Origin: an uncultured delta proteobacterium
Lineage (GTDB): Bacteria; Desulfobacterota; Syntrophobacteria; Syntrophobacterales; Syntrophobacteraceae
Direction: 5' to 3'
NCBI GenBank assembly: GCA_963808625.1
Contig: CAWEHK010000033.1
Span: 64,001-128,000, forward strand
DNA: 64,000 bases
Shown piece after piece: positions 1-64,000 of this stretch. The notes below the pieces were generated by a model. It was not told where the DNA came from. It searched no databases and was given only the letters and a program-made list of their open reading frames with translations. Position 1 is the stretch's first letter; each line of letters begins with the position of its first letter. The position numbers and the translations under genes were made by a program.

Positions 1-955
1 GAGGGTGGCTGCAAATACCGGGTGATTTTCGGTGGGTCATGGCGGTGACGTGGAAAACAGGATATTCTCCGACCAGCGAGTAATACCCGGTGTGATCTCC
101 GAATGGCCCCTCCAAACGCAGCTCAACAGGGTCCACATAACCTTCCAGAATGAACTCGGCTTCGGCGGGTACTTCCAGGTCAATGGTAAGACATTTCACC
201 ATAGGAACCGATTTTCTGCGGATAAAACCGGCGAGCATCATTTCATCGATGCCGCGAGGAAGCGGGGCTGTGGCCGCGTAGGTCGTCGCCGGGTCCGTTC
301 CAATCGCGACGGCTACCGGCATACGCTTACCCTCCTGACGATATTCCTGAAAGTAGTGAGAACCATCTTTATGGATGTGCCAATGCATGCCTGTGGTGCG
401 CCGGTCGAAAACTTGCAGCCGATACATGCCGACGTTCCGTCGCCGCGTTTCGAGGCTGCGAGTAATCACCAACGGCAGCGTAATGAACGGGCCGCCATCT
501 TGCGGCCAGCATTTCAGGACGGGCAGTTGCGAAAGGTCAACCTGCTCGCCGACAGCCACCACTTCCTGGCAAGGCGCTTTTCTCACCCTCTTTGGGCAGG
601 AAACGGAGCACTTCCAAGCCCAGGGGAAGCAAGCGCAGGGCGTCCTTTAAAGACTTGGGCGGCTCCATCTGAACGAAGCGGCGCACGCGGTCGGCCAAAG
701 CATCCAGATCGGGCACCCCAAGAGCCATGCAGATTCGTCGTTCACTTCCGAAAGCATTGGTCAGAACCGGAAATGGCGATTCGACCACGCGTTCGAACAG
801 CAAAGCCTTTCCACCCCCCGAGACTCTTGGAGGCCAAATCGGTGATTTGAGAAATTTCCAGGTTCTCGGGAGACCGGGGCCTTGATCCTCTGCAGCTCAC
901 CGGCCTTCTCCAATAAGGCGATAAATTCCTGAAGATTTCGATAACAATACGGCAT
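1..955 (-). CDS. ubiD: UbiD-family (menaquinone/futalosine pathway) decarboxylase; partial (runs off window), frameshifted
   Basis: N-terminus MPYCYRNLQEFIALLEKAGELQRI. Later VLTNAFGSERR, NVGMYRLQ, MHWHIHKDG and EGPFGDHTGYY (about 80-112), spread over different frames. Confidence 0.85.
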
Positions 956-1032
956 AAGTGATAAATGCCCCTCCTCTAAGTCCCTCTGGGAAACAGCTCT
1001 GAAGGCAACATGAATTCCAGAACAAGGCAAGG

Positions 1033-1887
1033 TCAAGTCATCCATGTGTCCAGGAGAACCGCCAAAAAAAGGAGCACGGACACAGCGCTGTTGATATGAA
1101 AGAAGGCAAAATTTACCTTATCCAACTGGTTTGGCTGGACCAGTTTGTGTTCGACGATGAGCAGAATGCAAATGAAGAGCAAAGCTCCGAGATAAACAGG
1201 GCCAAGATGAAAAACGAAAAAGACCAGAAACAGGAAAAATAAAGTGAGGCCATGCAGGACAGAGGAAATCTTCAAGGCCTGTTCAACGTCCCGGCAGGCC
1301 GGAAGCGAAAATAAACCTTCTTTGCGGTCGAACTCGATATCCTGACACGCGTAAAGGATATCGAACCCGGCAATATAGGTCATTAAAGCCAGGGATAGAG
1401 GCAAAATGCGCGCGTCCCATTCGCCCGTGCTGGCAATCCAGGCCCCTATCGGGGCAAGGCCAATGGCAAATCCAAGGACGAGATGGGAGAACGGGGTGAA
1501 ACGCTTCGTATAAGAGTAGAAAAAGAGCACCATGAGCACGGGGACCGAAAGGCCCAGACAAAGCCGCCCAAGCATACCGGCACTCAAAAAGAAGATAGAT
1601 GACGAAATCAAGACGAATACAAGTACGGACTTCTGGTCAATTTGACCCGCTGCAAGAGGGCGGGAAGAGGTCCGAGGGTTCCGGCGGTCGTATTCATGAT
1701 CCACATACCGATTGAATCCCATGGCAGCTGAACGTGCGGATGCCAAGGCAAGCAGGATCCACCACAAGACTGCGGACCCTATCGGACGCTGTCGATACGC
1801 CAGCAGCACGGCTGCCAAGGCAAAGGGAAGGGCAAAGACGGTGTGGCTGAATTTGATCAATCGACCGTAAATCAGCATGCGATTCAT
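1033..1887 (-). CDS. UbiA-family polyprenyltransferase (MqnP-like)
   Basis: IKFSHTVFALPFA, ARSAAMGFNRYVD..D..NPRT..RP, YSYTKRFT, GFDILYACQD; multiple TM segments. Confidence 0.9.
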   Translation of the reverse strand: MNRMLIYGRLIKFSHTVFALPFALAAVLLAYRQRPIGSAVLWWILLALASARSAAMGFNRYVDHEYDRRNPRTSSRPLAAGQIDQKSVLVFVLISSSIFFLSAGMLGRLCLGLSVPVLMVLFFYSYTKRFTPFSHLVLGFAIGLAPIGAWIASTGEWDARILPLSLALMTYIAGFDILYACQDIEFDRKEGLFSLPACRDVEQALKISSVLHGLTLFFLFLVFFVFHLGPVYLGALLFICILLIVEHKLVQPNQLDKVNFAFFHINSAVSVLLFLAVLLDTWMT

Positions 1888-2184
1888 CAACGCAACCAAA
1901 TTTGCCCCTTTCTCGGAAAATCTTGTCCTGAGCCTCTCTTCTAGCCTTCTCCTGGTCATTGTTGCGTTTTTGTATTAGCATAACTTCTACACCAAGAAAA
2001 GGTTTCCAAAGGTTATTCCCTGTGGCGAGAGTTATAATGATTAATCAATATCGTGAATTCGACCGAACCCGGTATCGGGTCGTCGTCGTTGAAACGGTAG
2101 CAATTATCGGCGTGTGGTCTCCGTTGACAGAATCTTAGCCCATCAGCCCCAAGCTGTTGGATTTGATGGAATAATTGTGGTGAA

Positions 2185-3612
2185 ATGGGAATGAGTGACA
2201 TTCGTAAAGGCATGGACGTTGATTTGGAGGTTGAAAAGCTCGCATTCGGAGGAAAGGCCCTGACGCGGCTGGATGGTCTGGTTGTTTTCATGGACCACGC
2301 GCTTCCAGGCCAACGCGTACGGGTCAGAATCACTAAAAAGAAGCGACAGTTTGCCGAAGGTTTTGTGCAGGAATGCCTTTCCCAGTCTCCTCATTATGTG
2401 GAACCTGTTTGCCCTCATTTTGGAGTGTGCGGAGGATGCAGTTGGCAGGATCTGCAGTATGAGGAGCAACTATTCTGGAAGCGACTGCACGTGCTCGAAT
2501 CCCTCCACCATCTTGCCGGTATCGACGAAGCAACCGTGCATCCCACTGTCGCTTCGCCCGGTACTCTTTGGTATCGGAACAAGATGGAGTTTAGCTTTTC
2601 CAATCGGTGTTGGGTCCAACGGTGGGATCCTGTTTCCGACAGGAATTCACGATCAGACCAATTGGCTCTGGGGCTCCACGTCCGAAAGTCCTTTGATGCG
2701 GTGCTGGATATCGAAAAGTGCATGTTACCGTCGCCACTGGCTGTGGAGATACTAAAAGAGGCACGGTGGTGGTCCCGGGAAAGTCGATTGCCCGCCTACA
2801 GCACGAGGAATCATCAAGGGTTCTGGCGCTTTTTGGTTATTCGTGAGGGAAAACTCACCAATCAGCTTCTGGTCCACCTTCTGACTTCGAGTCAGGGGGA
2901 CAATGGTGCGGTGGCTGAGCGTCTGGCGGGTCACCTCCTCACTCGTTTTCCGGAGATCACCAGCTTCGTCCATTCCCTAACCGACAGAAAGGCCCAGGTC
3001 GCTTCCGGTGACTTCAGCCGGTGTTTGAGCGGCCCCGGCTTTATTGAAGATCGACTCGGGGATTTGAAATTCAGGATTTCCCCTCATTCGTTCTTTCAGA
3101 CCAATACCCTCGCCGCCGAACAGCTTTACCGTGCCATCCTGGAACTCGGGGAATTCACCGGGAAAGAAACCGTTTGGGATCTCTATTGCGGCACGGGAAG
3201 CATTGCCCTCTTTATTGCCGCTCATGTACGGCAAGTGGTGGGGTTTGAAGTGAGCGAGCAAGCGGTAAAAGATGCTTACGACAACTGCATTTTGAATGGC
3301 GTTGAGAATTGCTCATTTGTGTCGGGAGATCTCAAGGATGTTATACGGGAAGGCCGCGGCTGCGGTGAATCAGGTCGCTCTCCGGACGTGGTGATAACGG
3401 ACCCTCCGCGCTCCGGAATGCATCCTCGAGTACTGCAGGCTCTTCTTGAGATGGCTCCCTCCTGCATCGTTATGGTTTCGTGCAATCCCGCTACTCTGGC
3501 GAGGGACCTGGTAGTGCTGCTGGAAAAATATCAGATCGAATCGGTGCAACCTTTTGACCTTTTTCCACACACTCCCCACATTGAATGTCTGGTAAAGCTG
3601 AATAGACGGTGA
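2185..3612 (+). CDS. rlmD: 23S rRNA (uracil-C5)-methyltransferase
   Basis: TRAM domain, CPHFGVCGGC Fe-S motif, FFQTN, DLYCGTG, DPPRSG, SCNPATLARD, DLFPHTPHIE. Confidence 0.93.
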   Translation: MGMSDIRKGMDVDLEVEKLAFGGKALTRLDGLVVFMDHALPGQRVRVRITKKKRQFAEGFVQECLSQSPHYVEPVCPHFGVCGGCSWQDLQYEEQLFWKRLHVLESLHHLAGIDEATVHPTVASPGTLWYRNKMEFSFSNRCWVQRWDPVSDRNSRSDQLALGLHVRKSFDAVLDIEKCMLPSPLAVEILKEARWWSRESRLPAYSTRNHQGFWRFLVIREGKLTNQLLVHLLTSSQGDNGAVAERLAGHLLTRFPEITSFVHSLTDRKAQVASGDFSRCLSGPGFIEDRLGDLKFRISPHSFFQTNTLAAEQLYRAILELGEFTGKETVWDLYCGTGSIALFIAAHVRQVVGFEVSEQAVKDAYDNCILNGVENCSFVSGDLKDVIREGRGCGESGRSPDVVITDPPRSGMHPRVLQALLEMAPSCIVMVSCNPATLARDLVVLLEKYQIESVQPFDLFPHTPHIECLVKLNRR

Positions 3613-3701
3613 TTGCCATAAAGCAATGCGACCCATACGTTATCGAACCCATGAGCAAGCCTTTCGGGAACGTTCAGGGTTCCCCTAATTAGGTTCAACC
3701 C

Positions 3702-5957
3702 ATGTTGCAGAACAAAGATAATCCGCGGCGGTTCTTCCTGAGGAGAATTCCGTTACTCGTCGTGCTCCTTATTCTGCTCTTGCTCGCCGGCTATTTCTTC
3801 TACCTGTATATCGAAGTGAAACAGCGATTTGAATCCCGTCGATGGAGCATTCCTTCCAGAGTTTTTTCCGCAGCCATACCGATCTACCCGGGACAGTCGC
3901 TTTCCATTTCTGAAATGAAGAAGATTCTGCAGGAACGGCGCTATAAAGAAGCCATCAAAGAACCGCTGCAAGCCGGAGAATATAAGTTGGGGCGTGACTG
4001 CATCACTGCCTATCTGCGGGAATTCCGTTTCCCGGGTCATGTTCTCCCCGCGCAGCGGGTTGAATTTACGTTTCAGCAAAGCAGTCTCGTGAAGATGATA
4101 AGCGGCCAGGTCGAGCTGCCCTTCCTGGAATTGGAGCCGCTTGAAATCGTCCGTCTGTTTGGACCCGAGCGGAAGAGTCGGCTGCTCATCAACATCAAGC
4201 AGGTTCCCGCCTATCTCATGGATGGGGTGCTGGCCATTGAGGATCATCGTTTCTACGAGCATCGCGGGGTCGATTGGTGGGGAACCCTGCGTGCTTTGTA
4301 CACGGATATTGTCGCGCGGCGGGTTGTCCAGGGAGGTTCTACCATCACCCAGCAACTTGTGAAGAATTACTTTTTGGAACCGGAACGGACTCTCAAACGA
4401 AAGATCCAGGAGGCTTCCATGGCAGTGGTTCTGGAAGCTCTTTATGACAAGGATGCTATCCTTGAGATGTATATGAACGAAATCTACATGGGTCAAAGAG
4501 GCAGTGTCGCTATTCACGGAATGGGTGAAGCGGCCATCAATTATTTCGGCAGAAACGTTGAAGACCTGACTCTGGCCGAATGTGCCACCCTTGCAGGAAT
4601 GATTCGTGCTCCTAACAGCTACTCGCCCGTGGCAAATCCGGAAGCATCGAGGGAGCGCCGCAATGTCGTTCTGAGGCGGATGCTTGATCTGGGAATGGTT
4701 TCCGCCATAGAGTACGAAAAGGCTCGCGGAGAACCCCGGATCGTGTCTGCCACGAAAAATCCGAGAGACGTCGCCCCCTACTATGTGGACTATGTGCGGC
4801 AGCAACTCCGTGTTCTTTATGATGAGAAAATTCTGGGGTCCGAGGGGTTGAGCATCCACACGGTACTCCATCCGGAAATGGCCGTGGCTGCAGATATCGC
4901 CTTGAGAGAAGAACTTCCCCTATTGGAGAAGGAATTATCCGAAAGTGCGGACACATCTTCTATCTCCGGGCCGCTTCAGGGGGTTATCATCGCGGTGCAA
5001 CCGAAAACCGGGGACGTGCTTGCTTTGATTGGAGGCAGAGACTATGCGGCAAGCAACTTTAATCGAGCCCTCTCTGCCCATAGGCAACCAGGCTCTGCCA
5101 TTCTGCCATTTGTTTATTTGACCGCTCTGGATCGTTTCACACCCGCCAGCTGGATCAAAGATGAGCCGGTGACCTACACGGCTAATGGAATCAGATGGTC
5201 TGCAACGAATTACGATGATCGGTATCGCGGCCCGGTTCTGTTTCGGGATGCCCTGGAACAGTCCCTGAATGCAGCCACGGTCAACCTCGCTGTGGCCGTG
5301 GGATTGGAGAAGATTATCACGATGATTCATAACCTGGGCATAGAATCGCCGATCCAACCGGTCCCCTCGTTGGCTCTGGGAGACTTCGAGGTAACGCCCC
5401 TTGAATTGGCGAAAGCATACGCTGCCTTGGACAATGACGGGCAGAAACCATTCCTTCTCAGTGTTAAGGAAGTGGTCACCGAGATGGGTGAGATCCAGGA
5501 AAGGCGCAGCGTTGAGATAGTTCCTGTTACGACTCCTGCTAGGGCCTTCCTCATCACTGACATCTTGGCGGGCGCCGCGCAAAGCAGAAACCTGGGAATT
5601 ATCAGGGGACTTGGAATCGATGTCCCATGCGCAGTCAAGAATGGGGTTTCCTCCGATTATCGAGATTCGTGGTTTGTCGGCTATACTACCGACCTCCTGG
5701 TAGTCGTATGGGTGGGATACGACGACGGGCGCCCTGTGCGCCTGAGTCTCTCTCAGGGAGCTGCGCGCATATGGGCAAGGTTTATTCACGAGGTCCGACC
5801 ATGGATTCATCCGCAGGAATTCCGGCCTCCCCCGGGAATCGCACAACGGCTGATCTGCTTGGAGTCGGGGAGGCTCGCAGCCACTCGCTGCCGGGAACAG
5901 CGCCTGGAGGTATTCCTCTCTGATGACGTTCCAAAGGAATATTGTACCCTCCACTGA
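3702..5957 (+). CDS. mrcB: Class A penicillin-binding protein, PBP1b-like (TM, UB2H, transglycosylase, degenerate transpeptidase)
   Basis: EDHRFYEH, QGGSTITQQLVKN, RKIQE, YMNEIYMG. Transpeptidase motifs are altered (SAIL, SLN, KNG). Confidence 0.85.
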   Translation: MLQNKDNPRRFFLRRIPLLVVLLILLLLAGYFFYLYIEVKQRFESRRWSIPSRVFSAAIPIYPGQSLSISEMKKILQERRYKEAIKEPLQAGEYKLGRDCITAYLREFRFPGHVLPAQRVEFTFQQSSLVKMISGQVELPFLELEPLEIVRLFGPERKSRLLINIKQVPAYLMDGVLAIEDHRFYEHRGVDWWGTLRALYTDIVARRVVQGGSTITQQLVKNYFLEPERTLKRKIQEASMAVVLEALYDKDAILEMYMNEIYMGQRGSVAIHGMGEAAINYFGRNVEDLTLAECATLAGMIRAPNSYSPVANPEASRERRNVVLRRMLDLGMVSAIEYEKARGEPRIVSATKNPRDVAPYYVDYVRQQLRVLYDEKILGSEGLSIHTVLHPEMAVAADIALREELPLLEKELSESADTSSISGPLQGVIIAVQPKTGDVLALIGGRDYAASNFNRALSAHRQPGSAILPFVYLTALDRFTPASWIKDEPVTYTANGIRWSATNYDDRYRGPVLFRDALEQSLNAATVNLAVAVGLEKIITMIHNLGIESPIQPVPSLALGDFEVTPLELAKAYAALDNDGQKPFLLSVKEVVTEMGEIQERRSVEIVPVTTPARAFLITDILAGAAQSRNLGIIRGLGIDVPCAVKNGVSSDYRDSWFVGYTTDLLVVVWVGYDDGRPVRLSLSQGAARIWARFIHEVRPWIHPQEFRPPPGIAQRLICLESGRLAATRCREQRLEVFLSDDVPKEYCTLH

Positions 5958-6105
5958 CGAGAGAATTCGCATCGGGTTCTTTTTGCAGATCCGTTCACAT
6001 ATCAGGCTTTTCATGCTATGAGTCTGACCCGGTCCGTTTGTTCTTCAGACTCAGCCAGATGATAGTATCGACAAACCATCGCCAAAATAGAGGAGGGTTC
6101 TTGAT

Positions 6106-6711
6106 ATGGTGATTTACCTGTGCAAAAGGAAGGTGTCGAGGCTGGCGCTGATTCTTTGCTTGCTGCTGGTTTCAGCCTGCGCTCCCAAAAAACCGGTCTA
6201 TATCCCCTCTGAATGGCAACCGCCTCCTCCCGTCCAGCCGTCGTCGCCCCTTCCGCCATCGCCGGCGCCGGCGCCCAAACAGACGCCCATTCTTAAACCT
6301 CCCCCGGTCATCAAAGAGAGCGATATTGCGGCGCCTGCAGAGGCGCCGGTAAAAGCGGTGGAAAAGAGCCCGGCCCAACCCCCCCCTCAGCGTCTTGCCT
6401 CAATGCATCTCGTGAATCAGGCAAAGACTTCTTTGACCCAGGGTAAACCCGACCCCGCCATTCCTTTGCTTGAAAAGGCCATCCAGATCGATGTTCACAA
6501 CGGTGAAGCCTTTTTCAACCTGGCGCGGGCATGGCGTATGAAAGGGTCTCGCCAGAAGGCGCTCGAATTCAGCAAAAAAGCGGAGATACTTTTTCAGGAC
6601 GATCCGGCAAAACTGAAGCAGGTATACTTGCTTGAAGCCGACCTTTACAAGGAATTGGGTGACTCTGCCAAAACGGACGCATACCGTCAAAAGGCAGCAA
6701 AACTCAAATGA
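6106..6711 (+). CDS. TPR lipoprotein, LpoP-like PBP1b activator
   Basis: Lipobox LVSAC, Pro-rich linker, C-terminal TPRs; directly downstream of PBP1b. Confidence 0.7.
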   Translation: MVIYLCKRKVSRLALILCLLLVSACAPKKPVYIPSEWQPPPPVQPSSPLPPSPAPAPKQTPILKPPPVIKESDIAAPAEAPVKAVEKSPAQPPPQRLASMHLVNQAKTSLTQGKPDPAIPLLEKAIQIDVHNGEAFFNLARAWRMKGSRQKALEFSKKAEILFQDDPAKLKQVYLLEADLYKELGDSAKTDAYRQKAAKLK

Positions 6712-6761
6712 GAAAGAGAAGGGTGAGGGTCTCATTGACTACACTAAGAAAAGGCTAGGGG

Positions 6762-7334
6762 ATGGACGGTGCGGATGAAAGGCAAAAAGATCCTTCCGTG
6801 AGGGTTCGCGGCTATCGGCCGTTCTTACTGAAGGAACAGGAGGAGAAGCTCCTGCATGATATTCGCGCTGTTGCCAAGTCGGTTCTCCTCGGAACCTTTC
6901 TTACGGCACTCTGTCAGGGCCTTGTAGGCGGCATCGGCTTGTCGCTTGTGGGTATTCCCGGCCTCTTCTGGGGAACGGTAATGGGCTTTTCCTCCCTCAT
7001 CCCCATTGTGGGCACTGCGCTGGTCTGGATACCCGCTACCGTCTACCTGCTTCTGTTGGGAAATTGGAAATCTGCCCTATTTTTGGCGCTCTGGTCCATT
7101 TTTCTTTCCGGATCCATCGACAATATCCTGCGCCCGTTTCTCATGCGAGGAGAAGGGAGGATGTCCCCTTTCTATGTTTTCCTGGCCATTATCGGTGGGG
7201 TCCAGTACTTTGGGCTCTCGGGAATCCTCTATGGACCGTTGATTTTGAGCTTCGCCATGATCATGCTTTACCTTTACGGTGTCGAATACCGGGGTGACCT
7301 GCTTTCGGAAACCAAGAACATCGATGCGGTTTGA
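6762..7334 (+). pseudogene. AI-2E family transporter, C-terminal half only
   Basis: QGLVGGIG, IPIVGTALVWIP, IDNILRP, GGVQYFGLSGILYGP. The N-terminal half is absent. Confidence 0.65.
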
Positions 7335-7347
7335 CATCCTTTAGCGC

Positions 7348-7869
7348 TCACACCTGCCACCAAGGTTTTCTTGGCTTTGTCTTGGTCGGTTCCCGCTCGT
7401 CCGCTGACCTCTGAAGCCGTTCAGCTTCTGTCTGTTGCGCCTTATCCTTCCTCATCTCGAGAGCCACTACTCTCTCCGTCAGTTGCTCAATATGGTCTTC
7501 CAGCCGTCGGATAGACTCCTCTCTAGCAAGCATGATTCCTTTGAACTCAAGAAAAAATTGGTTCTGCTTGCGAAGTTCACCCAACTCCAGGAGCATCTGT
7601 TCATAACGTTCCCTGCTCAGGGTCACTATGCCTCCAACCTGTCCCATCTCAGCCGCTTTCCCAAGTGTCCCAAAGAGACGTCCCTGTCCGAAAAGAGGGT
7701 CACTTCCCAGGGACTTGACTTCAGGAAGCAAAAGAAGTGTCCTTGTCCCTTCCTTGACTTTTGTCAAGCGACCTTTTGTGAGGTATCGATGGATGGACTT
7801 GGTAGAAACTCCCAGGATCTGGGCCGCGGTTTTGACGGTGATCTTTTGGTCTGTCATCTGTCCCTTCAT
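7348..7869 (-). CDS. HTH_17/MerR-like DNA-binding protein with coiled coil and KPWWQV tail
   Basis: TVKTAAQILGVSTKSIHRYL HTH, heptad-rich C-terminal half, GGAGG Shine-Dalgarno (SD) before the ATG at 7869. Confidence 0.7.
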   Translation of the reverse strand: MKGQMTDQKITVKTAAQILGVSTKSIHRYLTKGRLTKVKEGTRTLLLLPEVKSLGSDPLFGQGRLFGTLGKAAEMGQVGGIVTLSRERYEQMLLELGELRKQNQFFLEFKGIMLAREESIRRLEDHIEQLTERVVALEMRKDKAQQTEAERLQRSADEREPTKTKPRKPWWQV

Positions 7870-8030
7870 GATCAATCCCTCCTGCATGAGACATCTTATC
7901 ATAGACTTTTCCGAGTGTAAAAAACACAAAAAGGATTTAGAATCGTATCGAGAGTGCCCGAAAGCGCTCAAGTGAGCGCTAATATTGACCTGAGACCCAC
8001 TCGAGGCATGATGAGACGAGACGAACAACC

Positions 8031-9215
8031 GTGTATTTGACATCTTTCATCCACCGCGACGAACTATTCGATATTGCCGAGCGCTGGTTCTGCGGCCATT
8101 TAAGCCCCAACGACGGGCTGCGCCTGACACAAATCCTGATCAGTGACGGCTTTGTTTTAGGGCAAACCCTGGAGAATCTGGCGAAGAGCCTCATGAAGAG
8201 GGTCTATCCCGGGCTCATCAACGAAAAGCGCATCCACTTCAAAGGAGAGCTACGGGAAGCCATATGCCGCGGTGCCGGGGAGGTTACTGATCGAGAGCGT
8301 GAGCTTTTTTCCTTGTACCGGATGAACCCCGATTTTTATTATCGCGAAACGCCCATCGATGGGGTGATGTGCCTCGATGCTGAAGATCGGCTCACAGGCC
8401 TGTACCGCATAAAGAGGCCGCGGAGGATTGCTGAGAAGGCCAATCGCAAGATTGCCAACTGGATCTTCAGCGTGGTTCAGAGCAGGGCTCAGGAAATGGC
8501 AGCGGAACGAGCCAGGAAGTACGGTATTACTCTCGAATTGCTTCTCACCCCCGAATCGGAAATGGCTTGTGAGTTTGTCGAGGCAGAGAAGGCTATTTCG
8601 CAGGGGTTCGGCGCGGGAAGTGTCAAATTCGACCGCGAGGCTTTAACCATCCACGACGTTGGAGGAATCAAAATCGTTGCCAACGACGAGCAGTTGGTGG
8701 AAATCGAGGATGCCCTCCACCTTGATCCCAACATCCGTGTTGTGCAGGAAGAGAGTTTCTCAGGGTCCTTTCGCGCCAGAAGCCTTGTCCTGGAGTGTTC
8801 TTGGGACGCGGAACAAGCTTTTCGGAGGTACAGGGAATGCCGATGCTGGCAGAAGTATCTGAATCGGGGAATCTCTCAAAGGGATTTGATGAAAGGGTTG
8901 GAATGGCTGCTTCACGATCCCGGGACGACGATAAACGTGGAGTTGATCCTTTCGAACTTTCCGGATCTGGTTGAATCCGAACTTGGGAACAGCATTCATG
9001 AAGAGAGGATAATCGCTCAGAGGGACAGCAAGGTCTATCAGGGCTACATTCCGATGAATGTTGAATTCTTGATCGAGTATCTTTTCGCGGTTGGATTCAG
9101 CCCGCAGACGCACATCGACCATATCCCCATCAAGTTGTGGGGAAGATACCTGCCCGACACCTTGATTTCCTATATGCGCCAGTTGTACCTTTTACCGGTA
9201 CAGGATCTCTTCTAA
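8031..9215 (+). CDS. Hypothetical protein with RelA/SpoT-like nucleotidyltransferase motifs
   Basis: 394-aa ORF with RIKRPRRIAEK, IHDVGGIKIV, SGSFRARSL, NVELIL, SELGNSIH in RSH synthetase order. Confidence 0.65.
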   Translation: MYLTSFIHRDELFDIAERWFCGHLSPNDGLRLTQILISDGFVLGQTLENLAKSLMKRVYPGLINEKRIHFKGELREAICRGAGEVTDRERELFSLYRMNPDFYYRETPIDGVMCLDAEDRLTGLYRIKRPRRIAEKANRKIANWIFSVVQSRAQEMAAERARKYGITLELLLTPESEMACEFVEAEKAISQGFGAGSVKFDREALTIHDVGGIKIVANDEQLVEIEDALHLDPNIRVVQEESFSGSFRARSLVLECSWDAEQAFRRYRECRCWQKYLNRGISQRDLMKGLEWLLHDPGTTINVELILSNFPDLVESELGNSIHEERIIAQRDSKVYQGYIPMNVEFLIEYLFAVGFSPQTHIDHIPIKLWGRYLPDTLISYMRQLYLLPVQDLF

Positions 9216-9387
9216 TGAAATTCCGGCACCTTTCGAGATTTTACCCGGACCGAGTTTGTGAGGTTCAAACAAAAAGCCATCTTCACTGTTCCGAGAGAGT
9301 TCGCCGGCATTTCCGTGTCATGGCCTTAACCCTGGCGGAGCCAGAGCGCTGAAGTCGGTATCGGTATTATCTTCCTTCTCTGAAGTT

Positions 9388-10383
9388 TCACCAGCGCAGA
9401 AGTGCTGACGCCCAGGTGAAGCCGGAACCGAAGGCTATGAGGAGCAAATGATCGCCTCTTTCCAGTTTTCCGGCCTGATAGGCTTCGTCTAACAGGAGAG
9501 GAATAGATGCTGCGGTCGTATTACCATATTTATGAATGTTATTCAGGAACTTTTCATGTGGAAATCCAAGGCGTTCCGCGACAAGCTGGTTGATTCTTTG
9601 ATTTGCCTGATGGGGGATAACGTATTTGATATCTTCCGGTTGCATGCTGCATTGTTTAAGCGCATGGGTGACCAGTTCGGCCATACGGATCACTGCGTGT
9701 TTGAAAACGGTTTTCCCGTCCATTTGAGGCCAAATCTCTCCGGTGTCGATGCTCTCATGCGTGAGATAGGGTTTTCGGGAAATATTCCAGACGTCCATAT
9801 GGAGCGCCTTGGCAAACCTGCCATCGGCATGAAGTTCCGTGTAGAGGATGCCGCGATCTTCCTCCGAGGAGGAAGCGAGCACCACGGCTCCGGCTCCGTC
9901 ACCAAAAAGCACGCTGACATCTCGGCCCTCATCGGAGAAATTCAGGGCGTTCGAATGAAGTTCGGAGCCGACCACCAGCACATGGCGGTACATGCCAATG
10001 CGAATGAAAGCATCCCCCACCGCCAGACCATAGATAAAGCCCGTGCACTGGTTGCGCAGATCGAGGCAGCCAATATAGGGAACGCCGAGCTTGGCCTGAA
10101 GAAAGCATGCGGTGCCGGGGAAATGGTGATCCGGGCTCACGGTGGCAAAGATAATAAAGTCTAGATCCGAGGGTTCAAGATGGGCATCCGCCAGGGCATT
10201 GTTGGCCGCTTCGAGAGCAAGGTCCGAACAGTACACTCCCTCTCCTGCAAAACGCCTTTCCTTGATACCACTCCGGGTGCGAATCCACTCATCACTCGTC
10301 GTCATCAGTCGGGAGAGATCGTCGTTGGTTACCACCCGGGGTGGCACATAGCTTCCAATTCCTGCAATCACGCTGCGCCTCAT
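9388..10383 (-). CDS. fabH: 3-oxoacyl-ACP synthase III
   Basis: TSDEWIRTRSGI, catalytic C in NQCTGF, LFGDGAGA, PHQANQRI, GNTTAASIP; SD GAGGAGG. Confidence 0.92.
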   Translation of the reverse strand: MRRSVIAGIGSYVPPRVVTNDDLSRLMTTSDEWIRTRSGIKERRFAGEGVYCSDLALEAANNALADAHLEPSDLDFIIFATVSPDHHFPGTACFLQAKLGVPYIGCLDLRNQCTGFIYGLAVGDAFIRIGMYRHVLVVGSELHSNALNFSDEGRDVSVLFGDGAGAVVLASSSEEDRGILYTELHADGRFAKALHMDVWNISRKPYLTHESIDTGEIWPQMDGKTVFKHAVIRMAELVTHALKQCSMQPEDIKYVIPHQANQRINQLVAERLGFPHEKFLNNIHKYGNTTAASIPLLLDEAYQAGKLERGDHLLLIAFGSGFTWASALLRW

Positions 10384-10628
10384 GTACTTCCTCCTCAAGC
10401 AAATTTGGGGGGCTGCCGAAATCGCTTTCATAGGGGTTGAACCTAACGTACTTCTCTCTATACCGGGCCGGCGTAAAAGTCACTCGTAATCCAATCGCGG
10501 AGTTTTGGGGTTCTTACGAAAAGGTTCCCTGGGCAGGCGTGATAATATTCCTGCATCGATTCTGCGGTGTGCTAAAATAGATAGGATTTTTTCAATTCCC
10601 AAGTTGAGTGATTCCAACGGCAACCCCT

Positions 10629-10657
10629 CGTCATTCCGTTGAAAGCAGGAATGACGA
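10629..10657. repeat. Palindromic REP-like element
   Basis: CGTCATTCC-N11-GGAATGACG inverted repeat in an intergenic region. Confidence 0.55.
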
Positions 10658-10838
10658 CTCGGGATCGTCACGATATGAATCGCTCAATTCAAGTACCTAC
10701 TCGTTGAGTCCGGTGCGATGGGCTCCGTGTCTGTCTGTGAGAACAAGAAACCACGACGGATTGAGTACGACTCTCTCCATGCAGCCGCATAGAATTGATG
10801 ACGCATAAACAAAAATCCGATGGGAGCGATCCTTGGTT

Positions 10839-11345
10839 ATGGCAGACAACTCCGAAAAGAAATTTCTTCCCAAACCTGTAGGAACCCGCTGCTTTGGTTG
10901 CGGCGACCGCAATCCTTTGGGTCTCAACATGTCCTTCTACCGTCTTGGAACGACCTTGCGTTCGGACATTACTCTGAGCGAGCACCACATGGGTTGGGAG
11001 AACCTGGCCCACGGGGGAATAATCTCCACCGTTCTTGATGAAATCATGGGCTGGACGGTCATCGCCTTTAGACGTGTTTTCTTTGTCACCCGTAGCATTG
11101 AAGTCCACTATTTGCGGCCGGTGCCGCTGAATTCACCCCTTACCGCCGTTGGCGAAATTGAAGCCGATCATGCCCCGAAGGGCTGTTCAACCAGAGGTTA
11201 CCTGATCAACGCCGCAGGGGTGAAACTGGCGGAAGGGCGCGCTCAGATGGTTTATTTGTCGGAGAAACGGTTGCCGCTGCTGCCCGAACAGTACCGAAAG
11301 GACATGCTCAAACTCTTTGAGCGGATCCGGGAGTTGCTGGATTGA
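10839..11345 (+). CDS. PaaI/hotdog-fold thioesterase
   Basis: CFGCG..NPLGL, HGGIISTVLDE. Confidence 0.85.
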   Translation: MADNSEKKFLPKPVGTRCFGCGDRNPLGLNMSFYRLGTTLRSDITLSEHHMGWENLAHGGIISTVLDEIMGWTVIAFRRVFFVTRSIEVHYLRPVPLNSPLTAVGEIEADHAPKGCSTRGYLINAAGVKLAEGRAQMVYLSEKRLPLLPEQYRKDMLKLFERIRELLD

Positions 11346-11590
11346 TCCCAGAGAGCTTGCCGCGGCCGAGAGCACCCAACGTCCGGAAAAAATGTGCTGC
11401 GAGCGCTGACGATCACTTCGGCGACGTTAAGGACCTGCGACTTCTGCGTGAAGGGGGCATTGCAGTGTTCGTATGGACGGTGAACGAAGAGGCAGCCATG
11501 CGCTTCCTGATCGAACAAAGGGTGAGCGGAATTTTCACGGACTTCCCTCAGCGGTTGAGATCGGTCCTCGACTTCCGGCGCGACTCATGA
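11342..11590 (+). pseudogene. Glycerophosphodiester phosphodiesterase, C-terminal fragment
   Basis: VFVWTVNE...VSGIFTDFP is the GDPD C-terminus; the rest of the gene is missing. Confidence 0.65.
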
Positions 11591-12387
11591 CGGCAACAAT
11601 CCAAATTGCGATGCTCTTCGCTCTGCCCCAGGAATATGGCTGTTTCAAGCGGCTTACGGCACCATGGCTTCGGGCGCGACCTGAACCTTTCCCGAGCTTT
11701 GTTCGCAGTACCCCTCACCAAGAGCTCATCATGGTGGAAAGTGGAATGGGCTCCAACCGGATGATCGAGGCCCTGAAATGGCTTCTTGGGTGGACCCGCC
11801 CCGACCTCGTGATTGTGGGAGGGTTTGCCGGCAGCCTCATGCCGGACTTGAAGGTGGGGGATGTTTGTCTGGGAGGGGTCTTTAGCAGCTTTGACCGGCA
11901 ATGCGGTTCTCTGGGCCAGCCGACGATCCGGTTGAAATTCTCGGAAAGACTCTTTCGTTTCTGTAAAGAGCAACGGATTCGAGAGACCCGGATGGTCACC
12001 GTTGTGCGGCCGGAAGCAAAACGACTGGTCAGACAAACATTGGGAGATGCCGCTTCGATCATGGATATGGAAAGCTATTCCGTGGCCCGGTTCTGCTATG
12101 AGAACCACATCCCGTTCCTCTCTTTTCGGGCGGTCAGTGATGGCTTCCGCGATGAGATCGATTTCGACCTGCAAGCGATCAGCGATGCTCGGGGACGTGT
12201 AAAAATTCCGCTCGTGCTCTCATCAATAGTTGAAAATCCGGCCCTCGTCAGGTCCTACTTGCATTCATGGAAGCGTTCCAGCAGGGCATCAAGGAGTCTG
12301 GGACGGGCTCTTACCGCTCTTCTCGATCTGTCACCGGTGGAGTTGCGATCCTTGGTTGAGGAGAACTGCTTATATGTGTCAGTCTAA
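11587..12387 (+). CDS. hpnG: Purine phosphorylase/MTA nucleosidase-like protein, hopanoid-associated (HpnG-like)
   Basis: SGMG, GFAGSL..LKVGDV, DMES, RAVSD; next to hpnH and hpnA. Confidence 0.7.
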   Translation: MTATIQIAMLFALPQEYGCFKRLTAPWLRARPEPFPSFVRSTPHQELIMVESGMGSNRMIEALKWLLGWTRPDLVIVGGFAGSLMPDLKVGDVCLGGVFSSFDRQCGSLGQPTIRLKFSERLFRFCKEQRIRETRMVTVVRPEAKRLVRQTLGDAASIMDMESYSVARFCYENHIPFLSFRAVSDGFRDEIDFDLQAISDARGRVKIPLVLSSIVENPALVRSYLHSWKRSSRASRSLGRALTALLDLSPVELRSLVEENCLYVSV

Positions 12388-13248
12388 GGGAGGGCGGCAG
12401 GCCCCCGACAGGGGAAAATCCCGGCAGTGTTGAGCAATGTGGGACGGGGTGAGGTGAGAATGCTTATAGAAGGTGAAAAGCAAGACCAGCAGACTCGGGA
12501 AAAAGAGGATCGTGCAGCCCACAATCCCCAGAAAATGTTCCTCGATCCAGAATGTAACCGCAAGGTTGAAAACAAGGATACAGAGGTAGAGCAGGGGACC
12601 CGACATCCCTATCCAAGGGATCTCGGCAAGCACGGATGGTTTGCCTGGTTCGAGAGCGGGGACGGTATCCAACGCCTGGAGCACTCCGATCATCACTAAG
12701 CCCACCAACAGCCAGCCACCAAAGTTGCTCATCGGTATGCCGAAATAGAGCCCGTTTTGTCGGTAGCCATAGATCTGACCGAGAAACCAGCGGTCGCCTC
12801 TGAGTGCAACAGGGTCGATGATGATATCCAGCAGCACAAATAGAAAAGCCCCCAGAACAAGGGTCTGAAGGGATCGTCTGAGATGATGGGTTTCGAGAAT
12901 GATAACCGTTTTTTTGCTGAAGAGCACCGGGCTGAGGATAAAGAGCGCCATTGCATAACTGCAATAAGAAAGAAAAACATAAGAAAGCGAGTCCATGAAG
13001 GGCACGCCCAAAACCCACAGCTCCCGGTCTGCCGTGCCGGGAAGGTAAAAGTAGTCTCCATAAGGGAATCCCCAATGAATCGAAGAGAATTCGGAAAGCC
13101 AGGCAAGGCTGTAGCCGACGGGAAGAAAGAGCAGGGTTTTTCGCCATCCGAGATGGGATGCTGAGGCAGCAAGGTACATGGTTAGAAACGCAAAAACATA
13201 AGGGCGAAGAGCAATCGTTCCAAGGAGCAGTCGGCAGAAATCAAACAT
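12379..13248 (-). CDS. CruF/DUF422-family membrane protein ('carotenoid biosynthesis protein')
   Basis: SEFSSIHWGFPYGDY, GVPF, LDIIIDPVA, YFGIPMSNFGGW. Confidence 0.75.
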   Translation of the reverse strand: MFDFCRLLLGTIALRPYVFAFLTMYLAASASHLGWRKTLLFLPVGYSLAWLSEFSSIHWGFPYGDYFYLPGTADRELWVLGVPFMDSLSYVFLSYCSYAMALFILSPVLFSKKTVIILETHHLRRSLQTLVLGAFLFVLLDIIIDPVALRGDRWFLGQIYGYRQNGLYFGIPMSNFGGWLLVGLVMIGVLQALDTVPALEPGKPSVLAEIPWIGMSGPLLYLCILVFNLAVTFWIEEHFLGIVGCTILFFPSLLVLLFTFYKHSHLTPSHIAQHCRDFPLSGACRPPLD

Positions 13249-14236
13249 AAAGATTCCACTTCACCATCCGCAACAAGTCCTTGCCATTCATCTCGAGGAC
13301 CACGGTGGGTTCAAACCCGCAATGGACCATGCACTGGGCGCAGCGCGGGTCTTTGCCGGATACGTAATGGTCCCAGTCCGTTTGTTCCATGAGTTCCCGA
13401 AAGGTTGGGTAATGCGTGTCGGTGATGAGATAGCAGGGAGATTTCCATCCCTGGGTGTTTCTGGTCGGGTTTCCCCAGGGGGTGCATTGCAGCTTGCGTC
13501 CTCCTGCCACGAAATCGAGATAGAGGGGATTGCTGATCAGGGGAAAGCGCCGCCCCCATCGGCGTATTTCCCTGAACTTCTGCATGATTTCCTGGCGGGT
13601 CAGAAACACCTCGCCGGCTACGTTCTCATAGCTGAATCCCGGAGCCACCAAAATGCCGTCCACACCGGCAGCGGTCAACTGCTTAAAGAGCACCTCAAGG
13701 TCGGCAAGATCCGTTTCCCGATAAACCGTGGTATTAGTGCTCACCCTGAAGCCTTTGCTCTTGGCCGCCAGCAATCCGGCAAAAGCTTTTCTAAATCCGC
13801 CGGGGCGCCCGATGATGAGGTCATGGACGGGCTCGGAGCCGTCAAAATGGAGGTTCCAGGTAAAACGGGAGCAGGGACGGAAGTGCTCTAGCGATTCTTC
13901 GAGCAACAGGCCGTTGGTGCAAAAATAGATGTGCTTTCCGCGTGCAAGCACCGATTCTACGAGTTCATTCACGCGTGAGTAAAGCAGCGGCTCGCCGCCG
14001 GTAATGGTCACCACGGGTGCATCCGCCTCATCGACTGCCTCGAGGCAAGATTCGATGCTCATTTCATCGAGAATCGTGTCACGATACTCGCGAATGCGGC
14101 CGCAGCCGGCACAGGTCAAATTACAGCGATGGGTCGGTTCAAGCATGAGCACGAGAGGGAAAAGCTTTTCCTTGTGCATTCTTTTTCGAACCAAATACCG
14201 GGTCATGGAAGCATAGAGACTGATGGGAAAGCGCAT
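13241..14236 (-). CDS. hpnH: Adenosyl-hopene transferase, radical SAM
   Basis: FPLVLMLEP, CNLTCAGC, GGEPL, CTPWGNPT, PCYL, DPRCAQCMVHCGFE. Confidence 0.92.
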   Translation of the reverse strand: MRFPISLYASMTRYLVRKRMHKEKLFPLVLMLEPTHRCNLTCAGCGRIREYRDTILDEMSIESCLEAVDEADAPVVTITGGEPLLYSRVNELVESVLARGKHIYFCTNGLLLEESLEHFRPCSRFTWNLHFDGSEPVHDLIIGRPGGFRKAFAGLLAAKSKGFRVSTNTTVYRETDLADLEVLFKQLTAAGVDGILVAPGFSYENVAGEVFLTRQEIMQKFREIRRWGRRFPLISNPLYLDFVAGGRKLQCTPWGNPTRNTQGWKSPCYLITDTHYPTFRELMEQTDWDHYVSGKDPRCAQCMVHCGFEPTVVLEMNGKDLLRMVKWNLYV

Positions 14237-14251
14237 TCAAACCTCAATTCA

Positions 14252-15262
14252 CTATTTTCGGGTCACGTAGCCGCGATTGCGGAACCACGAGACGGCTTCG
14301 GCCAGGGCGGTTTCCACAGGGGTTTGGGGAAGACCCAATTCGCTTATGGCTTTGCCCGCATCAAAAAACATGAACCGCTTCGCCATCTTAACCCCTTCGT
14401 AAGGGATAAGCGGCTCTCTGCCGGTGATTTTCGACGTCGCCTGAAAAATGGCGCCTAGAAACAAGATGGGATAATAGGGCAGGCGATAGCGCGGGGCTGG
14501 AATTCCCGAGACCTTTTCCAGAAGCCGAAAAATCTCCGCAAGGGTCAAGTTTTGATTCCCCAGAATATACTTTTCCCCCACCCGTCCGTATTCCAGAGCC
14601 AGCAAATGACCTTCTGCGACATCGGATACGTGGATCAAATTCAAGCCGGTGTCCAAAAAAGCGGGCATACGGCGATTCAAAAAGTCTACGATGATTTTAC
14701 CGGTCGGCGTCGGCTTGTGGTCGCCGGGGCCTACCGGCGTGCTGGGATGGACCATAACCACCGGCAATCCCTGATCAAGGAAACCCTCCGTTGAGCGTTC
14801 CGCCAGGAATTTTGACTTCTTGTAATGCCCTACCATCTCCTCCAGGCAAACGGGAGTCGCTTCGTCGGACGGTCTTCCGCCGGGTTTCAAGCCAAGAGCA
14901 CCCACACTGCTCGTGTAAACGACCCGCTCGACGCGGTTTGCGAGCGCCGCCTGCATCACGTTCACGGTCCCGGTGACATTGGTTTCGTAGATCTCCTCGG
15001 GATTCTTTGCCCATAGACGATAATCGGCGGCAACATGAAAGACGACATCACAACCGGCCATTGCCGACCGGATTTGCTCAAAACTCCGAATGTCCCCTGA
15101 ATGCCAATCGATTTCGGCCCATTCGACAAAGGGCGCAGGCGATTGGGGGCGCCTCAGAGCGCGAACTCTCCAACCCCGCTGCACCAAATGAATTGCCACA
15201 TGGCCTCCAATAAAGCCGGTGGCGCCGGTAATAAAGGCAGTTGGCATCTTGATTACTCTCAA
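14252..15262 (-). CDS. hpnA: Hopanoid-associated NAD-dependent epimerase/dehydratase
   Basis: TGATGFIG, HVAADYRLW, YKKSK, PTPTGKII. Confidence 0.88.
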   Translation of the reverse strand: MRVIKMPTAFITGATGFIGGHVAIHLVQRGWRVRALRRPQSPAPFVEWAEIDWHSGDIRSFEQIRSAMAGCDVVFHVAADYRLWAKNPEEIYETNVTGTVNVMQAALANRVERVVYTSSVGALGLKPGGRPSDEATPVCLEEMVGHYKKSKFLAERSTEGFLDQGLPVVMVHPSTPVGPGDHKPTPTGKIIVDFLNRRMPAFLDTGLNLIHVSDVAEGHLLALEYGRVGEKYILGNQNLTLAEIFRLLEKVSGIPAPRYRLPYYPILFLGAIFQATSKITGREPLIPYEGVKMAKRFMFFDAGKAISELGLPQTPVETALAEAVSWFRNRGYVTRK

Positions 15263-15523
15263 TTTATAGTCGCAAAAAATGTTCGTCTTCTATATCAAAA
15301 TCATCTATAGCTCGCAACCCGACATCTCCGAAAGCTAAAGAAATAAACCGATTTCTCCAGGCTCACAGTCCTCTCACTTACGGGTTGTTGTATTTAACCT
15401 TGAGGTGATCTTTGTGGTTCCCCAATTGCCTTGACTCGTCCTCTTCTCTCCTCTAAACTCGATACCGGATACGCAAAGGTTAGGAGCAGGATTGGAGGGG
15501 CGCTTAAAGAGGGAGGGTCGAAA

Positions 15524-16651
15524 ATGAAACAGACTTTGATGGTGGTCGCACTGATTTCAGTTTTGAGCTTTTGTAGTTCCGGAAACACCCAGGCGCAACC
15601 GATTGAAAGTGAGCTTTATCTGATCACCCCTGTCTCTAAGGACGTCCATGATCCCGTTCTGAAGGCGTTTGAGCAATATGCCAAGAAGAAATGGAACGTC
15701 GACCTGAAGACGAGCGCGATTCCCAAAGGCACACCGGTTGCGTATGGTCAGATCCTGGAATGGAAGGGCAGGCCCCAGGCCGATGTTTTCTGGGGTGGTG
15801 AAGGAACCCTTTTTGATGACCTGGCGGCACAAGGGTTGTTGGAGAAGGTGCAGCTCCCTCAGAAGGTTTGGGATGAAATTCCGGCGAGCATCGGAAAGCC
15901 GGTGCCCCTGCCTCTCAAGGATCCTAAGATGTTCTGGGTGGGGACGATGCTCGAACCCTATGGAATCATCTATCAGCCGAAGCTTTTGAAACGGCTGGGT
16001 GTTGAAATCAAAGACTGGGACGACCTGCTCAATCCTAAACTAAAGGGTCAAATTGCCCAGTGCACCCCCGATCGATCGAGCTCGAGTCATGCCACCTGTG
16101 AGGTCGTCCTCCAGACCTACGGGTGGGAAAAGGGCTGGGAATGGTTGACTAAGCTGGCGGCCAATACGGGAATTTTTACCGCCCGTTCCCGAGACGTGCC
16201 GAATGTGGTGGCAAAAGGGGAATTTGCCGTCGGATTCGGGGTGCCCAGCTATATGGCCTTTGCTGAGGTCCTGGGCGGGTATGAACTCATGTATGTGTAT
16301 CCGACCAACGCCTACGTCACGCCTGAACCAATGTCCGTGCTGAAAGGAGCACCGCATCCCAAAGCAGCCCACGCTTTCATCGAGTTCCTGATATCCGAGG
16401 AGGGGCAGAAACTCGTCTCGGAATTAGGCGTCTACCCCATAACGCCCAAGTACAAAGTTCAGGGCCCTCCGGGATCCAACCAGGAGAAGGCGGTTGCTTT
16501 TACAGGCGGAGTCCGTTCATTCTTCGATATCCCTGTCGGTAACGTTTATGATGTCAGCCTCGCGGGCGAGAAGAAGCGCATTGAAGAGGTCAACGCCTAT
16601 TTTCGTAAGGAGATTACCGAAAAACACAAAGACATCGTTAAAGATAAATAG
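15524..16651 (+). CDS. ABC transporter substrate-binding protein (AfuA/PgtC-like class)
   Basis: Signal peptide, PQADVFWGG, PDRSSSSH..EVVLQTYGWEKGW, AFIEFLISEEGQ. Confidence 0.85.
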   Translation: MKQTLMVVALISVLSFCSSGNTQAQPIESELYLITPVSKDVHDPVLKAFEQYAKKKWNVDLKTSAIPKGTPVAYGQILEWKGRPQADVFWGGEGTLFDDLAAQGLLEKVQLPQKVWDEIPASIGKPVPLPLKDPKMFWVGTMLEPYGIIYQPKLLKRLGVEIKDWDDLLNPKLKGQIAQCTPDRSSSSHATCEVVLQTYGWEKGWEWLTKLAANTGIFTARSRDVPNVVAKGEFAVGFGVPSYMAFAEVLGGYELMYVYPTNAYVTPEPMSVLKGAPHPKAAHAFIEFLISEEGQKLVSELGVYPITPKYKVQGPPGSNQEKAVAFTGGVRSFFDIPVGNVYDVSLAGEKKRIEEVNAYFRKEITEKHKDIVKDK

Positions 16652-17007
16652 GAGTGACGATTTCCCGATTTCGAATTTGAGGAATAGCGATATGAGGAGC
16701 TTTGAGGAATTATCCGGCCGAGGGCAGGGGCCCCGGCCTGGCAATTCCTCAGTTCATCCGCCTTCCGGGTTATTCGCAGCACTCCTGAGAGGAAGTCTAG
16801 CTCCCGGCTTGTCTGGGTCCGGCCGGCAGGTGCATGATTCGGGTCGCATGCAAAAGATTCTTTGAGCTTGCCTCCTAGTGTTGGAAGCAAATCAAAGGTT
16901 CTTAAGAATGCCTGAGAAAATAAAGCTCCGAGCAGAAACAGGATTGAATTCCAGAATTTCTCAATCCTCCACCCCCTCATTCAGAAGAAGAACCCGGTCA
17001 TCTCGAA

Positions 17008-18087
17008 ATGAACATTGAACTGCAGGACGTTGTTAAGAGGTTTGGCGCCCTTGAAGCGGTAAGCCACGTTTCCCTGTCCATCAAAGCCGGGGAACTCTTC
17101 ACCCTCTTGGGCCCTTCCGGTTGCGGTAAGACCACGATTCTACGACTGATCGGTGGTTTTCACCAGCCAGATCTCGGCTTAATCGCTTTCGGAGGTAAAA
17201 ACGTCACCGGAATCCCGCCTTATGAACGAAACATCGGCATGGTTTTTCAGAATTACGCCCTGTGGCCCCACATGACGATCTACGCCAATATCGCCTACGG
17301 ATTGAAACTACAGAAGATTGCAAAAGGAGAGGTTGAAAGGAAAGTCTCCCACGCCCTGCATCTGGTCAACCTGGAGGGACTCGGGGAGCGCTACCCCGGC
17401 CAATTGTCAGGAGGGCAACAGCAGCGGGTCGCTCTGGCAAGGGCCCTGGTTCTGAATCCCGACGTGCTGCTGCTGGACGAACCTCTGAGCAATCTGGACG
17501 CCAAGATCCGGCTCCAGGTGCGGGCTGAAATTCGCAAACTCCAGAAGGAGCTCGCCATAACCACCGTCTATGTTACCCATGACCAGGAAGAAGCCCTCAC
17601 CCTTTCCGATCGCATTGCCGTGATCGAACACGGGCGACTGCAGCAGGTCGGCACCCCCTGGGACCTCTATGAAAGACCGACAAACCCCTTTGTGGCTGAC
17701 TTTATCGGGATCAACAACCTCATTCCGGGTCAGGTTCTGGAACACAGCCAAACCGAAGGTCTGGTGACGGTGGAGACGGAGGTCGGACAGTTCCTGGGGG
17801 AGCACTCAATGAACCTTCAGAGACGAGGGCAATGTATGGTCTGCGTGCGACCCGAAACTGCTTCCATCGGTGAGACGGAACCGGCCGACCATACGCTCAA
17901 CAGGATTTCCGGAGCGGTCAGTTTTGCGTCCTTCATCGGGAATGCCGTTCGCTATGACGTTGATATTGGTTTTGGCCTGACCTTCAGGGTTGATGTTCAA
18001 AATCCAAGGGATCACAAACCCTATGACATTGGGGAGAAGGTCATCGTCAGTTTTTCAACCAGGACGACTCTCGCCATTCCAGCCTAA
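17008..18087 (+). CDS. ABC transporter ATP-binding protein (PotA/AfuC-like)
   Basis: GPSGCGKT, LSGGQQQR, LLLDEP, HDQEEA, C-terminal TOBE. Confidence 0.93.
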   Translation: MNIELQDVVKRFGALEAVSHVSLSIKAGELFTLLGPSGCGKTTILRLIGGFHQPDLGLIAFGGKNVTGIPPYERNIGMVFQNYALWPHMTIYANIAYGLKLQKIAKGEVERKVSHALHLVNLEGLGERYPGQLSGGQQQRVALARALVLNPDVLLLDEPLSNLDAKIRLQVRAEIRKLQKELAITTVYVTHDQEEALTLSDRIAVIEHGRLQQVGTPWDLYERPTNPFVADFIGINNLIPGQVLEHSQTEGLVTVETEVGQFLGEHSMNLQRRGQCMVCVRPETASIGETEPADHTLNRISGAVSFASFIGNAVRYDVDIGFGLTFRVDVQNPRDHKPYDIGEKVIVSFSTRTTLAIPA

Positions 18088-18091
18088 CCCC

Positions 18092-18156
18092 CATGACCCC
18101 GAGGGTCACAACGAAAAATGAAATCCCCCTTTTGTAAAGGGGGGCATGGGGGATTT
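18092..18156. repeat. Two adjacent REP-like palindromes
   Basis: TGACCC-CGA-GGGTCA and CCCCCTTT-TGT-AAAGGGGG followed by GGGGGATTT. Confidence 0.55.
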
Positions 18157-18183
18157 CATATAAACAGGATGTCAAGGATCGAC

Positions 18184-19902
18184 ATGGACCCAGTGCGTGA
18201 GGCAATCACAACAACAAGCCGGGCCGGCTTGGGCCGGCGACTCAACCTCGGCGGTTTGTTGGGTTATGCCGGAATTTGGCTGTTCATGGCGATATTCCTC
18301 ATCTATCCTCTCATCCGCCTTTTCTACGACGCTTTCACCACCGATGCCGACGCCTTCACCTTCATGAACTTCTATGACTTCTTCAGCGATCCTTTCTATC
18401 TTAAAGCCCTTGTTAATTCGCTCCTCCTAGGGGTTGCCACCGTCATTACAACTTCCGTCATCGGGATCACCTTCGCCTTTCTTCTGCTGCGCTACGAGTT
18501 CCCCGGGAGGGGTCTCTTCTCCTTTCTATCAATCGTTCCCATGATCATGCCCCCCTTGGTCGGGGTCATGGGCTTCGTTTTTATCTTGGGCAGGGCAGGT
18601 ACGGTGAATGTGATTCTGATGGATTATCTCGGCTTTTCCAAACCGATCAATTTCATGTACGGAATTCACGGCGTGCTGTTGGTTGAGACGCTGCACCTCT
18701 TTCCTCTCATGACTCTGAGCATCGTTGACGCGATGGGGAAAATCTCGCCCTCTCTGGATGAAGCGGCGGAGAGCGTCGGGTCCACCGGGTTTCGGAAATT
18801 TTGGGACATCACCTTTCCCCTCACCACTCCCGGCTATGTGTCGGGCGCCCTTCTGGTCTTTATCTGGACCTTTGCCGACTTCGCCACACCTCTGGTGGTG
18901 GGGATAGATGATCTCCTGGCTTCCCAGGCCTACCTGAACATCGTACAGTTCGTGGATCGAAGACTGTTCAAGATGGGTATCGTCATCTCCGCCATCATGA
19001 TTCTTCTTGCCATCGTGTTTCTGATTGTCGCCAAGCGCTACGTTGCCCTGAAGGACTACAGCTCGCTGTCCTACAGCGTAATCGAGAGAAGAGCCCTCTC
19101 CACCCCGGGAAAAATCGGGGTGTTAATTTTTCTGAGTGCGGTTCTCATTTTTGCCTTCATTCCCTACCTGGGGATCATCCTCGATTCCTTTGGCAAAGGC
19201 TGGGCCCTGACCCCCATTCCGGTAAAGTATACCTTCCAATATTTTCAACGAGTCGCCATTGAAACCCCCAAGTTCATCCTGAACAGCATCCTCTATTCGG
19301 GGATTACGGTTGTGATCTGCATCGTCATCGGGGTGCCGATCGCCTGGGTAATGGCCCGGACCAAGCTACCCGGACGAGACGCCCTTGATTCTCTCACCAC
19401 CCTGATCCTGGCCCTTCCCGGAACCGGCATCGGCATTGCCTACCTCCGTGCTTTTCGAGAGCCTTTTCCGTTTACGTCCACAGCCCTGATCGGTATGTGG
19501 ATCGTCATACCCCTTGTCCTGGGGGTGCGGCGCATGCCCTATACGGTGAGAGGAACCTTCGCGTCGCTCCAGATCGTCCATCAATCGTTTGAAGAGGCGG
19601 CCGAAAGTGTCGGCGCAAAGAAGGCCACTACGTTCAAGGACGTGACGCTGCCTCTGATCTGGAAGGGGGTGCTGGTGGGATCCCTCTATTCTTTTATCCT
19701 GGCGCTTCAGGAAGCCTCAGCCACCCTTCTTCTGGTGGTTCCCGGCCATGAGATGATGCCCGTAGGTATTTTTAATTTCTATATCGGGGGTTCAGTGAAC
19801 GAAGCGGCCGCCCTCGGTCTTATCTTGATTATTCTTGGAGCAACGTGTCTCTTTGCCATCAACAAAATTACGGGGACGAAGATGGGCGGCGTTTTCGGAT
19901 AG
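18184..19902 (+). CDS. ABC transporter permease with two BPD_transp_1 domains (AfuB/FbpB-like)
   Basis: Two EAA motifs (EAAESVGS, EAAESVGA); about 12 TM segments. Confidence 0.92.
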   Translation: MDPVREAITTTSRAGLGRRLNLGGLLGYAGIWLFMAIFLIYPLIRLFYDAFTTDADAFTFMNFYDFFSDPFYLKALVNSLLLGVATVITTSVIGITFAFLLLRYEFPGRGLFSFLSIVPMIMPPLVGVMGFVFILGRAGTVNVILMDYLGFSKPINFMYGIHGVLLVETLHLFPLMTLSIVDAMGKISPSLDEAAESVGSTGFRKFWDITFPLTTPGYVSGALLVFIWTFADFATPLVVGIDDLLASQAYLNIVQFVDRRLFKMGIVISAIMILLAIVFLIVAKRYVALKDYSSLSYSVIERRALSTPGKIGVLIFLSAVLIFAFIPYLGIILDSFGKGWALTPIPVKYTFQYFQRVAIETPKFILNSILYSGITVVICIVIGVPIAWVMARTKLPGRDALDSLTTLILALPGTGIGIAYLRAFREPFPFTSTALIGMWIVIPLVLGVRRMPYTVRGTFASLQIVHQSFEEAAESVGAKKATTFKDVTLPLIWKGVLVGSLYSFILALQEASATLLLVVPGHEMMPVGIFNFYIGGSVNEAAALGLILIILGATCLFAINKITGTKMGGVFG

Positions 19903-20031
19903 GCATGAATGGATGCGGATTGAGGTGGTGCTAGGGGCGGACAGGGATAAATCTGCCGTGTTCTTATCAGTCCCGCCCATCCCTGTCTCACAAGAAAGAA
20001 CGAATCACCACAAGGTGCAAACCGGGTTTCA

Positions 20032-21359
20032 ATGGCAAGCAGCGTCAGCCAGAAGTTCGACCTCATCGTCATCGGTTCCGGTCTTGCCGGAACGGCAGCC
20101 AGCTGTTTTGCGGCGGCGCGGGGTTTGAGAATCGCACAGGTCTCGGCCACCGGAGGGGAGCTTGCCTTCGCCAGCGGCTTGCTGGATCTTCTCGGTGTCT
20201 ATCCACCCCATGAACAAAGGCCCTGGGACGATCCCTGGGCCGGGATTGCCGCTCTTGCCGCTGTCTCCCCGCAGCATCCCTATGCACGCATGACCGTCAA
20301 TACCATCCGGGAGGCGCTCAGGGAATTTCTCACAATCCTGGATGCAGCAGGGCTCCCCTACTGTGGATTGCCGGACCGCAATGCTATGTTGGCCACTGCA
20401 GCGGGGACGCTGAAGACGACCTATCGGGTCCCCCAATCCATGTATCGCGGAGTGCTTGCCCTCCAGGAAAAGCGCCCGACCCTGCTCGTTGATTTTGAGG
20501 GTATGAAGGATTTCAGCGCCGCCATGATGGTAGCGGTGATGCGTCCCCGGTGGCCTGCTTTGGCGGCTTTGCGCCTCCCTTTCCCGGAGACCTTCCCGGG
20601 TGTTGATCGCCAGAATCTTCAGCTTGCCGAAGCCGTTGAGTCCTCAGAAGTCCGGGCAGCACTCGCCGATGCCATCCGTCCCCATCTTGCCAGTGCTCAG
20701 TTTGTGGGCATGCCGGCGGTGCTCGGGACTTCGCTCATCGAATGAGGTCATCGCTGATTTGGAAGCTCGGCTCGGAGTGGGGATCTTTGAAATTCCCACA
20801 CTGCCTCCCTCGGTTCCCGGCGTGCGCCTGCGGGAGGCACTCGAGGGGGTCCTGATGCGGCAAGGCGTTCAACTCTTGGCGGGAAGGCGGGTGATCGCGG
20901 TTCGGGATGGGGACAGCCGCTGTACCGAAATTGTCGTCGGTACCGCAAAATGGCGGGAGACACTGGAAGGGGAGGTGGTGATCCTGGCCACCGGGCGGTT
21001 TTTGGGGGAGGGCTCACGGCCGACCGAAACGGTATACGCGAAACCGCATTTGGGTTTCCGGTCACGCAGCCGCCCACCAGAGAATTGTGGCACCGCGAGC
21101 GGTTTCTGGACCTCCGAGGCCACCCCATAAATGAAGCGGGACTGGAAATCGATGATCAGTTTCGCCCCCTGGGGACAAACGGAAGGCCGGCTTCGAGAAT
21201 GTCTTCGCTGCGGGTTCTGTGCTGGCCCACCAGGACTGGATTCGCACCAAGAGCGGAGCCGGGCTGGCGATCGCCACCGCATACGGCGCGGTCGAGGCTT
21301 TCATGAGAGACGGATGTACGCGACGAAACGAAGACACGGATGAACACGGCTGGGATTAA
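20032..21359 (+). CDS. glpB: Anaerobic glycerol-3-phosphate dehydrogenase subunit B (frameshifted)
   Basis: GSGLAG FAD motif, SGLLDLLG, EIPTLPPSVPG.RL, LATGRF. Frameshifts near 20730, 21005 and 21195. Confidence 0.82.
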
Positions 21360-21395
21360 CGAGCGGAGAAGGAATCGGCAGCATCATGTCCGTGG

Positions 21396-22978
21396 CTAGC
21401 CGCGTCTAGCGTCCATCCGCGTCTCCAGGTTTAACAAACCACAGTGAATCGCTTCCTGGAGTTGCTCCTGCACCAGTTGGCCACCCCAGAGCACCGGCCG
21501 CAAGCCCTTCCAGCGAGTTTCAAGAAACGCCTTCAATTCCTGTATTCCTTGGTCGCCCGTGAAGACGCCGAGTCCATAGAGAAAACCCGTCGTTCGTAGG
21601 CTGCAAAAAGCCCCCTGGCAGGACCCTTTGCCCATGCGACTGTGCAGCCGAATGGCATCGAGGCTAACGGCTTCGCGATCGGTCTCGATCTGGTGAACGA
21701 TCTGAGCGACGGCGCTCACGGGTACCATTTCACACTCGCACAGCAGCGCATCATCGGGACTCTTCTGCTGCCTCCAGAGTCGGGGGGCGAGGCCGGCCAC
21801 GACCCAATCGTTCTCTGGCTCACTGGGCAGCGGTATATCCCTGGTGAGGCATGGAGCAGTGACCCCGAGGCGCTCGCAAACCAGATGCGCAGCTCTTTCG
21901 GCCGTTAGCCGGAAGGTCGTCAATTTGCCGCATACGACCGTGATCAAATTGACAAGGCCATCCCTCTCATGATCGATAATCTCGGAGCCCCGACTGACGG
22001 TGCGATCGCAGTCCAGGGGCGTGCCGCAGACGAGTGGTCTGACCCCGGCGAAAGCCCTTACGAAACGTGTTTTGTTCATTATCGGGACGACCTTCGCGGA
22101 TTCTTCCACGAGGAAGTCCACTTCGCCAAAATCGGATCGGAGGTACTCGATATCCTTCACTCTTACCGAGGTCGTTCCCACCAGCGAGACGGTTCCCCCC
22201 GGAACCACAATATCGCCGTCAGCCGGCGGCCGCAGCCGGTTGATGACCCGATCGGCAATTTTCTGCTGGGCGATCAGCATACTGCCCTTCGACCATATCA
22301 CCGGTATTTGCAGGCCGGCCAGTTCGGCAACTTTCCGACCCAGGCGCCGCCGGCATTGACAATCAGGTCCGCCTCGACGTCGATCTCTCTGCCGCTCTTA
22401 AGCCGGCGTATTCTTACGGTACGGATGCGCCTGCCTTGCCGAACCATGCCGACCACCGCGGAGAAAGTCAGCAGCTCAGCGCCATGCCGGCCTGCATCAG
22501 TCATATTATTGTAGGAGAGTGCGAAAGGATCAACGGTTGCGTCCTCAACCCGAAAAGCCGCAATGATATTTTCCGACAATTCCGGTTCAAGGTCTCTGGC
22601 CTCTTGACAATCCACCGCCTGCACCGCTATCCCGTTTTGCACGCAGAGGTGTGGAAAGTCTGCAATATATGCTTCGTTGTCTCCGGCAACGGCAACGAAC
22701 AGCCCCCCGGTATCTATGCAGCATCCGGGCGCCAATTGTTTCAGCAGGCGGGATTCCAACGCGCATTCCTGCGCCGTGACCGGATCGTTGGAAACATAAC
22801 GGGCCCCGCTGTGGAGCAATCCGTGGTTGGCTCCCGATGCTCCTGAGTTGACGTGCCCTTTTTCCACTACCAGGCACTGCAGACCGCGCAACGCGAGATC
22901 GCGAGCCAGACCCATCCCCGCAATCCCGCCGCCGATGATCAACACCTGGGTCTTCAGTCTGCTTGCAGCTCCGATCAT
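21396..22978 (-). CDS. glpA: Anaerobic glycerol-3-phosphate dehydrogenase subunit A (frameshifted)
   Basis: GGGIAG, NHGLLHSGARY, AGVRPL, GKLTTFRL, CECE and GKGSCQG..C BFD-like C-terminus. Frameshift near 22330. Confidence 0.87.
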
Positions 22979-23209
22979 TGCCACCGCCTCCCGTTTCAAG
23001 CGTCCCCACATTTCAGAACATCGAATGGCCCTCGAAAGTGTCGCTCAAACATAATATGATTGCAATGGACTTTAATTGAACAATTCTCTTACCCCCTGTT
23101 GTTGAGGGAGGGAAAGCGGGGACTTACAGGCTTTGTGGTCTTGCTCAGGACTGAACATTATCGATAGAAGGACTGCGAGAAGAGCACAATTTGGAGAACG
23201 GAGCCCGAC

Positions 23210-24040
23210 ATGATCGCTTCAATTCGCAAGATGGACATCGAAACCGCAAAAAACCTCGAAGGTGTTTTATTCGATATTGACGACACTTTTACCACTCGCG
23301 GCAAGATCCCGGCATCCGCCTATCAGGCGCTGTGGGCTCTTAAAGCATCGGGGCTCAAAATCGTGCCCATCACCGGCCGGCCGGCCGGCTGGTGTGATCT
23401 CATTGCCCGCATGTGGCCTGTGGATGCCGTGGTCGGCGAAAACGGGGCCTTCTATTTCTGGCTGGACGAACGCGCGGGAATGCTCAAGAGACGGTTTCTC
23501 GATCCCGCCCCCATCCGCCGGGAGAAACAAGCTCGCCTCAAGCAAATCGAACAGGAGGTGATTCAGTCAGTTCCCGGCAGTGCCGTCGCATCCGATCAAC
23601 CCTATCGGGAAACCGATCTTGCCATCGATTTCTGTGAAGATGTCAAACCTCTTGACTGGCAAGCTATTGACCGCATTGGTGAGATCTTCAAAAAGCACGG
23701 GGCGACCAGCAAAGTCTCTTCGATCCATGTCAATGGCTGGTTTGGCGACTACAATAAACTGGGCATGACCAAGGCCATGGCACGAGAACTATGGGGAATG
23801 GACCTCGACGCAACCAGACGGCGCTTTCTCTTCTGTGGAGACTCCCCCAACGATGAGCCGATGTTTCAATTCTTTCCATGCACTGCGGGTGTCGGCAACG
23901 TCCTTCGCTTCATCGAACGGATGCATCATCTTCCGACCTTTGTGGCCGAGTACGAAGGCGGCGAAGGTTTTGCACAAATCGTCGAAACCGTTCTTTCACT
24001 CAGGGCATCGCTTCCCCGTCCGAGTCCAGTGGCTGACTAA
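23210..24040 (+). CDS. HAD-superfamily IIB hydrolase
   Basis: FDIDDT, ITGRPAGW, ENGA, GDSPND. Confidence 0.85.
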   Translation: MIASIRKMDIETAKNLEGVLFDIDDTFTTRGKIPASAYQALWALKASGLKIVPITGRPAGWCDLIARMWPVDAVVGENGAFYFWLDERAGMLKRRFLDPAPIRREKQARLKQIEQEVIQSVPGSAVASDQPYRETDLAIDFCEDVKPLDWQAIDRIGEIFKKHGATSKVSSIHVNGWFGDYNKLGMTKAMARELWGMDLDATRRRFLFCGDSPNDEPMFQFFPCTAGVGNVLRFIERMHHLPTFVAEYEGGEGFAQIVETVLSLRASLPRPSPVAD

Positions 24041-24386
24041 GTCCCGTGAGCCTCCATTTATCTCTATCATTTCAGGAATCTAAGCTTGTTTCAATTGCAG
24101 AGTCCTGCTCCCGCTGGAAACCATACACATTGGATAAATATTGTTTTAACTAATGATATCAACACATGATAAAAATAATGGGGAAAGTAGGTGATTTTGA
24201 ATTGCTTTTCTAAATTTAGCGATTATACTCTCGGCATGCTGGTTGAGTACGATATTTTGAGTTCTGCAAGAAATCGGTCTTTCGCCAAGACAAAAGGTGC
24301 GGTTTCCGAGCAGTCCCTAATACCGCACCATAAAAGCAGTGGAAAAAACAAAATTTCAACTACAAATTTAGAGAAGGATTTAAGAA

Positions 24387-24587
24387 ATGGCGGAAGGCAA
24401 AGTAAAATGGTTTAATGACAGCAAGGGTTTTGGCTTTATCGAAACTGACGCAGGGCATGACGTGTTCGTTCATCACACGGCCATCCAAGGTGAAGGTTTT
24501 AAAACGCTCGGTGAAGGTGAGCGGGTGAGTTTCGTTGAGGAAAAAGGCGTTAAGGGGCCTCAAGCGACCAATGTGAGAAAGCTCTAG
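24387..24587 (+). CDS. cspA: Cold-shock protein
   Basis: GKVKWFN..KGFGFI, DVFVHH; AT-rich leader. Confidence 0.95.
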
Positions 24588-24623
24588 CCAGAGTATAATT
24601 AACGCGATTCGATCATGAACATT

Positions 24624-24655
24624 AGCCGGGGCTATAAAAAGCCCCGGCTTTTTTT
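24624..24655 (+). terminator. Rho-independent terminator after csp
   Basis: AGCCGGGGCT-loop-AGCCCCGGCT followed by a T tract. Confidence 0.85.
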
Positions 24656-24851
24656 ATGGTACTAATCCCCATTGCCGGCTTCTTCAAACACACAGGGTGT
24701 GAAAACCTTTCGGTTCGCACACCCTGTGCCATCTCAATGACTATTTGTTTCAAGACCTCTTTCCCTCTCGGTCGAAAACATCGAGCTTCATTGGGAGACT
24801 CTGTCTTCCCAAGGAATTACATCAATCCGTGCCGTTTGATCCTTCAAGTGG

Positions 24852-25043
24852 TCATTGGGCGAACTTCTTGCCTTTCAGGAAATCCCGCACTGCATCGGCG
24901 GATGTCCCCACCGCTCTGACGGCATTCTTTAACTGCATGTCGGTGCAGGTGAACTTTTGACACCAGTATTTCACTTCATTCGGTTCATAAGGGTTGACAC
25001 GGTGATTCCCATAAGGGCCCCGTTTGGGTTTACCAGAAGTCAT
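24852..25043 (-). CDS. DUF3606-like small protein
   Basis: RVN..EPNEVKYWCQKF...QLKNAVRAVG.S..AVR; SD AAGGAG. Confidence 0.7.
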   Translation of the reverse strand: MTSGKPKRGPYGNHRVNPYEPNEVKYWCQKFTCTDMQLKNAVRAVGTSADAVRDFLKGKKFAQ

Positions 25044-25728
25044 GGTTTCTCTCCTTGTCAAAGGGTGGCAATGCATCGATGAAATGCGAGAAGGCATAAA
25101 CCCAAAACCTTTTTCTTAAGCAGCATAAAAGTCCTTCGGTTGTTATGCCTGACTCACTATCCGGATCTCTCTGGTCCCGGGAGACACACATGAGCACTTC
25201 GGCTCTGGAGACTCCACAAAGCAAAATATATCACTTCGCAGGACTAAAGGATATGCGTCGTGCCTATTTAACCCATAAATTCCCGAGTTACGTCCAAGCC
25301 TTCAATAGTGTTGATGATTATCAATGCCTTTGAGTCGAGCAAGAAAATCTAATCATCGACCGACTTGCTGAGGAAGTCGAGTCCGGAGCGCCATGATTGA
25401 GGATCTAGATGTTAGAGGCCTGGCAATGCCGCAGCATAGGTCTCTCCATAGCCCGATCCGTATTTGCTCGTTGCTGAGGATCTCGATTATTTTGAGAATG
25501 ACTTCGCCTTATGTTCCAGCATTTGTTATCATGACCGCAGTTGGAAATTGGATGAGGTGTCCACCTTTCTATAAGCCGATGCCCACTGTGCGCTGAGCCT
25601 TCCTCCCTCTGGTGGCAAATTGTCGAGAATCGTGGATGGCAACTCAGGATTGCCGCCTTCCAAAGAAACAGGCGGGCGAACCGGGTTGTTTTGCGAGACA
25701 CTGGACCAGCACCGATGGGAGACTGATC

Positions 25729-26244
25729 ATGGCAGAGGCGCAACTTGCATTAGTAAAAGATTTGATCTCCACAGGGTATTTCTTTAAGGAGTTAAGGACT
25801 TACTCCGAGTCTAAGGAAATTGACCTTCCTTCGTTTAGCAGGCATTTTGCCGTTCCATACTTAACCAGAATCTCAGAATCGTATGAAGAATCCGGGAAAC
25901 CGGATAAAAGCCAGATCCTGAATCTTGCTGTCAAGCATCTATCTAATGTCAGTGATGAAGAACTGGTGGAATCCATCTTCGGGCTCAAGAAAATCGCTGC
26001 ATCCGAAATAGATGTTAACGAAAAAGCTTTGCATCAAAGCGACCAGCTCAACAAGTCCCAACTCCGGTCTTGTCGTCAGAAATCCGAATCCGCGACGTCT
26101 CTCTCAAAGCTGCTCGTAAGCATTATCAGGATGTTTAAGCTCTCCGAAGGCACGTTCAAACGCGACAAATCCGAGGAAGGCAGGAATTCGATTTACGATG
26201 TGATAAAAGACAACTGGAACCTATCCGTTCCGTCGACCGTATGA
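25729..26244 (+). CDS. Hypothetical protein
   Basis: 171-aa ORF with a GGAG SD; no recognised motif. Confidence 0.5.
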   Translation: MAEAQLALVKDLISTGYFFKELRTYSESKEIDLPSFSRHFAVPYLTRISESYEESGKPDKSQILNLAVKHLSNVSDEELVESIFGLKKIAASEIDVNEKALHQSDQLNKSQLRSCRQKSESATSLSKLLVSIIRMFKLSEGTFKRDKSEEGRNSIYDVIKDNWNLSVPSTV

Positions 26245-26625
26245 TCTCGCCATCTGTTTGAAGCCATTCGCAGCGATCGGAGGCAGGTCTTTAGAAGCGA
26301 AAATAGCTGGAGCTATCATCACTCCGGCTCATGCTGGTTCCGAATGGTTTTGGACAATGTTTCGGCGGGAGCTTTCTCACACTGGTCGCATGAATGTTAT
26401 TTAATTCGATCAAGCCACATCAGGAGGGGAAAGCTCTGGCGGGTGGTTGCTGATTGCCGGTCCGTGATCAGCTGCAGAGGCGCCAAATCGGGAGAATCCG
26501 CCCCCCGGTTCAGCGGGCTGAGCCTCACCTCAGAGCTGGTTCACGCCGCAAATCATGCTTGAATCAAAAAGGGGCTTCGGGGGAATGAACCCCGGACTGT
26601 CACACTTCTAACAAAAAAGCACGAA

Positions 26626-28093
26626 TCATTGATTGCGCGCTATTTCAACCTCGCTCAAGAATGTCCATTGTGTGTTGAGAAGCTTGACTGAAAGCGACTT
26701 GCAGTTTTTGAGGTTGAATGGCGTCGAATTGGATATCACATATTCAGTGCCGGAATCTGAAGAAATGCCTGTTCCCATGGGAGGAGGCGTAACTGCCTTG
26801 GTGGGACCGAATTCGGCGCCGTCAGTGGAACAACGTACCTGAAGTTTTGCGGGTGATGTAATCCCCCAACTTGGCTGTACTACAATGTGAACTCCCAACC
26901 AATCCACGTTGGTAGGTGCCGAGAAATCAAATATCAATTGAGCGTTTCCCGGAACACCAACCCAACCGGTGCTGAATATGTTCTTAGGGTCTGCTGTGCT
27001 TGCATCATTGAGTTCTCCATATGAATCAGGGTATTGTGATGAAGGAGGCGTGATCCAGCGATATGATCCTTCATAACTCAAATAGGCACCCTTAAATCCA
27101 TACAGGGCTTGGTAGGAGCTAAACAGTCGCCGAGCCTCCTTGTAACCCGCATTCGGCCCCCGGGAAGGACTCATGTGGCTTTGAAACAGCCATGATATTC
27201 GCTTCCCGGGCAACCGAGCTGCCGATAATTGCTGGTTCAGTCTTGCAACAGAAGCACTGCGTGTAGCTCTTAAAATTGAAAAGCTCCACATCCGCCCAGA
27301 CAGCCTCTGAGCCAAGGCGATTAACTAATTCGAAATAATAATCTTCAGTGGAGTATTTGTCTTGTCCATCCGATGAAGGTTGGTTGGCAAACGCCCCCGT
27401 TCCATCCTGCCATGCTTGGATGTCGATTTCCGTTGCATCCCTGAAAAAAGCGGCCACATGAGCCAGATCTGACGGGCTCAGGGCGCCAGGCTGCAGATAA
27501 GGGGATATGACAACCTTCTTCCCTGGGGTCAATTCCTTCAGTTGGCGGGTAATATTCGAGTAATATGGGATCTTCTTGATCAGAGAAAGATCGGCTCCCG
27601 TTTCATCTGGTATGTACCAACCGGCGAAAGCAGGATGATCTTTGTAAGTATCAGCAACAATCTTTATATTGGTTTTTATATCCTGATATACTAAGTCTTT
27701 ATTGGGACTTTTATGAAAATCATCACAGTTCATAAATGACATGACTGCGCCCATGTATACGATCATCCCTCGTTTGTGTGCTTCATCCAAAACTTCGTTC
27801 AGTTTATCAGGGAATCCGGCAACCCAATAGAAATCGTTCGCGCCGCCTCCACAGCCGGCACCGCTCTTTTTCATGCGAACAGCATCCAGAACAATTATGT
27901 TCATTCCCAAAGAACGCATTTCATTGAGTAGTTGCTTGAATTGTTTGATGGTCATGGCCGGGGTGGTATCACTATAGCCAAAATGAACAAATGACCCATT
28001 TATGAGGTTGAGTGCTTCGTTTGCACTCCCGGACATGGGGTTTGCGACCCATAGTGCCAGCAGGACGATCATAATACCGATGGTCCTTTTCAT
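26626..28093 (-). CDS. Secreted DUF4434-like (glycoside-hydrolase-like) protein with a C-terminal discoidin/CBM-like domain; frameshifted
   Basis: Signal peptide, HPAFAGWYIPDE, WQDG.G, WADVELF, C-terminal WTFLSEVE. Frameshift near 27260. Confidence 0.65.
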
Positions 28094-28338
28094 TGCGTTT
28101 CTCCATTTGCATGAAGCATTCAAGCACAAATTCTAATAAAGCCGTGAACTCCTTCGGTATTCCCCCGTCAGTCCCCGTCATTCAACGTCGTTTGATTTTA
28201 ACCTATCCCCGGCTATGTTGAGAAGGGGAATAGGCAGGAGAAGGGAAGTCTCCTTGCCGATCCGTTCTCACCCGCCAAGATAGGCGTCCTGTATCCAAAT
28301 GTCCTTTATGAGGTCCCTGCCGTTTCCCTCCAAATCAG

Positions 28339-28848
28339 TCACCCACGGGTTTCCCGCTTCGTTATTTTCCGGAAGAAGAGTCGGACCATCTCGGTGTGAA
28401 GGGCAAAGGCTAAATCCATGGGCTCCGTCAGAACTGCCCTTTCGATGGTCTCCTCGGTGGGTTTAAAGGGAGGGATCTCCTGAGGAGTCTTGGCCTGAGC
28501 GAGACCAAAAATCAAGAGCGTGCCGTCGTCAGCACTTCTCACCCCGAATTCGGTAATTTCGTGGGGCTTCACGGAAATCCCGGTCTCTTCGTATAGCTCG
28601 CGAACGACAGCCTGTTGCCATGATTCACCCAGGTTGACGTACCCGCCGGGAAGAGCCAACATTCCTCTGTGAGGCTCTATCCCTCGGCGAATCACGATGA
28701 GACCTTCGCCAACGGGGAGCAGAACCACCGCAACCGGAATCGGATTGAGAAAAGTGATGTTGCCGCAGATGTTGCAGCGTCTTGGCCAGGCATCGCCGAT
28801 ACGGAAAGCATGCCCGCAATAGGAACAGTGAGAGTTCTTTTCATGCAT
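28339..28848 (-). CDS. NUDIX hydrolase with Zn ribbon
   Basis: CSYCG and CNIC; Nudix box GG..NLGES..AVVRELYEETG. Confidence 0.88.
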   Translation of the reverse strand: MHEKNSHCSYCGHAFRIGDAWPRRCNICGNITFLNPIPVAVVLLPVGEGLIVIRRGIEPHRGMLALPGGYVNLGESWQQAVVRELYEETGISVKPHEITEFGVRSADDGTLLIFGLAQAKTPQEIPPFKPTEETIERAVLTEPMDLAFALHTEMVRLFFRKITKRETRG

Positions 28849-28948
28849 TTTCCGGCTATTCCTTCTCCAATCTCCTTGCCTTTGGTCGATGGTTGTGTAA
28901 GGGATATGCACCAACTCGAAACTGCCTACAACCCTGGAGCGTTCAAAT

Positions 28949-29494
28949 ATGGCGACCGCAAGACCTATTATAACAACCCGAACATTAACTCAAGACCGCG
29001 CACTCACCTTGCGTTTTGCTCAAGAAACGGATGTCGACTTGATATTGCAGTTCACGCAAGAGCTTGCCGACTACGAGCGACTCTCCCATGAAGTGGTGGC
29101 GGATGCCGACACGCTGCGTCGATCACTGTTCGACGGGCAGCGGGCAGCGGAAGTCGTGATTGCGGAATACAACGGAAGTCCTGCCGGAGTGGCCCTCTTT
29201 TTCCACAATTTCTCGACCTTTTTGGGCAGGCCGGGCCTTTTCCTCGAGGATCTGTTCGTCAAGCCTCCCTTTCGCGGCAAAGGGATTGGCCGAACCTTGC
29301 TCTTGTTTCTGGCAAAACTGGCGAAGGAGCGCGGATGCGGTCGGCTGGAGTTTTCGGTGTTGGATTGGAATGAATCGGCTATCGGGTTCTATAAGAAGCT
29401 GGGAGCCCGCGCACAACATGATTGGACTATTTTTCGCATCGCCGGGAAAGAACTGGATGATCTTTCCGAGCACTTTGTTGTGAGAACTGACTGA
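28949..29494 (+). CDS. GNAT acetyltransferase (diamine acetyltransferase-like)
   Basis: FSTFLGRPGLFLEDLFV, RGKGIG, VLDWNESAIGFY. Confidence 0.9.
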   Translation: MATARPIITTRTLTQDRALTLRFAQETDVDLILQFTQELADYERLSHEVVADADTLRRSLFDGQRAAEVVIAEYNGSPAGVALFFHNFSTFLGRPGLFLEDLFVKPPFRGKGIGRTLLLFLAKLAKERGCGRLEFSVLDWNESAIGFYKKLGARAQHDWTIFRIAGKELDDLSEHFVVRTD

Positions 29495-29631
29495 ATTCAG
29501 AGCTGAGGCGCTGACCGTGCGAGGCACAGTCGGCATGAATCGGGAAAAGGGCAGGGGCCCTTCTATTGGGGAGGCCAGGACTTATTTCGACAGTGGTGAG
29601 ATTTTCCGGGGGATACCGGAACTATGGTCGT

Positions 29632-30156
29632 TCAATGATCTGCGTCAACCGGCGCCGAATGTTCATTATCGGCTTCACCTCCGCAGTCTTCAAAGGTAAT
29701 GCCCTTAATCCTGGCATCCGCCGCCATCTTGAACGTGGATGTGAATTCCATGACCACCCTCTTTTCTTCATCATAGAGCGTTGCCCGGCCCTTGAGGATT
29801 CTCCCTTCTCGATGAACCACTTTGGCTTTTGCGGTAACGATTCCTTTCTTTACGGGCGCTAGATACTTCGCTTCCAGCGCAATTGTGCCGAAATGCGACA
29901 AGGGAGGGACGATGCTCTTTATGGCCATCACCACGGCCGTATCGGCCAGGCTCACGAGGGCGCCCCCGTGCATCAGCCCACCGCCTTGGGCGTACTCGAT
30001 GAAGAAGGGCATGCTCAATATCGCCCGACCCTCGGCAGCCTCAACAATACTGACATTCAGCAGCCGCTCGAAGGGGGCGCAGCTGATCCATCCCTCCATG
30101 TGAAAGCGGTGTGGACCTGTCGATGGGGAAGTCGTCGCTATTTCTGTTTTCGACAT
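29632..30156 (-). CDS. PaaI thioesterase
   Basis: GLMHGGALVSLADTA. Confidence 0.85.
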   Translation of the reverse strand: MSKTEIATTSPSTGPHRFHMEGWISCAPFERLLNVSIVEAAEGRAILSMPFFIEYAQGGGLMHGGALVSLADTAVVMAIKSIVPPLSHFGTIALEAKYLAPVKKGIVTAKAKVVHREGRILKGRATLYDEEKRVVMEFTSTFKMAADARIKGITFEDCGGEADNEHSAPVDADH

Positions 30157-30257
30157 GTTATCGGTTGCGTCTCCTTGCCAAGCTCATAAACTCGTCATCT
30201 TTTCCACAGAAGGGGAGGGCGCTTACGTTTTCGCGTTTCTCATCATGTTCCAGTATT

Positions 30258-30410
30258 CCCGCATCACCCCGCCTCCTCACCACATCTTCTTCCGCCCTCA
30301 CCGTTTCTCCGCGTCTCCGTGTCACCCCATCTCCCTCTCCCCGCGCTCGGCCTCCCTCTCTCCCTCTTTCCCCGTGTGTCCGCATCGCCGTGTGCCGCTC
30401 ACTGCGCCTT
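30258..30410. repeat. Degenerate ~8-bp tandem repeat (pyrimidine-rich on +)
   Basis: Consecutive units ccgtttct ccgcgtct ccgtgtca ccccatct. Confidence 0.6.
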
Positions 30411-30421
30411 TCGCTATGGCA

Positions 30422-30454
30422 CGAGGGGGCGGGCTCCGCCTCTTCGCCCCCTCG
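30422..30454. other. GC-rich hairpin/cruciform about 40 bp downstream of the FGE-domain gene
   Basis: CGAGGGGGCG (30422-30431) / CGCCCCCTCG (30445-30454), perfect 10-bp inverted repeat. Confidence 0.7.
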
Positions 30455-30492
30455 GCCGCCGCTTCAGGCTCCGTTCGCTCCTGCTTGCCAGG

Positions 30493-33400
30493 CTATCCCC
30501 GCCTGCCAGGCGGAACCAGGGCCACACGAAAACCCAGGATGTGGTACCGGAGCGACGGCTCGGACCCTGAGGCGGAACGCCGAGCGGCAGTACCCGGACA
30601 CGCAGCCCCAGCCGCCGCCCCGGATCACCCGGACCGGGACCTCCTCATCTCCAACGGTATCAATACACCACTCCCAGACATTCCCCGCCATATCTTCAAG
30701 CTCAAAATCTTTCGATCTCGATCGTGGGAAAATGCCCACCGCCGACGTGCTCTCCAGCCCGGCTTCAGAGCTGTTGCAGATGCCATCCTCCCAGTCGTTG
30801 CCCCATGGATAAACGTATCCCTTCGGTCCTCTTGCCGCAGCCTCCCATTGCCGCTCCGTGGGCAGTGTCCCCCCAGCCCAGCGGGCAAAGGCCTCGGCTT
30901 CCCAGAACGAGACCCCGACCACCGGCTGATTCGGAGCAGCAAAGTCGGGATGGCGCCAATATTCTGGTTCGCTGACCTGCTCTTCGCCAAGCCACTGCCA
31001 TCCCTCCTTGGTCCAATACTCTTTCTCCTGGTACCCCCCGGCTCTTCATGAAAAGCCCATACTGCGCGTTCGTCACCGGATAGCGACTGAGCCAGAACGG
31101 CTTGCTAATGGTAAACCGTTCTTTCTTATCACCGTATCGGTATGTCTCCTGCAGGAATCTTCACGTATCCCCGATGCTCGTCAGGATGGCCTGCAACTCT
31201 GCAAGTCGGTGACGATCCGCGGATCTCCCAACCGTCCCAACGCCACGGCCAGGGTGTGTCGCTCTTTGACGGCAATCTCTTGGGCGATGGCCTGTGTCAC
31301 CACCTTCTCGAAGAATTCACACAACTTCCTTGGCAGTTCCACCTTGCGGCCGATGAGGATCTCCAGGCAGTCGCCCAGGACAATCGCCAGGTTCCAGACA
31401 CCACCTGTCGCCCCTTGCTGGGATTGGTCCGCTTCGGGCAACCGGATACCGCTTACCATGTCCTGCAAAAGCTCTACTCCGGCTTTGGGATTGATCTTCT
31501 TTACCAGACAGCCAAACAGGAACGACAGGGTATTCCGCCAACCCGCAGCCGGCCCGCGCTCCAGCATGAGGTCTCTGAATCCGTCCGGTTGGCGCCAATG
31601 GCGAACGAACAGTTGGTCGGTGGCCAGGAATTCCTGGAACGACAGATGGTAAAACGCCGCCCGAGCATCGCCGCGCGACACGAGCAAGCCCGACCGTGAC
31701 AACAGATCTTCCCGCACCGCGACCGTATCGTGGAGCCCCTTGTCCGTGGCGCCATCGAGCTTATGATACTCCTGCAGCAGCAGGTCGATTTCACGGTCGG
31801 AACCAGAGGCTTCGGGATTTTCTCGTTCCTGCCTCAAGCCCTCACCCGTATGCATCCCCAAGGCAATCGCTGCAAGCCGCGCCCGGACCTCAGTCACAAG
31901 CTGAATCACCGGATAACGCTTGTAAAGGACCGTATCGACGATACGGTCATAGAGTTCATACTTGTCTTCCGGCAGGCGCCTGCCCTCCGCGTAGATGATG
32001 CACATACCCGTCAGCAGGAGTGGATTGGCGGCCAGTTCATCCAGGCCGCGCTGGCCCTGCAGGTGGTCGATCATTTCGGCGGCCTTTTTGAGCCCATGTT
32101 CCCTGGTATCGCTCAGACGCACGAACCAGCGGCGGACCAGCAGCGTCTGCAGCTCCGGGTCCAGCCCTGGATGGGGGCGGGCAGCAGATGAAGCTTCTGT
32201 TGCTGATGCGCATCCAGTCCGTAGGGCCGGCTGGTAACCAGCACCCGATTGTTCGCCTTGGTCCAGCGCCCGACCGCATCGGCCAGCACCTCAAGGAGCA
32301 TGGTGCGAGGATACCACTCGCCGTCATTCTTCGTATGGAGGGATGGGACTTCGTCGACACCGTCCAGCATCAGCAGGGCCGAGCCGTTATCGAGATGGGC
32401 CTTCACACAGGCCCAGTCAAGGCCGGGTGGCTTTTGGTCCATGACCCAATTGTCCAGTGCCTTCTCGAGACCAGCGAGGCCGACTGAAGGTGCACCGGAC
32501 GGCCCCAGATGGGGCCAGAAATCCCGCAGGGGCACGAGCACCGGCAACCGCCCGCGTAAGAGGTCGGGAAATTTCTCCTGATAAGGTTCGGGCGCCGGGA
32601 CGTCCATAGGCGGCATAATGCCATTGCAGATGAGCCAGGTTGCCCAACGGCAGAAGGTGGACTTGCCCGTACCCGGATCACCCGAGACATACAGCGACTC
32701 TTTGTTGAGCAAATCGAGGAGAGATTGAGGAGCTTTGTGCGGTTCCTCAAGCAGTTCGCTGTCGAACTTCCGACCGCGAGGAGTATCGCGTTCCGGCCGG
32801 ACGGCAGTCGTGAGAGGCGTGTAGACATGGTTCAGACATACGGCTGCACCGTGCTTGGGCTGAAGCCCCAGCAGATCAACGTCGCAGCACTGGTCGAGCA
32901 GCCAGGCAGTGTATTCGGGCGGGACGACAGGCTTGCTTGGGGTTTTTTTCTTTTTTGACGCTTCCGGCGGCTCTCCGGTTGCGGTTTTCAATTCGGGCAA
33001 TTGGAACAGGATCTGCCGCAGGTGTTCGCCCACCTTTTCATAAAAGCCGTCTTTGTCGCCACGCACACCCCTGTAACTGCTCACCAGCCCCAAGTCATTC
33101 AGCGTCTCGCGAAACCGGCAAACCCCGAGATACTGCTCCACGTCCGCAGGCTTAGTCGAGAGTGGCGGGTCGTCTCGAAAGTAGAAGGTGATCCACGGCG
33201 TGCCCGCTTTTTTCCACTTCTTCACGGCGTCGTTGAACTCTTTCTCGGTGCCGCTTCCGCAGCCGTCGGTGGGCGTGCCGAAACGGGTGGACATGATGCC
33301 CAGGTAGATGTTGTAGACGGGGGTCTGCCGGTCGACGACCTGCTGCGGCTTCGGGCCGATTTGGCGGGCGACGTCGTGCTCCCAGCGGAAGAGCTCCAAC

Positions 33401-33561
33401 CGGAAGCGGCGGGCTCGGCCTTCGGTGCGGTTGATGGAGGCGCAGATTTCATCCATTACGGCGCGCTCCTCAGAGACATCGCCCGGCGAGGAGACGAAGA
33501 CGGTGATGATTTGAACGGGGTTCGAGGTTTCGGGAGAGGCGTCGGTGGTTTTCTTGGTCAT
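30493..33561 (-). CDS. DUF4062 + NACHT NTPase + FGE-sulfatase (C-type lectin fold) protein; several frameshifts
   Basis: VFVSSPGDV..ER, RFGTP..SGTEKEF; Walker A GDPGTGKST; Walker B LMLDGVDE; TSRP; NPLLL; HLSFQEFL; PVTNAQY, LPTERQWEAAARG, DMAGNVWEW, RGGGW, GFR. Confidence 0.85.
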
Positions 33562-33639
33562 GAGCTTAACTCCGCAATGAGCTTCAAATATTGAGGCGGC
33601 TCTCTGCAAAGCTCACCGGCGAGACTTTGCGCCAGAGAG

Positions 33640-33890
33640 CTAACTGCGATTCCTTGTCTTTGACGGCCTGATCAAGGAGTGATGCGAGATTCTGCCTGGC
33701 TTTCGAATAGGTGTAGACAGCCATCAGGTTACCTCCATAATTTTGACTTTCATCTTCTTTGCGCAAAAGCTCAGTTCGCGATCGAGGGTAATCAAAGGAA
33801 ACCTGCACTTCAAGGCGCATCGGATGATATAGGCATCGTAAGCGTAAAGGTTAAGCGTCTCGGCGATCTCGATGGATTGCTCCAGTGTAG
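33640..33890 (-). pseudogene. Remnant VapC (PIN) toxin C-terminus plus truncated Phd/YefM antitoxin
   Basis: LYAYDAYIIRCA..PLITLDREL ending in a TGA that overlaps the ATG (33724) of MAVYTYSKARQNLASLLDQA. Confidence 0.7.
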
Positions 33891-34523
33891 CAGATCAGAT
33901 TGTATTCAGCAAGTAGCGTGGAAACACTCCGGTCAAGCCTCTTTGGGGGGCTGCAATGGGAGTGTGGCTCTGCCCCTTTTTTCGGAGGGCAAGAGCTGTC
34001 ATTATACTGCCGAGAGAGCATCAAATTGATTCCAATTGGTTTGAGGAGCTATTTATGAGACGTTCTCTTTAGAAATCTCGGGATCTCTGACATGTGCTTT
34101 CTTGCATTATTCCTCGATCTTATGAGGCTGACCCGCCTGGTTCCAACGTTTGACTCAAAATGAACAATGAGAGAGAAACTACTTGAACATGAAAAAATAT
34201 TGTATAGTCTAGGAAATTTTTTGCTGCTCTAATTGACCGTGAATGATGCAAGGGAGAAGATTCAAGGGGCTGTTTGGAGAGAAAATGAATCGAACGGGAT
34301 GGCGGTCTTCAGGGTGGATGGCGGTGATCCAGTAAAGACGAAGGGGATTGTAAAGAGAAGGTAAGAACGGTTTTTAAAGAGCGGGCTTTGCATGTTAAGA
34401 AAATTGAGTCTGGAAAGGGGGGATGTGATAGTTCAATTATCTCTGCGAAAGTGTTACATAGGCGCGACAAATCGGGGTTTTCTTAAATAGATCGAGTCAA
34501 GTGAGTAAAACAAGGAGAACGAT

Positions 34524-36283
34524 ATGAACGCAGCAATTCTTATGATCGTAGCAGCTGCTTTTTTCTGGTTCGCTTACCGTTTTTACGGAAGATACATTTC
34601 AAAGGTCTTTGAAGAAAATGATGACAATCCGACACCGGCATGTTGTCATGAAGGATGACTGTGATTATGTGCCGACCAAACCGATTGTCCTCTTCGGACA
34701 CCATTTTGCCAGCATCGCCGGCGGCGGGCCGATCATCGGTCCTACCGTCGCGATGATGTTCGGATTCATCCCCGTATGGCTGTGGGCGGTGTTCGGGAGT
34801 ATCTTTATCGGCGCCGTGCATGACATGACGACGCTTTTTGCCAGCGTCAGGGAGAAGGGACATTCGGTTGCCGAGATCGCCAAATCGACCTTGGGAAACA
34901 CGGGATTCTTTCTCTTTATCTCGTTTACCATATGCGTGCTGTTACTGGTGACCTCGGCGTTTCTGGGCCTGACGGCAACGGCTCTGACGTCTTTGCTGCC
35001 CCTGGACGTCCTCAAGCTGGATCCTTCGCAAACGGTGGTGAAGACCATCGAGGCCGGAGGAGTGGTCAAGGCCCAGATCGGCGGTATCGCCTCCACGTCC
35101 GTCATCATTATTACCTGCTTTGCACCGATTATCGGCTTCCTGGTGTATAAGAAGGGAATCAATGTTTATCTTGCCTCCGGAATCGCGATCGTTGTGTGCA
35201 TCCTTTCCGTTATCGTTGGAATGGAATATCCGATTTCCATCGCAGCCAATACCTGGATGATCATCCTCTGTTTTTATACCTTGCTGGCCGCGGGCATTCC
35301 CGTCTGGATTATTCTGCAGCCGCGGGACTTTACCAACTCGTTTTTGCTCTACGCCGGAGTTGCGGCATTGTTTATTGCAAGTATTGCGGCAGGCCTCAAA
35401 GGGGTTACCTTCAACGCCCCCATTACGAATATCGCGGCAGGGACAAGCAAGTTGGGTCCCATCTGGCCGTTTTTGTTCATTACCGTAGCCTGTGGCGCCA
35501 TTTCAGGCTTCCATTGCCTGGTTGCCGGCGGCACTTCATCAAAACAGGTTTCAAAAGAATCGGATATTATTAAAGTCGGCTACGGCGGGATGTTATTGGA
35601 AGGTTTGCTTGCCATCGGCGTCCTGGTTGCCGTCGGCTGCGGCCTCACGTTTCAGGATTACATGAATATTGTGTTCCCGACAGCCGCCGGGGCAAAGTCA
35701 AACCCGATTCTGGCCTTTGCCGCCGGCGCCGGCGGTTTGCTTGACAAAGGGTTGGGGATAGCACCCGTGTACGGGACCATTTTCGGAATTCTTCTCGTGG
35801 AAGGCTTTGTGGTCACCACCCTGGATACGGCCGTGCGGCTCAACCGATATTTATTCGAAGAGCTGTGGCAGGTTATGTTCACGAATGTTCCGAAGATAAT
35901 GAAAGGATATCTATTCAACTCGGCACTCTGTGTGATTCTCATGTACCTTCTGGCCTACAACAATGCGTTTTTGGCTCTCTGGCCCGCATTCGGCTCCGCG
36001 AATCAATTGCTTGCCTCTTTGGCGCTGATCGCCGTATCCGTGTGGCTGGTGAATAAGGGGAAAAGTGCCGTGTTTACCGTAATCCCGGCGATATTCATGA
36101 TGGCAACAACGTTATATTCACTGGTTAGTTTGCTTATTGAGACAATATCTTCCCAAGGGAGATTATATGCTAGCCGCCTTTGCGGTATTGTTGATTGTTC
36201 TTTCCATCGGTGTCATTGCATTATCATTCAAGAAATGGAGAGAAATAAGAAAGAATGGCGTAGTAGCACCAAGTGCGGCATAA
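34524..36283 (+). CDS. cstA: Carbon starvation protein A family transporter (frameshifted)
   Basis: DYVPT..VLFGHHFASIAG.GPIIGP, GAVHD, LQPRD, ACGAISGFH, TTLDTAVRL, FGSANQLLA. Frameshifts near 34640 and 36140. Confidence 0.9.
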
Positions 36284-36388
36284 TATGAGGGTAATAAGAA
36301 ACAGATGTATTATCGTATGTGGGTACTCATTGTATGAGAGCAAACTCATATTAGCGGAAAGTGTTCTCTCAGATATACCGTGCTCTGT

Positions 36389-36420
36389 TAGAGGGACAGC
36401 TTAAACTGTCCCTCTTTTTT
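36389..36420 (+). terminator. Rho-independent terminator after cstA
   Basis: AGAGGGACAG-loop-CTGTCCCTCT followed by a T tract. Confidence 0.8.
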
Positions 36421-36554
36421 CGGATGGTGTGTCTTTCATAACCCTCATTTCGCCCAAATCAGCAAACTTGAGTGATTTAGATTGCCCTCTAATACTTCGC
36501 TTGTTAGCGCGGTATTTAGAGAGGCAACCTCTGGCCCTATAGTTTAGACTGCCC

Positions 36555-36872
36555 CTAGCGAACGATCAAGAGGTTGTTGACCTTATGCACACCATAAATG
36601 CTCTGGGCCAATTCCGTCGCGCGATTCTTGGCAAATTCCGATTCCACCGCCCCCGTGAGGGTAACCTCACCCTGGAAAGTGTCCACGGAGACCGCGAAGC
36701 CGCTCAGATAAGGATCGTTGAAGATCTTGCTTTTGATGGTTGTCGTAATATTCATGTCATCGAGGACTTGGCCAGGGGTCCTGCCTGCGGCGGTCATGCA
36801 GGAGCTGACACTCAAAAGCAGCAAGACAGACGAGGAAGGCACAGGGAGTTCTTTCGATGTCGCATCAGGCAT
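36555..36872 (-). CDS. BON-domain lipoprotein
   Basis: Lipobox SVSSC, DD..ITTTIKS, V.TFQGEVTLTG, GVHKVNN. Confidence 0.85.
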   Translation of the reverse strand: MPDATSKELPVPSSSVLLLLSVSSCMTAAGRTPGQVLDDMNITTTIKSKIFNDPYLSGFAVSVDTFQGEVTLTGAVESEFAKNRATELAQSIYGVHKVNNLLIVR

Positions 36873-36959
36873 CCTCCTTTGTTTATTTAGCGTGCGAACC
36901 CAGCACGATACCGGTGCTGAGCGCGAGCAAAAGTTGCGATTTTAAAAACCAAGCAGCGC

Positions 36960-37324
36960 CATAAGCGCACACCAGGACGCCCGTACCATTAATCTGATCG
37001 CGTTTAAGTTTCAAGAGGGCATCATTGGCCAGCTCCAGGGGGAAGAGCTGGACTTTCGGGCGGATGGGGATTTCGGCTGCGAGTTCCAGTAATTCTACGG
37101 CGTCTTGCCATGGTGTTCGCGGTGACGCTATCGAACGTTCTTCTCGTAAAAGAGGTGCTCCTCATAGTTCAGTTCGGGGATGGCGGTCATGTATATTCCC
37201 GCAAGCGCCAGCGTCCCCCCTTTGCAAGGCGGGCCAAGGGCACGGGCTGGGGATCCGGCCAATCCGACCAGTCGAGCGGGGCCTTTTCCACCGGCGCGCA
37301 ACCTTTAAGAACCATCGCTTTCAT
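36960..37324 (-). pseudogene. Zinc-dependent alcohol dehydrogenase remnant with a large internal deletion
   Basis: N-terminal MKAMVL...PDPQP joins directly to the C-terminal AGIYMTAIP.LNYE..LFYEK, FPLE.ANDAL..LK. Confidence 0.7.
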
Positions 37325-37357
37325 GGTCTTTCCTCGAAGAAGGCAGACTCTTAGTTC

Positions 37358-37546
37358 TTCACCGCAGAGTCGCAGAGGACGCAGAGATTCAAAGCAAAGA
37401 GCTTTCTCTGCGCTCTCAGAGTCTCTGCACCGAAAAGTCATCGTGCGCAGGCCACCTTCAAAGACCGACTCGGTTTGGAAACCGAGTCGGTCTGGTCACC
37501 ACCGTACAGCTTTTCATGTGTCTTCGGGTGTCCCGAAGGGACATGA
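37358..37546. repeat. Cluster of three palindromic/REP-like elements
   Basis: CGCAGAG 9-mer array with an inverted copy; perfect 15-bp inverted repeat 37462-37493; GTCCC-GAA-GGGAC element. Confidence 0.7.
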
Positions 37547-37662
37547 GGGACTGCGGTAAATTTAAAAATGAAAAATATCCGTAAAAGAGCTGTAGTTGAT
37601 TTGTCTCAGCAATTCCTTCATAATGCAGCACAAGCGAATCATTTTGTAAATGGGGATTTATC

Positions 37663-40600
37663 TTGCTGCGACCGAAAAAAACCGTCAGAGGAAAGCGTCC
37701 TGACAACACCCATTTTGTGTTCAGGCTTTTTGCCTGGGCCCTTTTAGGCCTCTTCCTCATCTCCCTGACCTTAGTCCTGGCCCTGCATATCCCGGCGGTG
37801 CAGCAGTACTTGTTCAAAGAGGCGGCCCGCAGGCTTGAAAGCTCCGCCGGCATCGCGGTTCAGCTCGATTCCTTTCACTGGTCGCCGTTTCGCGAATTGC
37901 GTCTCCTTAACCTGAAGGTGAAGTCGCGGGGAAAAATTTTCTCGAATGTGAGGAGGCAAGGCTCGCCTATCGCCTCTCCTGGTCATGGCCTTATCTCCGC
38001 CCGGGAAAGCTTTCCTTGGAAAAGCCCTGGCTGCAACTTCAGCGCGATTCACAGGGGGATTTTCAACTTCCTGCCGAAAAATCGCCCGGAACTCGAGATT
38101 CCCAGGGGAGCAAGCCTTTTCCCTGGGCCGGTTTTCCCTGGCCGCAGGTGCGCATCGTTTCCGGAAACATTGTGGCCTACCAGGATGGTCAGGTTGTGCT
38201 TTCCGTCCGGGATGTGAATGCGACCGTTTCTTTGCAGGAGGTTTCCGGGAGCGATGGTCCGAAGCTCAAGATCAATTTTGGTCAGTGGCAGGGCTGCGCA
38301 GAGGTCCCGGAGCTCGGCGAATGGCAACTCACCGGCGAGGCGGAAATCCGGAAAGAAACGCTTCTTGTCAGGCAATTGGAGCTGAACATCCCGAACGTGG
38401 CTCAACTCTTCACTCACGGCAGCTGGGAACTGGCACCGCCCTTTGACGGTACGCTGGAAATCCAGGTGGCACAGTTATCAACGGCCATTTTCCCGCCGCT
38501 TCAGAAAAGCCTTCCCGCACTCCGAGAGATCACGGGATCGTTGCGCCTCACCAGGCAAGCGGGAACCTGTCCCTTGACCATGACTTGCAAAGCAACCTTG
38601 GAAATCTGCAGGGGACGCTTCTGATCGCGCCCAACGCCGCGGGCACCAGGTTCGTTCAGCTCCTTTCCCGCTTTGCCGACCTTCATGTACCCGTTTCAAG
38701 ACAACCTTCCGAATCCCATCTTTTCGGCCAGGTGGCGCTTACTTTGGAGGGAACGGAGCTTCGCACGGCAGAGGCCACCTTGCACGCCCTGGTGGAATCC
38801 TCGCGGTGGGGAGACCAGACCATTCACCGCGGCGAGGTGACGGGAACCTACGGACAGGGAATGGTGCAAGTGAAGTCGTCAAAGATTCAGAGCTCTCTTG
38901 GGGATTTCGATTTTTCCGGTGCTGCCGACCTCAGAGGATTATGGGACAACCAGCACTCCGGCGGAGTAAAATTCGATCTGCGCGCCGAACGGGCCAGCCT
39001 GCAAAAAGTGCTCCCGGGGGCTGCGCCGCGCTTTGGGGGGAGCATTGTCTACGAAGGCCATTACGGGGCTGGGGACTTCAGCAGGTGGGAGCGATGGCAG
39101 AGCAACATGGAAGCCAATATTTCCCTGCCCGCGTTCTTGACGCTAAAAGCATCAGGAAAGCAGAAGAATGAATCTCTGGCTCTCGATTACGACCTCGAAG
39201 CCAGCGATCTTCAAGGACTTGCCTCATTGTTTCCGTCGCTGGCGCGGCAAGGGCAAGGTAACATCACGGGGAAGCATCAAGGGAAGATGGCCCGATTGGG
39301 TGTGGGAGGGCGTCGTCAGCTCCCCGGCGTTCCAGGCCGGACCGGTGCTGGGAGAACAGGCATCGTTGAAGGGTAAGGGAAAGATCATCGGCAAAGAAGC
39401 CCAGCGAGAGTTGACCCTCAAGGTTCAAAACCTCAGTGTCGATGGCAAGAAACTGGGGGCCTTGAACCTTGACCTGCAGCAGGAGGCGGATACCTGTCGT
39501 TTCACCATCAGGAGTGAAGGCGTCTTGACTCATGGCGGGGCCAGGCTTTCGGGACGCGTTGAAAAAATCTGGGGGCCGGTAAGGACCCTGCTGGTCAATC
39601 AAAGTGCGCTCGCATGGAAGAATCAAAGCGCAGCACTTGATGCCAAAATTGAGGCAGGGAGCGAGGGGATTCGGGTACCATCCCTGACGATGCAGCACAA
39701 CAAGGAAAAGCTTCAGCTCGCGGGAGAAGTCCGGTTTGATGCCCGGAGTGACCTGAAGCTTACCTTTGAAGGGATTGACCTGGGTCAGTGGTCTCAGGTC
39801 CTCGCTCCCGAGCACCAGGTGTCAGGGACGGCGTCCGGGCAGATTGCGCTAAGGGGCCGCGCCGACCAGCCCGAAGCATCGCTCAACCTGCAGTTGACTC
39901 GAGCTTCGATCAAGCTCCCGAAAGATTCCGGCCGCGCTTTGGATGCTTCCCCTCAAAGTAAAAGGACCAGCGACGCGCTGTCGATCGAGCGGCTGCAGCT
40001 CCAGGGTGCCTTCGCCGGGAAGATTTTGAGCATTCAAGGTGACCTCGAGAGCTCGTCGGTGCAAACCCCCGTTCACTTTTCGGCAAAAGTACCGGTGCAT
40101 ATCAGTCTTCGGCCTCCTCTGCTGGAACTTTCCCGCACCGAGCAGTGGTCCTTTTCCTCGAAGGTGGCCGGGTTCCAGGTGGCGAGCCTCCTGCCTTACC
40201 TTACTTTCCTGGAAACACTTGGGGGCAGGATCGACCTCGATGTCCAGGGCGGAGGAACGATCAATCAACCACTTGTTGCCGGCTGTCGGCTCCTGGCAGA
40301 ATGGTTCGATGAAAATCAAGAAATGGCCGCACCTGATCGAAAATATCAAGGTCGAATGGCAGGCGGATGCCCGGCAAATCACCATTCAAAAAGGCGTGAT
40401 GGAACTCCTCGGGGGCCATCTGGAACTGAAGGGCAGGGTCGCTTACCCGTCCTTTGAGGAGATGACTTTGAGGCTCACGGCACCGACTTGGAGGCGAAGG
40501 ATATTTATGGCACCACGGGAAAGGTGTCAGGCCATGCCCAGTTGACTGGGACGAGCGCGGGAAGCAAACTTACGGGCGACTCTCCACCTGGCCAAAGGGG

Positions 40601-41481
40601 AAATGAATCTCGCGCAGCTCGAAACCAACCTGGCCCGAAGCATTCGCGTGATTGATGGGGAGAGCAAGGGAGAAGTCATTGAAGTCCGGAAAGAAGCACC
40701 GGGTCAAGGTAACTTTTTCAGCAAGCTGGAAATGGACCTCACCATTCATCTCCCTCCGTCCGGGACCTGGGTGCGCGGAATGGGACTGGATGCCGAAATA
40801 ACGGGCTCCCTCAAAATTGAAAAGCGACCATTCGCAGAAGTGAAGCTGCGCGGAGGATTCCAAACGCTTGCGAGGCGAATATCGGTTCCAGGACTATAAA
40901 CTCAAAATCGTCAGCGGTGAAGTGGTCTTCCCCGAGTCTCCGCAGCCTGACCCCCAGCTAAAAATCATTTGTCAAAAGGATGTGAAGGATGCCATCATAC
41001 AGGTACAGGTTACGGGACCGCTGAAGCAACCGAAGCTGGTCATGAGCAGTATGCCCTCGATGAACCAGGTGGATATCCTCTCTTATCTGCTTTTTGATCG
41101 GGCCGCAGGGGATTTGAGCTCCAAAGAGAGCTTTCAGCTCCAGGATAAGGCGGCTCATGGCTTGGGTCACAAACCTCGCAACTGCTCAAAAGGGTCCTCG
41201 GAGACACCCCGTTTACTCCGGATACCATCGAATATCGGAAAGGCCAGCTCAAGCCGACGGGCACTTCGGGGAGTGAAAACAGAAGGTGGGTGTTGTGGCG
41301 ATTGGAAAGTACCTCACTCCGGACTTGTATGTGAACTTCGAAAAGAGCGTTACCGGGGAAGAAGGGAACCAGGTCGAATGTTGAATACAGGTTGAACCGT
41401 CATCTTTCGATTCAGACGCAATTCGGTGGGACGCAACAGAGTGGAATCGACGTCTTCTGGCGCCACGATTTCGGCAAATAG
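37663..41481 (+). CDS. tamB: Translocation/assembly module TamB (AsmA-like) protein; many frameshifts
   Basis: N-terminal TM anchor, long beta-rich body, DUF490-like C-terminus (GLDAEITGSL, GPLKQPKL..S.P.M.Q.DILSYLLF). Confidence 0.75.
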
Positions 41482-41487
41482 GGGCGA

Positions 41488-41650
41488 GGATTTCGGATTC
41501 GGATGCGGATGTCGGATTGTCGGATGGCGGATGTTGGATTGCGGATGTTGGATTGCGGATGTTGGATGCGGATGTCGGATGGCGGATTTCGGTTTCGGAT
41601 TGGATGTGAAATTTCGGGTGTCGGATGTCGAAGGTCAGAATTTGGGATTC
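41488..41650. repeat. Heptamer tandem repeat (CGGATGT/CGGATTT-like)
   Basis: Roughly 20 degenerate units immediately after the tamB stop. Confidence 0.8.
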
Positions 41651-41767
41651 AGGCTGAGGAATGGATGCGCAATTTTGATGTTATGATAGTTACCCGAAGT
41701 TCATTTTGGGATAGCAAAATAAGCATGGAAGTATCGGTTTGGAGGTCGGTGTTGTTTCTTTTTCTGG

Positions 41768-41795
41768 CCACTGACCACTAACCACTGACCACTAT
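41768..41795. repeat. Heptamer tandem repeat CCACTGA x4
   Basis: ccactga ccactaa ccactga ccactat. Confidence 0.75.
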
Positions 41796-41813
41796 TTTTT
41801 AGGAGCAGTCTTC

Positions 41814-42008
41814 ATGAAGATGCAGGAAATTCGCCAGATGGCAAAGAAAATGGGGATCAATTCCTTCGGTAAGACCAAGATCGAATTGGTCCGGGAGATC
41901 CAGCGCAAGGAAGGTAATTTTGACTGTTATGGAACAGGTGCGGAGCAATGTGATCAACTGGAATGCCTGTTTCGATCCCCATGCCTTGAAAAACCTGCTG
42001 GTAAGTAG
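41814..42008 (+). CDS. Small SAP/Rho-N-like domain protein with Cys motif
   Basis: MKMQEIRQMAK..GI...KIELVREIQ..EGN.DCY..C.Q..C.FR..C; SD AGGAG. Confidence 0.75.
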   Translation: MKMQEIRQMAKKMGINSFGKTKIELVREIQRKEGNFDCYGTGAEQCDQLECLFRSPCLEKPAGK

Positions 42009-42029
42009 CAGAGGAAAGGATCAACCCTG

Positions 42030-42377
42030 ATGAAGGACCCTGTTGTGCTGCAAGATCAAGACGTTCTGCTCAGGATTCAAAACAACAAGAATCCCGACCA
42101 GGGGATCTTTCTGGTCATCGATGCATCCCGTGAACACCTCCAGACCCAGGGCCTGCAGGCGCTTTTTGGCTTGAAGGAAATCCGCATGGCGACGCAAGAT
42201 GTGGTGCAATCTCTTCATGAATACGCGCAAGTGCTCTCCTTCATTCTCGAAACCATCTCGACCGCTGAAGAGCTGGGATTGCCGTACCGCTACCAGAATG
42301 AATTTCAATTCGGCGACGCCAACTATACTCTCTATGAGGAAGGGGAGCACCGGATGCTGAGAAAGGTGGAAGCATAG
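42030..42377 (+). CDS. Hypothetical protein
   Basis: 115-aa ORF with an SD; in a probable operon with the upstream gene. Confidence 0.6.
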   Translation: MKDPVVLQDQDVLLRIQNNKNPDQGIFLVIDASREHLQTQGLQALFGLKEIRMATQDVVQSLHEYAQVLSFILETISTAEELGLPYRYQNEFQFGDANYTLYEEGEHRMLRKVEA

Positions 42378-42396
42378 GGCTCGTTTCCTCCACCTC

Positions 42397-43059
42397 TCAT
42401 TTTGACATTTCGGGGTGGGAGAGCCCCTGTGCTATCCGCTTTACTTCGTCTGCGAGGCCCACTTTGACTTTATCCCAGTCAATGTTCCAGAGGAGTATCG
42501 GGGAAGCGTCCCTTTCTGCTTCTTCAAAATCGACCAGCCCTTTCAGAAAAAGCAAGCGGCTGAAGCGAAGTGTTCCTTGTTCTTCCATAGCCTGCAGCAG
42601 AAGTTCCTCCAGAGAAATTGCAGAGCGGGTAAGACAGTAGAGATCGACAAAATCCTTTCTGCTGCCGCGGCTGGCTATGGCGTGGAGCTTCATCCGGCCG
42701 ATATCCTTGAGATCGGCCATTTGAAACGTGCCGCTTTCAGAGGCTATGGTCTTGAGTGGAAACTTGGGCGGAATCCGCTCCCGTAAGTAATCCACTTTGA
42801 TTGTCTCGATGACCATTTCGCAATGGTGGGGCGTCTGGTTGATCACCGTGGAGTTCATCCCGAGATCCCGCATCTCGCGCATCAGAGCCGAATAATCAAA
42901 ATCTTCGGGGACGAAGAAATCCAGATCAGCGGAGATCCGATGCCCCATCTGTAGGGCCAGAGCTGTGCCCCCACCGAGATAGACTGATTGCATCGACTTG
43001 AGAAGGCTCAATCCCAGGAGCAATCTCCAAACGGGGTCGGGTATCGCTTCACGGTGCAT
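42397..43059 (-). CDS. AbiEii-family nucleotidyltransferase toxin
   Basis: YLGGGTALAL..GHRISADLDFF, MKL.AI..RG.RKDFVDLY. Confidence 0.85.
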   Translation of the reverse strand: MHREAIPDPVWRLLLGLSLLKSMQSVYLGGGTALALQMGHRISADLDFFVPEDFDYSALMREMRDLGMNSTVINQTPHHCEMVIETIKVDYLRERIPPKFPLKTIASESGTFQMADLKDIGRMKLHAIASRGSRKDFVDLYCLTRSAISLEELLLQAMEEQGTLRFSRLLFLKGLVDFEEAERDASPILLWNIDWDKVKVGLADEVKRIAQGLSHPEMSK

Positions 43060-43307
43060 GATTCCTCCTTGGCGCCCAGGAGAAGGGCCCAGAATTTCCG
43101 CGATCTCCGGGATATCGACCGGCTCACCTTGAGTGTCTCCAGGAGCTCTTCTGCGGCGTAGGTCTGCAAGAGAAAACGCAAAGCGGCTTCATCACCATGT
43201 TCCATAAGCCGGCTGATGATGAAATGGGAGAAGTCGCCCAAAGAGAAAGTGTCAAAGTCGACGTCCCAGAAGAAGGGCTTCAAGGACGTCGGCAGATCTT
43301 TGGCCAT
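43008..43307 (-). CDS. DUF6922-like protein (putative AbiEii partner/antitoxin)
   Basis: FFWDVD...FIISRLMEHGD; overlaps the start of abiEii. Confidence 0.7.
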   Translation of the reverse strand: MAKDLPTSLKPFFWDVDFDTFSLGDFSHFIISRLMEHGDEAALRFLLQTYAAEELLETLKVSRSISRRSRKFWALLLGAKEESCTVKRYPTPFGDCSWD

Positions 43308-43355
43308 TTTCAAGGACTCCGGTTCTTTCATTTGCGGAACCCGCGCTGGATCGCA

Positions 43356-46300
43356 TTAATCATCTGACGGTGCAAATCCCCTGCGCAGGGTGTTCTCCAC
43401 GATGTTGCGGGGCACCATGAATTGCAGCAGATAGTCAGGGCCGCCGGCCTTGGAACCGATCCCGGACATCTTGAAACCGCCGAACGGATGGCGCTGCACC
43501 AGCGCCCCGGTGCAGCCTCGATTGAGATAGAGGTTGCCGACGCGAAATTCCCTTCGCGCCCTGGCGATATTTTCAGGACTTCGCGAAAACACCGCTCCCG
43601 TCAGGGCATATTGTGTGCTGTTTGCCACCTGCAGAGCTTCCTCAAAGTCCTTCACCTTCATAATGGCGAGAACCGGTCCGAAGATCTCCTCTTGCGCCAG
43701 GCGATGTTCCGGGCGGATATCGGTAAAGATGGTGAGGGGAACGAAGAGGGAGTGATGAGTGATGAGTGATGAGTGATGAGTGGCGGTTGCGGGGTGCTGA
43801 TTCTTGAGTGTTGAGTGCTGGGTGCTGAGTGCTGGGTGCTGGGTGTCAGGAAGGTAGTCGCGCTGGAGGAGGAGGGTGCCTTCCTCTTTGCCGATGGCGA
43901 TGTAATCGAGGATTTTTTGTCTGGCAGCGGGTTCGATCACCGCTCCGATGATGTTTTTAGGATCTTCGACCGGTCCGAGAGGGATGCTTTCCGCCGCAGA
44001 TACTAAACGTTCCACCAGGCGGTCGTAATTTTCTTCGAGGACGATCAAACGGGAGCAGGCGGAGCATTTCTGACCCTGGTAGCCAAACGCTGAGTGCAAA
44101 ATGTGCAGAACCGCCTCATCGAGGTCCGCGTCGGCATCCACAATGATGGCGTTCTTGCCCCCCATTTCCGCGATCACGTGTTTGACCCCTCGTGCGCTCC
44201 GGCCGGTTTTGGCTGCCAGCTCAACGATGTGGAGGCCGGTTTCTTTGCTTCCGGTGAAGGCAATGAGAGCCACCTCGGGATGGCTCACCAGGTAATCGCC
44301 AATTTCACTGCCGGGCCCGGGCAGGAAATTCAAGACGCCGGGCGGCAGCTTCGCCTCCCGGAACAACTCGGAAACCATGGAACCGATCACGGGAGACTGG
44401 GAGGCGGGTTTGTAGACGACCGTGTTGCCGGTAACGATGGCGGCGGAAGTCATTCCCATCGAGATCGCGAGAGGAAAATTCCAGGGAGCGATGACCACGC
44501 AGACGCCTCTTGGTTCGTAGATGAGATGGCTCAGTTCACCCGGAGCGTGCCCCATGCGCCGCGGCGGCCCGAGCCGCAGCATCTCGCGGCCGTAGTATTC
44601 GAGAAAATCAATCGCTTCACAGACATCGGCATCCGCTTCGCCCCAGGCCTTTCCTACTTCAAAAACCTGCAGCGCCGCAAGATCGTAGCGCATCTTGCGC
44701 GCTCGCCATGCGGCCTGAAAAAGAAACTCGGCACGCTCCCGGTAGGGGGTGTCCCGCCACCCTGGAAAAGCCTCGCTTGCGGCCCGAACCGCCGCTTCCG
44801 CCTCCGCTCTGCCCGCCGCCGCCACGACTCCCACCACTTCATCCGGCGCGTTCGGGTTTACCGAGGAGATGGACCTGCCGGTTTCAAGCGTCTTGCCGCC
44901 AATGACCAGAGGGACCTTTCGCGGAAAGGTCTTGCGCAGGCGCTTCAGGGTCTCGCCGAAGCGCTCACGGGGTCCCCCAAGCGTCCAATCCCACAGGGGC
45001 TCGTTTTGGAAAGGGCCCTTGTCTTCGTATTCGGGCGCCTCCTGCCGGGGTCCCTGGGGCGGGGGTTGCTCCTGCAGCATTTCTTTTGGATTGCGGAGCA
45101 ACGCTTCGACCGGGATGCCTTGGACAAAGCTCTGGCGGAGAAAGGACTCGTTGGAGGTATTTTCAAGCAGGCGGCGAACGAGATAAGCCATACCCTGGAG
45201 CATCTCGCCAATGGGCGCATAGACGCGCAGCGGCAGGCCCGCTTTCCGCAGGGCGTTCCTTATGGGCTCCCCCATGCCGTAGATGACCTGATATTCGACC
45301 TGCTCGGCGGGGACACGCAGTTCTTTCGCGGCTTCGATCACGAAGGCGAGCGACCGCAGGTTATGCGAGGCGCATGCCAGTCGGACGCGTTCATGGTGCT
45401 GCAGAATAATGCGGGCCAGTCTTTCAAAATGGGCATCGGTTTCAGGCTTACTGGTAAAGACCGGGATCGGCCAATTGTTCTGACGCGCCCAGATGACCTC
45501 CGAATCCCAGTAGGCCCCTTTCACGAGGCGGATGGTAAAGGGGATTTTGCGGGTTCGCGCCCACTGGAGCAGGTCCTCGAGGTCCGCTTCACTATCCTGA
45601 CGATAGCACTGAAGAGCAATGCCGGTGTGGGGGTAATCGTGGAACTCGGGTTCATCCATAAGGCTGCGGTAGAGCGCCAGGGTGAGGTTTTTGAGCCCAT
45701 GGTGTTCCATGTCCAGATTAACAAAGGCCCCCATCGCGACCGCCTTCCTGAAGAGAGGACGCAGCCGTTCTTTCGCCATCGCTACGGAATGTTCGAAGGC
45801 GGTTGCCCGCAACTGGGAATACATGGCGGAAGCCTTGATGGAAACGTTGACCTTGGGCGAATGTCCCCAGTCCAGGTCGGTAGAGCCTTCACCAAGGGCG
45901 GGCCAGCCATGCTGGACCCCGTCCAGCACGTCGAAGAGTTCGAGATAGCGGTCATAATAGTCGTTGGCTTCATTCTCCGAAACCACCGCTTCGCCGAGCA
46001 AATCGGCGGTAAATCCGACACCCAGCGAACGCAGACGCTCCAGGGCGGGAAGGGCTTGCTCCGGAGTGCTTCCCAGGACGAATTGCCGGGCCATGCTGGT
46101 GATGTTATCGGTGAAGCTTTTCGCCACCATCTTTGCCGTGAACGAGGTCGACGAGCCCAATTTGATTCCCCACTGCAATGCCGAAGGGAGTTTCAATTCC
46201 GGCCGCCCGAAGTATTCCTGAAGGTGTCTGGCGATGGACTCAGGCTGGGTGAGGTAGGGAAAGACATCGATGAAGCGAAACATTTGCACCCGAAACGCAT

Positions 46301-46436
46301 CGTCGCGCATGCACCAGTCGAGCACCTTGCCGATCCAGTACTGCTTTTGAAAGAGGGTAGGGGACTCCCCTTCGAGCAACTGGTAGAGCCCTCTTCCCGT
46401 CTCCTGAACGCGTTCTTCAAGGTCGGCCGCCATCAT
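43356..46436 (-). CDS. putA: Bifunctional proline dehydrogenase / P5C dehydrogenase
   Basis: DLLGE, NLDME, RLVKGAYW, YLVRRLLEN; PWNFP, EMGGKN, GQKCSA, EEIFGPV. Confidence 0.95.
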   Translation of the reverse strand: MMAADLEERVQETGRGLYQLLEGESPTLFQKQYWIGKVLDWCMRDDAFRVQMFRFIDVFPYLTQPESIARHLQEYFGRPELKLPSALQWGIKLGSSTSFTAKMVAKSFTDNITSMARQFVLGSTPEQALPALERLRSLGVGFTADLLGEAVVSENEANDYYDRYLELFDVLDGVQHGWPALGEGSTDLDWGHSPKVNVSIKASAMYSQLRATAFEHSVAMAKERLRPLFRKAVAMGAFVNLDMEHHGLKNLTLALYRSLMDEPEFHDYPHTGIALQCYRQDSEADLEDLLQWARTRKIPFTIRLVKGAYWDSEVIWARQNNWPIPVFTSKPETDAHFERLARIILQHHERVRLACASHNLRSLAFVIEAAKELRVPAEQVEYQVIYGMGEPIRNALRKAGLPLRVYAPIGEMLQGMAYLVRRLLENTSNESFLRQSFVQGIPVEALLRNPKEMLQEQPPPQGPRQEAPEYEDKGPFQNEPLWDWTLGGPRERFGETLKRLRKTFPRKVPLVIGGKTLETGRSISSVNPNAPDEVVGVVAAAGRAEAEAAVRAASEAFPGWRDTPYRERAEFLFQAAWRARKMRYDLAALQVFEVGKAWGEADADVCEAIDFLEYYGREMLRLGPPRRMGHAPGELSHLIYEPRGVCVVIAPWNFPLAISMGMTSAAIVTGNTVVYKPASQSPVIGSMVSELFREAKLPPGVLNFLPGPGSEIGDYLVSHPEVALIAFTGSKETGLHIVELAAKTGRSARGVKHVIAEMGGKNAIIVDADADLDEAVLHILHSAFGYQGQKCSACSRLIVLEENYDRLVERLVSAAESIPLGPVEDPKNIIGAVIEPAARQKILDYIAIGKEEGTLLLQRDYLPDTQHPALSTQHSTLKNQHPATATHHSSLITHHSLFVPLTIFTDIRPEHRLAQEEIFGPVLAIMKVKDFEEALQVANSTQYALTGAVFSRSPENIARARREFRVGNLYLNRGCTGALVQRHPFGGFKMSGIGSKAGGPDYLLQFMVPRNIVENTLRRGFAPSDD
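43750..43847. repeat. 14 tandem heptamers (GAGTGAT/GGGTGCT-like) inside putA, frame preserved
   Basis: gagtgat x4 followed by variants; encodes TQHPALSTQHSTLKNQHPATATHHSSLITHHS. Confidence 0.85.
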
Positions 46437-46641
46437 CTTCCTCCATCAGGCCAGGCAGTCATAAAAGAAACAACATCACAACTTTTTGGCCAATACAAAC
46501 TCATTATATCATCTACACCGAAGTTGACACAAAGGGGGTTCCCTGTTATTTTTCGCATACTTCTGTAAAGGAGTGTGGAAAGAGGCCTGGCGGATTTCAT
46601 TTGGTTGCCATCTGTTCTTATCTACAAAAGGGGAGGGTTCC

Positions 46642-47760
46642 ATGAAAAAGCTGCTTTTTCTTGCTCTGGTTTTGTCCTTTATCATGGGTCAAGCTTATGC
46701 CGCGGATACCGTTAAGATCGGCCTCATGGGTCCGATGACGGGTTCGTGGGCCAGCGAGGGACAGGAAATGAAACAGGTCCTGGATCTGCTGGCGGAAGAA
46801 TTGAATGCCAAAGGCGGAGTGATGGGAAAAAAGGTGGAGGTGATCAGCGAGGACGACGGCGGTGATCCGCGCACCGCTTCGCTGGCCGCCACGCGACTGT
46901 CCACCCAGGGCATTGTCGGCGTTATCGGAACTTACGGCTCAGCCGTGACCGAAGCCACCCAGAACATCTACAATGAAGCCAAGATCCCTCAGATTGCCAA
47001 TGGTTCTACCGCGATTCGCCTGACCGAAAAAGGCTTGCCCATGTTCTTCAGGACCTGTCCCCGTGATGATGAGCAGGCCAAAGTAGCGGCTCAGACGGTC
47101 CAGAAGCTGGGCGTGAAGAAGCTCGCGATCCTGCATGACAACAGCACCTACGCCAAAGGCCTCGCCGACGAAACCAAGGCGCTGCTTCAGGGAAAGGGTG
47201 TAGACATCGTTTTCTTCGATGCCCTGACGCCCAAGGAACAGGATTACACCACTATTCTCACCAAGATGAAGGCGGCCCAGCCTGATTTCGTCTTCTTCAC
47301 CGGCTACTATGGAGAAGGCGGATTGCTCCTCAAGCAGAAAAAAGACATGAATTGGAATGTCCCCTTTATGGGTGGCGATGCGACCAACAATCCGGATCTG
47401 GTTAAGATCGCCGGGAAAGATGCCGCGGCCGGCTTCTACTTCCTCAGCGCGCCCCTGCCCAAGGACCTTCCTTTTGAAGAAGCAAAGGCTTTCCTTGCCG
47501 CGTTCGCCAAAAAATACGGAAATCCTCCCAGTTCGGTTTATGCGGTGCTGGCTGGAGACGGGTTCCGAGTCCTCGCCTATGCCATCGACCAGACCAAATC
47601 TACTGACACCTCCAAGCTCTCCGATTACCTGCACAAAGATCTCAAGGATTTTCCGGGCCTGACGGGGAAGATTTCCTTTAACGACAAGGGCGACCGCGTC
47701 GGAGAAGTCTACAAAGTTTACCAGGTCAATCCGGACGGACAGTTCATTCTGCAGCCTTAA
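46642..47760 (+). CDS. livK: Branched-chain amino acid ABC transporter substrate-binding protein
   Basis: Signal peptide, KIGLMGPMTG, EDDGGDP, FRTCPRDD, GLTGKISF. Confidence 0.9.
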   Translation: MKKLLFLALVLSFIMGQAYAADTVKIGLMGPMTGSWASEGQEMKQVLDLLAEELNAKGGVMGKKVEVISEDDGGDPRTASLAATRLSTQGIVGVIGTYGSAVTEATQNIYNEAKIPQIANGSTAIRLTEKGLPMFFRTCPRDDEQAKVAAQTVQKLGVKKLAILHDNSTYAKGLADETKALLQGKGVDIVFFDALTPKEQDYTTILTKMKAAQPDFVFFTGYYGEGGLLLKQKKDMNWNVPFMGGDATNNPDLVKIAGKDAAAGFYFLSAPLPKDLPFEEAKAFLAAFAKKYGNPPSSVYAVLAGDGFRVLAYAIDQTKSTDTSKLSDYLHKDLKDFPGLTGKISFNDKGDRVGEVYKVYQVNPDGQFILQP

Positions 47761-47778
47761 GTTGCCCGCTTCGCTTCG

Positions 47779-47822
47779 AAACCAGCGCATGGGAAATCAT
47801 CTGATCATGCGCTGGTTTTTTT
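47779..47822 (+). terminator. Stem-loop/terminator after livK
   Basis: AAACCAGCGCATG / CATGCGCTGGTTT followed by a T run. Confidence 0.7.
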
Positions 47823-47966
47823 GGTACGTTTCCTCTAGGATTTCAACGGTGGAGACTTTTCGTTGCGAGAGCGCCACACGCACGGTACGCGGAAGGTTGT
47901 TTAAAGGCCTTTCTCTGCGTTCTCTGCGACTCTGCGGTGGGCTTTTTGACGTAAGAAGCATAGGCC

Positions 47967-48872
47967 ATGGAACAATTTTTTCAGCAATTGACCAACGGCT
48001 TGGCGGTCGGCGGGATCTATGCGCTGATCGCCCTGGGCTACACCATGGTCTATGGCGTTCTCAAGCTGATCAACTTTGCCCACGCGGATCTCTTCACTCT
48101 CGGAGCGTATCTCGGCTTGACGCTCCTGACCTCGATGGCTCTGACCAACCACCTGGGACCGCTCTGGGGAACACTGCTGCTGGCGCTCATGGTGATGGGA
48201 CTGATCGCTCTCGTGGGCGCGCTCCTGGACCGTGTCGCCTATCGCCCGCTGCGGGCGTCACCGCGCCTCTCCGCCGTGGTTTCGGCGCTGGGCGCCTCGA
48301 TCTTTCTGCAAAACACGGTCATGCTGGTCTACGGGGCCCGCTTCCAGGTCTATCCCCAAAACATTCTGCCCAAGGCCGCTCTCGACGTGGCGGGACTGTC
48401 CATCCCCGTGGTGCGGCTCATGGTCCTTGCCACCTCGTTGATCATGATGGCGGCGCTCTACCTTTTTATCCAAAAAACCAAGATCGGCACGGCGATTCGG
48501 GCTGCCGCCATCGATCAGGGAGCCGCGAGGCTCATGGGGATCGATGTCAACCGCGTCATTCTGATGGTGTTTCTGGTCGGCCCTGCACTCGGTGGTCTGG
48601 CCGGCCTGATGGTCGGGCTCTATTATGGCCAGATCAATTTCACCATGGGCTGGGGATACGGCCTCAAGGCCTTTACCGCAGCCATCCTCGGGGGCATCGG
48701 CAACATTCCGGGAGCCATGGTCGGGGGCCTGCTCCTTGGCATCGTTGAAGCCATGGGAGCGGCTTATCTCTCCATGGCGTGGAAAGACGCCATCGCGTTT
48801 TGCGTGCTGATTCTTATTCTTATTGTTCGTCCGACGGGACTCCTGGGCGAGCGGGTTGCCGAAAAAGTATGA
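47967..48872 (+). CDS. livH: BCAA ABC permease
   Basis: YALIALGYTMVYGVLKLINFAH, KAFTAAILGGIG. Confidence 0.93.
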   Translation: MEQFFQQLTNGLAVGGIYALIALGYTMVYGVLKLINFAHADLFTLGAYLGLTLLTSMALTNHLGPLWGTLLLALMVMGLIALVGALLDRVAYRPLRASPRLSAVVSALGASIFLQNTVMLVYGARFQVYPQNILPKAALDVAGLSIPVVRLMVLATSLIMMAALYLFIQKTKIGTAIRAAAIDQGAARLMGIDVNRVILMVFLVGPALGGLAGLMVGLYYGQINFTMGWGYGLKAFTAAILGGIGNIPGAMVGGLLLGIVEAMGAAYLSMAWKDAIAFCVLILILIVRPTGLLGERVAEKV

Positions 48873-49829
48873 GCAGACAAAGAACCGTTCTGACCCTGGC
48901 GCTCACCGGCCTATTCTTTTCTTTTGCCGTCATTGCTGAATACCTACTGGGTCGACGTCCTCAATAGCATCGGCATTTATGCCATCCTCGGCGCTCAGTC
49001 TCAATTTGATCGTGGGACATGCGGGGCTTTTTAACCTCGGTCATGCCGCCTTCTATGCCGTGGGAGCTTATACCGCGGCAATTCTTAACACTCATTTCCA
49101 TATGCCTGTTCTGTGGCTCATTCCGCTTTGCGGGCTCACGTCCGGTCTTTTTGCCCTGCTCATCGCCCGTCCCATCATCCATCTGCGGGGAGATTATCTT
49201 TGCATCGTCACCATCGGGGTCGGCGAAATTGTGCGAATCGCTCTCATCAATAATGTCTTCGGCATTACCGGAGGCGCGAACGGGATTTTCGGCATCGCGC
49301 GCCCGAGCCTGTTCGGATTTGTCCTTCGCACCCCTCACCATTTCTTTTACCTCATTTGGATTTTTGTATGTGTAACCATATACTTATTCCATCTTTTGGA
49401 ATATTCCCGCTATGGCCGGGCTTTGAATTATCTCCGTGAAGACGAGGTTGCAGCGGAAGGAAGCGGCATCAATACCGCCTACTACAAGCTCGCGGCTTTT
49501 GTCGTCGGGGCCGCCTGGGCGGGGATGGTCGGCAACATCTATGCTGCGAAAATGACGATTATTTCTCCGGAATCCTTCAGTTTCTGGGAATCGGTTCTGA
49601 TGTTCGCCATCGTCATCCTGGGCGGCGCGGGAAGCATCCCCGGGGTATTGCTCGGGTCTTTCCTCATCGTCGGGTTGCCCGAAGCATTCAGAGAGTTCGC
49701 CAACGCCCGCATGCTGGTTTTCGGAGCAGCCATGGTGGTCATGATGATTTTCCGCACCCAGGGACTGCTGCCGCCGCAACCGCGCATCTACAACCTCCGG
49801 GGCCGGTGGAAGGCGAGGGCAGGGGATGA
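48869..49829 (+). CDS. livM: BCAA ABC permease (frameshifted)
   Basis: LNLIVGHAG..LGHAAFY, LRGDYL.IVT, PESF; overlaps both livH and livG (ATGA). Confidence 0.85.
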
Positions 49830-50593
49830 GCGTTCTCAGCATCAACCGCTGACCAAGAATTTTGGAGGTCTAACGGCGGTAAGCAACGTCTCCTTCGAGG
49901 TGGATTTCGGGGGGATCGTTGGCCTCATCGGGCCCAACGGAGCCGGTAAAACAACGGTGTTTAACCTGATTACCGGGATTTATCGCCCCGATCAGGGGGA
50001 GATCACCTTTAACCAGGTTTCCGTGGTGGGTCGTCCCACCCATCGCATTATCGCGATGGGGATTGGAAGGACATTCCAGACCATCAGGCTCTTTCAAAAT
50101 CTGTCCGTGATGGAAAATGTTTTGGCCGGATGCCACTGCCAGATGAAAGTCGGGAGTCCTGTCATCGATGATTCATACTCCCGGCCAAAGGCGGAAGAAA
50201 AGAGGGCACTCGGTGAAGCTCTGCGTGTTCTCGAATTTGTCGGGCTGCGCCATGAGGTGCAGCAGCTTGCCAAGAATCTTTCTTACGGCAATCAACGTCT
50301 TCTCGAAATTGCCCGTGCTCTCGCCACTAGACCCAAGCTGCTCATCCTGGATGAACCGGCAGGGGGGATGAATGAACAGGAAACGACCCAATTGGTTACG
50401 CTGATTCAGGAAGATTCGGGACCAGGGAGTTACCATCCTGTTGATCGAGCATGACATGAGCTTTGTCATGCGCGTGTGCGAGAAAATTGTGGTACTGGAA
50501 TATGGGTCGAAGATCGCCGAAGGACCGCCCGAACAAATCAAACAGGACCCCAAAGTCATCGAAGCTTACCTGGGTGTAGAGGAAGACTGGTAG
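49826..50593 (+). CDS. livG: BCAA ABC ATP-binding protein (frameshifted)
   Basis: [36 protein letters not shown]. Confidence 0.87.
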
Positions 50594-50594
50594 C

Positions 50595-51314
50595 ATGGCC
50601 CTCCTTGAAATTGTGGATCTGCATGTTAAATACGGGAATATCGAGGTGCTCCATGGGATCGATCTTCGCGTCGACGAAGGGGAAATCGTCACGATTCTCG
50701 GTGCCAACGGTGCAGGGAAATCGACAACCCTGCTTACCCTCAGCGGATTGGTCAGAACCCTCGGAGGGTAGCATTGCTTTCGGCGGGCGGGCTATCGATA
50801 AACTGCCGGCCCATGCAATCGTCAAGCTGGGTATTGCTCAGGTGCCGGAAGGCCGACGCATTTTCAATACCCTGACGGTTCAGGAAAACCTGAATCTCGG
50901 CGCCTTTGTCTCCAAGGACTCGGGCTGGTAAAGAAGACTCAGGACTGGATCTACGGGCTTTTACCGATATTGTCCGAACGCCGCCAGCAACTGGGGGGAA
51001 CGCTGAGCGGCGGGGAGCAGCAGATGCTCGCCATCGGGCGAGCGCTGATGAGCCAACCGAAAATTCTTCTGTTGGACGAGCCCAGCCTCGGCCTGGCCCC
51101 GCTGCTGGTGAAGACCATTTTCCAGACCCTCCGGGAAATCAACGCCACGGGCGTGACCATCGTGCTGGTGGAACAAAATGCCCGCGCGGCGCTTAAGCTG
51201 GCGCACCGCGGTTACGTGATGGAACTGGGCAAGATCGTGCTGGAAGGCCCCTCGGCGGAGCTTATGGCCGATCCCGAAGTGCAGGCGGCTTATCTCGGGA
51301 CGGGAAGTCAGTAG
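50595..51314 (+). CDS. livF: BCAA ABC ATP-binding protein (frameshifted)
   Basis: [40 protein letters not shown]. Confidence 0.87.
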
Positions 51315-51425
51315 ACAGGAGACAGAAGTTGGACAGGACAGAAGTCAGTAGCAGGAGTCAGAAGTCAGGAAGGACAGAAGCAAAAAGTCAGAAGACAGGA
51401 GTCAGTAGTCAGAAATCAGCAGTCG
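51306..51425. repeat. Heptamer tandem repeat (CAGAAGT-like)
   Basis: Degenerate cagtaga/caggaga/cagaagt/caggagt units starting at the livF stop. Confidence 0.75.
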
Positions 51426-51427
51426 GA

Positions 51428-52209
51428 TCACAAGGTTCTCTTGTGGCGCTCGTTTTTTGCATCTCGCTTCCAATCTCTCTTTTTTCCGCCTTTTTGCTTA
51501 TTCCCCTTGCCAGCCCCATTCTTGACCGGGGAATGAGTAGTCTGCAACTGATGGGCATCCACAAAGAAGGAGCCGGCGGAAGCCGGAAGGTCCGGTCGCG
51601 AGGGTTTCGCCTCGACCTTTTTCCGAGTGGTCAGGGCGGCGTGTTGCTCGGCGCGAATCAAAGGGAAGATCGAGGTGCCTGACAGAGATCGATTCCACCA
51701 GATACAAGGCGGCGCCTGCCCAGTGAATTCGTTCACCCTCGGCGTGGGCCCTGGCTGCGCGAATCTCGACCAGGATCGGTTCCGGATCGCGCCTCCTGCC
51801 AAGGCGGAGAGCCAGCTCTTTATCAGCGGCGACTGGGACATAGGGGCGATGCGAGCGGGCAATGCCATGTTCCTTGAGTGAGGCATATTGTTTGCGTCTG
51901 CAGGCGAAGTGAAGCCTTTCCGGAACAATATCGGCGAGCGGATAGGGGGGCTGTATCAGATCCGGCCCGCAAGCGCAACAGATTTCCCTCCAGGGCGAAC
52001 GGAAGCTCGCAGCCCGGAAGGTAGTTCAACTCCCGGACAATGCCCTCACGAACAAACCGCAGCGAGGGGTCCTCCTGCAGCGCCCAATACAGTTCCTTCC
52101 AGGGCATCGTGCCGTCGGGGTCCCAGAAGAGACCGTATTCCGCCGGTGCCTGATAAGCAATATACGACAGGGTTTTCGCCAATGTTTTTGGATTGTACTG
52201 CGCGGCCAT
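51428..52209 (-). CDS. RNA 2'-phosphotransferase (Tpt1/KptA)-like protein, degenerate and frameshifted
   Basis: LAKTLSYI...P.EYGL..D.DG; PERL.., R.YV.., LALRLGRRRDPEPILVEI.A; basic C-terminal tail. Confidence 0.6.
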
Positions 52210-52477
52210 CGAAGAAGCCCTCCGGTATTATGCAAGGCCCAACTTGTAGCTGAAAGCCTGCGCATCAGCGTATCACAGAATCGGTATCGAGTTGAACAGG
52301 GGAGTCGCCTCGTCAAGGTACTTCTGAGGGTCTTTGGCAATCTTCAGTGCACTCTGGAAAAGCGCTTTTCTTAAGTTTACATAATATATATTATCAGACG
52401 TTATGGCTGCGGATGCGCCTGCGTATTTTTCCCTTGACTTTCCCTGCCTTATCCATTATCTAAATCTCCGCGACTGA

Positions 52478-52552
<75 letters not shown>

Positions 52553-52567
52553 TTGGTGAAAAGCCGG

Positions 52568-52595
52568 GGTGGTAATGCAAGCCACCCTTTTTTTG
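52568..52595 (+). terminator. Terminator after tRNA-Gly
   Basis: GGGTGG-loop-CCACCC followed by a T tract. Confidence 0.7.
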
Positions 52596-52641
52596 TCATG
52601 CAAAATTCGACTGGGCGTTTTCTTTGCGATTCCAATGGAAG

Positions 52642-53668
52642 ATGAAGAAAAATAAGATAGATTCACCGGTCAGGAACGCCAACCGGCACCGCTCAAAAAA
52701 AGAAGCCCTCAAAGAGCTCTATTCCCATTTTCATCCCAAAGATCACGTTCTCATAACCATCGATCCCGACCCGGATGCCATCGCCTCGGCCCTGGCGCTC
52801 AAGCGTCTTCTCTGGCACAAGGTCCAGTCCACCACCATTGGCATGATTCGCCCCATCAGGCGCCTCAATAATCTAACCATGGTCCGGGTGTTGCGACTCC
52901 CCCTGGTGCTCCTCAGCCGGGACAAACCCGAGCGCTATGATAAATATGTTGTGGTTGATGGGCAGCCGAGCCACAACGATTTCTTCCAGCGCTTCCACTA
53001 CAACGCGGTCATTGACCACCACCCGATCACGAATTCTTTCGGCGAAGACCCTTTTCTCGATATTCGCCCCGATTACGGTTCCACTTCCACGATCCTCACG
53101 GAATACCTGAAAACCGCCCGGATTAAACCCTCTCAAACCATCGCCACCTCACTCTTATATGGCATCAAGACCGATACCCGCAACTTCGAGCGCAACACAA
53201 TTCTTGCCGATATCGAAGCCTTCCGCTATCTGTTTCCGTTGGCAAATCATAACATATTGAGAAAAATAGAGATTTCCGATTTATCCTTCGGTGATCTCAA
53301 GTTTTTTCATAAGGCGGTGGAGCGCAAGCATATTGTCAGGGACCGCCTCTTCGCTCACCTGGACGAAGTCCCTACGGCCGATATTTTGGTGGTCATTGCC
53401 GAGTTCTTTCTGAAAGTCCATGACATCTCGTGGAGCATCATCTCCGGCATCCTGGAAGGCAACTTGATTATCATCGTGCGCAGTGACGGCAGCAGGGATA
53501 CCGGCAAGATCATCCGGCGGGCCTTCGGGCACCTGGGATGCGCCGGCGGTCATCAGGCCATGGCCCGGGCCGAAATTCCCCTTGCCAACCTGAACCAGGT
53601 CCTGGAGAAGCCCACTTCGGCAGCAATCGAGGCAGTTGATCCGGAAGCGACTTTCGCCGTTCAAGTAG
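52642..53668 (+). CDS. DHH/DHHA1 phosphoesterase (NrnA-like)
   Basis: DPDPDAIAS, VVDG, IDHH, GIKTDT, AGGH; probable 3' frameshift near 53630. Confidence 0.85.
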
Positions 53669-53705
53669 GAGTCTTGCATGGGGGATGCCGGTTTCCGAGG
53701 ACAAA

Positions 53706-54125
53706 TCAAACCCAGGGGTTTAGTATGGTTATACCAGCATGTCTGAAATCCGCATCGTTCCGGGTGACTAAACGGCAGTGACTATGCTGTGCAGTGGCAG
53801 CCACGAGTGAGTCGATTGCTGCCATCTTCTTCCCCTTGGCTTCCAGCGAACCCGTCAGTTGCCCCCAAGTCAGAACAACTTCAATATTGATCGCTAGAAT
53901 CCGCCCACTGAACCTTGCCAGCAGTTCTTCATTGAGCCAGGCATGGAGGGTGGTTTTACGCCTGGAAACCGGCAGTTTCTCGATACCCTTCCGAATCTCG
54001 CCAATAGTAATAACACTCAGGTATGCGCTTTCGGGATCAATGCTGTCGATCCAATCGACGACCCGAGGATTCGGCCTTTTGGCAACCAACTCTGAAATCA
54101 CGCAGGTGTCGAGGAGATATTTCAT
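53706..54125 (-). CDS. vapC: VapC PIN-domain toxin
   Basis: YLLDTCVISE, GEI.KG, DSLVAATA, VTRN..DF, NPW. Confidence 0.92.
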   Translation of the reverse strand: MKYLLDTCVISELVAKRPNPRVVDWIDSIDPESAYLSVITIGEIRKGIEKLPVSRRKTTLHAWLNEELLARFSGRILAINIEVVLTWGQLTGSLEAKGKKMAAIDSLVAATAQHSHCRLVTRNDADFRHAGITILNPWV

Positions 54126-54376
54126 AGAGCGATATCCTCTCTGAGATCACTCCTGTCACGATCCAGGTCCAATTCCACGCCAACCAGCGGCGAATCCCGG
54201 AAAAAGGCAGAAAGCTTCTTCTGGGAGGCGATCATCTTCCGGTACTCAGCATAGGAAAGCAGTATTCCCACTTCAACCCCCCTCTTGGTGATGATCTGGG
54301 GTCCATGTTCAAGTGCCTCTTGAAGAACCTGACTCAGTTTGTTCTTTGCTTCCTGCAATTGCCACGCGCGTCTCAT
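54122..54376 (-). CDS. Phd/YefM antitoxin
   Basis: WQLQEAKNKLS, GPQIITKRG; overlaps the vapC start. Confidence 0.9.
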   Translation of the reverse strand: MRRAWQLQEAKNKLSQVLQEALEHGPQIITKRGVEVGILLSYAEYRKMIASQKKLSAFFRDSPLVGVELDLDRDRSDLREDIAL

Positions 54377-54542
54377 ATCCGGCTCCTTCTGGCTAGTCAG
54401 TCTAGATTGTATGCCCAGCTTAGCATGAGGTCAAGCAAGGATTCCTTATCTCCTGTCCCGGGTCATCAGATGGAATGTCATCGAGATTTATCCTTGGAAC
54501 TGAAAACGAAAATGCGATAGGTTGAGAGGTGAAAGAAAAACA

Positions 54543-55016
54543 ATGCCGAATCCGAAATCAGAAATCAGAAACCCAACCAAGGTCGAGGTTTTTACCGACG
54601 GAGCCTGCAACCCGAACCCTGGACCCGGAGGCTGGGGGGCCATATTGCGCTATGGGGAAGTCGAAAAGGAACTTTCCGGGTATGCTCCCATGACCACCAA
54701 CAATCGCATGGAGTTGACGGCGGTCGTGGAAGCACTCCGGGCCATCAAGAGGCCATGCCACCTGACCATTCACACCGACTCGCGCTACCTGAAAGACGGC
54801 ATCACCAGCTGGATTCTCAAGTGGAAGCGAAACGGCTGGAAGACCGCAACGGGCACAGCGGTCAAGAACAAGGACCTGTGGCTTGCCCTGGATGAGGCGA
54901 GTCGGCGCCATGCTATCGAATGGCATTGGGTCAAAGGCCACGTCGGGCACCCTGAGAATGAACGGTGCGACGAGCTCGCTCGTTCGGCAATCATTGAACA
55001 CGCCGCTGGTTCTTGA
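54543..55016 (+). CDS. rnhA: Ribonuclease HI
   Basis: [37 protein letters not shown]. Confidence 0.95.
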
Positions 55017-55096
55017 AGAATTGCCACGCAGGTCCGGACCATAATCAATGGGAATCGCAGTCCATTAACTTGATCGTATAGGAATTTCCATTTTTT

Positions 55097-55254
55097 TTAC
55101 CGCAGAGGACGCAGAGAAAAGCATTGGAAGCCTCCAATCGTGATTTCGGAACTCTTGAGGGGAGATCTTTACTGCATTGCTAACGTTCAAGCTCTTGAAA
55201 TTCTGTTAAGATTTTTCTCTAAGCTATTGTTCCCTCTGCGCTCTCTGCGGTGAA
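55097..55254. repeat. Inverted-repeat element with CCGCAGAG..CGCAGAG termini
   Basis: 55097-55116 is approximately the reverse complement of 55234-55254. Confidence 0.7.
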
Positions 55255-55430
55255 TTTGTGTTTTGTAGTCCGCCCGAAGGGCGCTAACTCGACGGACCTT
55301 GACGATCAAGAGAACGAACCTTAATAAAACCTTTTGTCGCATTCGAGCGGGGCAACGTTGCAGCGGCCCAATTGTCGTAACCATCGAAGCCTTCCCTCCA
55401 CCGGGGCAGACGGATTTCAAAGGAAGAACC

Positions 55431-57260
55431 ATGGAAACGAAGACGAAATTCTCGCTTTGGTACGTTGTGATCGCGGTCTGGGCGATACTTATCATACAGA
55501 ATTATATCGCCTCGCAATTTACTCCGAGGGTCTTGCCTTACAGTGCGTTTATAAAAGCTCTTAAGGACAATCAGATCATCGAAGTCGTCATTACCGAGGG
55601 CCGTATTGCCGGCAAAATGAAGGTCACCGAAAACGATCAGAGCAAAGAGGTCAACTTTACGACCTATCGGGTGGATATTGATCTCTCCGAAGAGCTCGCC
55701 AAGCACAACGTCATTTTCCGGGGGCAGCCTGAGAACACCTTCCTGCGTGACCTTCTGTCGTGGGTCCTGCCCGCCCTCATTTTCTTCGGCCTCTGGTTTC
55801 TTCTCATGAAGCGGTTCAGTCCCGGCGCCGGGATGATGTCCTTCGGGAGGAACAAGGCCAAGGTTTATGCGGAAAAAGAGATCGAAACCCGCTTCGAGGA
55901 TGTCGCGGGTGCGGATGAGGCCAAAGCGGAACTGGTCGAGGTCGTGGACTATCTTAAAGAGCCCCAGCGCTATCAGCAGCTTGGGGGAAGGATGCCCAAG
56001 GGCGTTTTGCTGGTCGGCCCGCCCGGTACGGGCAAGACGCTGCTGGCGCGTGCCGTTGCCGGTGAAGCGAGTGTCCCTTTTTTTAGTATAAGCGGGTCTG
56101 AGTTTGTCGAGATGTTTGTGGGTGTTGGCGCGGCAAGGGTGCGCGAGCTCTTCCAACAGGCCCGGGAAAAGGCCCCGTGTATTATCTTTATTGATGAACT
56201 GGACGCCATCGGCAAAGCCCGGGGGGCAATGACCATCGGCGGCCACGATGAACGGGAGCAGACCCTGAACCAGCTTCTCGTTGAAATGGATGGGTTTGAT
56301 CCACGGGTGGGCGTGGTCATTCTGGCCGCGACCAACCGTCCGGAAACCCTGGACCCTGCCCTGCTCCGAGCCGGGCGGTTCGATCGGCAGGTTCTCGTGG
56401 ATCGGCCCGATGTCAACGGGCGTGAGGCTATTCTCAGGATTCATGTAAAGAAAGTCAAGGTGGCTGAGAGCGTTGACCTGAGGGTCATTGCGCAGAAGAC
56501 TCCCGGCTTCTCGGGGGCGGATCTCGCCAATGTGATCAATGAAGCCGCTCTGCTTGCGGCGCGCAAAAACAAGAGCGCCATCGAGATGGAAGACCTGGAC
56601 GAAGCGGTCGACCGCATTATCGCCGGCCTTGAAAAGAAGAACCGGGTGATCAATCCGAAAGAAAAACAAATCGTCGCCCATCACGAGACCGGACACGCCC
56701 TGGTTGCCGCTTTTACGCCCGGGGCCGACAAGGTCCACAAGATTTCCATCATCCCCCGAGGCATCGCCGCTCTCGGCTACACCCAGCAGTTGCCGACCGA
56801 GGACCGTTACCTCATGACGCGCCAGGAGCTCATGGGAAAGATCGACGTGCTCCTCGGGGGGAGGATGGCTGAGGAAATCGTCTTCGGCGACATCTCCACG
56901 GGCGCGCATAATGATTTGCAGCGGGCCACCGACATCGCCCGGGCCATGGTTTCCGAGTACGGGATGGGGAGGACGCTCGGGCTCTCCACTTATCCGCGCC
57001 AGAACCGACCGATGTTCCTGAGTCCCGAGCAGGGCCCGCTGGTCGGGAAGGAGTACAGTGAAGCAACCGCGGCCAAGCTGGACGATGAGGTCAAAGACCT
57101 GATCACGGAGAGGGCTGTCGGCGTCCGCGAACTGCTCTCGCGAAACCGCGGGCTGCTCGAGGAAATAGCCGGAGAGCTCCTGAAGAAGGAAGTAATGGAG
57201 AGCGAAGAATTTTACCGGTTGGTGGATACTCACCGAATGGTCGCGAAGCTTGACCTTTAG
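55431..57260 (+). CDS. ftsH: ATP-dependent zinc metalloprotease FtsH
   Basis: Two TM segments, [15 protein letters not shown] (RAGRFDR), HETGH. Confidence 0.95.
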
Positions 57261-57271
57261 AAGTGGAGCAT

Positions 57272-58687
57272 ATGAGAGCATCGGGAATCGCTTTTCTGAT
57301 CAGCATGCTGGGGCTCATGTTTGCCTCTTCCTGCTCGCACAACCCGGCAGCTTTCGATGAGGGCAAGTGGCGCAAGCAGGTGGAGGGTCAGAGCGTCGAA
57401 AAGCTTTACGCGGCCCATTTCAGCGACGGGCAGTACGGCAATCCCTGGATGCCCTTGCAGCATGGCGGGTTCTGGCGCCTTTTGAAATGGCGGTTAGCAG
57501 GCAAGGCCAAGTATTCGGAGGAAGAGCAAAATTACCAACCGAAATTCATCCCGGAACTGAAGAAGCGGCTCGAAGCTATGCCGGAAGGGGATTTCATCGC
57601 CTGGATCGGGCACGCCACCTTTCTCCTGCGACTTCAGGGGGATTATTGGATCACCGATCCCATGTTTTCGAAACGCGCCCTTCTCCCCAAGCGTGTTACG
57701 CCACCGGCCATTACCGGCAAGGAATTGGCTGATTTGACACCGCGCTTGAACGTATTGATTTCCCATAACCATTACGATCACCTCGACGTCGAGAGCATTC
57801 GTTCCTTGCCGCCCGAGTCGCGGATCTATGTTCCCCTCGGTCTTAAGAAGTTTGTCGAGGAAATCCACAAAGGTGTGGTGAAGGAGCTCGACTGGTGGCA
57901 GGAAATCCCTTTGGGAGATGGGAAGAAGCTGGTCTGTCTGCCGGCTCAGCACTGGTCGAGGCGAATCGGGCAGGGCTACAATGAAACGCTTTGGGCCAGT
58001 TTTTTGCTGATTACCCCCGAGACCTCGGTCTATTACGGGGGCGACAGCGGTTATTTCATCGGCTACAAGGAGATCGGAAGACGCTTCCCGGGCATCGATT
58101 TCGCCCTGCTTTCGACCACCGCCTACCATCCGCGATGGTTCATGCATTACGCACACAAGAGCATTCCTGAAGCTCTCGATGCTTTTCACGATCTCGGCGC
58201 GAAGCATTTCATCCCAACCCAGTGGGGCACCTTCCAGCTCGGCGATGAGCCTCCCGGCTATGCGGCACTGGACTTGACGAGGACCATCGAAGCAAGTAAG
58301 CTCAACCCCTCCCGGTTTATCATCATGGACATTGGGGAGATTCGTCCGATGCACAAGGCGGCCATGCGGAAGGCGGGTGAGCGGGCGCTCCATGGTTCCC
58401 AAGCTGGAGCTTGGGAACCAGGGACGGTGAAACACGCGGGCAAACAAGTATCGTTCATGATCGTTAGTATGAAGTTGGATGAAGTGAAAGGATTTGATTA
58501 TGAAAAGATCTTCCGGTTTCAAACGACATTGGTGGCTGATTACTGTCGCAGTTTTGTTTTTGCTGAACCTTGGTCTTTTGGCGAACTTGACCGAAGCAGC
58601 CGGGATCAAGGACTCGGAGTCGGCCACGCACGGGGGCGAGGACGCTTTTCACCAGATTGTGGACACGTACAAGTTCCCCGGCTTTGA
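57272..58687 (+). CDS. MBL-fold metallo-hydrolase lipoprotein (NAPE-PLD/RomA-like); true end probably near 58380
   Basis: Lipobox ASSC, WIGHATF, TDP.FS, SHNHYDHLD, PAQHWS.R, GDSGY. Confidence 0.8.
   Translation: MRASGIAFLISMLGLMFASSCSHNPAAFDEGKWRKQVEGQSVEKLYAAHFSDGQYGNPWMPLQHGGFWRLLKWRLAGKAKYSEEEQNYQPKFIPELKKRLEAMPEGDFIAWIGHATFLLRLQGDYWITDPMFSKRALLPKRVTPPAITGKELADLTPRLNVLISHNHYDHLDVESIRSLPPESRIYVPLGLKKFVEEIHKGVVKELDWWQEIPLGDGKKLVCLPAQHWSRRIGQGYNETLWASFLLITPETSVYYGGDSGYFIGYKEIGRRFPGIDFALLSTTAYHPRWFMHYAHKSIPEALDAFHDLGAKHFIPTQWGTFQLGDEPPGYAALDLTRTIEASKLNPSRFIIMDIGEIRPMHKAAMRKAGERALHGSQAGAWEPGTVKHAGKQVSFMIVSMKLDEVKGFDYEKIFRFQTTLVADYCRSFVFAEPWSFGELDRSSRDQGLGVGHARGRGRFSPDCGHVQVPRL
58393..58420. 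repeat. REP-like perfect palindrome
   Basis: TGGTTCCCAAGCT-GG-AGCTTGGGAACCA. Confidence 0.75.
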
Positions 58688-60539
58688 GATTGTGCAGTTC
58701 AATCTGCCGGTGTTGAGCCACTACTCCTACCTGCTGGTTTCCGGCAAGGAGGCGCTGGTGGTTGACCCGAACCGGGATATCAACGCCTACCTCGACCATG
58801 CAAAAAAGCACGGTCTGACGATCAAGGGCGTCTTTCTCACCCACTCCCACGCCGACTTTGTCGCCGGGCATCTGGAATTGGTACGGTCATTGAAGGTGCC
58901 GATCTACCAAAATGCGGCCAGCGGCGCGAAATATAAAATCGAAGCGCTTCAGGAAGGCTCCTCATTTAAAGTGGGCGTTGCCACGGTAAAAGTCATGGTG
59001 ACCCCCGGCCACACGCCTGACGGCATGTGCGGCTTGGTTTTCTCCGAGGGGGATGCGCAGCCAAAGGCCATTCTCACGGGTGATACCTTGTTCGTGGGCT
59101 CGATTGGAAGGCCGGATCTGCTCGAAGGGAAAATGACGGCTGCCACCCTGGCCTCCATGAGCTTCGATACCTGGCACAATAAGCTCTCCAAACTGCCGGA
59201 CACGGTCCTGGTGCTGCCTGCGCACGGTGCGGGATCTTTGTGCGGCGCCCACCTGTCCGACGATCCGGCATCAACCATCGGCAGGGAAAGGTCATCCAAT
59301 CCCTACCTGCAGCACAAGGGCCGGAGTGAGTTCATCGCGGCGGTGCTGGAAGGTCTGCCGGAAGCGCCGCAGTACTTCAAACACAACGCGGCCATGAACC
59401 GCGAAGGACCGCCGCTGGTATCCTGGGATGCCGCGCCCGCGCAGGCAAAGGTGGATGAATCCATCACCAGGGTGGAAGAACAATGGCTGGTGGACCTGCG
59501 GGACGCCAAGCTTTACGCCGACGGGCATGTGCCCGGGTCGATAAACATTGGACTGCGGGGTCGGCTGGAAAGTTGGGTGGGCATCATGGTGCCGTGGAAG
59601 CGCGCCGATGGTGCTGATCGGCTCCCCGGCGGAAATCAAGGAGGCGGTCTTTCGTCTGCATCGGGTGGCCTACACGGGATCGGTGTTGCCGTTCGAAGCC
59701 TGGACCAAAGCCGGCCTGCCTCTTGCCAAGAGCGGGACCATCAAGCCCGGCGAACTCTACGCTCAAATGCAGGACGGCACCGCTCCGATCATCGTGGACG
59801 TGCGCATGCCCAGTGAATGGATGGCTCTGCGCATCGGGACGGTGGTGAATTTGCCCATCAACCACCTGGGTGAGCTTTCCGGCAAACTCGATCCGAGCTT
59901 GCCGGTAGTGGCGGTGTGCAACAGCGCGTATCGGTCGAGTCTGGCGGTGGGCATCCTGCAGCGGAAAGGATTCAAACAGGTTTCCAGCCTCGAGGGGGGC
60001 AGCGCCGCATGGATTGAAGCGGGCTATCCGGTATTTGGCAGCGAAAAGAAAGCCGCCGTCTCCGCTTCACCCAAGCGTCAGGTTCCTCTTGCGGAGCGGA
60101 TTTCGCCGGCGGATTTGAACGACTGATGAAGGATATGCCCGGGACCTTTGATCTGGTGGACATCCGCCCGCCCGAGGCCTTTCAGGATTATGCCTTGCCT
60201 GGATCGATCAATGCCGACCTGGCAGATGTCTTGTCGAATGCTGCGTATCTTACGGGCGCAGGGCCGCTGATCATCGTGGATCGTGACGGCTCTCTGGCGA
60301 TGATGGTTGCCGGCATCCTTTCACAGAAGACGAAGCGGCCAATCAAGGCCTTGTACGGCGGGCTGGATGGCTTCTGGGAAGAGACGGAACTGAAGAGCGC
60401 GGTGCGCTCCGTGCCTCTTCCCGGCGCTGGCTCAGGACTCAAGGCGGCCCCGGCGGGATCCCCGGCCCCGCAGTCGGCAACTCCTGCACCCCCGCCGACT
60501 GCTCCTGCCGCTCCCAAGAAGAAGTCTGCCGGTTGCTGA
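58500..60539 (+). CDS. Exported MBL-fold (persulfide dioxygenase/CstB-like) plus multi-rhodanese protein; frameshifted
   Basis: Signal peptide, THSHADFVAGH, TPGHTP, GDTLF..IGRPDL, PAHGAGSLCG; three rhodanese repeats (one with CNSAYR); tail KKKSAGC. Confidence 0.8.
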
Positions 60540-60556
60540 GTCATTCAGCATGACCT

Positions 60557-60633
60557 TTCACCACGAAGAGCACCAAAGACACAAAATGATTTCTTCGTGT
60601 CTCTTCGCATCCTTCGTGTGCTTTCGTGATGAA
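60557..60633. repeat. Imperfect inverted repeat of the CACGAAG family
   Basis: ttcaccacgaag...cttcgtg...cgtgatgaaa between genes. Confidence 0.55.
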
Positions 60634-60700
60634 ACAACGTCGAAAGGACTGCAGGTTGTTTTTGGACGCTTGCCAACCCGTCATCGAAGAGGAATCGACC

Positions 60701-61231
60701 ATGAACCGATGCCAATCCGCTCATTCCGACGGCCCCAGGCCATACATGAACCCTTATCTGGCCGGCCTCATGTTGGGGTTTGTGCTTCTGGCCAGTTTCC
60801 TGATCCTGGGAGTCGGGCTGGGAGCTTCCTCCGGTATCGCCCGTGCCGGCGCCTATGTGCAAAGCGTTCTGATGCCGCAGCATGTTGCTGAGAGTGCATA
60901 CTTCGGTGCTTGGGGGAGGAATCCGTTGCGATACTATCTGGTCTTTATGTTTGTCGGCACCCTCATCGGGGGCTTGGTGTCCGCCATCCTGGGACGGCGC
61001 ATCCGGCCGCAACTCGAGCGTGGGCCGACGGCTTCGCCCCAACTTCGTATCGTGCTGGCGCTGGTGGGCGGGATCCTTGCGGGTTTTGCCAGCCGCCTGG
61101 CTTCCGGGTGCACCTCCGGCCAGGCCCTTACCGGTGGGGCGATGCTGACCAGCGGCAGCCTGCTTTTTCTCGTGTCTCTCTTTGCCAGTGGTTATGCGGT
61201 GGCATGGTTTGTCAGGAGGCAATGGTCATGA
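60701..61231 (+). CDS. YeeE/YedE (thiosulfate/sulfur transporter family) protein
   Basis: NPYLAG, GLGAS, RLASGCTSGQ. Confidence 0.85.
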   Translation: MNRCQSAHSDGPRPYMNPYLAGLMLGFVLLASFLILGVGLGASSGIARAGAYVQSVLMPQHVAESAYFGAWGRNPLRYYLVFMFVGTLIGGLVSAILGRRIRPQLERGPTASPQLRIVLALVGGILAGFASRLASGCTSGQALTGGAMLTSGSLLFLVSLFASGYAVAWFVRRQWS

Positions 61232-63216
61232 TCACAACCTTCTTTGGCGACGGCGCTCTGGACAGCAGCGCAGCTTTGGTGGTTTCACTGCTGGTGGGTT
61301 TCGGCTTTGGTTTTGCGCTCGAGCGGGCGGGCTTCGGGAGCTCCAAGAGGCTGGCCGGAATCTTCTATCTTCGCGACATGACCGTGCTGCGCGTCATGTT
61401 CACGGCCATGATCACGGCCATGCTCGGCCTGCAGCTGGCCCTGTTGCTGGGCGTCATAACTTTGGACCAGATCTATTTTTTACCCACCGTCTACGGTGCC
61501 CAAATTGTGGGTGGCCTGCTCTTTGGAGTCGGTTTCGCCCTGGGCGGCTGGTGTCCGGGTACGGCTGCCGTGGGATTGGCTTCGGGTCGTCTGGACGCCT
61601 TGATCTTCCTTCTGGGAGCGGCGCTTGGCAGCGTCCTCTTCAATGAGCTCTACAGCTTGCTTGAACCCCTCTACACCTGGGGCGACAGTGGTGTGAAATT
61701 CGCGTGGGCAGCTCTGGGTCTGTCCGCCTCGTTATTTGCTTTGATTTTTTCGGGTTTTGGAGTGGGCGCATTTTGGCTCTCGGAATGGATCGAGAGGAGA
61801 ACAGCAGGTGCCGGCCCCTACCTCGGCAGTCCCTTCCTGAAGGCTTTCAGCGTGGCCATTCTAGTCAGTGCGCTTGCCGTGGCGGTGCTGCCAACGGACG
61901 GCGCGCGGCAGCAACTCGCCCAAACCCGTCCCGTTAGCGATGCGACCCTCCTCCAGGCCATGGAAGCCGGAGAAGATCACCTATGAACCGGAAGAGCTGG
62001 CCGACCGTATCATGGCCGGCGACCCGGCCCTGTTGCTGGTAGATATTCGTACACCGGCCGAGTTTGCGAGCTTTCACATCAAGGGGGCGGTGAACAGTTC
62101 CGCTGCCGATCTGCCGGAAATGCTCGCTCCCCTGAAGAACAAGGGAGCCATCGTCCTTTACTCGAACGGCATGACACACCCCGCCCAGGTCAGGGACACG
62201 CTGGCACGAATGGGCTTCGGCAATGTTTATCTGCTGACCGATGGTTTGCAGGGGTTCATGCACCGCGTGCTCAAGCCCATATCGCTCCGGGAGGCGGTGC
62301 TGACGGACGACATGAAGACCAGGGTGACGGCGTGGCGGAATTTTTTCCTGAGCGATGAGGCTCCCCGGAACGCAGTCTCGGCAGCATGCCGTGGTGAATC
62401 CCCCCGGCTGGTCGAACCGGCATGGCTGAATGAAAACCTTGAACGCGGCGACCTGCGAATCATCGAGGTACGTTCCCAGCCGGCCTACAACGGCGGCCAC
62501 CTTCCCGGTTCCGTGCGGATGGACCCCGAGCACTTCCGCGGGGTGATCGGCGGCGTGTCGTCCATGTTGCTGCCCGCTGACATGATTGCTCAGCACCTTG
62601 GCCTGGTGGGAATCAAGCCGGAAACGACGGTCATCATCGTACCAAGTGAGAAGCTCCAGGACGCAACCCTCGTGGGAATCGCCCTCGAACGGGCCGGTCA
62701 CCGGCGCTACGCCATTCTCGATGGCGGCTGGGAGAAGTGGCGGGCGGAGCAGCGACCGGTCGATACCGGGCTTCCCAAAATCACCGCTACGGATTATCCG
62801 GTGCCCAAACATGCCGATTCGTTTACCGTGGATTACCTGACGGTGCTGGAATACTCGCAGCGCAGGAGTGCCGTCATTCTCGATGTGCGGCCCGCAGACT
62901 TCTACACGGGATTAAAGTCCGATGAAGCGCGTGCCGGCCATATCCCCGGCGCGGTCAACAGGCCCTTTAACGCTGATCTGACAACCATGAAGGCGTCACG
63001 AGATTCAAACCGGTCGCAGAACTCCAGGAAGCCTATGACAGACTGATCGCCTCCAAAGATGCAACGGTGGTGGTCACCTGCCGAACGGGTCATCAGGCCA
63101 GTCAAACTTGGTTTGTACTCAGGTACCTGCTGGGCTACAAAAATGTCTTGTGGTACGACGGCGGTTGGGCGGAGTGGTCCAGCCGGCCGGAGTTGCCGGT
63201 TGAGACGATTAAGTAG
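61228..63216 (+). CDS. YeeE/YedE + rhodanese + tandem-domain sulfurtransferase fusion; frameshifted
   Basis: GFALERAGF, GWCPGT; rhodanese domain; GHIPGA, active site CRTGHQ, YDGGWAEW. Frameshifts near 61982 and 62985. Confidence 0.8.
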
Positions 63217-63237
63217 GTAAGCCTGGAACGGCAGTTG

Positions 63238-63969
63238 ATGAGAAGAGCGTCTTCCCGCACCATCCTGGTGGTCCTCATGGCAGTGATCCTCATTTCTGGA
63301 GGGGTAGCGCTGCTTTGGGACTCGCCATACCCGGCCGTGCTGGGGTCCCACCTGCGGCGGGTGTGGGCCTACCTTCAGGACAAAGAACAAATCCGCAGCA
63401 TGACGGAATCATGGGGACAGTGGGGCCCGCTCTTCCTGATCCTCTTCCAGGCCATACAGGTCGTGGTCGTTCCCATCCCCGGTGAGACCACCACCGGTTT
63501 GGTGAGCGGCTTTCTCTACGGCCCCTGGCTGGGCGCCCTTTACACCATGGTGGGCCTCACCCTGGGTTCGGTGTTGGGATTCTTTTTGGGCCACTGGCTG
63601 GGGGATCATATCATCAACCGACTGATCTCCCAGGCATCCCGGAAGCGTCTCGATGAAATGATGCGGCATCAGGGAGGTCTGGCGGCACTCCTTGTCTTTG
63701 CCCTGCCCTACTTCCCCAAGGACTATTTCTGTATAGGTTTGGGGATGGCGGGTATGCCCCTGAAAATATTTCTGGTGGCGGTGATCGCCGGCCGCCTTCC
63801 CAATGCCCTCTTGTTCAATCTCCAGGGAGCGTACCTTTACGAGGGGAATTATCTGAGCTTTTTCCTTCTCCTGAGCGGCTTTCTGACCTTTGCGGCCGTG
63901 GTCTTCCTGTGCCGGGAGCGCCTCTCCCGCTTGTTTGAGCGTTTGGGGCAGTCTTCAGACGAGAAATGA
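63238..63969 (+). CDS. TVP38/TMEM64 (VTT/DedA) membrane protein
   Basis: QVVVVPIPGE, GFLYGPW.G, P.FPKD, GRLP. Confidence 0.85.
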   Translation: MRRASSRTILVVLMAVILISGGVALLWDSPYPAVLGSHLRRVWAYLQDKEQIRSMTESWGQWGPLFLILFQAIQVVVVPIPGETTTGLVSGFLYGPWLGALYTMVGLTLGSVLGFFLGHWLGDHIINRLISQASRKRLDEMMRHQGGLAALLVFALPYFPKDYFCIGLGMAGMPLKIFLVAVIAGRLPNALLFNLQGAYLYEGNYLSFFLLLSGFLTFAAVVFLCRERLSRLFERLGQSSDEK

Positions 63970-64000
63970 CCCCCTGACACAGGGCAGTTTCTTCAGCCGT

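Follow-up and report, generated by a model that had tools for sequence, protein, structure and literature searches.

The window analysed here, a stretch of 64,000 nucleotides, contains at positions 8031..9215 (+ strand, as for all parts of the gene given below) a reading frame predicted from its letters alone to encode an unannotated protein with divergent RelA/SpoT (RSH) motifs, which may make a non-canonical alarmone or modify another substrate. The question raised by this locus is whether such a gene is real, whether its product has the fold of the RSH synthetases and, if so, which donor and acceptor its altered active site would serve.

The gene, its family and its surroundings

The gene has a GTG start and encodes a protein of 394 aa; relatives open with MYLTSFIHR at the same position. 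The reading frame and five motifs (between residues 126 and 323) were recovered in the order given by the original prediction, and the protein is indeed unannotated, as Pfam and NCBIfam searches returned no meaningful match. At E ≤ 0.001, 692 relatives were found among 4,053 candidates, nearly all of them approximately 395 aa in length. Of the best 120 of the 692 (58-100% identity), nearly all have 394-395 residues, and those that carry a name are annotated as hypothetical. When 50%-identity representatives were searched exhaustively, 227 matches were obtained. Two sets of rows underlie the conservation counts in this text: 120 close relatives, and 45 diverse members (alignment A5, consisting of 44 near-full-length representatives and the window protein, with a mean identity of 28%). 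The dN/dS ratio of the window gene is 0.05-0.11 against three close relatives, and the median over 519 other family pairs is 0.13. 8031..9215 is a real gene, and its family evolves under purifying selection. PF04607 was matched by none of the 120 close relatives, none of the 45 diverse members and not by the window protein, and PDB sequence searches with the single sequence or with a close-relative profile returned no match. As predicted, there is no HD or other hydrolase domain on the same chain (approximately 395 aa, without a Pfam domain), and 6,757 candidates with lengths of 813-2,320 aa included no longer or fused forms, which is weak evidence that none exist. One member (G384:C1 4215-5384; L223 and L225-L228) lies in five frame-shifted pieces and is either a pseudogene or the product of assembly errors.

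Carriers of the family belong to the Syntrophobacteraceae, Syntrophales, Syntrophorhabdus, Desulfarculaceae, Desulfobacteraceae and Thermodesulfovibrionales, with one distant member in a Myxococcota MAG. Two overlapping samples from the phylum of the window, which include its own genome, contain the family in 14/301 and 21/401 genomes (approximately 5%), nearly always as a single copy. When 201 genomes were sampled from the phylum of a Thermodesulfovibrionales genome, it was found only in the chosen centre genome. Three weak matches in the Nitrospirota sample (E-values: 8e-5 to 6e-4) were rejected as members on their translations; judging by motifs, two would be hybrid histidine kinases and the third an AddB-like protein. 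No relatives were found in viral contigs, in 50,697 phage records or in 72,556 plasmids, a BFVD fold search returned nothing at E ≤ 0.001, and PADLOC gave no match for the window protein and single stray matches in 2/29 members. A long-Rel-type HD match is present in 18/19 carrier genomes tested, and 12 of these 19 have no HD_4 protein besides long Rel.

With a divergent HTH gene on one side and a convergent fabH on the other, the window gene is likely monocistronic. No conserved partner gene, small genes included, was identified in 81 loci (80 genome loci and the window) or, in a second pass, in 179 loci. Neighbours vary with lineage: the largest same-strand adjacent cluster, fumarate hydratase, is found at 13 loci, and a Pfam scan of 48 of the 118 adjacent ORFs of at least 100 aa identified assorted housekeeping genes. 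ORF clusters 1-3 were discarded as antisense shadows of the family gene. Local gene order is common to close relatives, as expected for vertical inheritance.

Several features of the surrounding DNA were also recorded. The divergent gene (7348-8043, - strand) is HTH_17/excisionase-like, with a coiled coil and a C-terminal KPWWQV; in L001, L002, L004, L005, L008, L010 and the window, it is the gene immediately upstream of the family member. Its true start is probably near position 7870, as its relatives are mostly 171-199 aa. An AI-2E family transporter ORF (6762-7334, + strand) spans only profile positions 177-323 of 327, and because relative L008 has a 369-aa ORF in that place, breakage or misassembly of the window copy is possible. 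A hopanoid-type set at 11473-15262 (HpnG-like phosphorylase, CruF-like membrane protein, radical SAM protein with DUF3463 and NAD-dependent epimerase) is linked to the family gene in the closest relatives only. A DsrC-like gene 3' of the family gene in five loci and an HD-domain gene adjoining it in one locus (positions recorded: L075 7226-7636 and L200 1140-1745) both look lineage-specific. The contig (G000 contig C33) contains an inverted repeat of approximately 35 kb (36,066-79,248, which includes window positions 1-15,250, and 200,874-146,722), with gene order kept and 67-80% nucleotide identity. The inverted block holds a second family copy (L082, 75% aa identity, also with Phe247), and the fabH and HTH genes there look truncated. 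A chimeric assembly in which two related genomes were joined is a likelier origin of this arrangement than duplication.

Predicted fold, inserts and dimer

An AlphaFold2 model of the window protein, based on 120 sequences, has a pLDDT of 90.0 and a pTM of 0.87. The Pol-beta-like nucleotidyltransferase fold of RSH enzymes, for which an AlphaFold and Foldseek comparison had been proposed, was recovered in this model with RelP and RelQ as the top matches (Z up to 10.0). In Foldseek, all 10 matches at E ≤ 0.001 (E-values: 4e-5 to 7e-4) are small alarmone synthetase (SAS)-type chains, these being RelP chains and a streptococcal GTP pyrophosphokinase. Following rigid alignment (VIA), the best match was RelQ 5ded (Z 10.0, rmsd 3.4, 142 residues, model residues 33-327); other SAS reached Z 8-9 and ranks 1-22 were all RSH, with CapRel at Z 7.5 and long Rel/RelA/SpoT synthetase domains at 5.5-6.6. 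Over both structural searches, the values are 7.3-7.5 for CapRel, 5.5-7.2 for the long enzymes and 5.8 for Tas1. All 10 chains with Z ≥ 5 in a Foldseek-independent search of 48,161 solved chains are RSH synthetase domains. By structure, PolX enzymes were listed below RSH, at Z 5.1 or less. A split active site, suggested by a Foldseek rmsd of approximately 19 Å, was discarded because rigid alignment gives 3.2-4.4 Å over residues ~30-335.

Sequence comparisons were mixed. With the A5 profile, the top match among PDB sequences was B. subtilis RelP 6fgk (E-value: 4.1e-4), in an alignment that pairs the D-x-x-G motif and the G-loop Tyr. Comparison of the family with 29 Rel/SAS domains by hhalign was not significant (E about 0.1), and column-shuffled controls scored as well for the whole protein or any of 7 sub-ranges. 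A loose RSH motif chain, which was composed post hoc with both families already seen, matches 40/45 family rows, 24/29 Rel/SAS rows and 1/22,500 shuffles; among 2,551 long reading frames of the window's own genome, it matches three, the long Rel and the two family-gene copies. In the best Pfam-named Atlas clusters (scores 0.90 and 0.89), PF04607 is found in 15% of members. Unnamed ESM Atlas clusters with similar features have lengths of 349 aa (Myxococcota, 210 members), 394 aa (Acidobacteriota, 55 members) and 470 aa (Myxococcota, 79 members); two of these three partly match PF04607 and are possible bridges from the family of the window gene to canonical RSH.

Given the model, the family almost certainly belongs to the RSH synthetase fold. 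The kinship to RSH is remote but supported by structure, one profile match and motif order, and distances and spacing suggest that the family had a Rel-type ancestor. These proteins form a conserved family of anaerobes with a predicted RSH synthetase fold that is not recognised by Pfam or NCBIfam, and literature searches listed no description of it; the RSH datasets of PMC7229694 (30 SAS subfamilies) could include members.

Like RelQ and RelP, its best structural matches (5ded, 5dec, 6ewz and 6fgk; Z 9-10 over approximately 140-150 residues, with 15-20% identity), the window protein is a stand-alone synthetase domain without HD, is predicted to oligomerise and keeps the same order of R-x-K, K, R, D-x-x-G, G-loop aromatic, catalytic Glu and His. 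In contrast to them, it is double their size, carries three inserts and ends in a C-terminal tail, and its predicted interface is built from parts that are absent in RelP/RelQ. It shares with the long Rel/RelA/SpoT synthetase domain an E-x-G-x-x-x-H motif, but lacks the HD, TGS and ACT domains, and carriers keep their own Rel. CapRel can be aligned over 169-170 residues, while the toxSAS FaRel2 is a weak structural match (Z 4.5). Matches to Apk1/Tas1, Apk2 and SaEAS have Z-scores of 5.8-6.6.

The N-terminus, which had been described as a novel domain, is new only in part. Residues 9-58 (8055..8204) form two helices that superpose on the pre-β1 helices of CapRel, long Rel and RelP/RelQ (the superposition starts at model residue ~30 for RelQ/RelP, at their first helix, and at ~9-14 for CapRel and long Rel); as these are ordinary synthetase helices, the new part is restricted to residues ~59-120. 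This region, insert 1 (8205..8390), is made up of a strand, three helices and a strand and contains the invariant residues K71 and P108. Insert 2 (residues 140-205, 8448..8645) is a helical hairpin between Syn1 and Syn2 that is shortened in some distant members. It corresponds to the single helical insert of approximately 60 aa that had been predicted: K136 and D209 are 73 residues apart, compared with 12-16 in Rel/SAS. It is, however, one of three, as there is also a helical insert 3 (residues 258-299, 8802..8927) with a conserved R279-G280. Together with the C-terminal tail (residues 335-394), the three inserts are the family-specific parts of the protein. The inserts are not basic, with 10 K/R and 13 D/E in insert 1 and 8 and 10, respectively, in insert 2.

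The RelP/RelQ type is a homotetramer; for the window protein, folding covered two copies and favours a dimer. When these two copies were co-folded with ATP and Mg, the dimer score was 0.82, compared with 0.00 for the best control. This mark was reached by 20/30 solved one-chain pairs and 1/23 single chains, counts that hold only roughly because our own alignment was used and ligands were included. At least 94% of contacts were common to the dimer runs, with a pLDDT of at least 84. In the predicted dimer, a C-terminal motif at residues 366-380 (PIKLWGRYLPD, 9126..9170) packs against the partner's insert 1, Syn1 and H323 helix. The tightest predicted contacts are between residues 101-108 and 370-380 of the other chain; residues 99-112 of insert 1 make up half of the predicted interface, which also takes in 127, 129-131, 324, 327 and 328, beside the presumed ATP site. 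Conservation of the interface is modestly above that of the rest (0.47 vs. 0.44) and rises to 0.51 without residues 388-394 (287/10,000 random sets). The window protein is thus predicted to form a homodimer, which would explain two of the family-specific motifs.

Presumed donor and acceptor sides of the active site

The five motifs are found at residues 126-140 (RIKRPRRIAEKANRK), 207-216 (IHDVGGIKIV), 244-254 (SGSFRARSLVL), 301-307 (INVELIL) and 316-323 (SELGNSIH). Twelve motif residues (R126, K128, R132, K136, R139, D209, K214, E304, E317, G319, H323 and E324) are invariant in 120/120 close relatives and are kept in 42-45 of the 45 diverse members. Their equivalences to RSH residues are drawn from order, spacing and, for D209, one HMM alignment to RelP. 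In RelP (PMC5794853), R78 and R112 stack on the adenine of ATP, K80, K88, R91 and S84 lie on its phosphates, H190 on its ribose, and D107 and E174 on Mg; for FaRel2, PMC11782079 gives the set R64, K66, S70, K74, R77, D90, G93, R95, E145 and Q147.

The Syn1-like motif R126-x-K128-xxx-R132-xxx-K136-xx-R139 (8406..8447) would correspond to RelP R78, K80, S84, K88 and R91, with Ser changed to Arg. The Syn2-like motif D209-xx-G212-x-K214 (8655..8672) would correspond to RelP D107 and R112, with a likely Mg-binding Asp and with the adenine-stacking Arg changed to Lys. FaRel2 R64, K66, S70, K74 and R77, and D90, G93 and R95, are spaced as their counterparts in these two motifs. In the Syn4-like motif E304-x-I306-x-S308 (8940..8954), the likely catalytic Glu (RelP E174) is kept, while the Gln and Arg are lost. 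The last motif, S316-E317-x-G319-xxx-H323-E324 (8976..9002), resembles the AExGIAAH of long Rel in its Glu-to-His spacing, which is 19 residues in 165/165 family rows and in long Rel rows, as opposed to 16 in RelQ/RelP and in the SAS of the same genome.

The Asp and Glu for which conservation across homologs had been proposed as a check are both kept in A5: D209, a likely Mg-binding acid, in 45/45 members, and E304, the other, in 43/45, with Asp in the remaining 2. The basic residues presumed to contact the donor phosphates are similarly conserved (R126 in 43/45, K128 in 44/45, K136 in 44/45 and R139 in 42/45), as are G212 (45/45) and H323, the counterpart of the ribose-binding His (44/45). 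The ATP-phosphate and metal residues are therefore near-invariant despite a mean identity of 28%. The replacements are conserved as well: R132 for Ser in 44/45, K214 for Arg in 42/45, I306 for Gln in 39/45 and, at position 308, Ser, Thr, Ala or Cys for Arg in 41/45. The predicted changes in substrate contacts at the first three positions are thus genuine family traits, but by order and spacing they appear to map to the donor site for ATP (RelP Ser84 and Arg112, FaRel2 Gln147) and not to the acceptor site. Position 308 is likewise on the donor side. As three of the changed donor residues are described for RelP/FaRel2 as strictly conserved or as binding adenine, the use of ATP is itself uncertain.

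Two other RSH genes of the same genome were noted. The second long RSH (L085; G000:C30 382-2667, - strand) has an HD match and degenerate synthetase motifs, with Glu replaced by Lys and without AExGxAAH, and is similar to the second copies of RshD type that have been reported in Syntrophobacter. A conventional SAS of 341 aa with a C-terminal extension is encoded by L084 (G000:C15 1363-2388, + strand).

In RSH enzymes, a G-loop lysine that is missing in the family binds the 5' phosphates of the acceptor. The G-loop/Syn3 region of the window protein (residues 241-251, 8751..8783) is 6 residues shorter than that of RSH (an Asp-to-Tyr distance of 38 vs. 44), and where RSH has SxH, the window protein has AxS and the wider family AxN. 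Canonical YxSxH is found in 0/120 close relatives and 0/45 diverse members; YxAxN is found in 22/45 diverse members and YxAxS in 85/120 of the window's subfamily. At the end of Syn3, AxN is the commonest form (23/45), GxN is seen in 2/45 and AxS in 94/120 of the window's subfamily. The RelP/RelQ-type Syn1 Ser, Syn2 Arg, YxSxH and ExQxR are thus absent, and the family has Arg, Lys, Y/FxAxN/S and ExIxS/T in their place, while all 23-24 long Rel rows from the same phylum retain the YxSxH and ExQxR residues that the family has lost.

Two of the changes originally noted in the window protein, Y to F and H to S, turned out to be traits of its lineage and not of the family. Position 247 is Tyr in 110/120 close relatives and 39/45 diverse members, and position 251 is Asn in 28-29/45, His in 9/45 and Ser in only 3/45. 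The F247 codon (8769-8771) is covered without difference by a public contig, possibly from the source study. Phe is found at this position in 13/175 genes from several distant groups (dN/dS 0.05-0.23 where measurable), and their distances suggest separate origins.

Proposed activity and its alternatives

We favour, at somewhat short of an even chance, a model-based reading in which the window protein would be a stand-alone, regulated, dimeric pyrophosphokinase that transfers pyrophosphate from ATP to an acceptor that is likely not GTP or GDP. Mg-ATP would be bound via D209, E304, R126, K128, R132, K136, R139, K214 and H323, the acceptor base would stack on Y/F247, and pyrophosphate would move from ATP to the 3'-OH of the acceptor. 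Because SxH is replaced by AxN/AxS and the G-loop is six residues shorter, the acceptor would resemble adenosine and have a 5' phosphate tail that is short or missing; candidates are AMP/ADP (giving pApp/ppApp) and the 3'-terminal adenosine of RNA. The C-terminal tail of the partner subunit and the three inserts would give the site its shape and control access to it; this would account for carriage of the gene without an antitoxin.

This reading is supported by Foldseek, rigid alignment, the Foldseek-independent search and the RelP profile match, all of which point to RSH, and by a kept catalytic set that matches the roles given for RelP and FaRel2. The long Rel-type HD match in nearly all carriers tested fits an add-on role. 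The change on the acceptor side has a parallel in the Apk2 (p)ppApp synthetases, which have GxN in place of the guanosine-recognising SxH of RSH (PMC12226406). On the other hand, the hhalign comparison was not significant, PF04607 is unmatched in the family, conservation at the interface is only a little above that of the other residues, and the family lacks the Syn2 RYT and Syn4 YH motifs of Apk2, as well as the delivery domain and adjoining immunity or hydrolase gene of the Apk enzymes. The window protein also has Phe at the position of Y128F, a catalytically impaired FaRel2 variant (PMC11782079). Motifs are poor predictors of specificity: syn-motif swaps in Apk2 left the product unchanged (PMC12226406), and the tRNA-using toxSAS have no clear signature. 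The evidence does not separate a free adenosine nucleotide from an RNA end as acceptor. The 12 carriers without an additional HD_4 protein are awkward for a producer of free (p)ppApp, while inserts that are not basic are awkward for an RNA binder. The earlier suggestion of a non-canonical product or substrate is a reasonable hypothesis.

A conventional accessory (p)ppGpp synthetase of the RelP/RelQ kind, with drifted motifs and regulatory inserts, is unlikely but would account for RelQ/RelP being better structural matches than CapRel and Tas1 and for the His at position 251 in 9/45 diverse members; long Rel is there to remove (p)ppGpp, and a lone chromosomal gene without an antitoxin is also the pattern of non-toxic SAS (PMC7229694). 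Such an enzyme is difficult to reconcile with the complete absence of YxSxH from both row sets, the shortened G-loop and the lost Gln and Arg of ExQxR, residues that long Rel of the same phylum keeps. The replacement of several residues required in RelP/FaRel2, and the tolerance in 13/175 genes of a Tyr-to-Phe change that impairs FaRel2, could instead indicate a pseudo-synthetase, a sensor or scaffold to which ATP or an alarmone binds but which transfers no pyrophosphate, and a degenerate synthetase does exist in the second long RSH of this genome. We consider this distinctly unlikely, as the metal acids and donor-phosphate basic residues are near-invariant in so divergent a family, and because R132, K214 and I306 are themselves conserved, the site appears to be remodelled rather than decayed.

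It is a little less probable again that the RSH fold has been turned to other chemistry, such as nucleotidyl transfer (e.g. AMPylation of protein or RNA) or use of a pyrophosphate donor other than ATP. The changed residues are those that touch the α-phosphate (RelP Ser84) and adenine (RelP Arg112, FaRel2 Gln147), K71 is an additional invariant lysine, and the weaker structural neighbours include PolX/TdT, GrpB, MenT1 and TENT5B (Z 3.9-5.1); RSH domains nevertheless outranked every other nucleotidyltransferase in the two structural searches, and the basic helix specific to RSH is completely retained. A role as the toxSAS of a toxin-antitoxin or phage-defence system, possibly with self-inhibition as in CapRel, is very improbable. 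The patchy distribution of the family and the alignment with CapRel, which is the longest (169-170 residues, N-terminal helix included), would suit such a role, and a fused inhibitor would make a neighbouring gene unnecessary. However, the loci have housekeeping genes nearby and no conserved neighbour, close relatives have gene order in common as for vertical inheritance, relatives are absent from the viral, phage and plasmid collections, and the window protein has no PADLOC match. The tRNA pyrophosphokinase toxSAS differ further from the family, which has no antitoxin gene, mobile context or evident basic insert surface.

Returning to the dimeric pyrophosphokinase, a bolder proposal, which we hold only tentatively and think rather unlikely in full, is that the family is a non-toxic, chromosomal, dimeric branch of RSH with a regulatory role that pyrophosphorylates an acceptor new for these enzymes. 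It might make an adenosine-based signal (pApp/ppApp) or reversibly cap the 3' end of RNA or an adenosine-containing cofactor, with a switch in the form of a dimer in which the tail of one subunit gates the ATP site of the other.

In the literature consulted, the RSH enzymes known not to make (p)ppGpp, namely the (p)ppApp synthetases and tRNA pyrophosphokinases, are toxins or are exported. As the family keeps the catalytic core, has conserved changes in both pockets and occurs as a lone gene without an antitoxin, it offers a direct test of non-guanosine RSH chemistry in ordinary regulation, and also of what fixes donor and acceptor specificity in the RSH fold. A single soluble protein of 394 aa with clear catalytic-residue controls is simple to test. 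Because the family is invisible to PF04607, HMM-based surveys of RSH would miss its members. If the proposal is true, energy-limited syntrophic and sulfate-reducing bacteria would have a second, Rel-independent route of nucleotide signalling.
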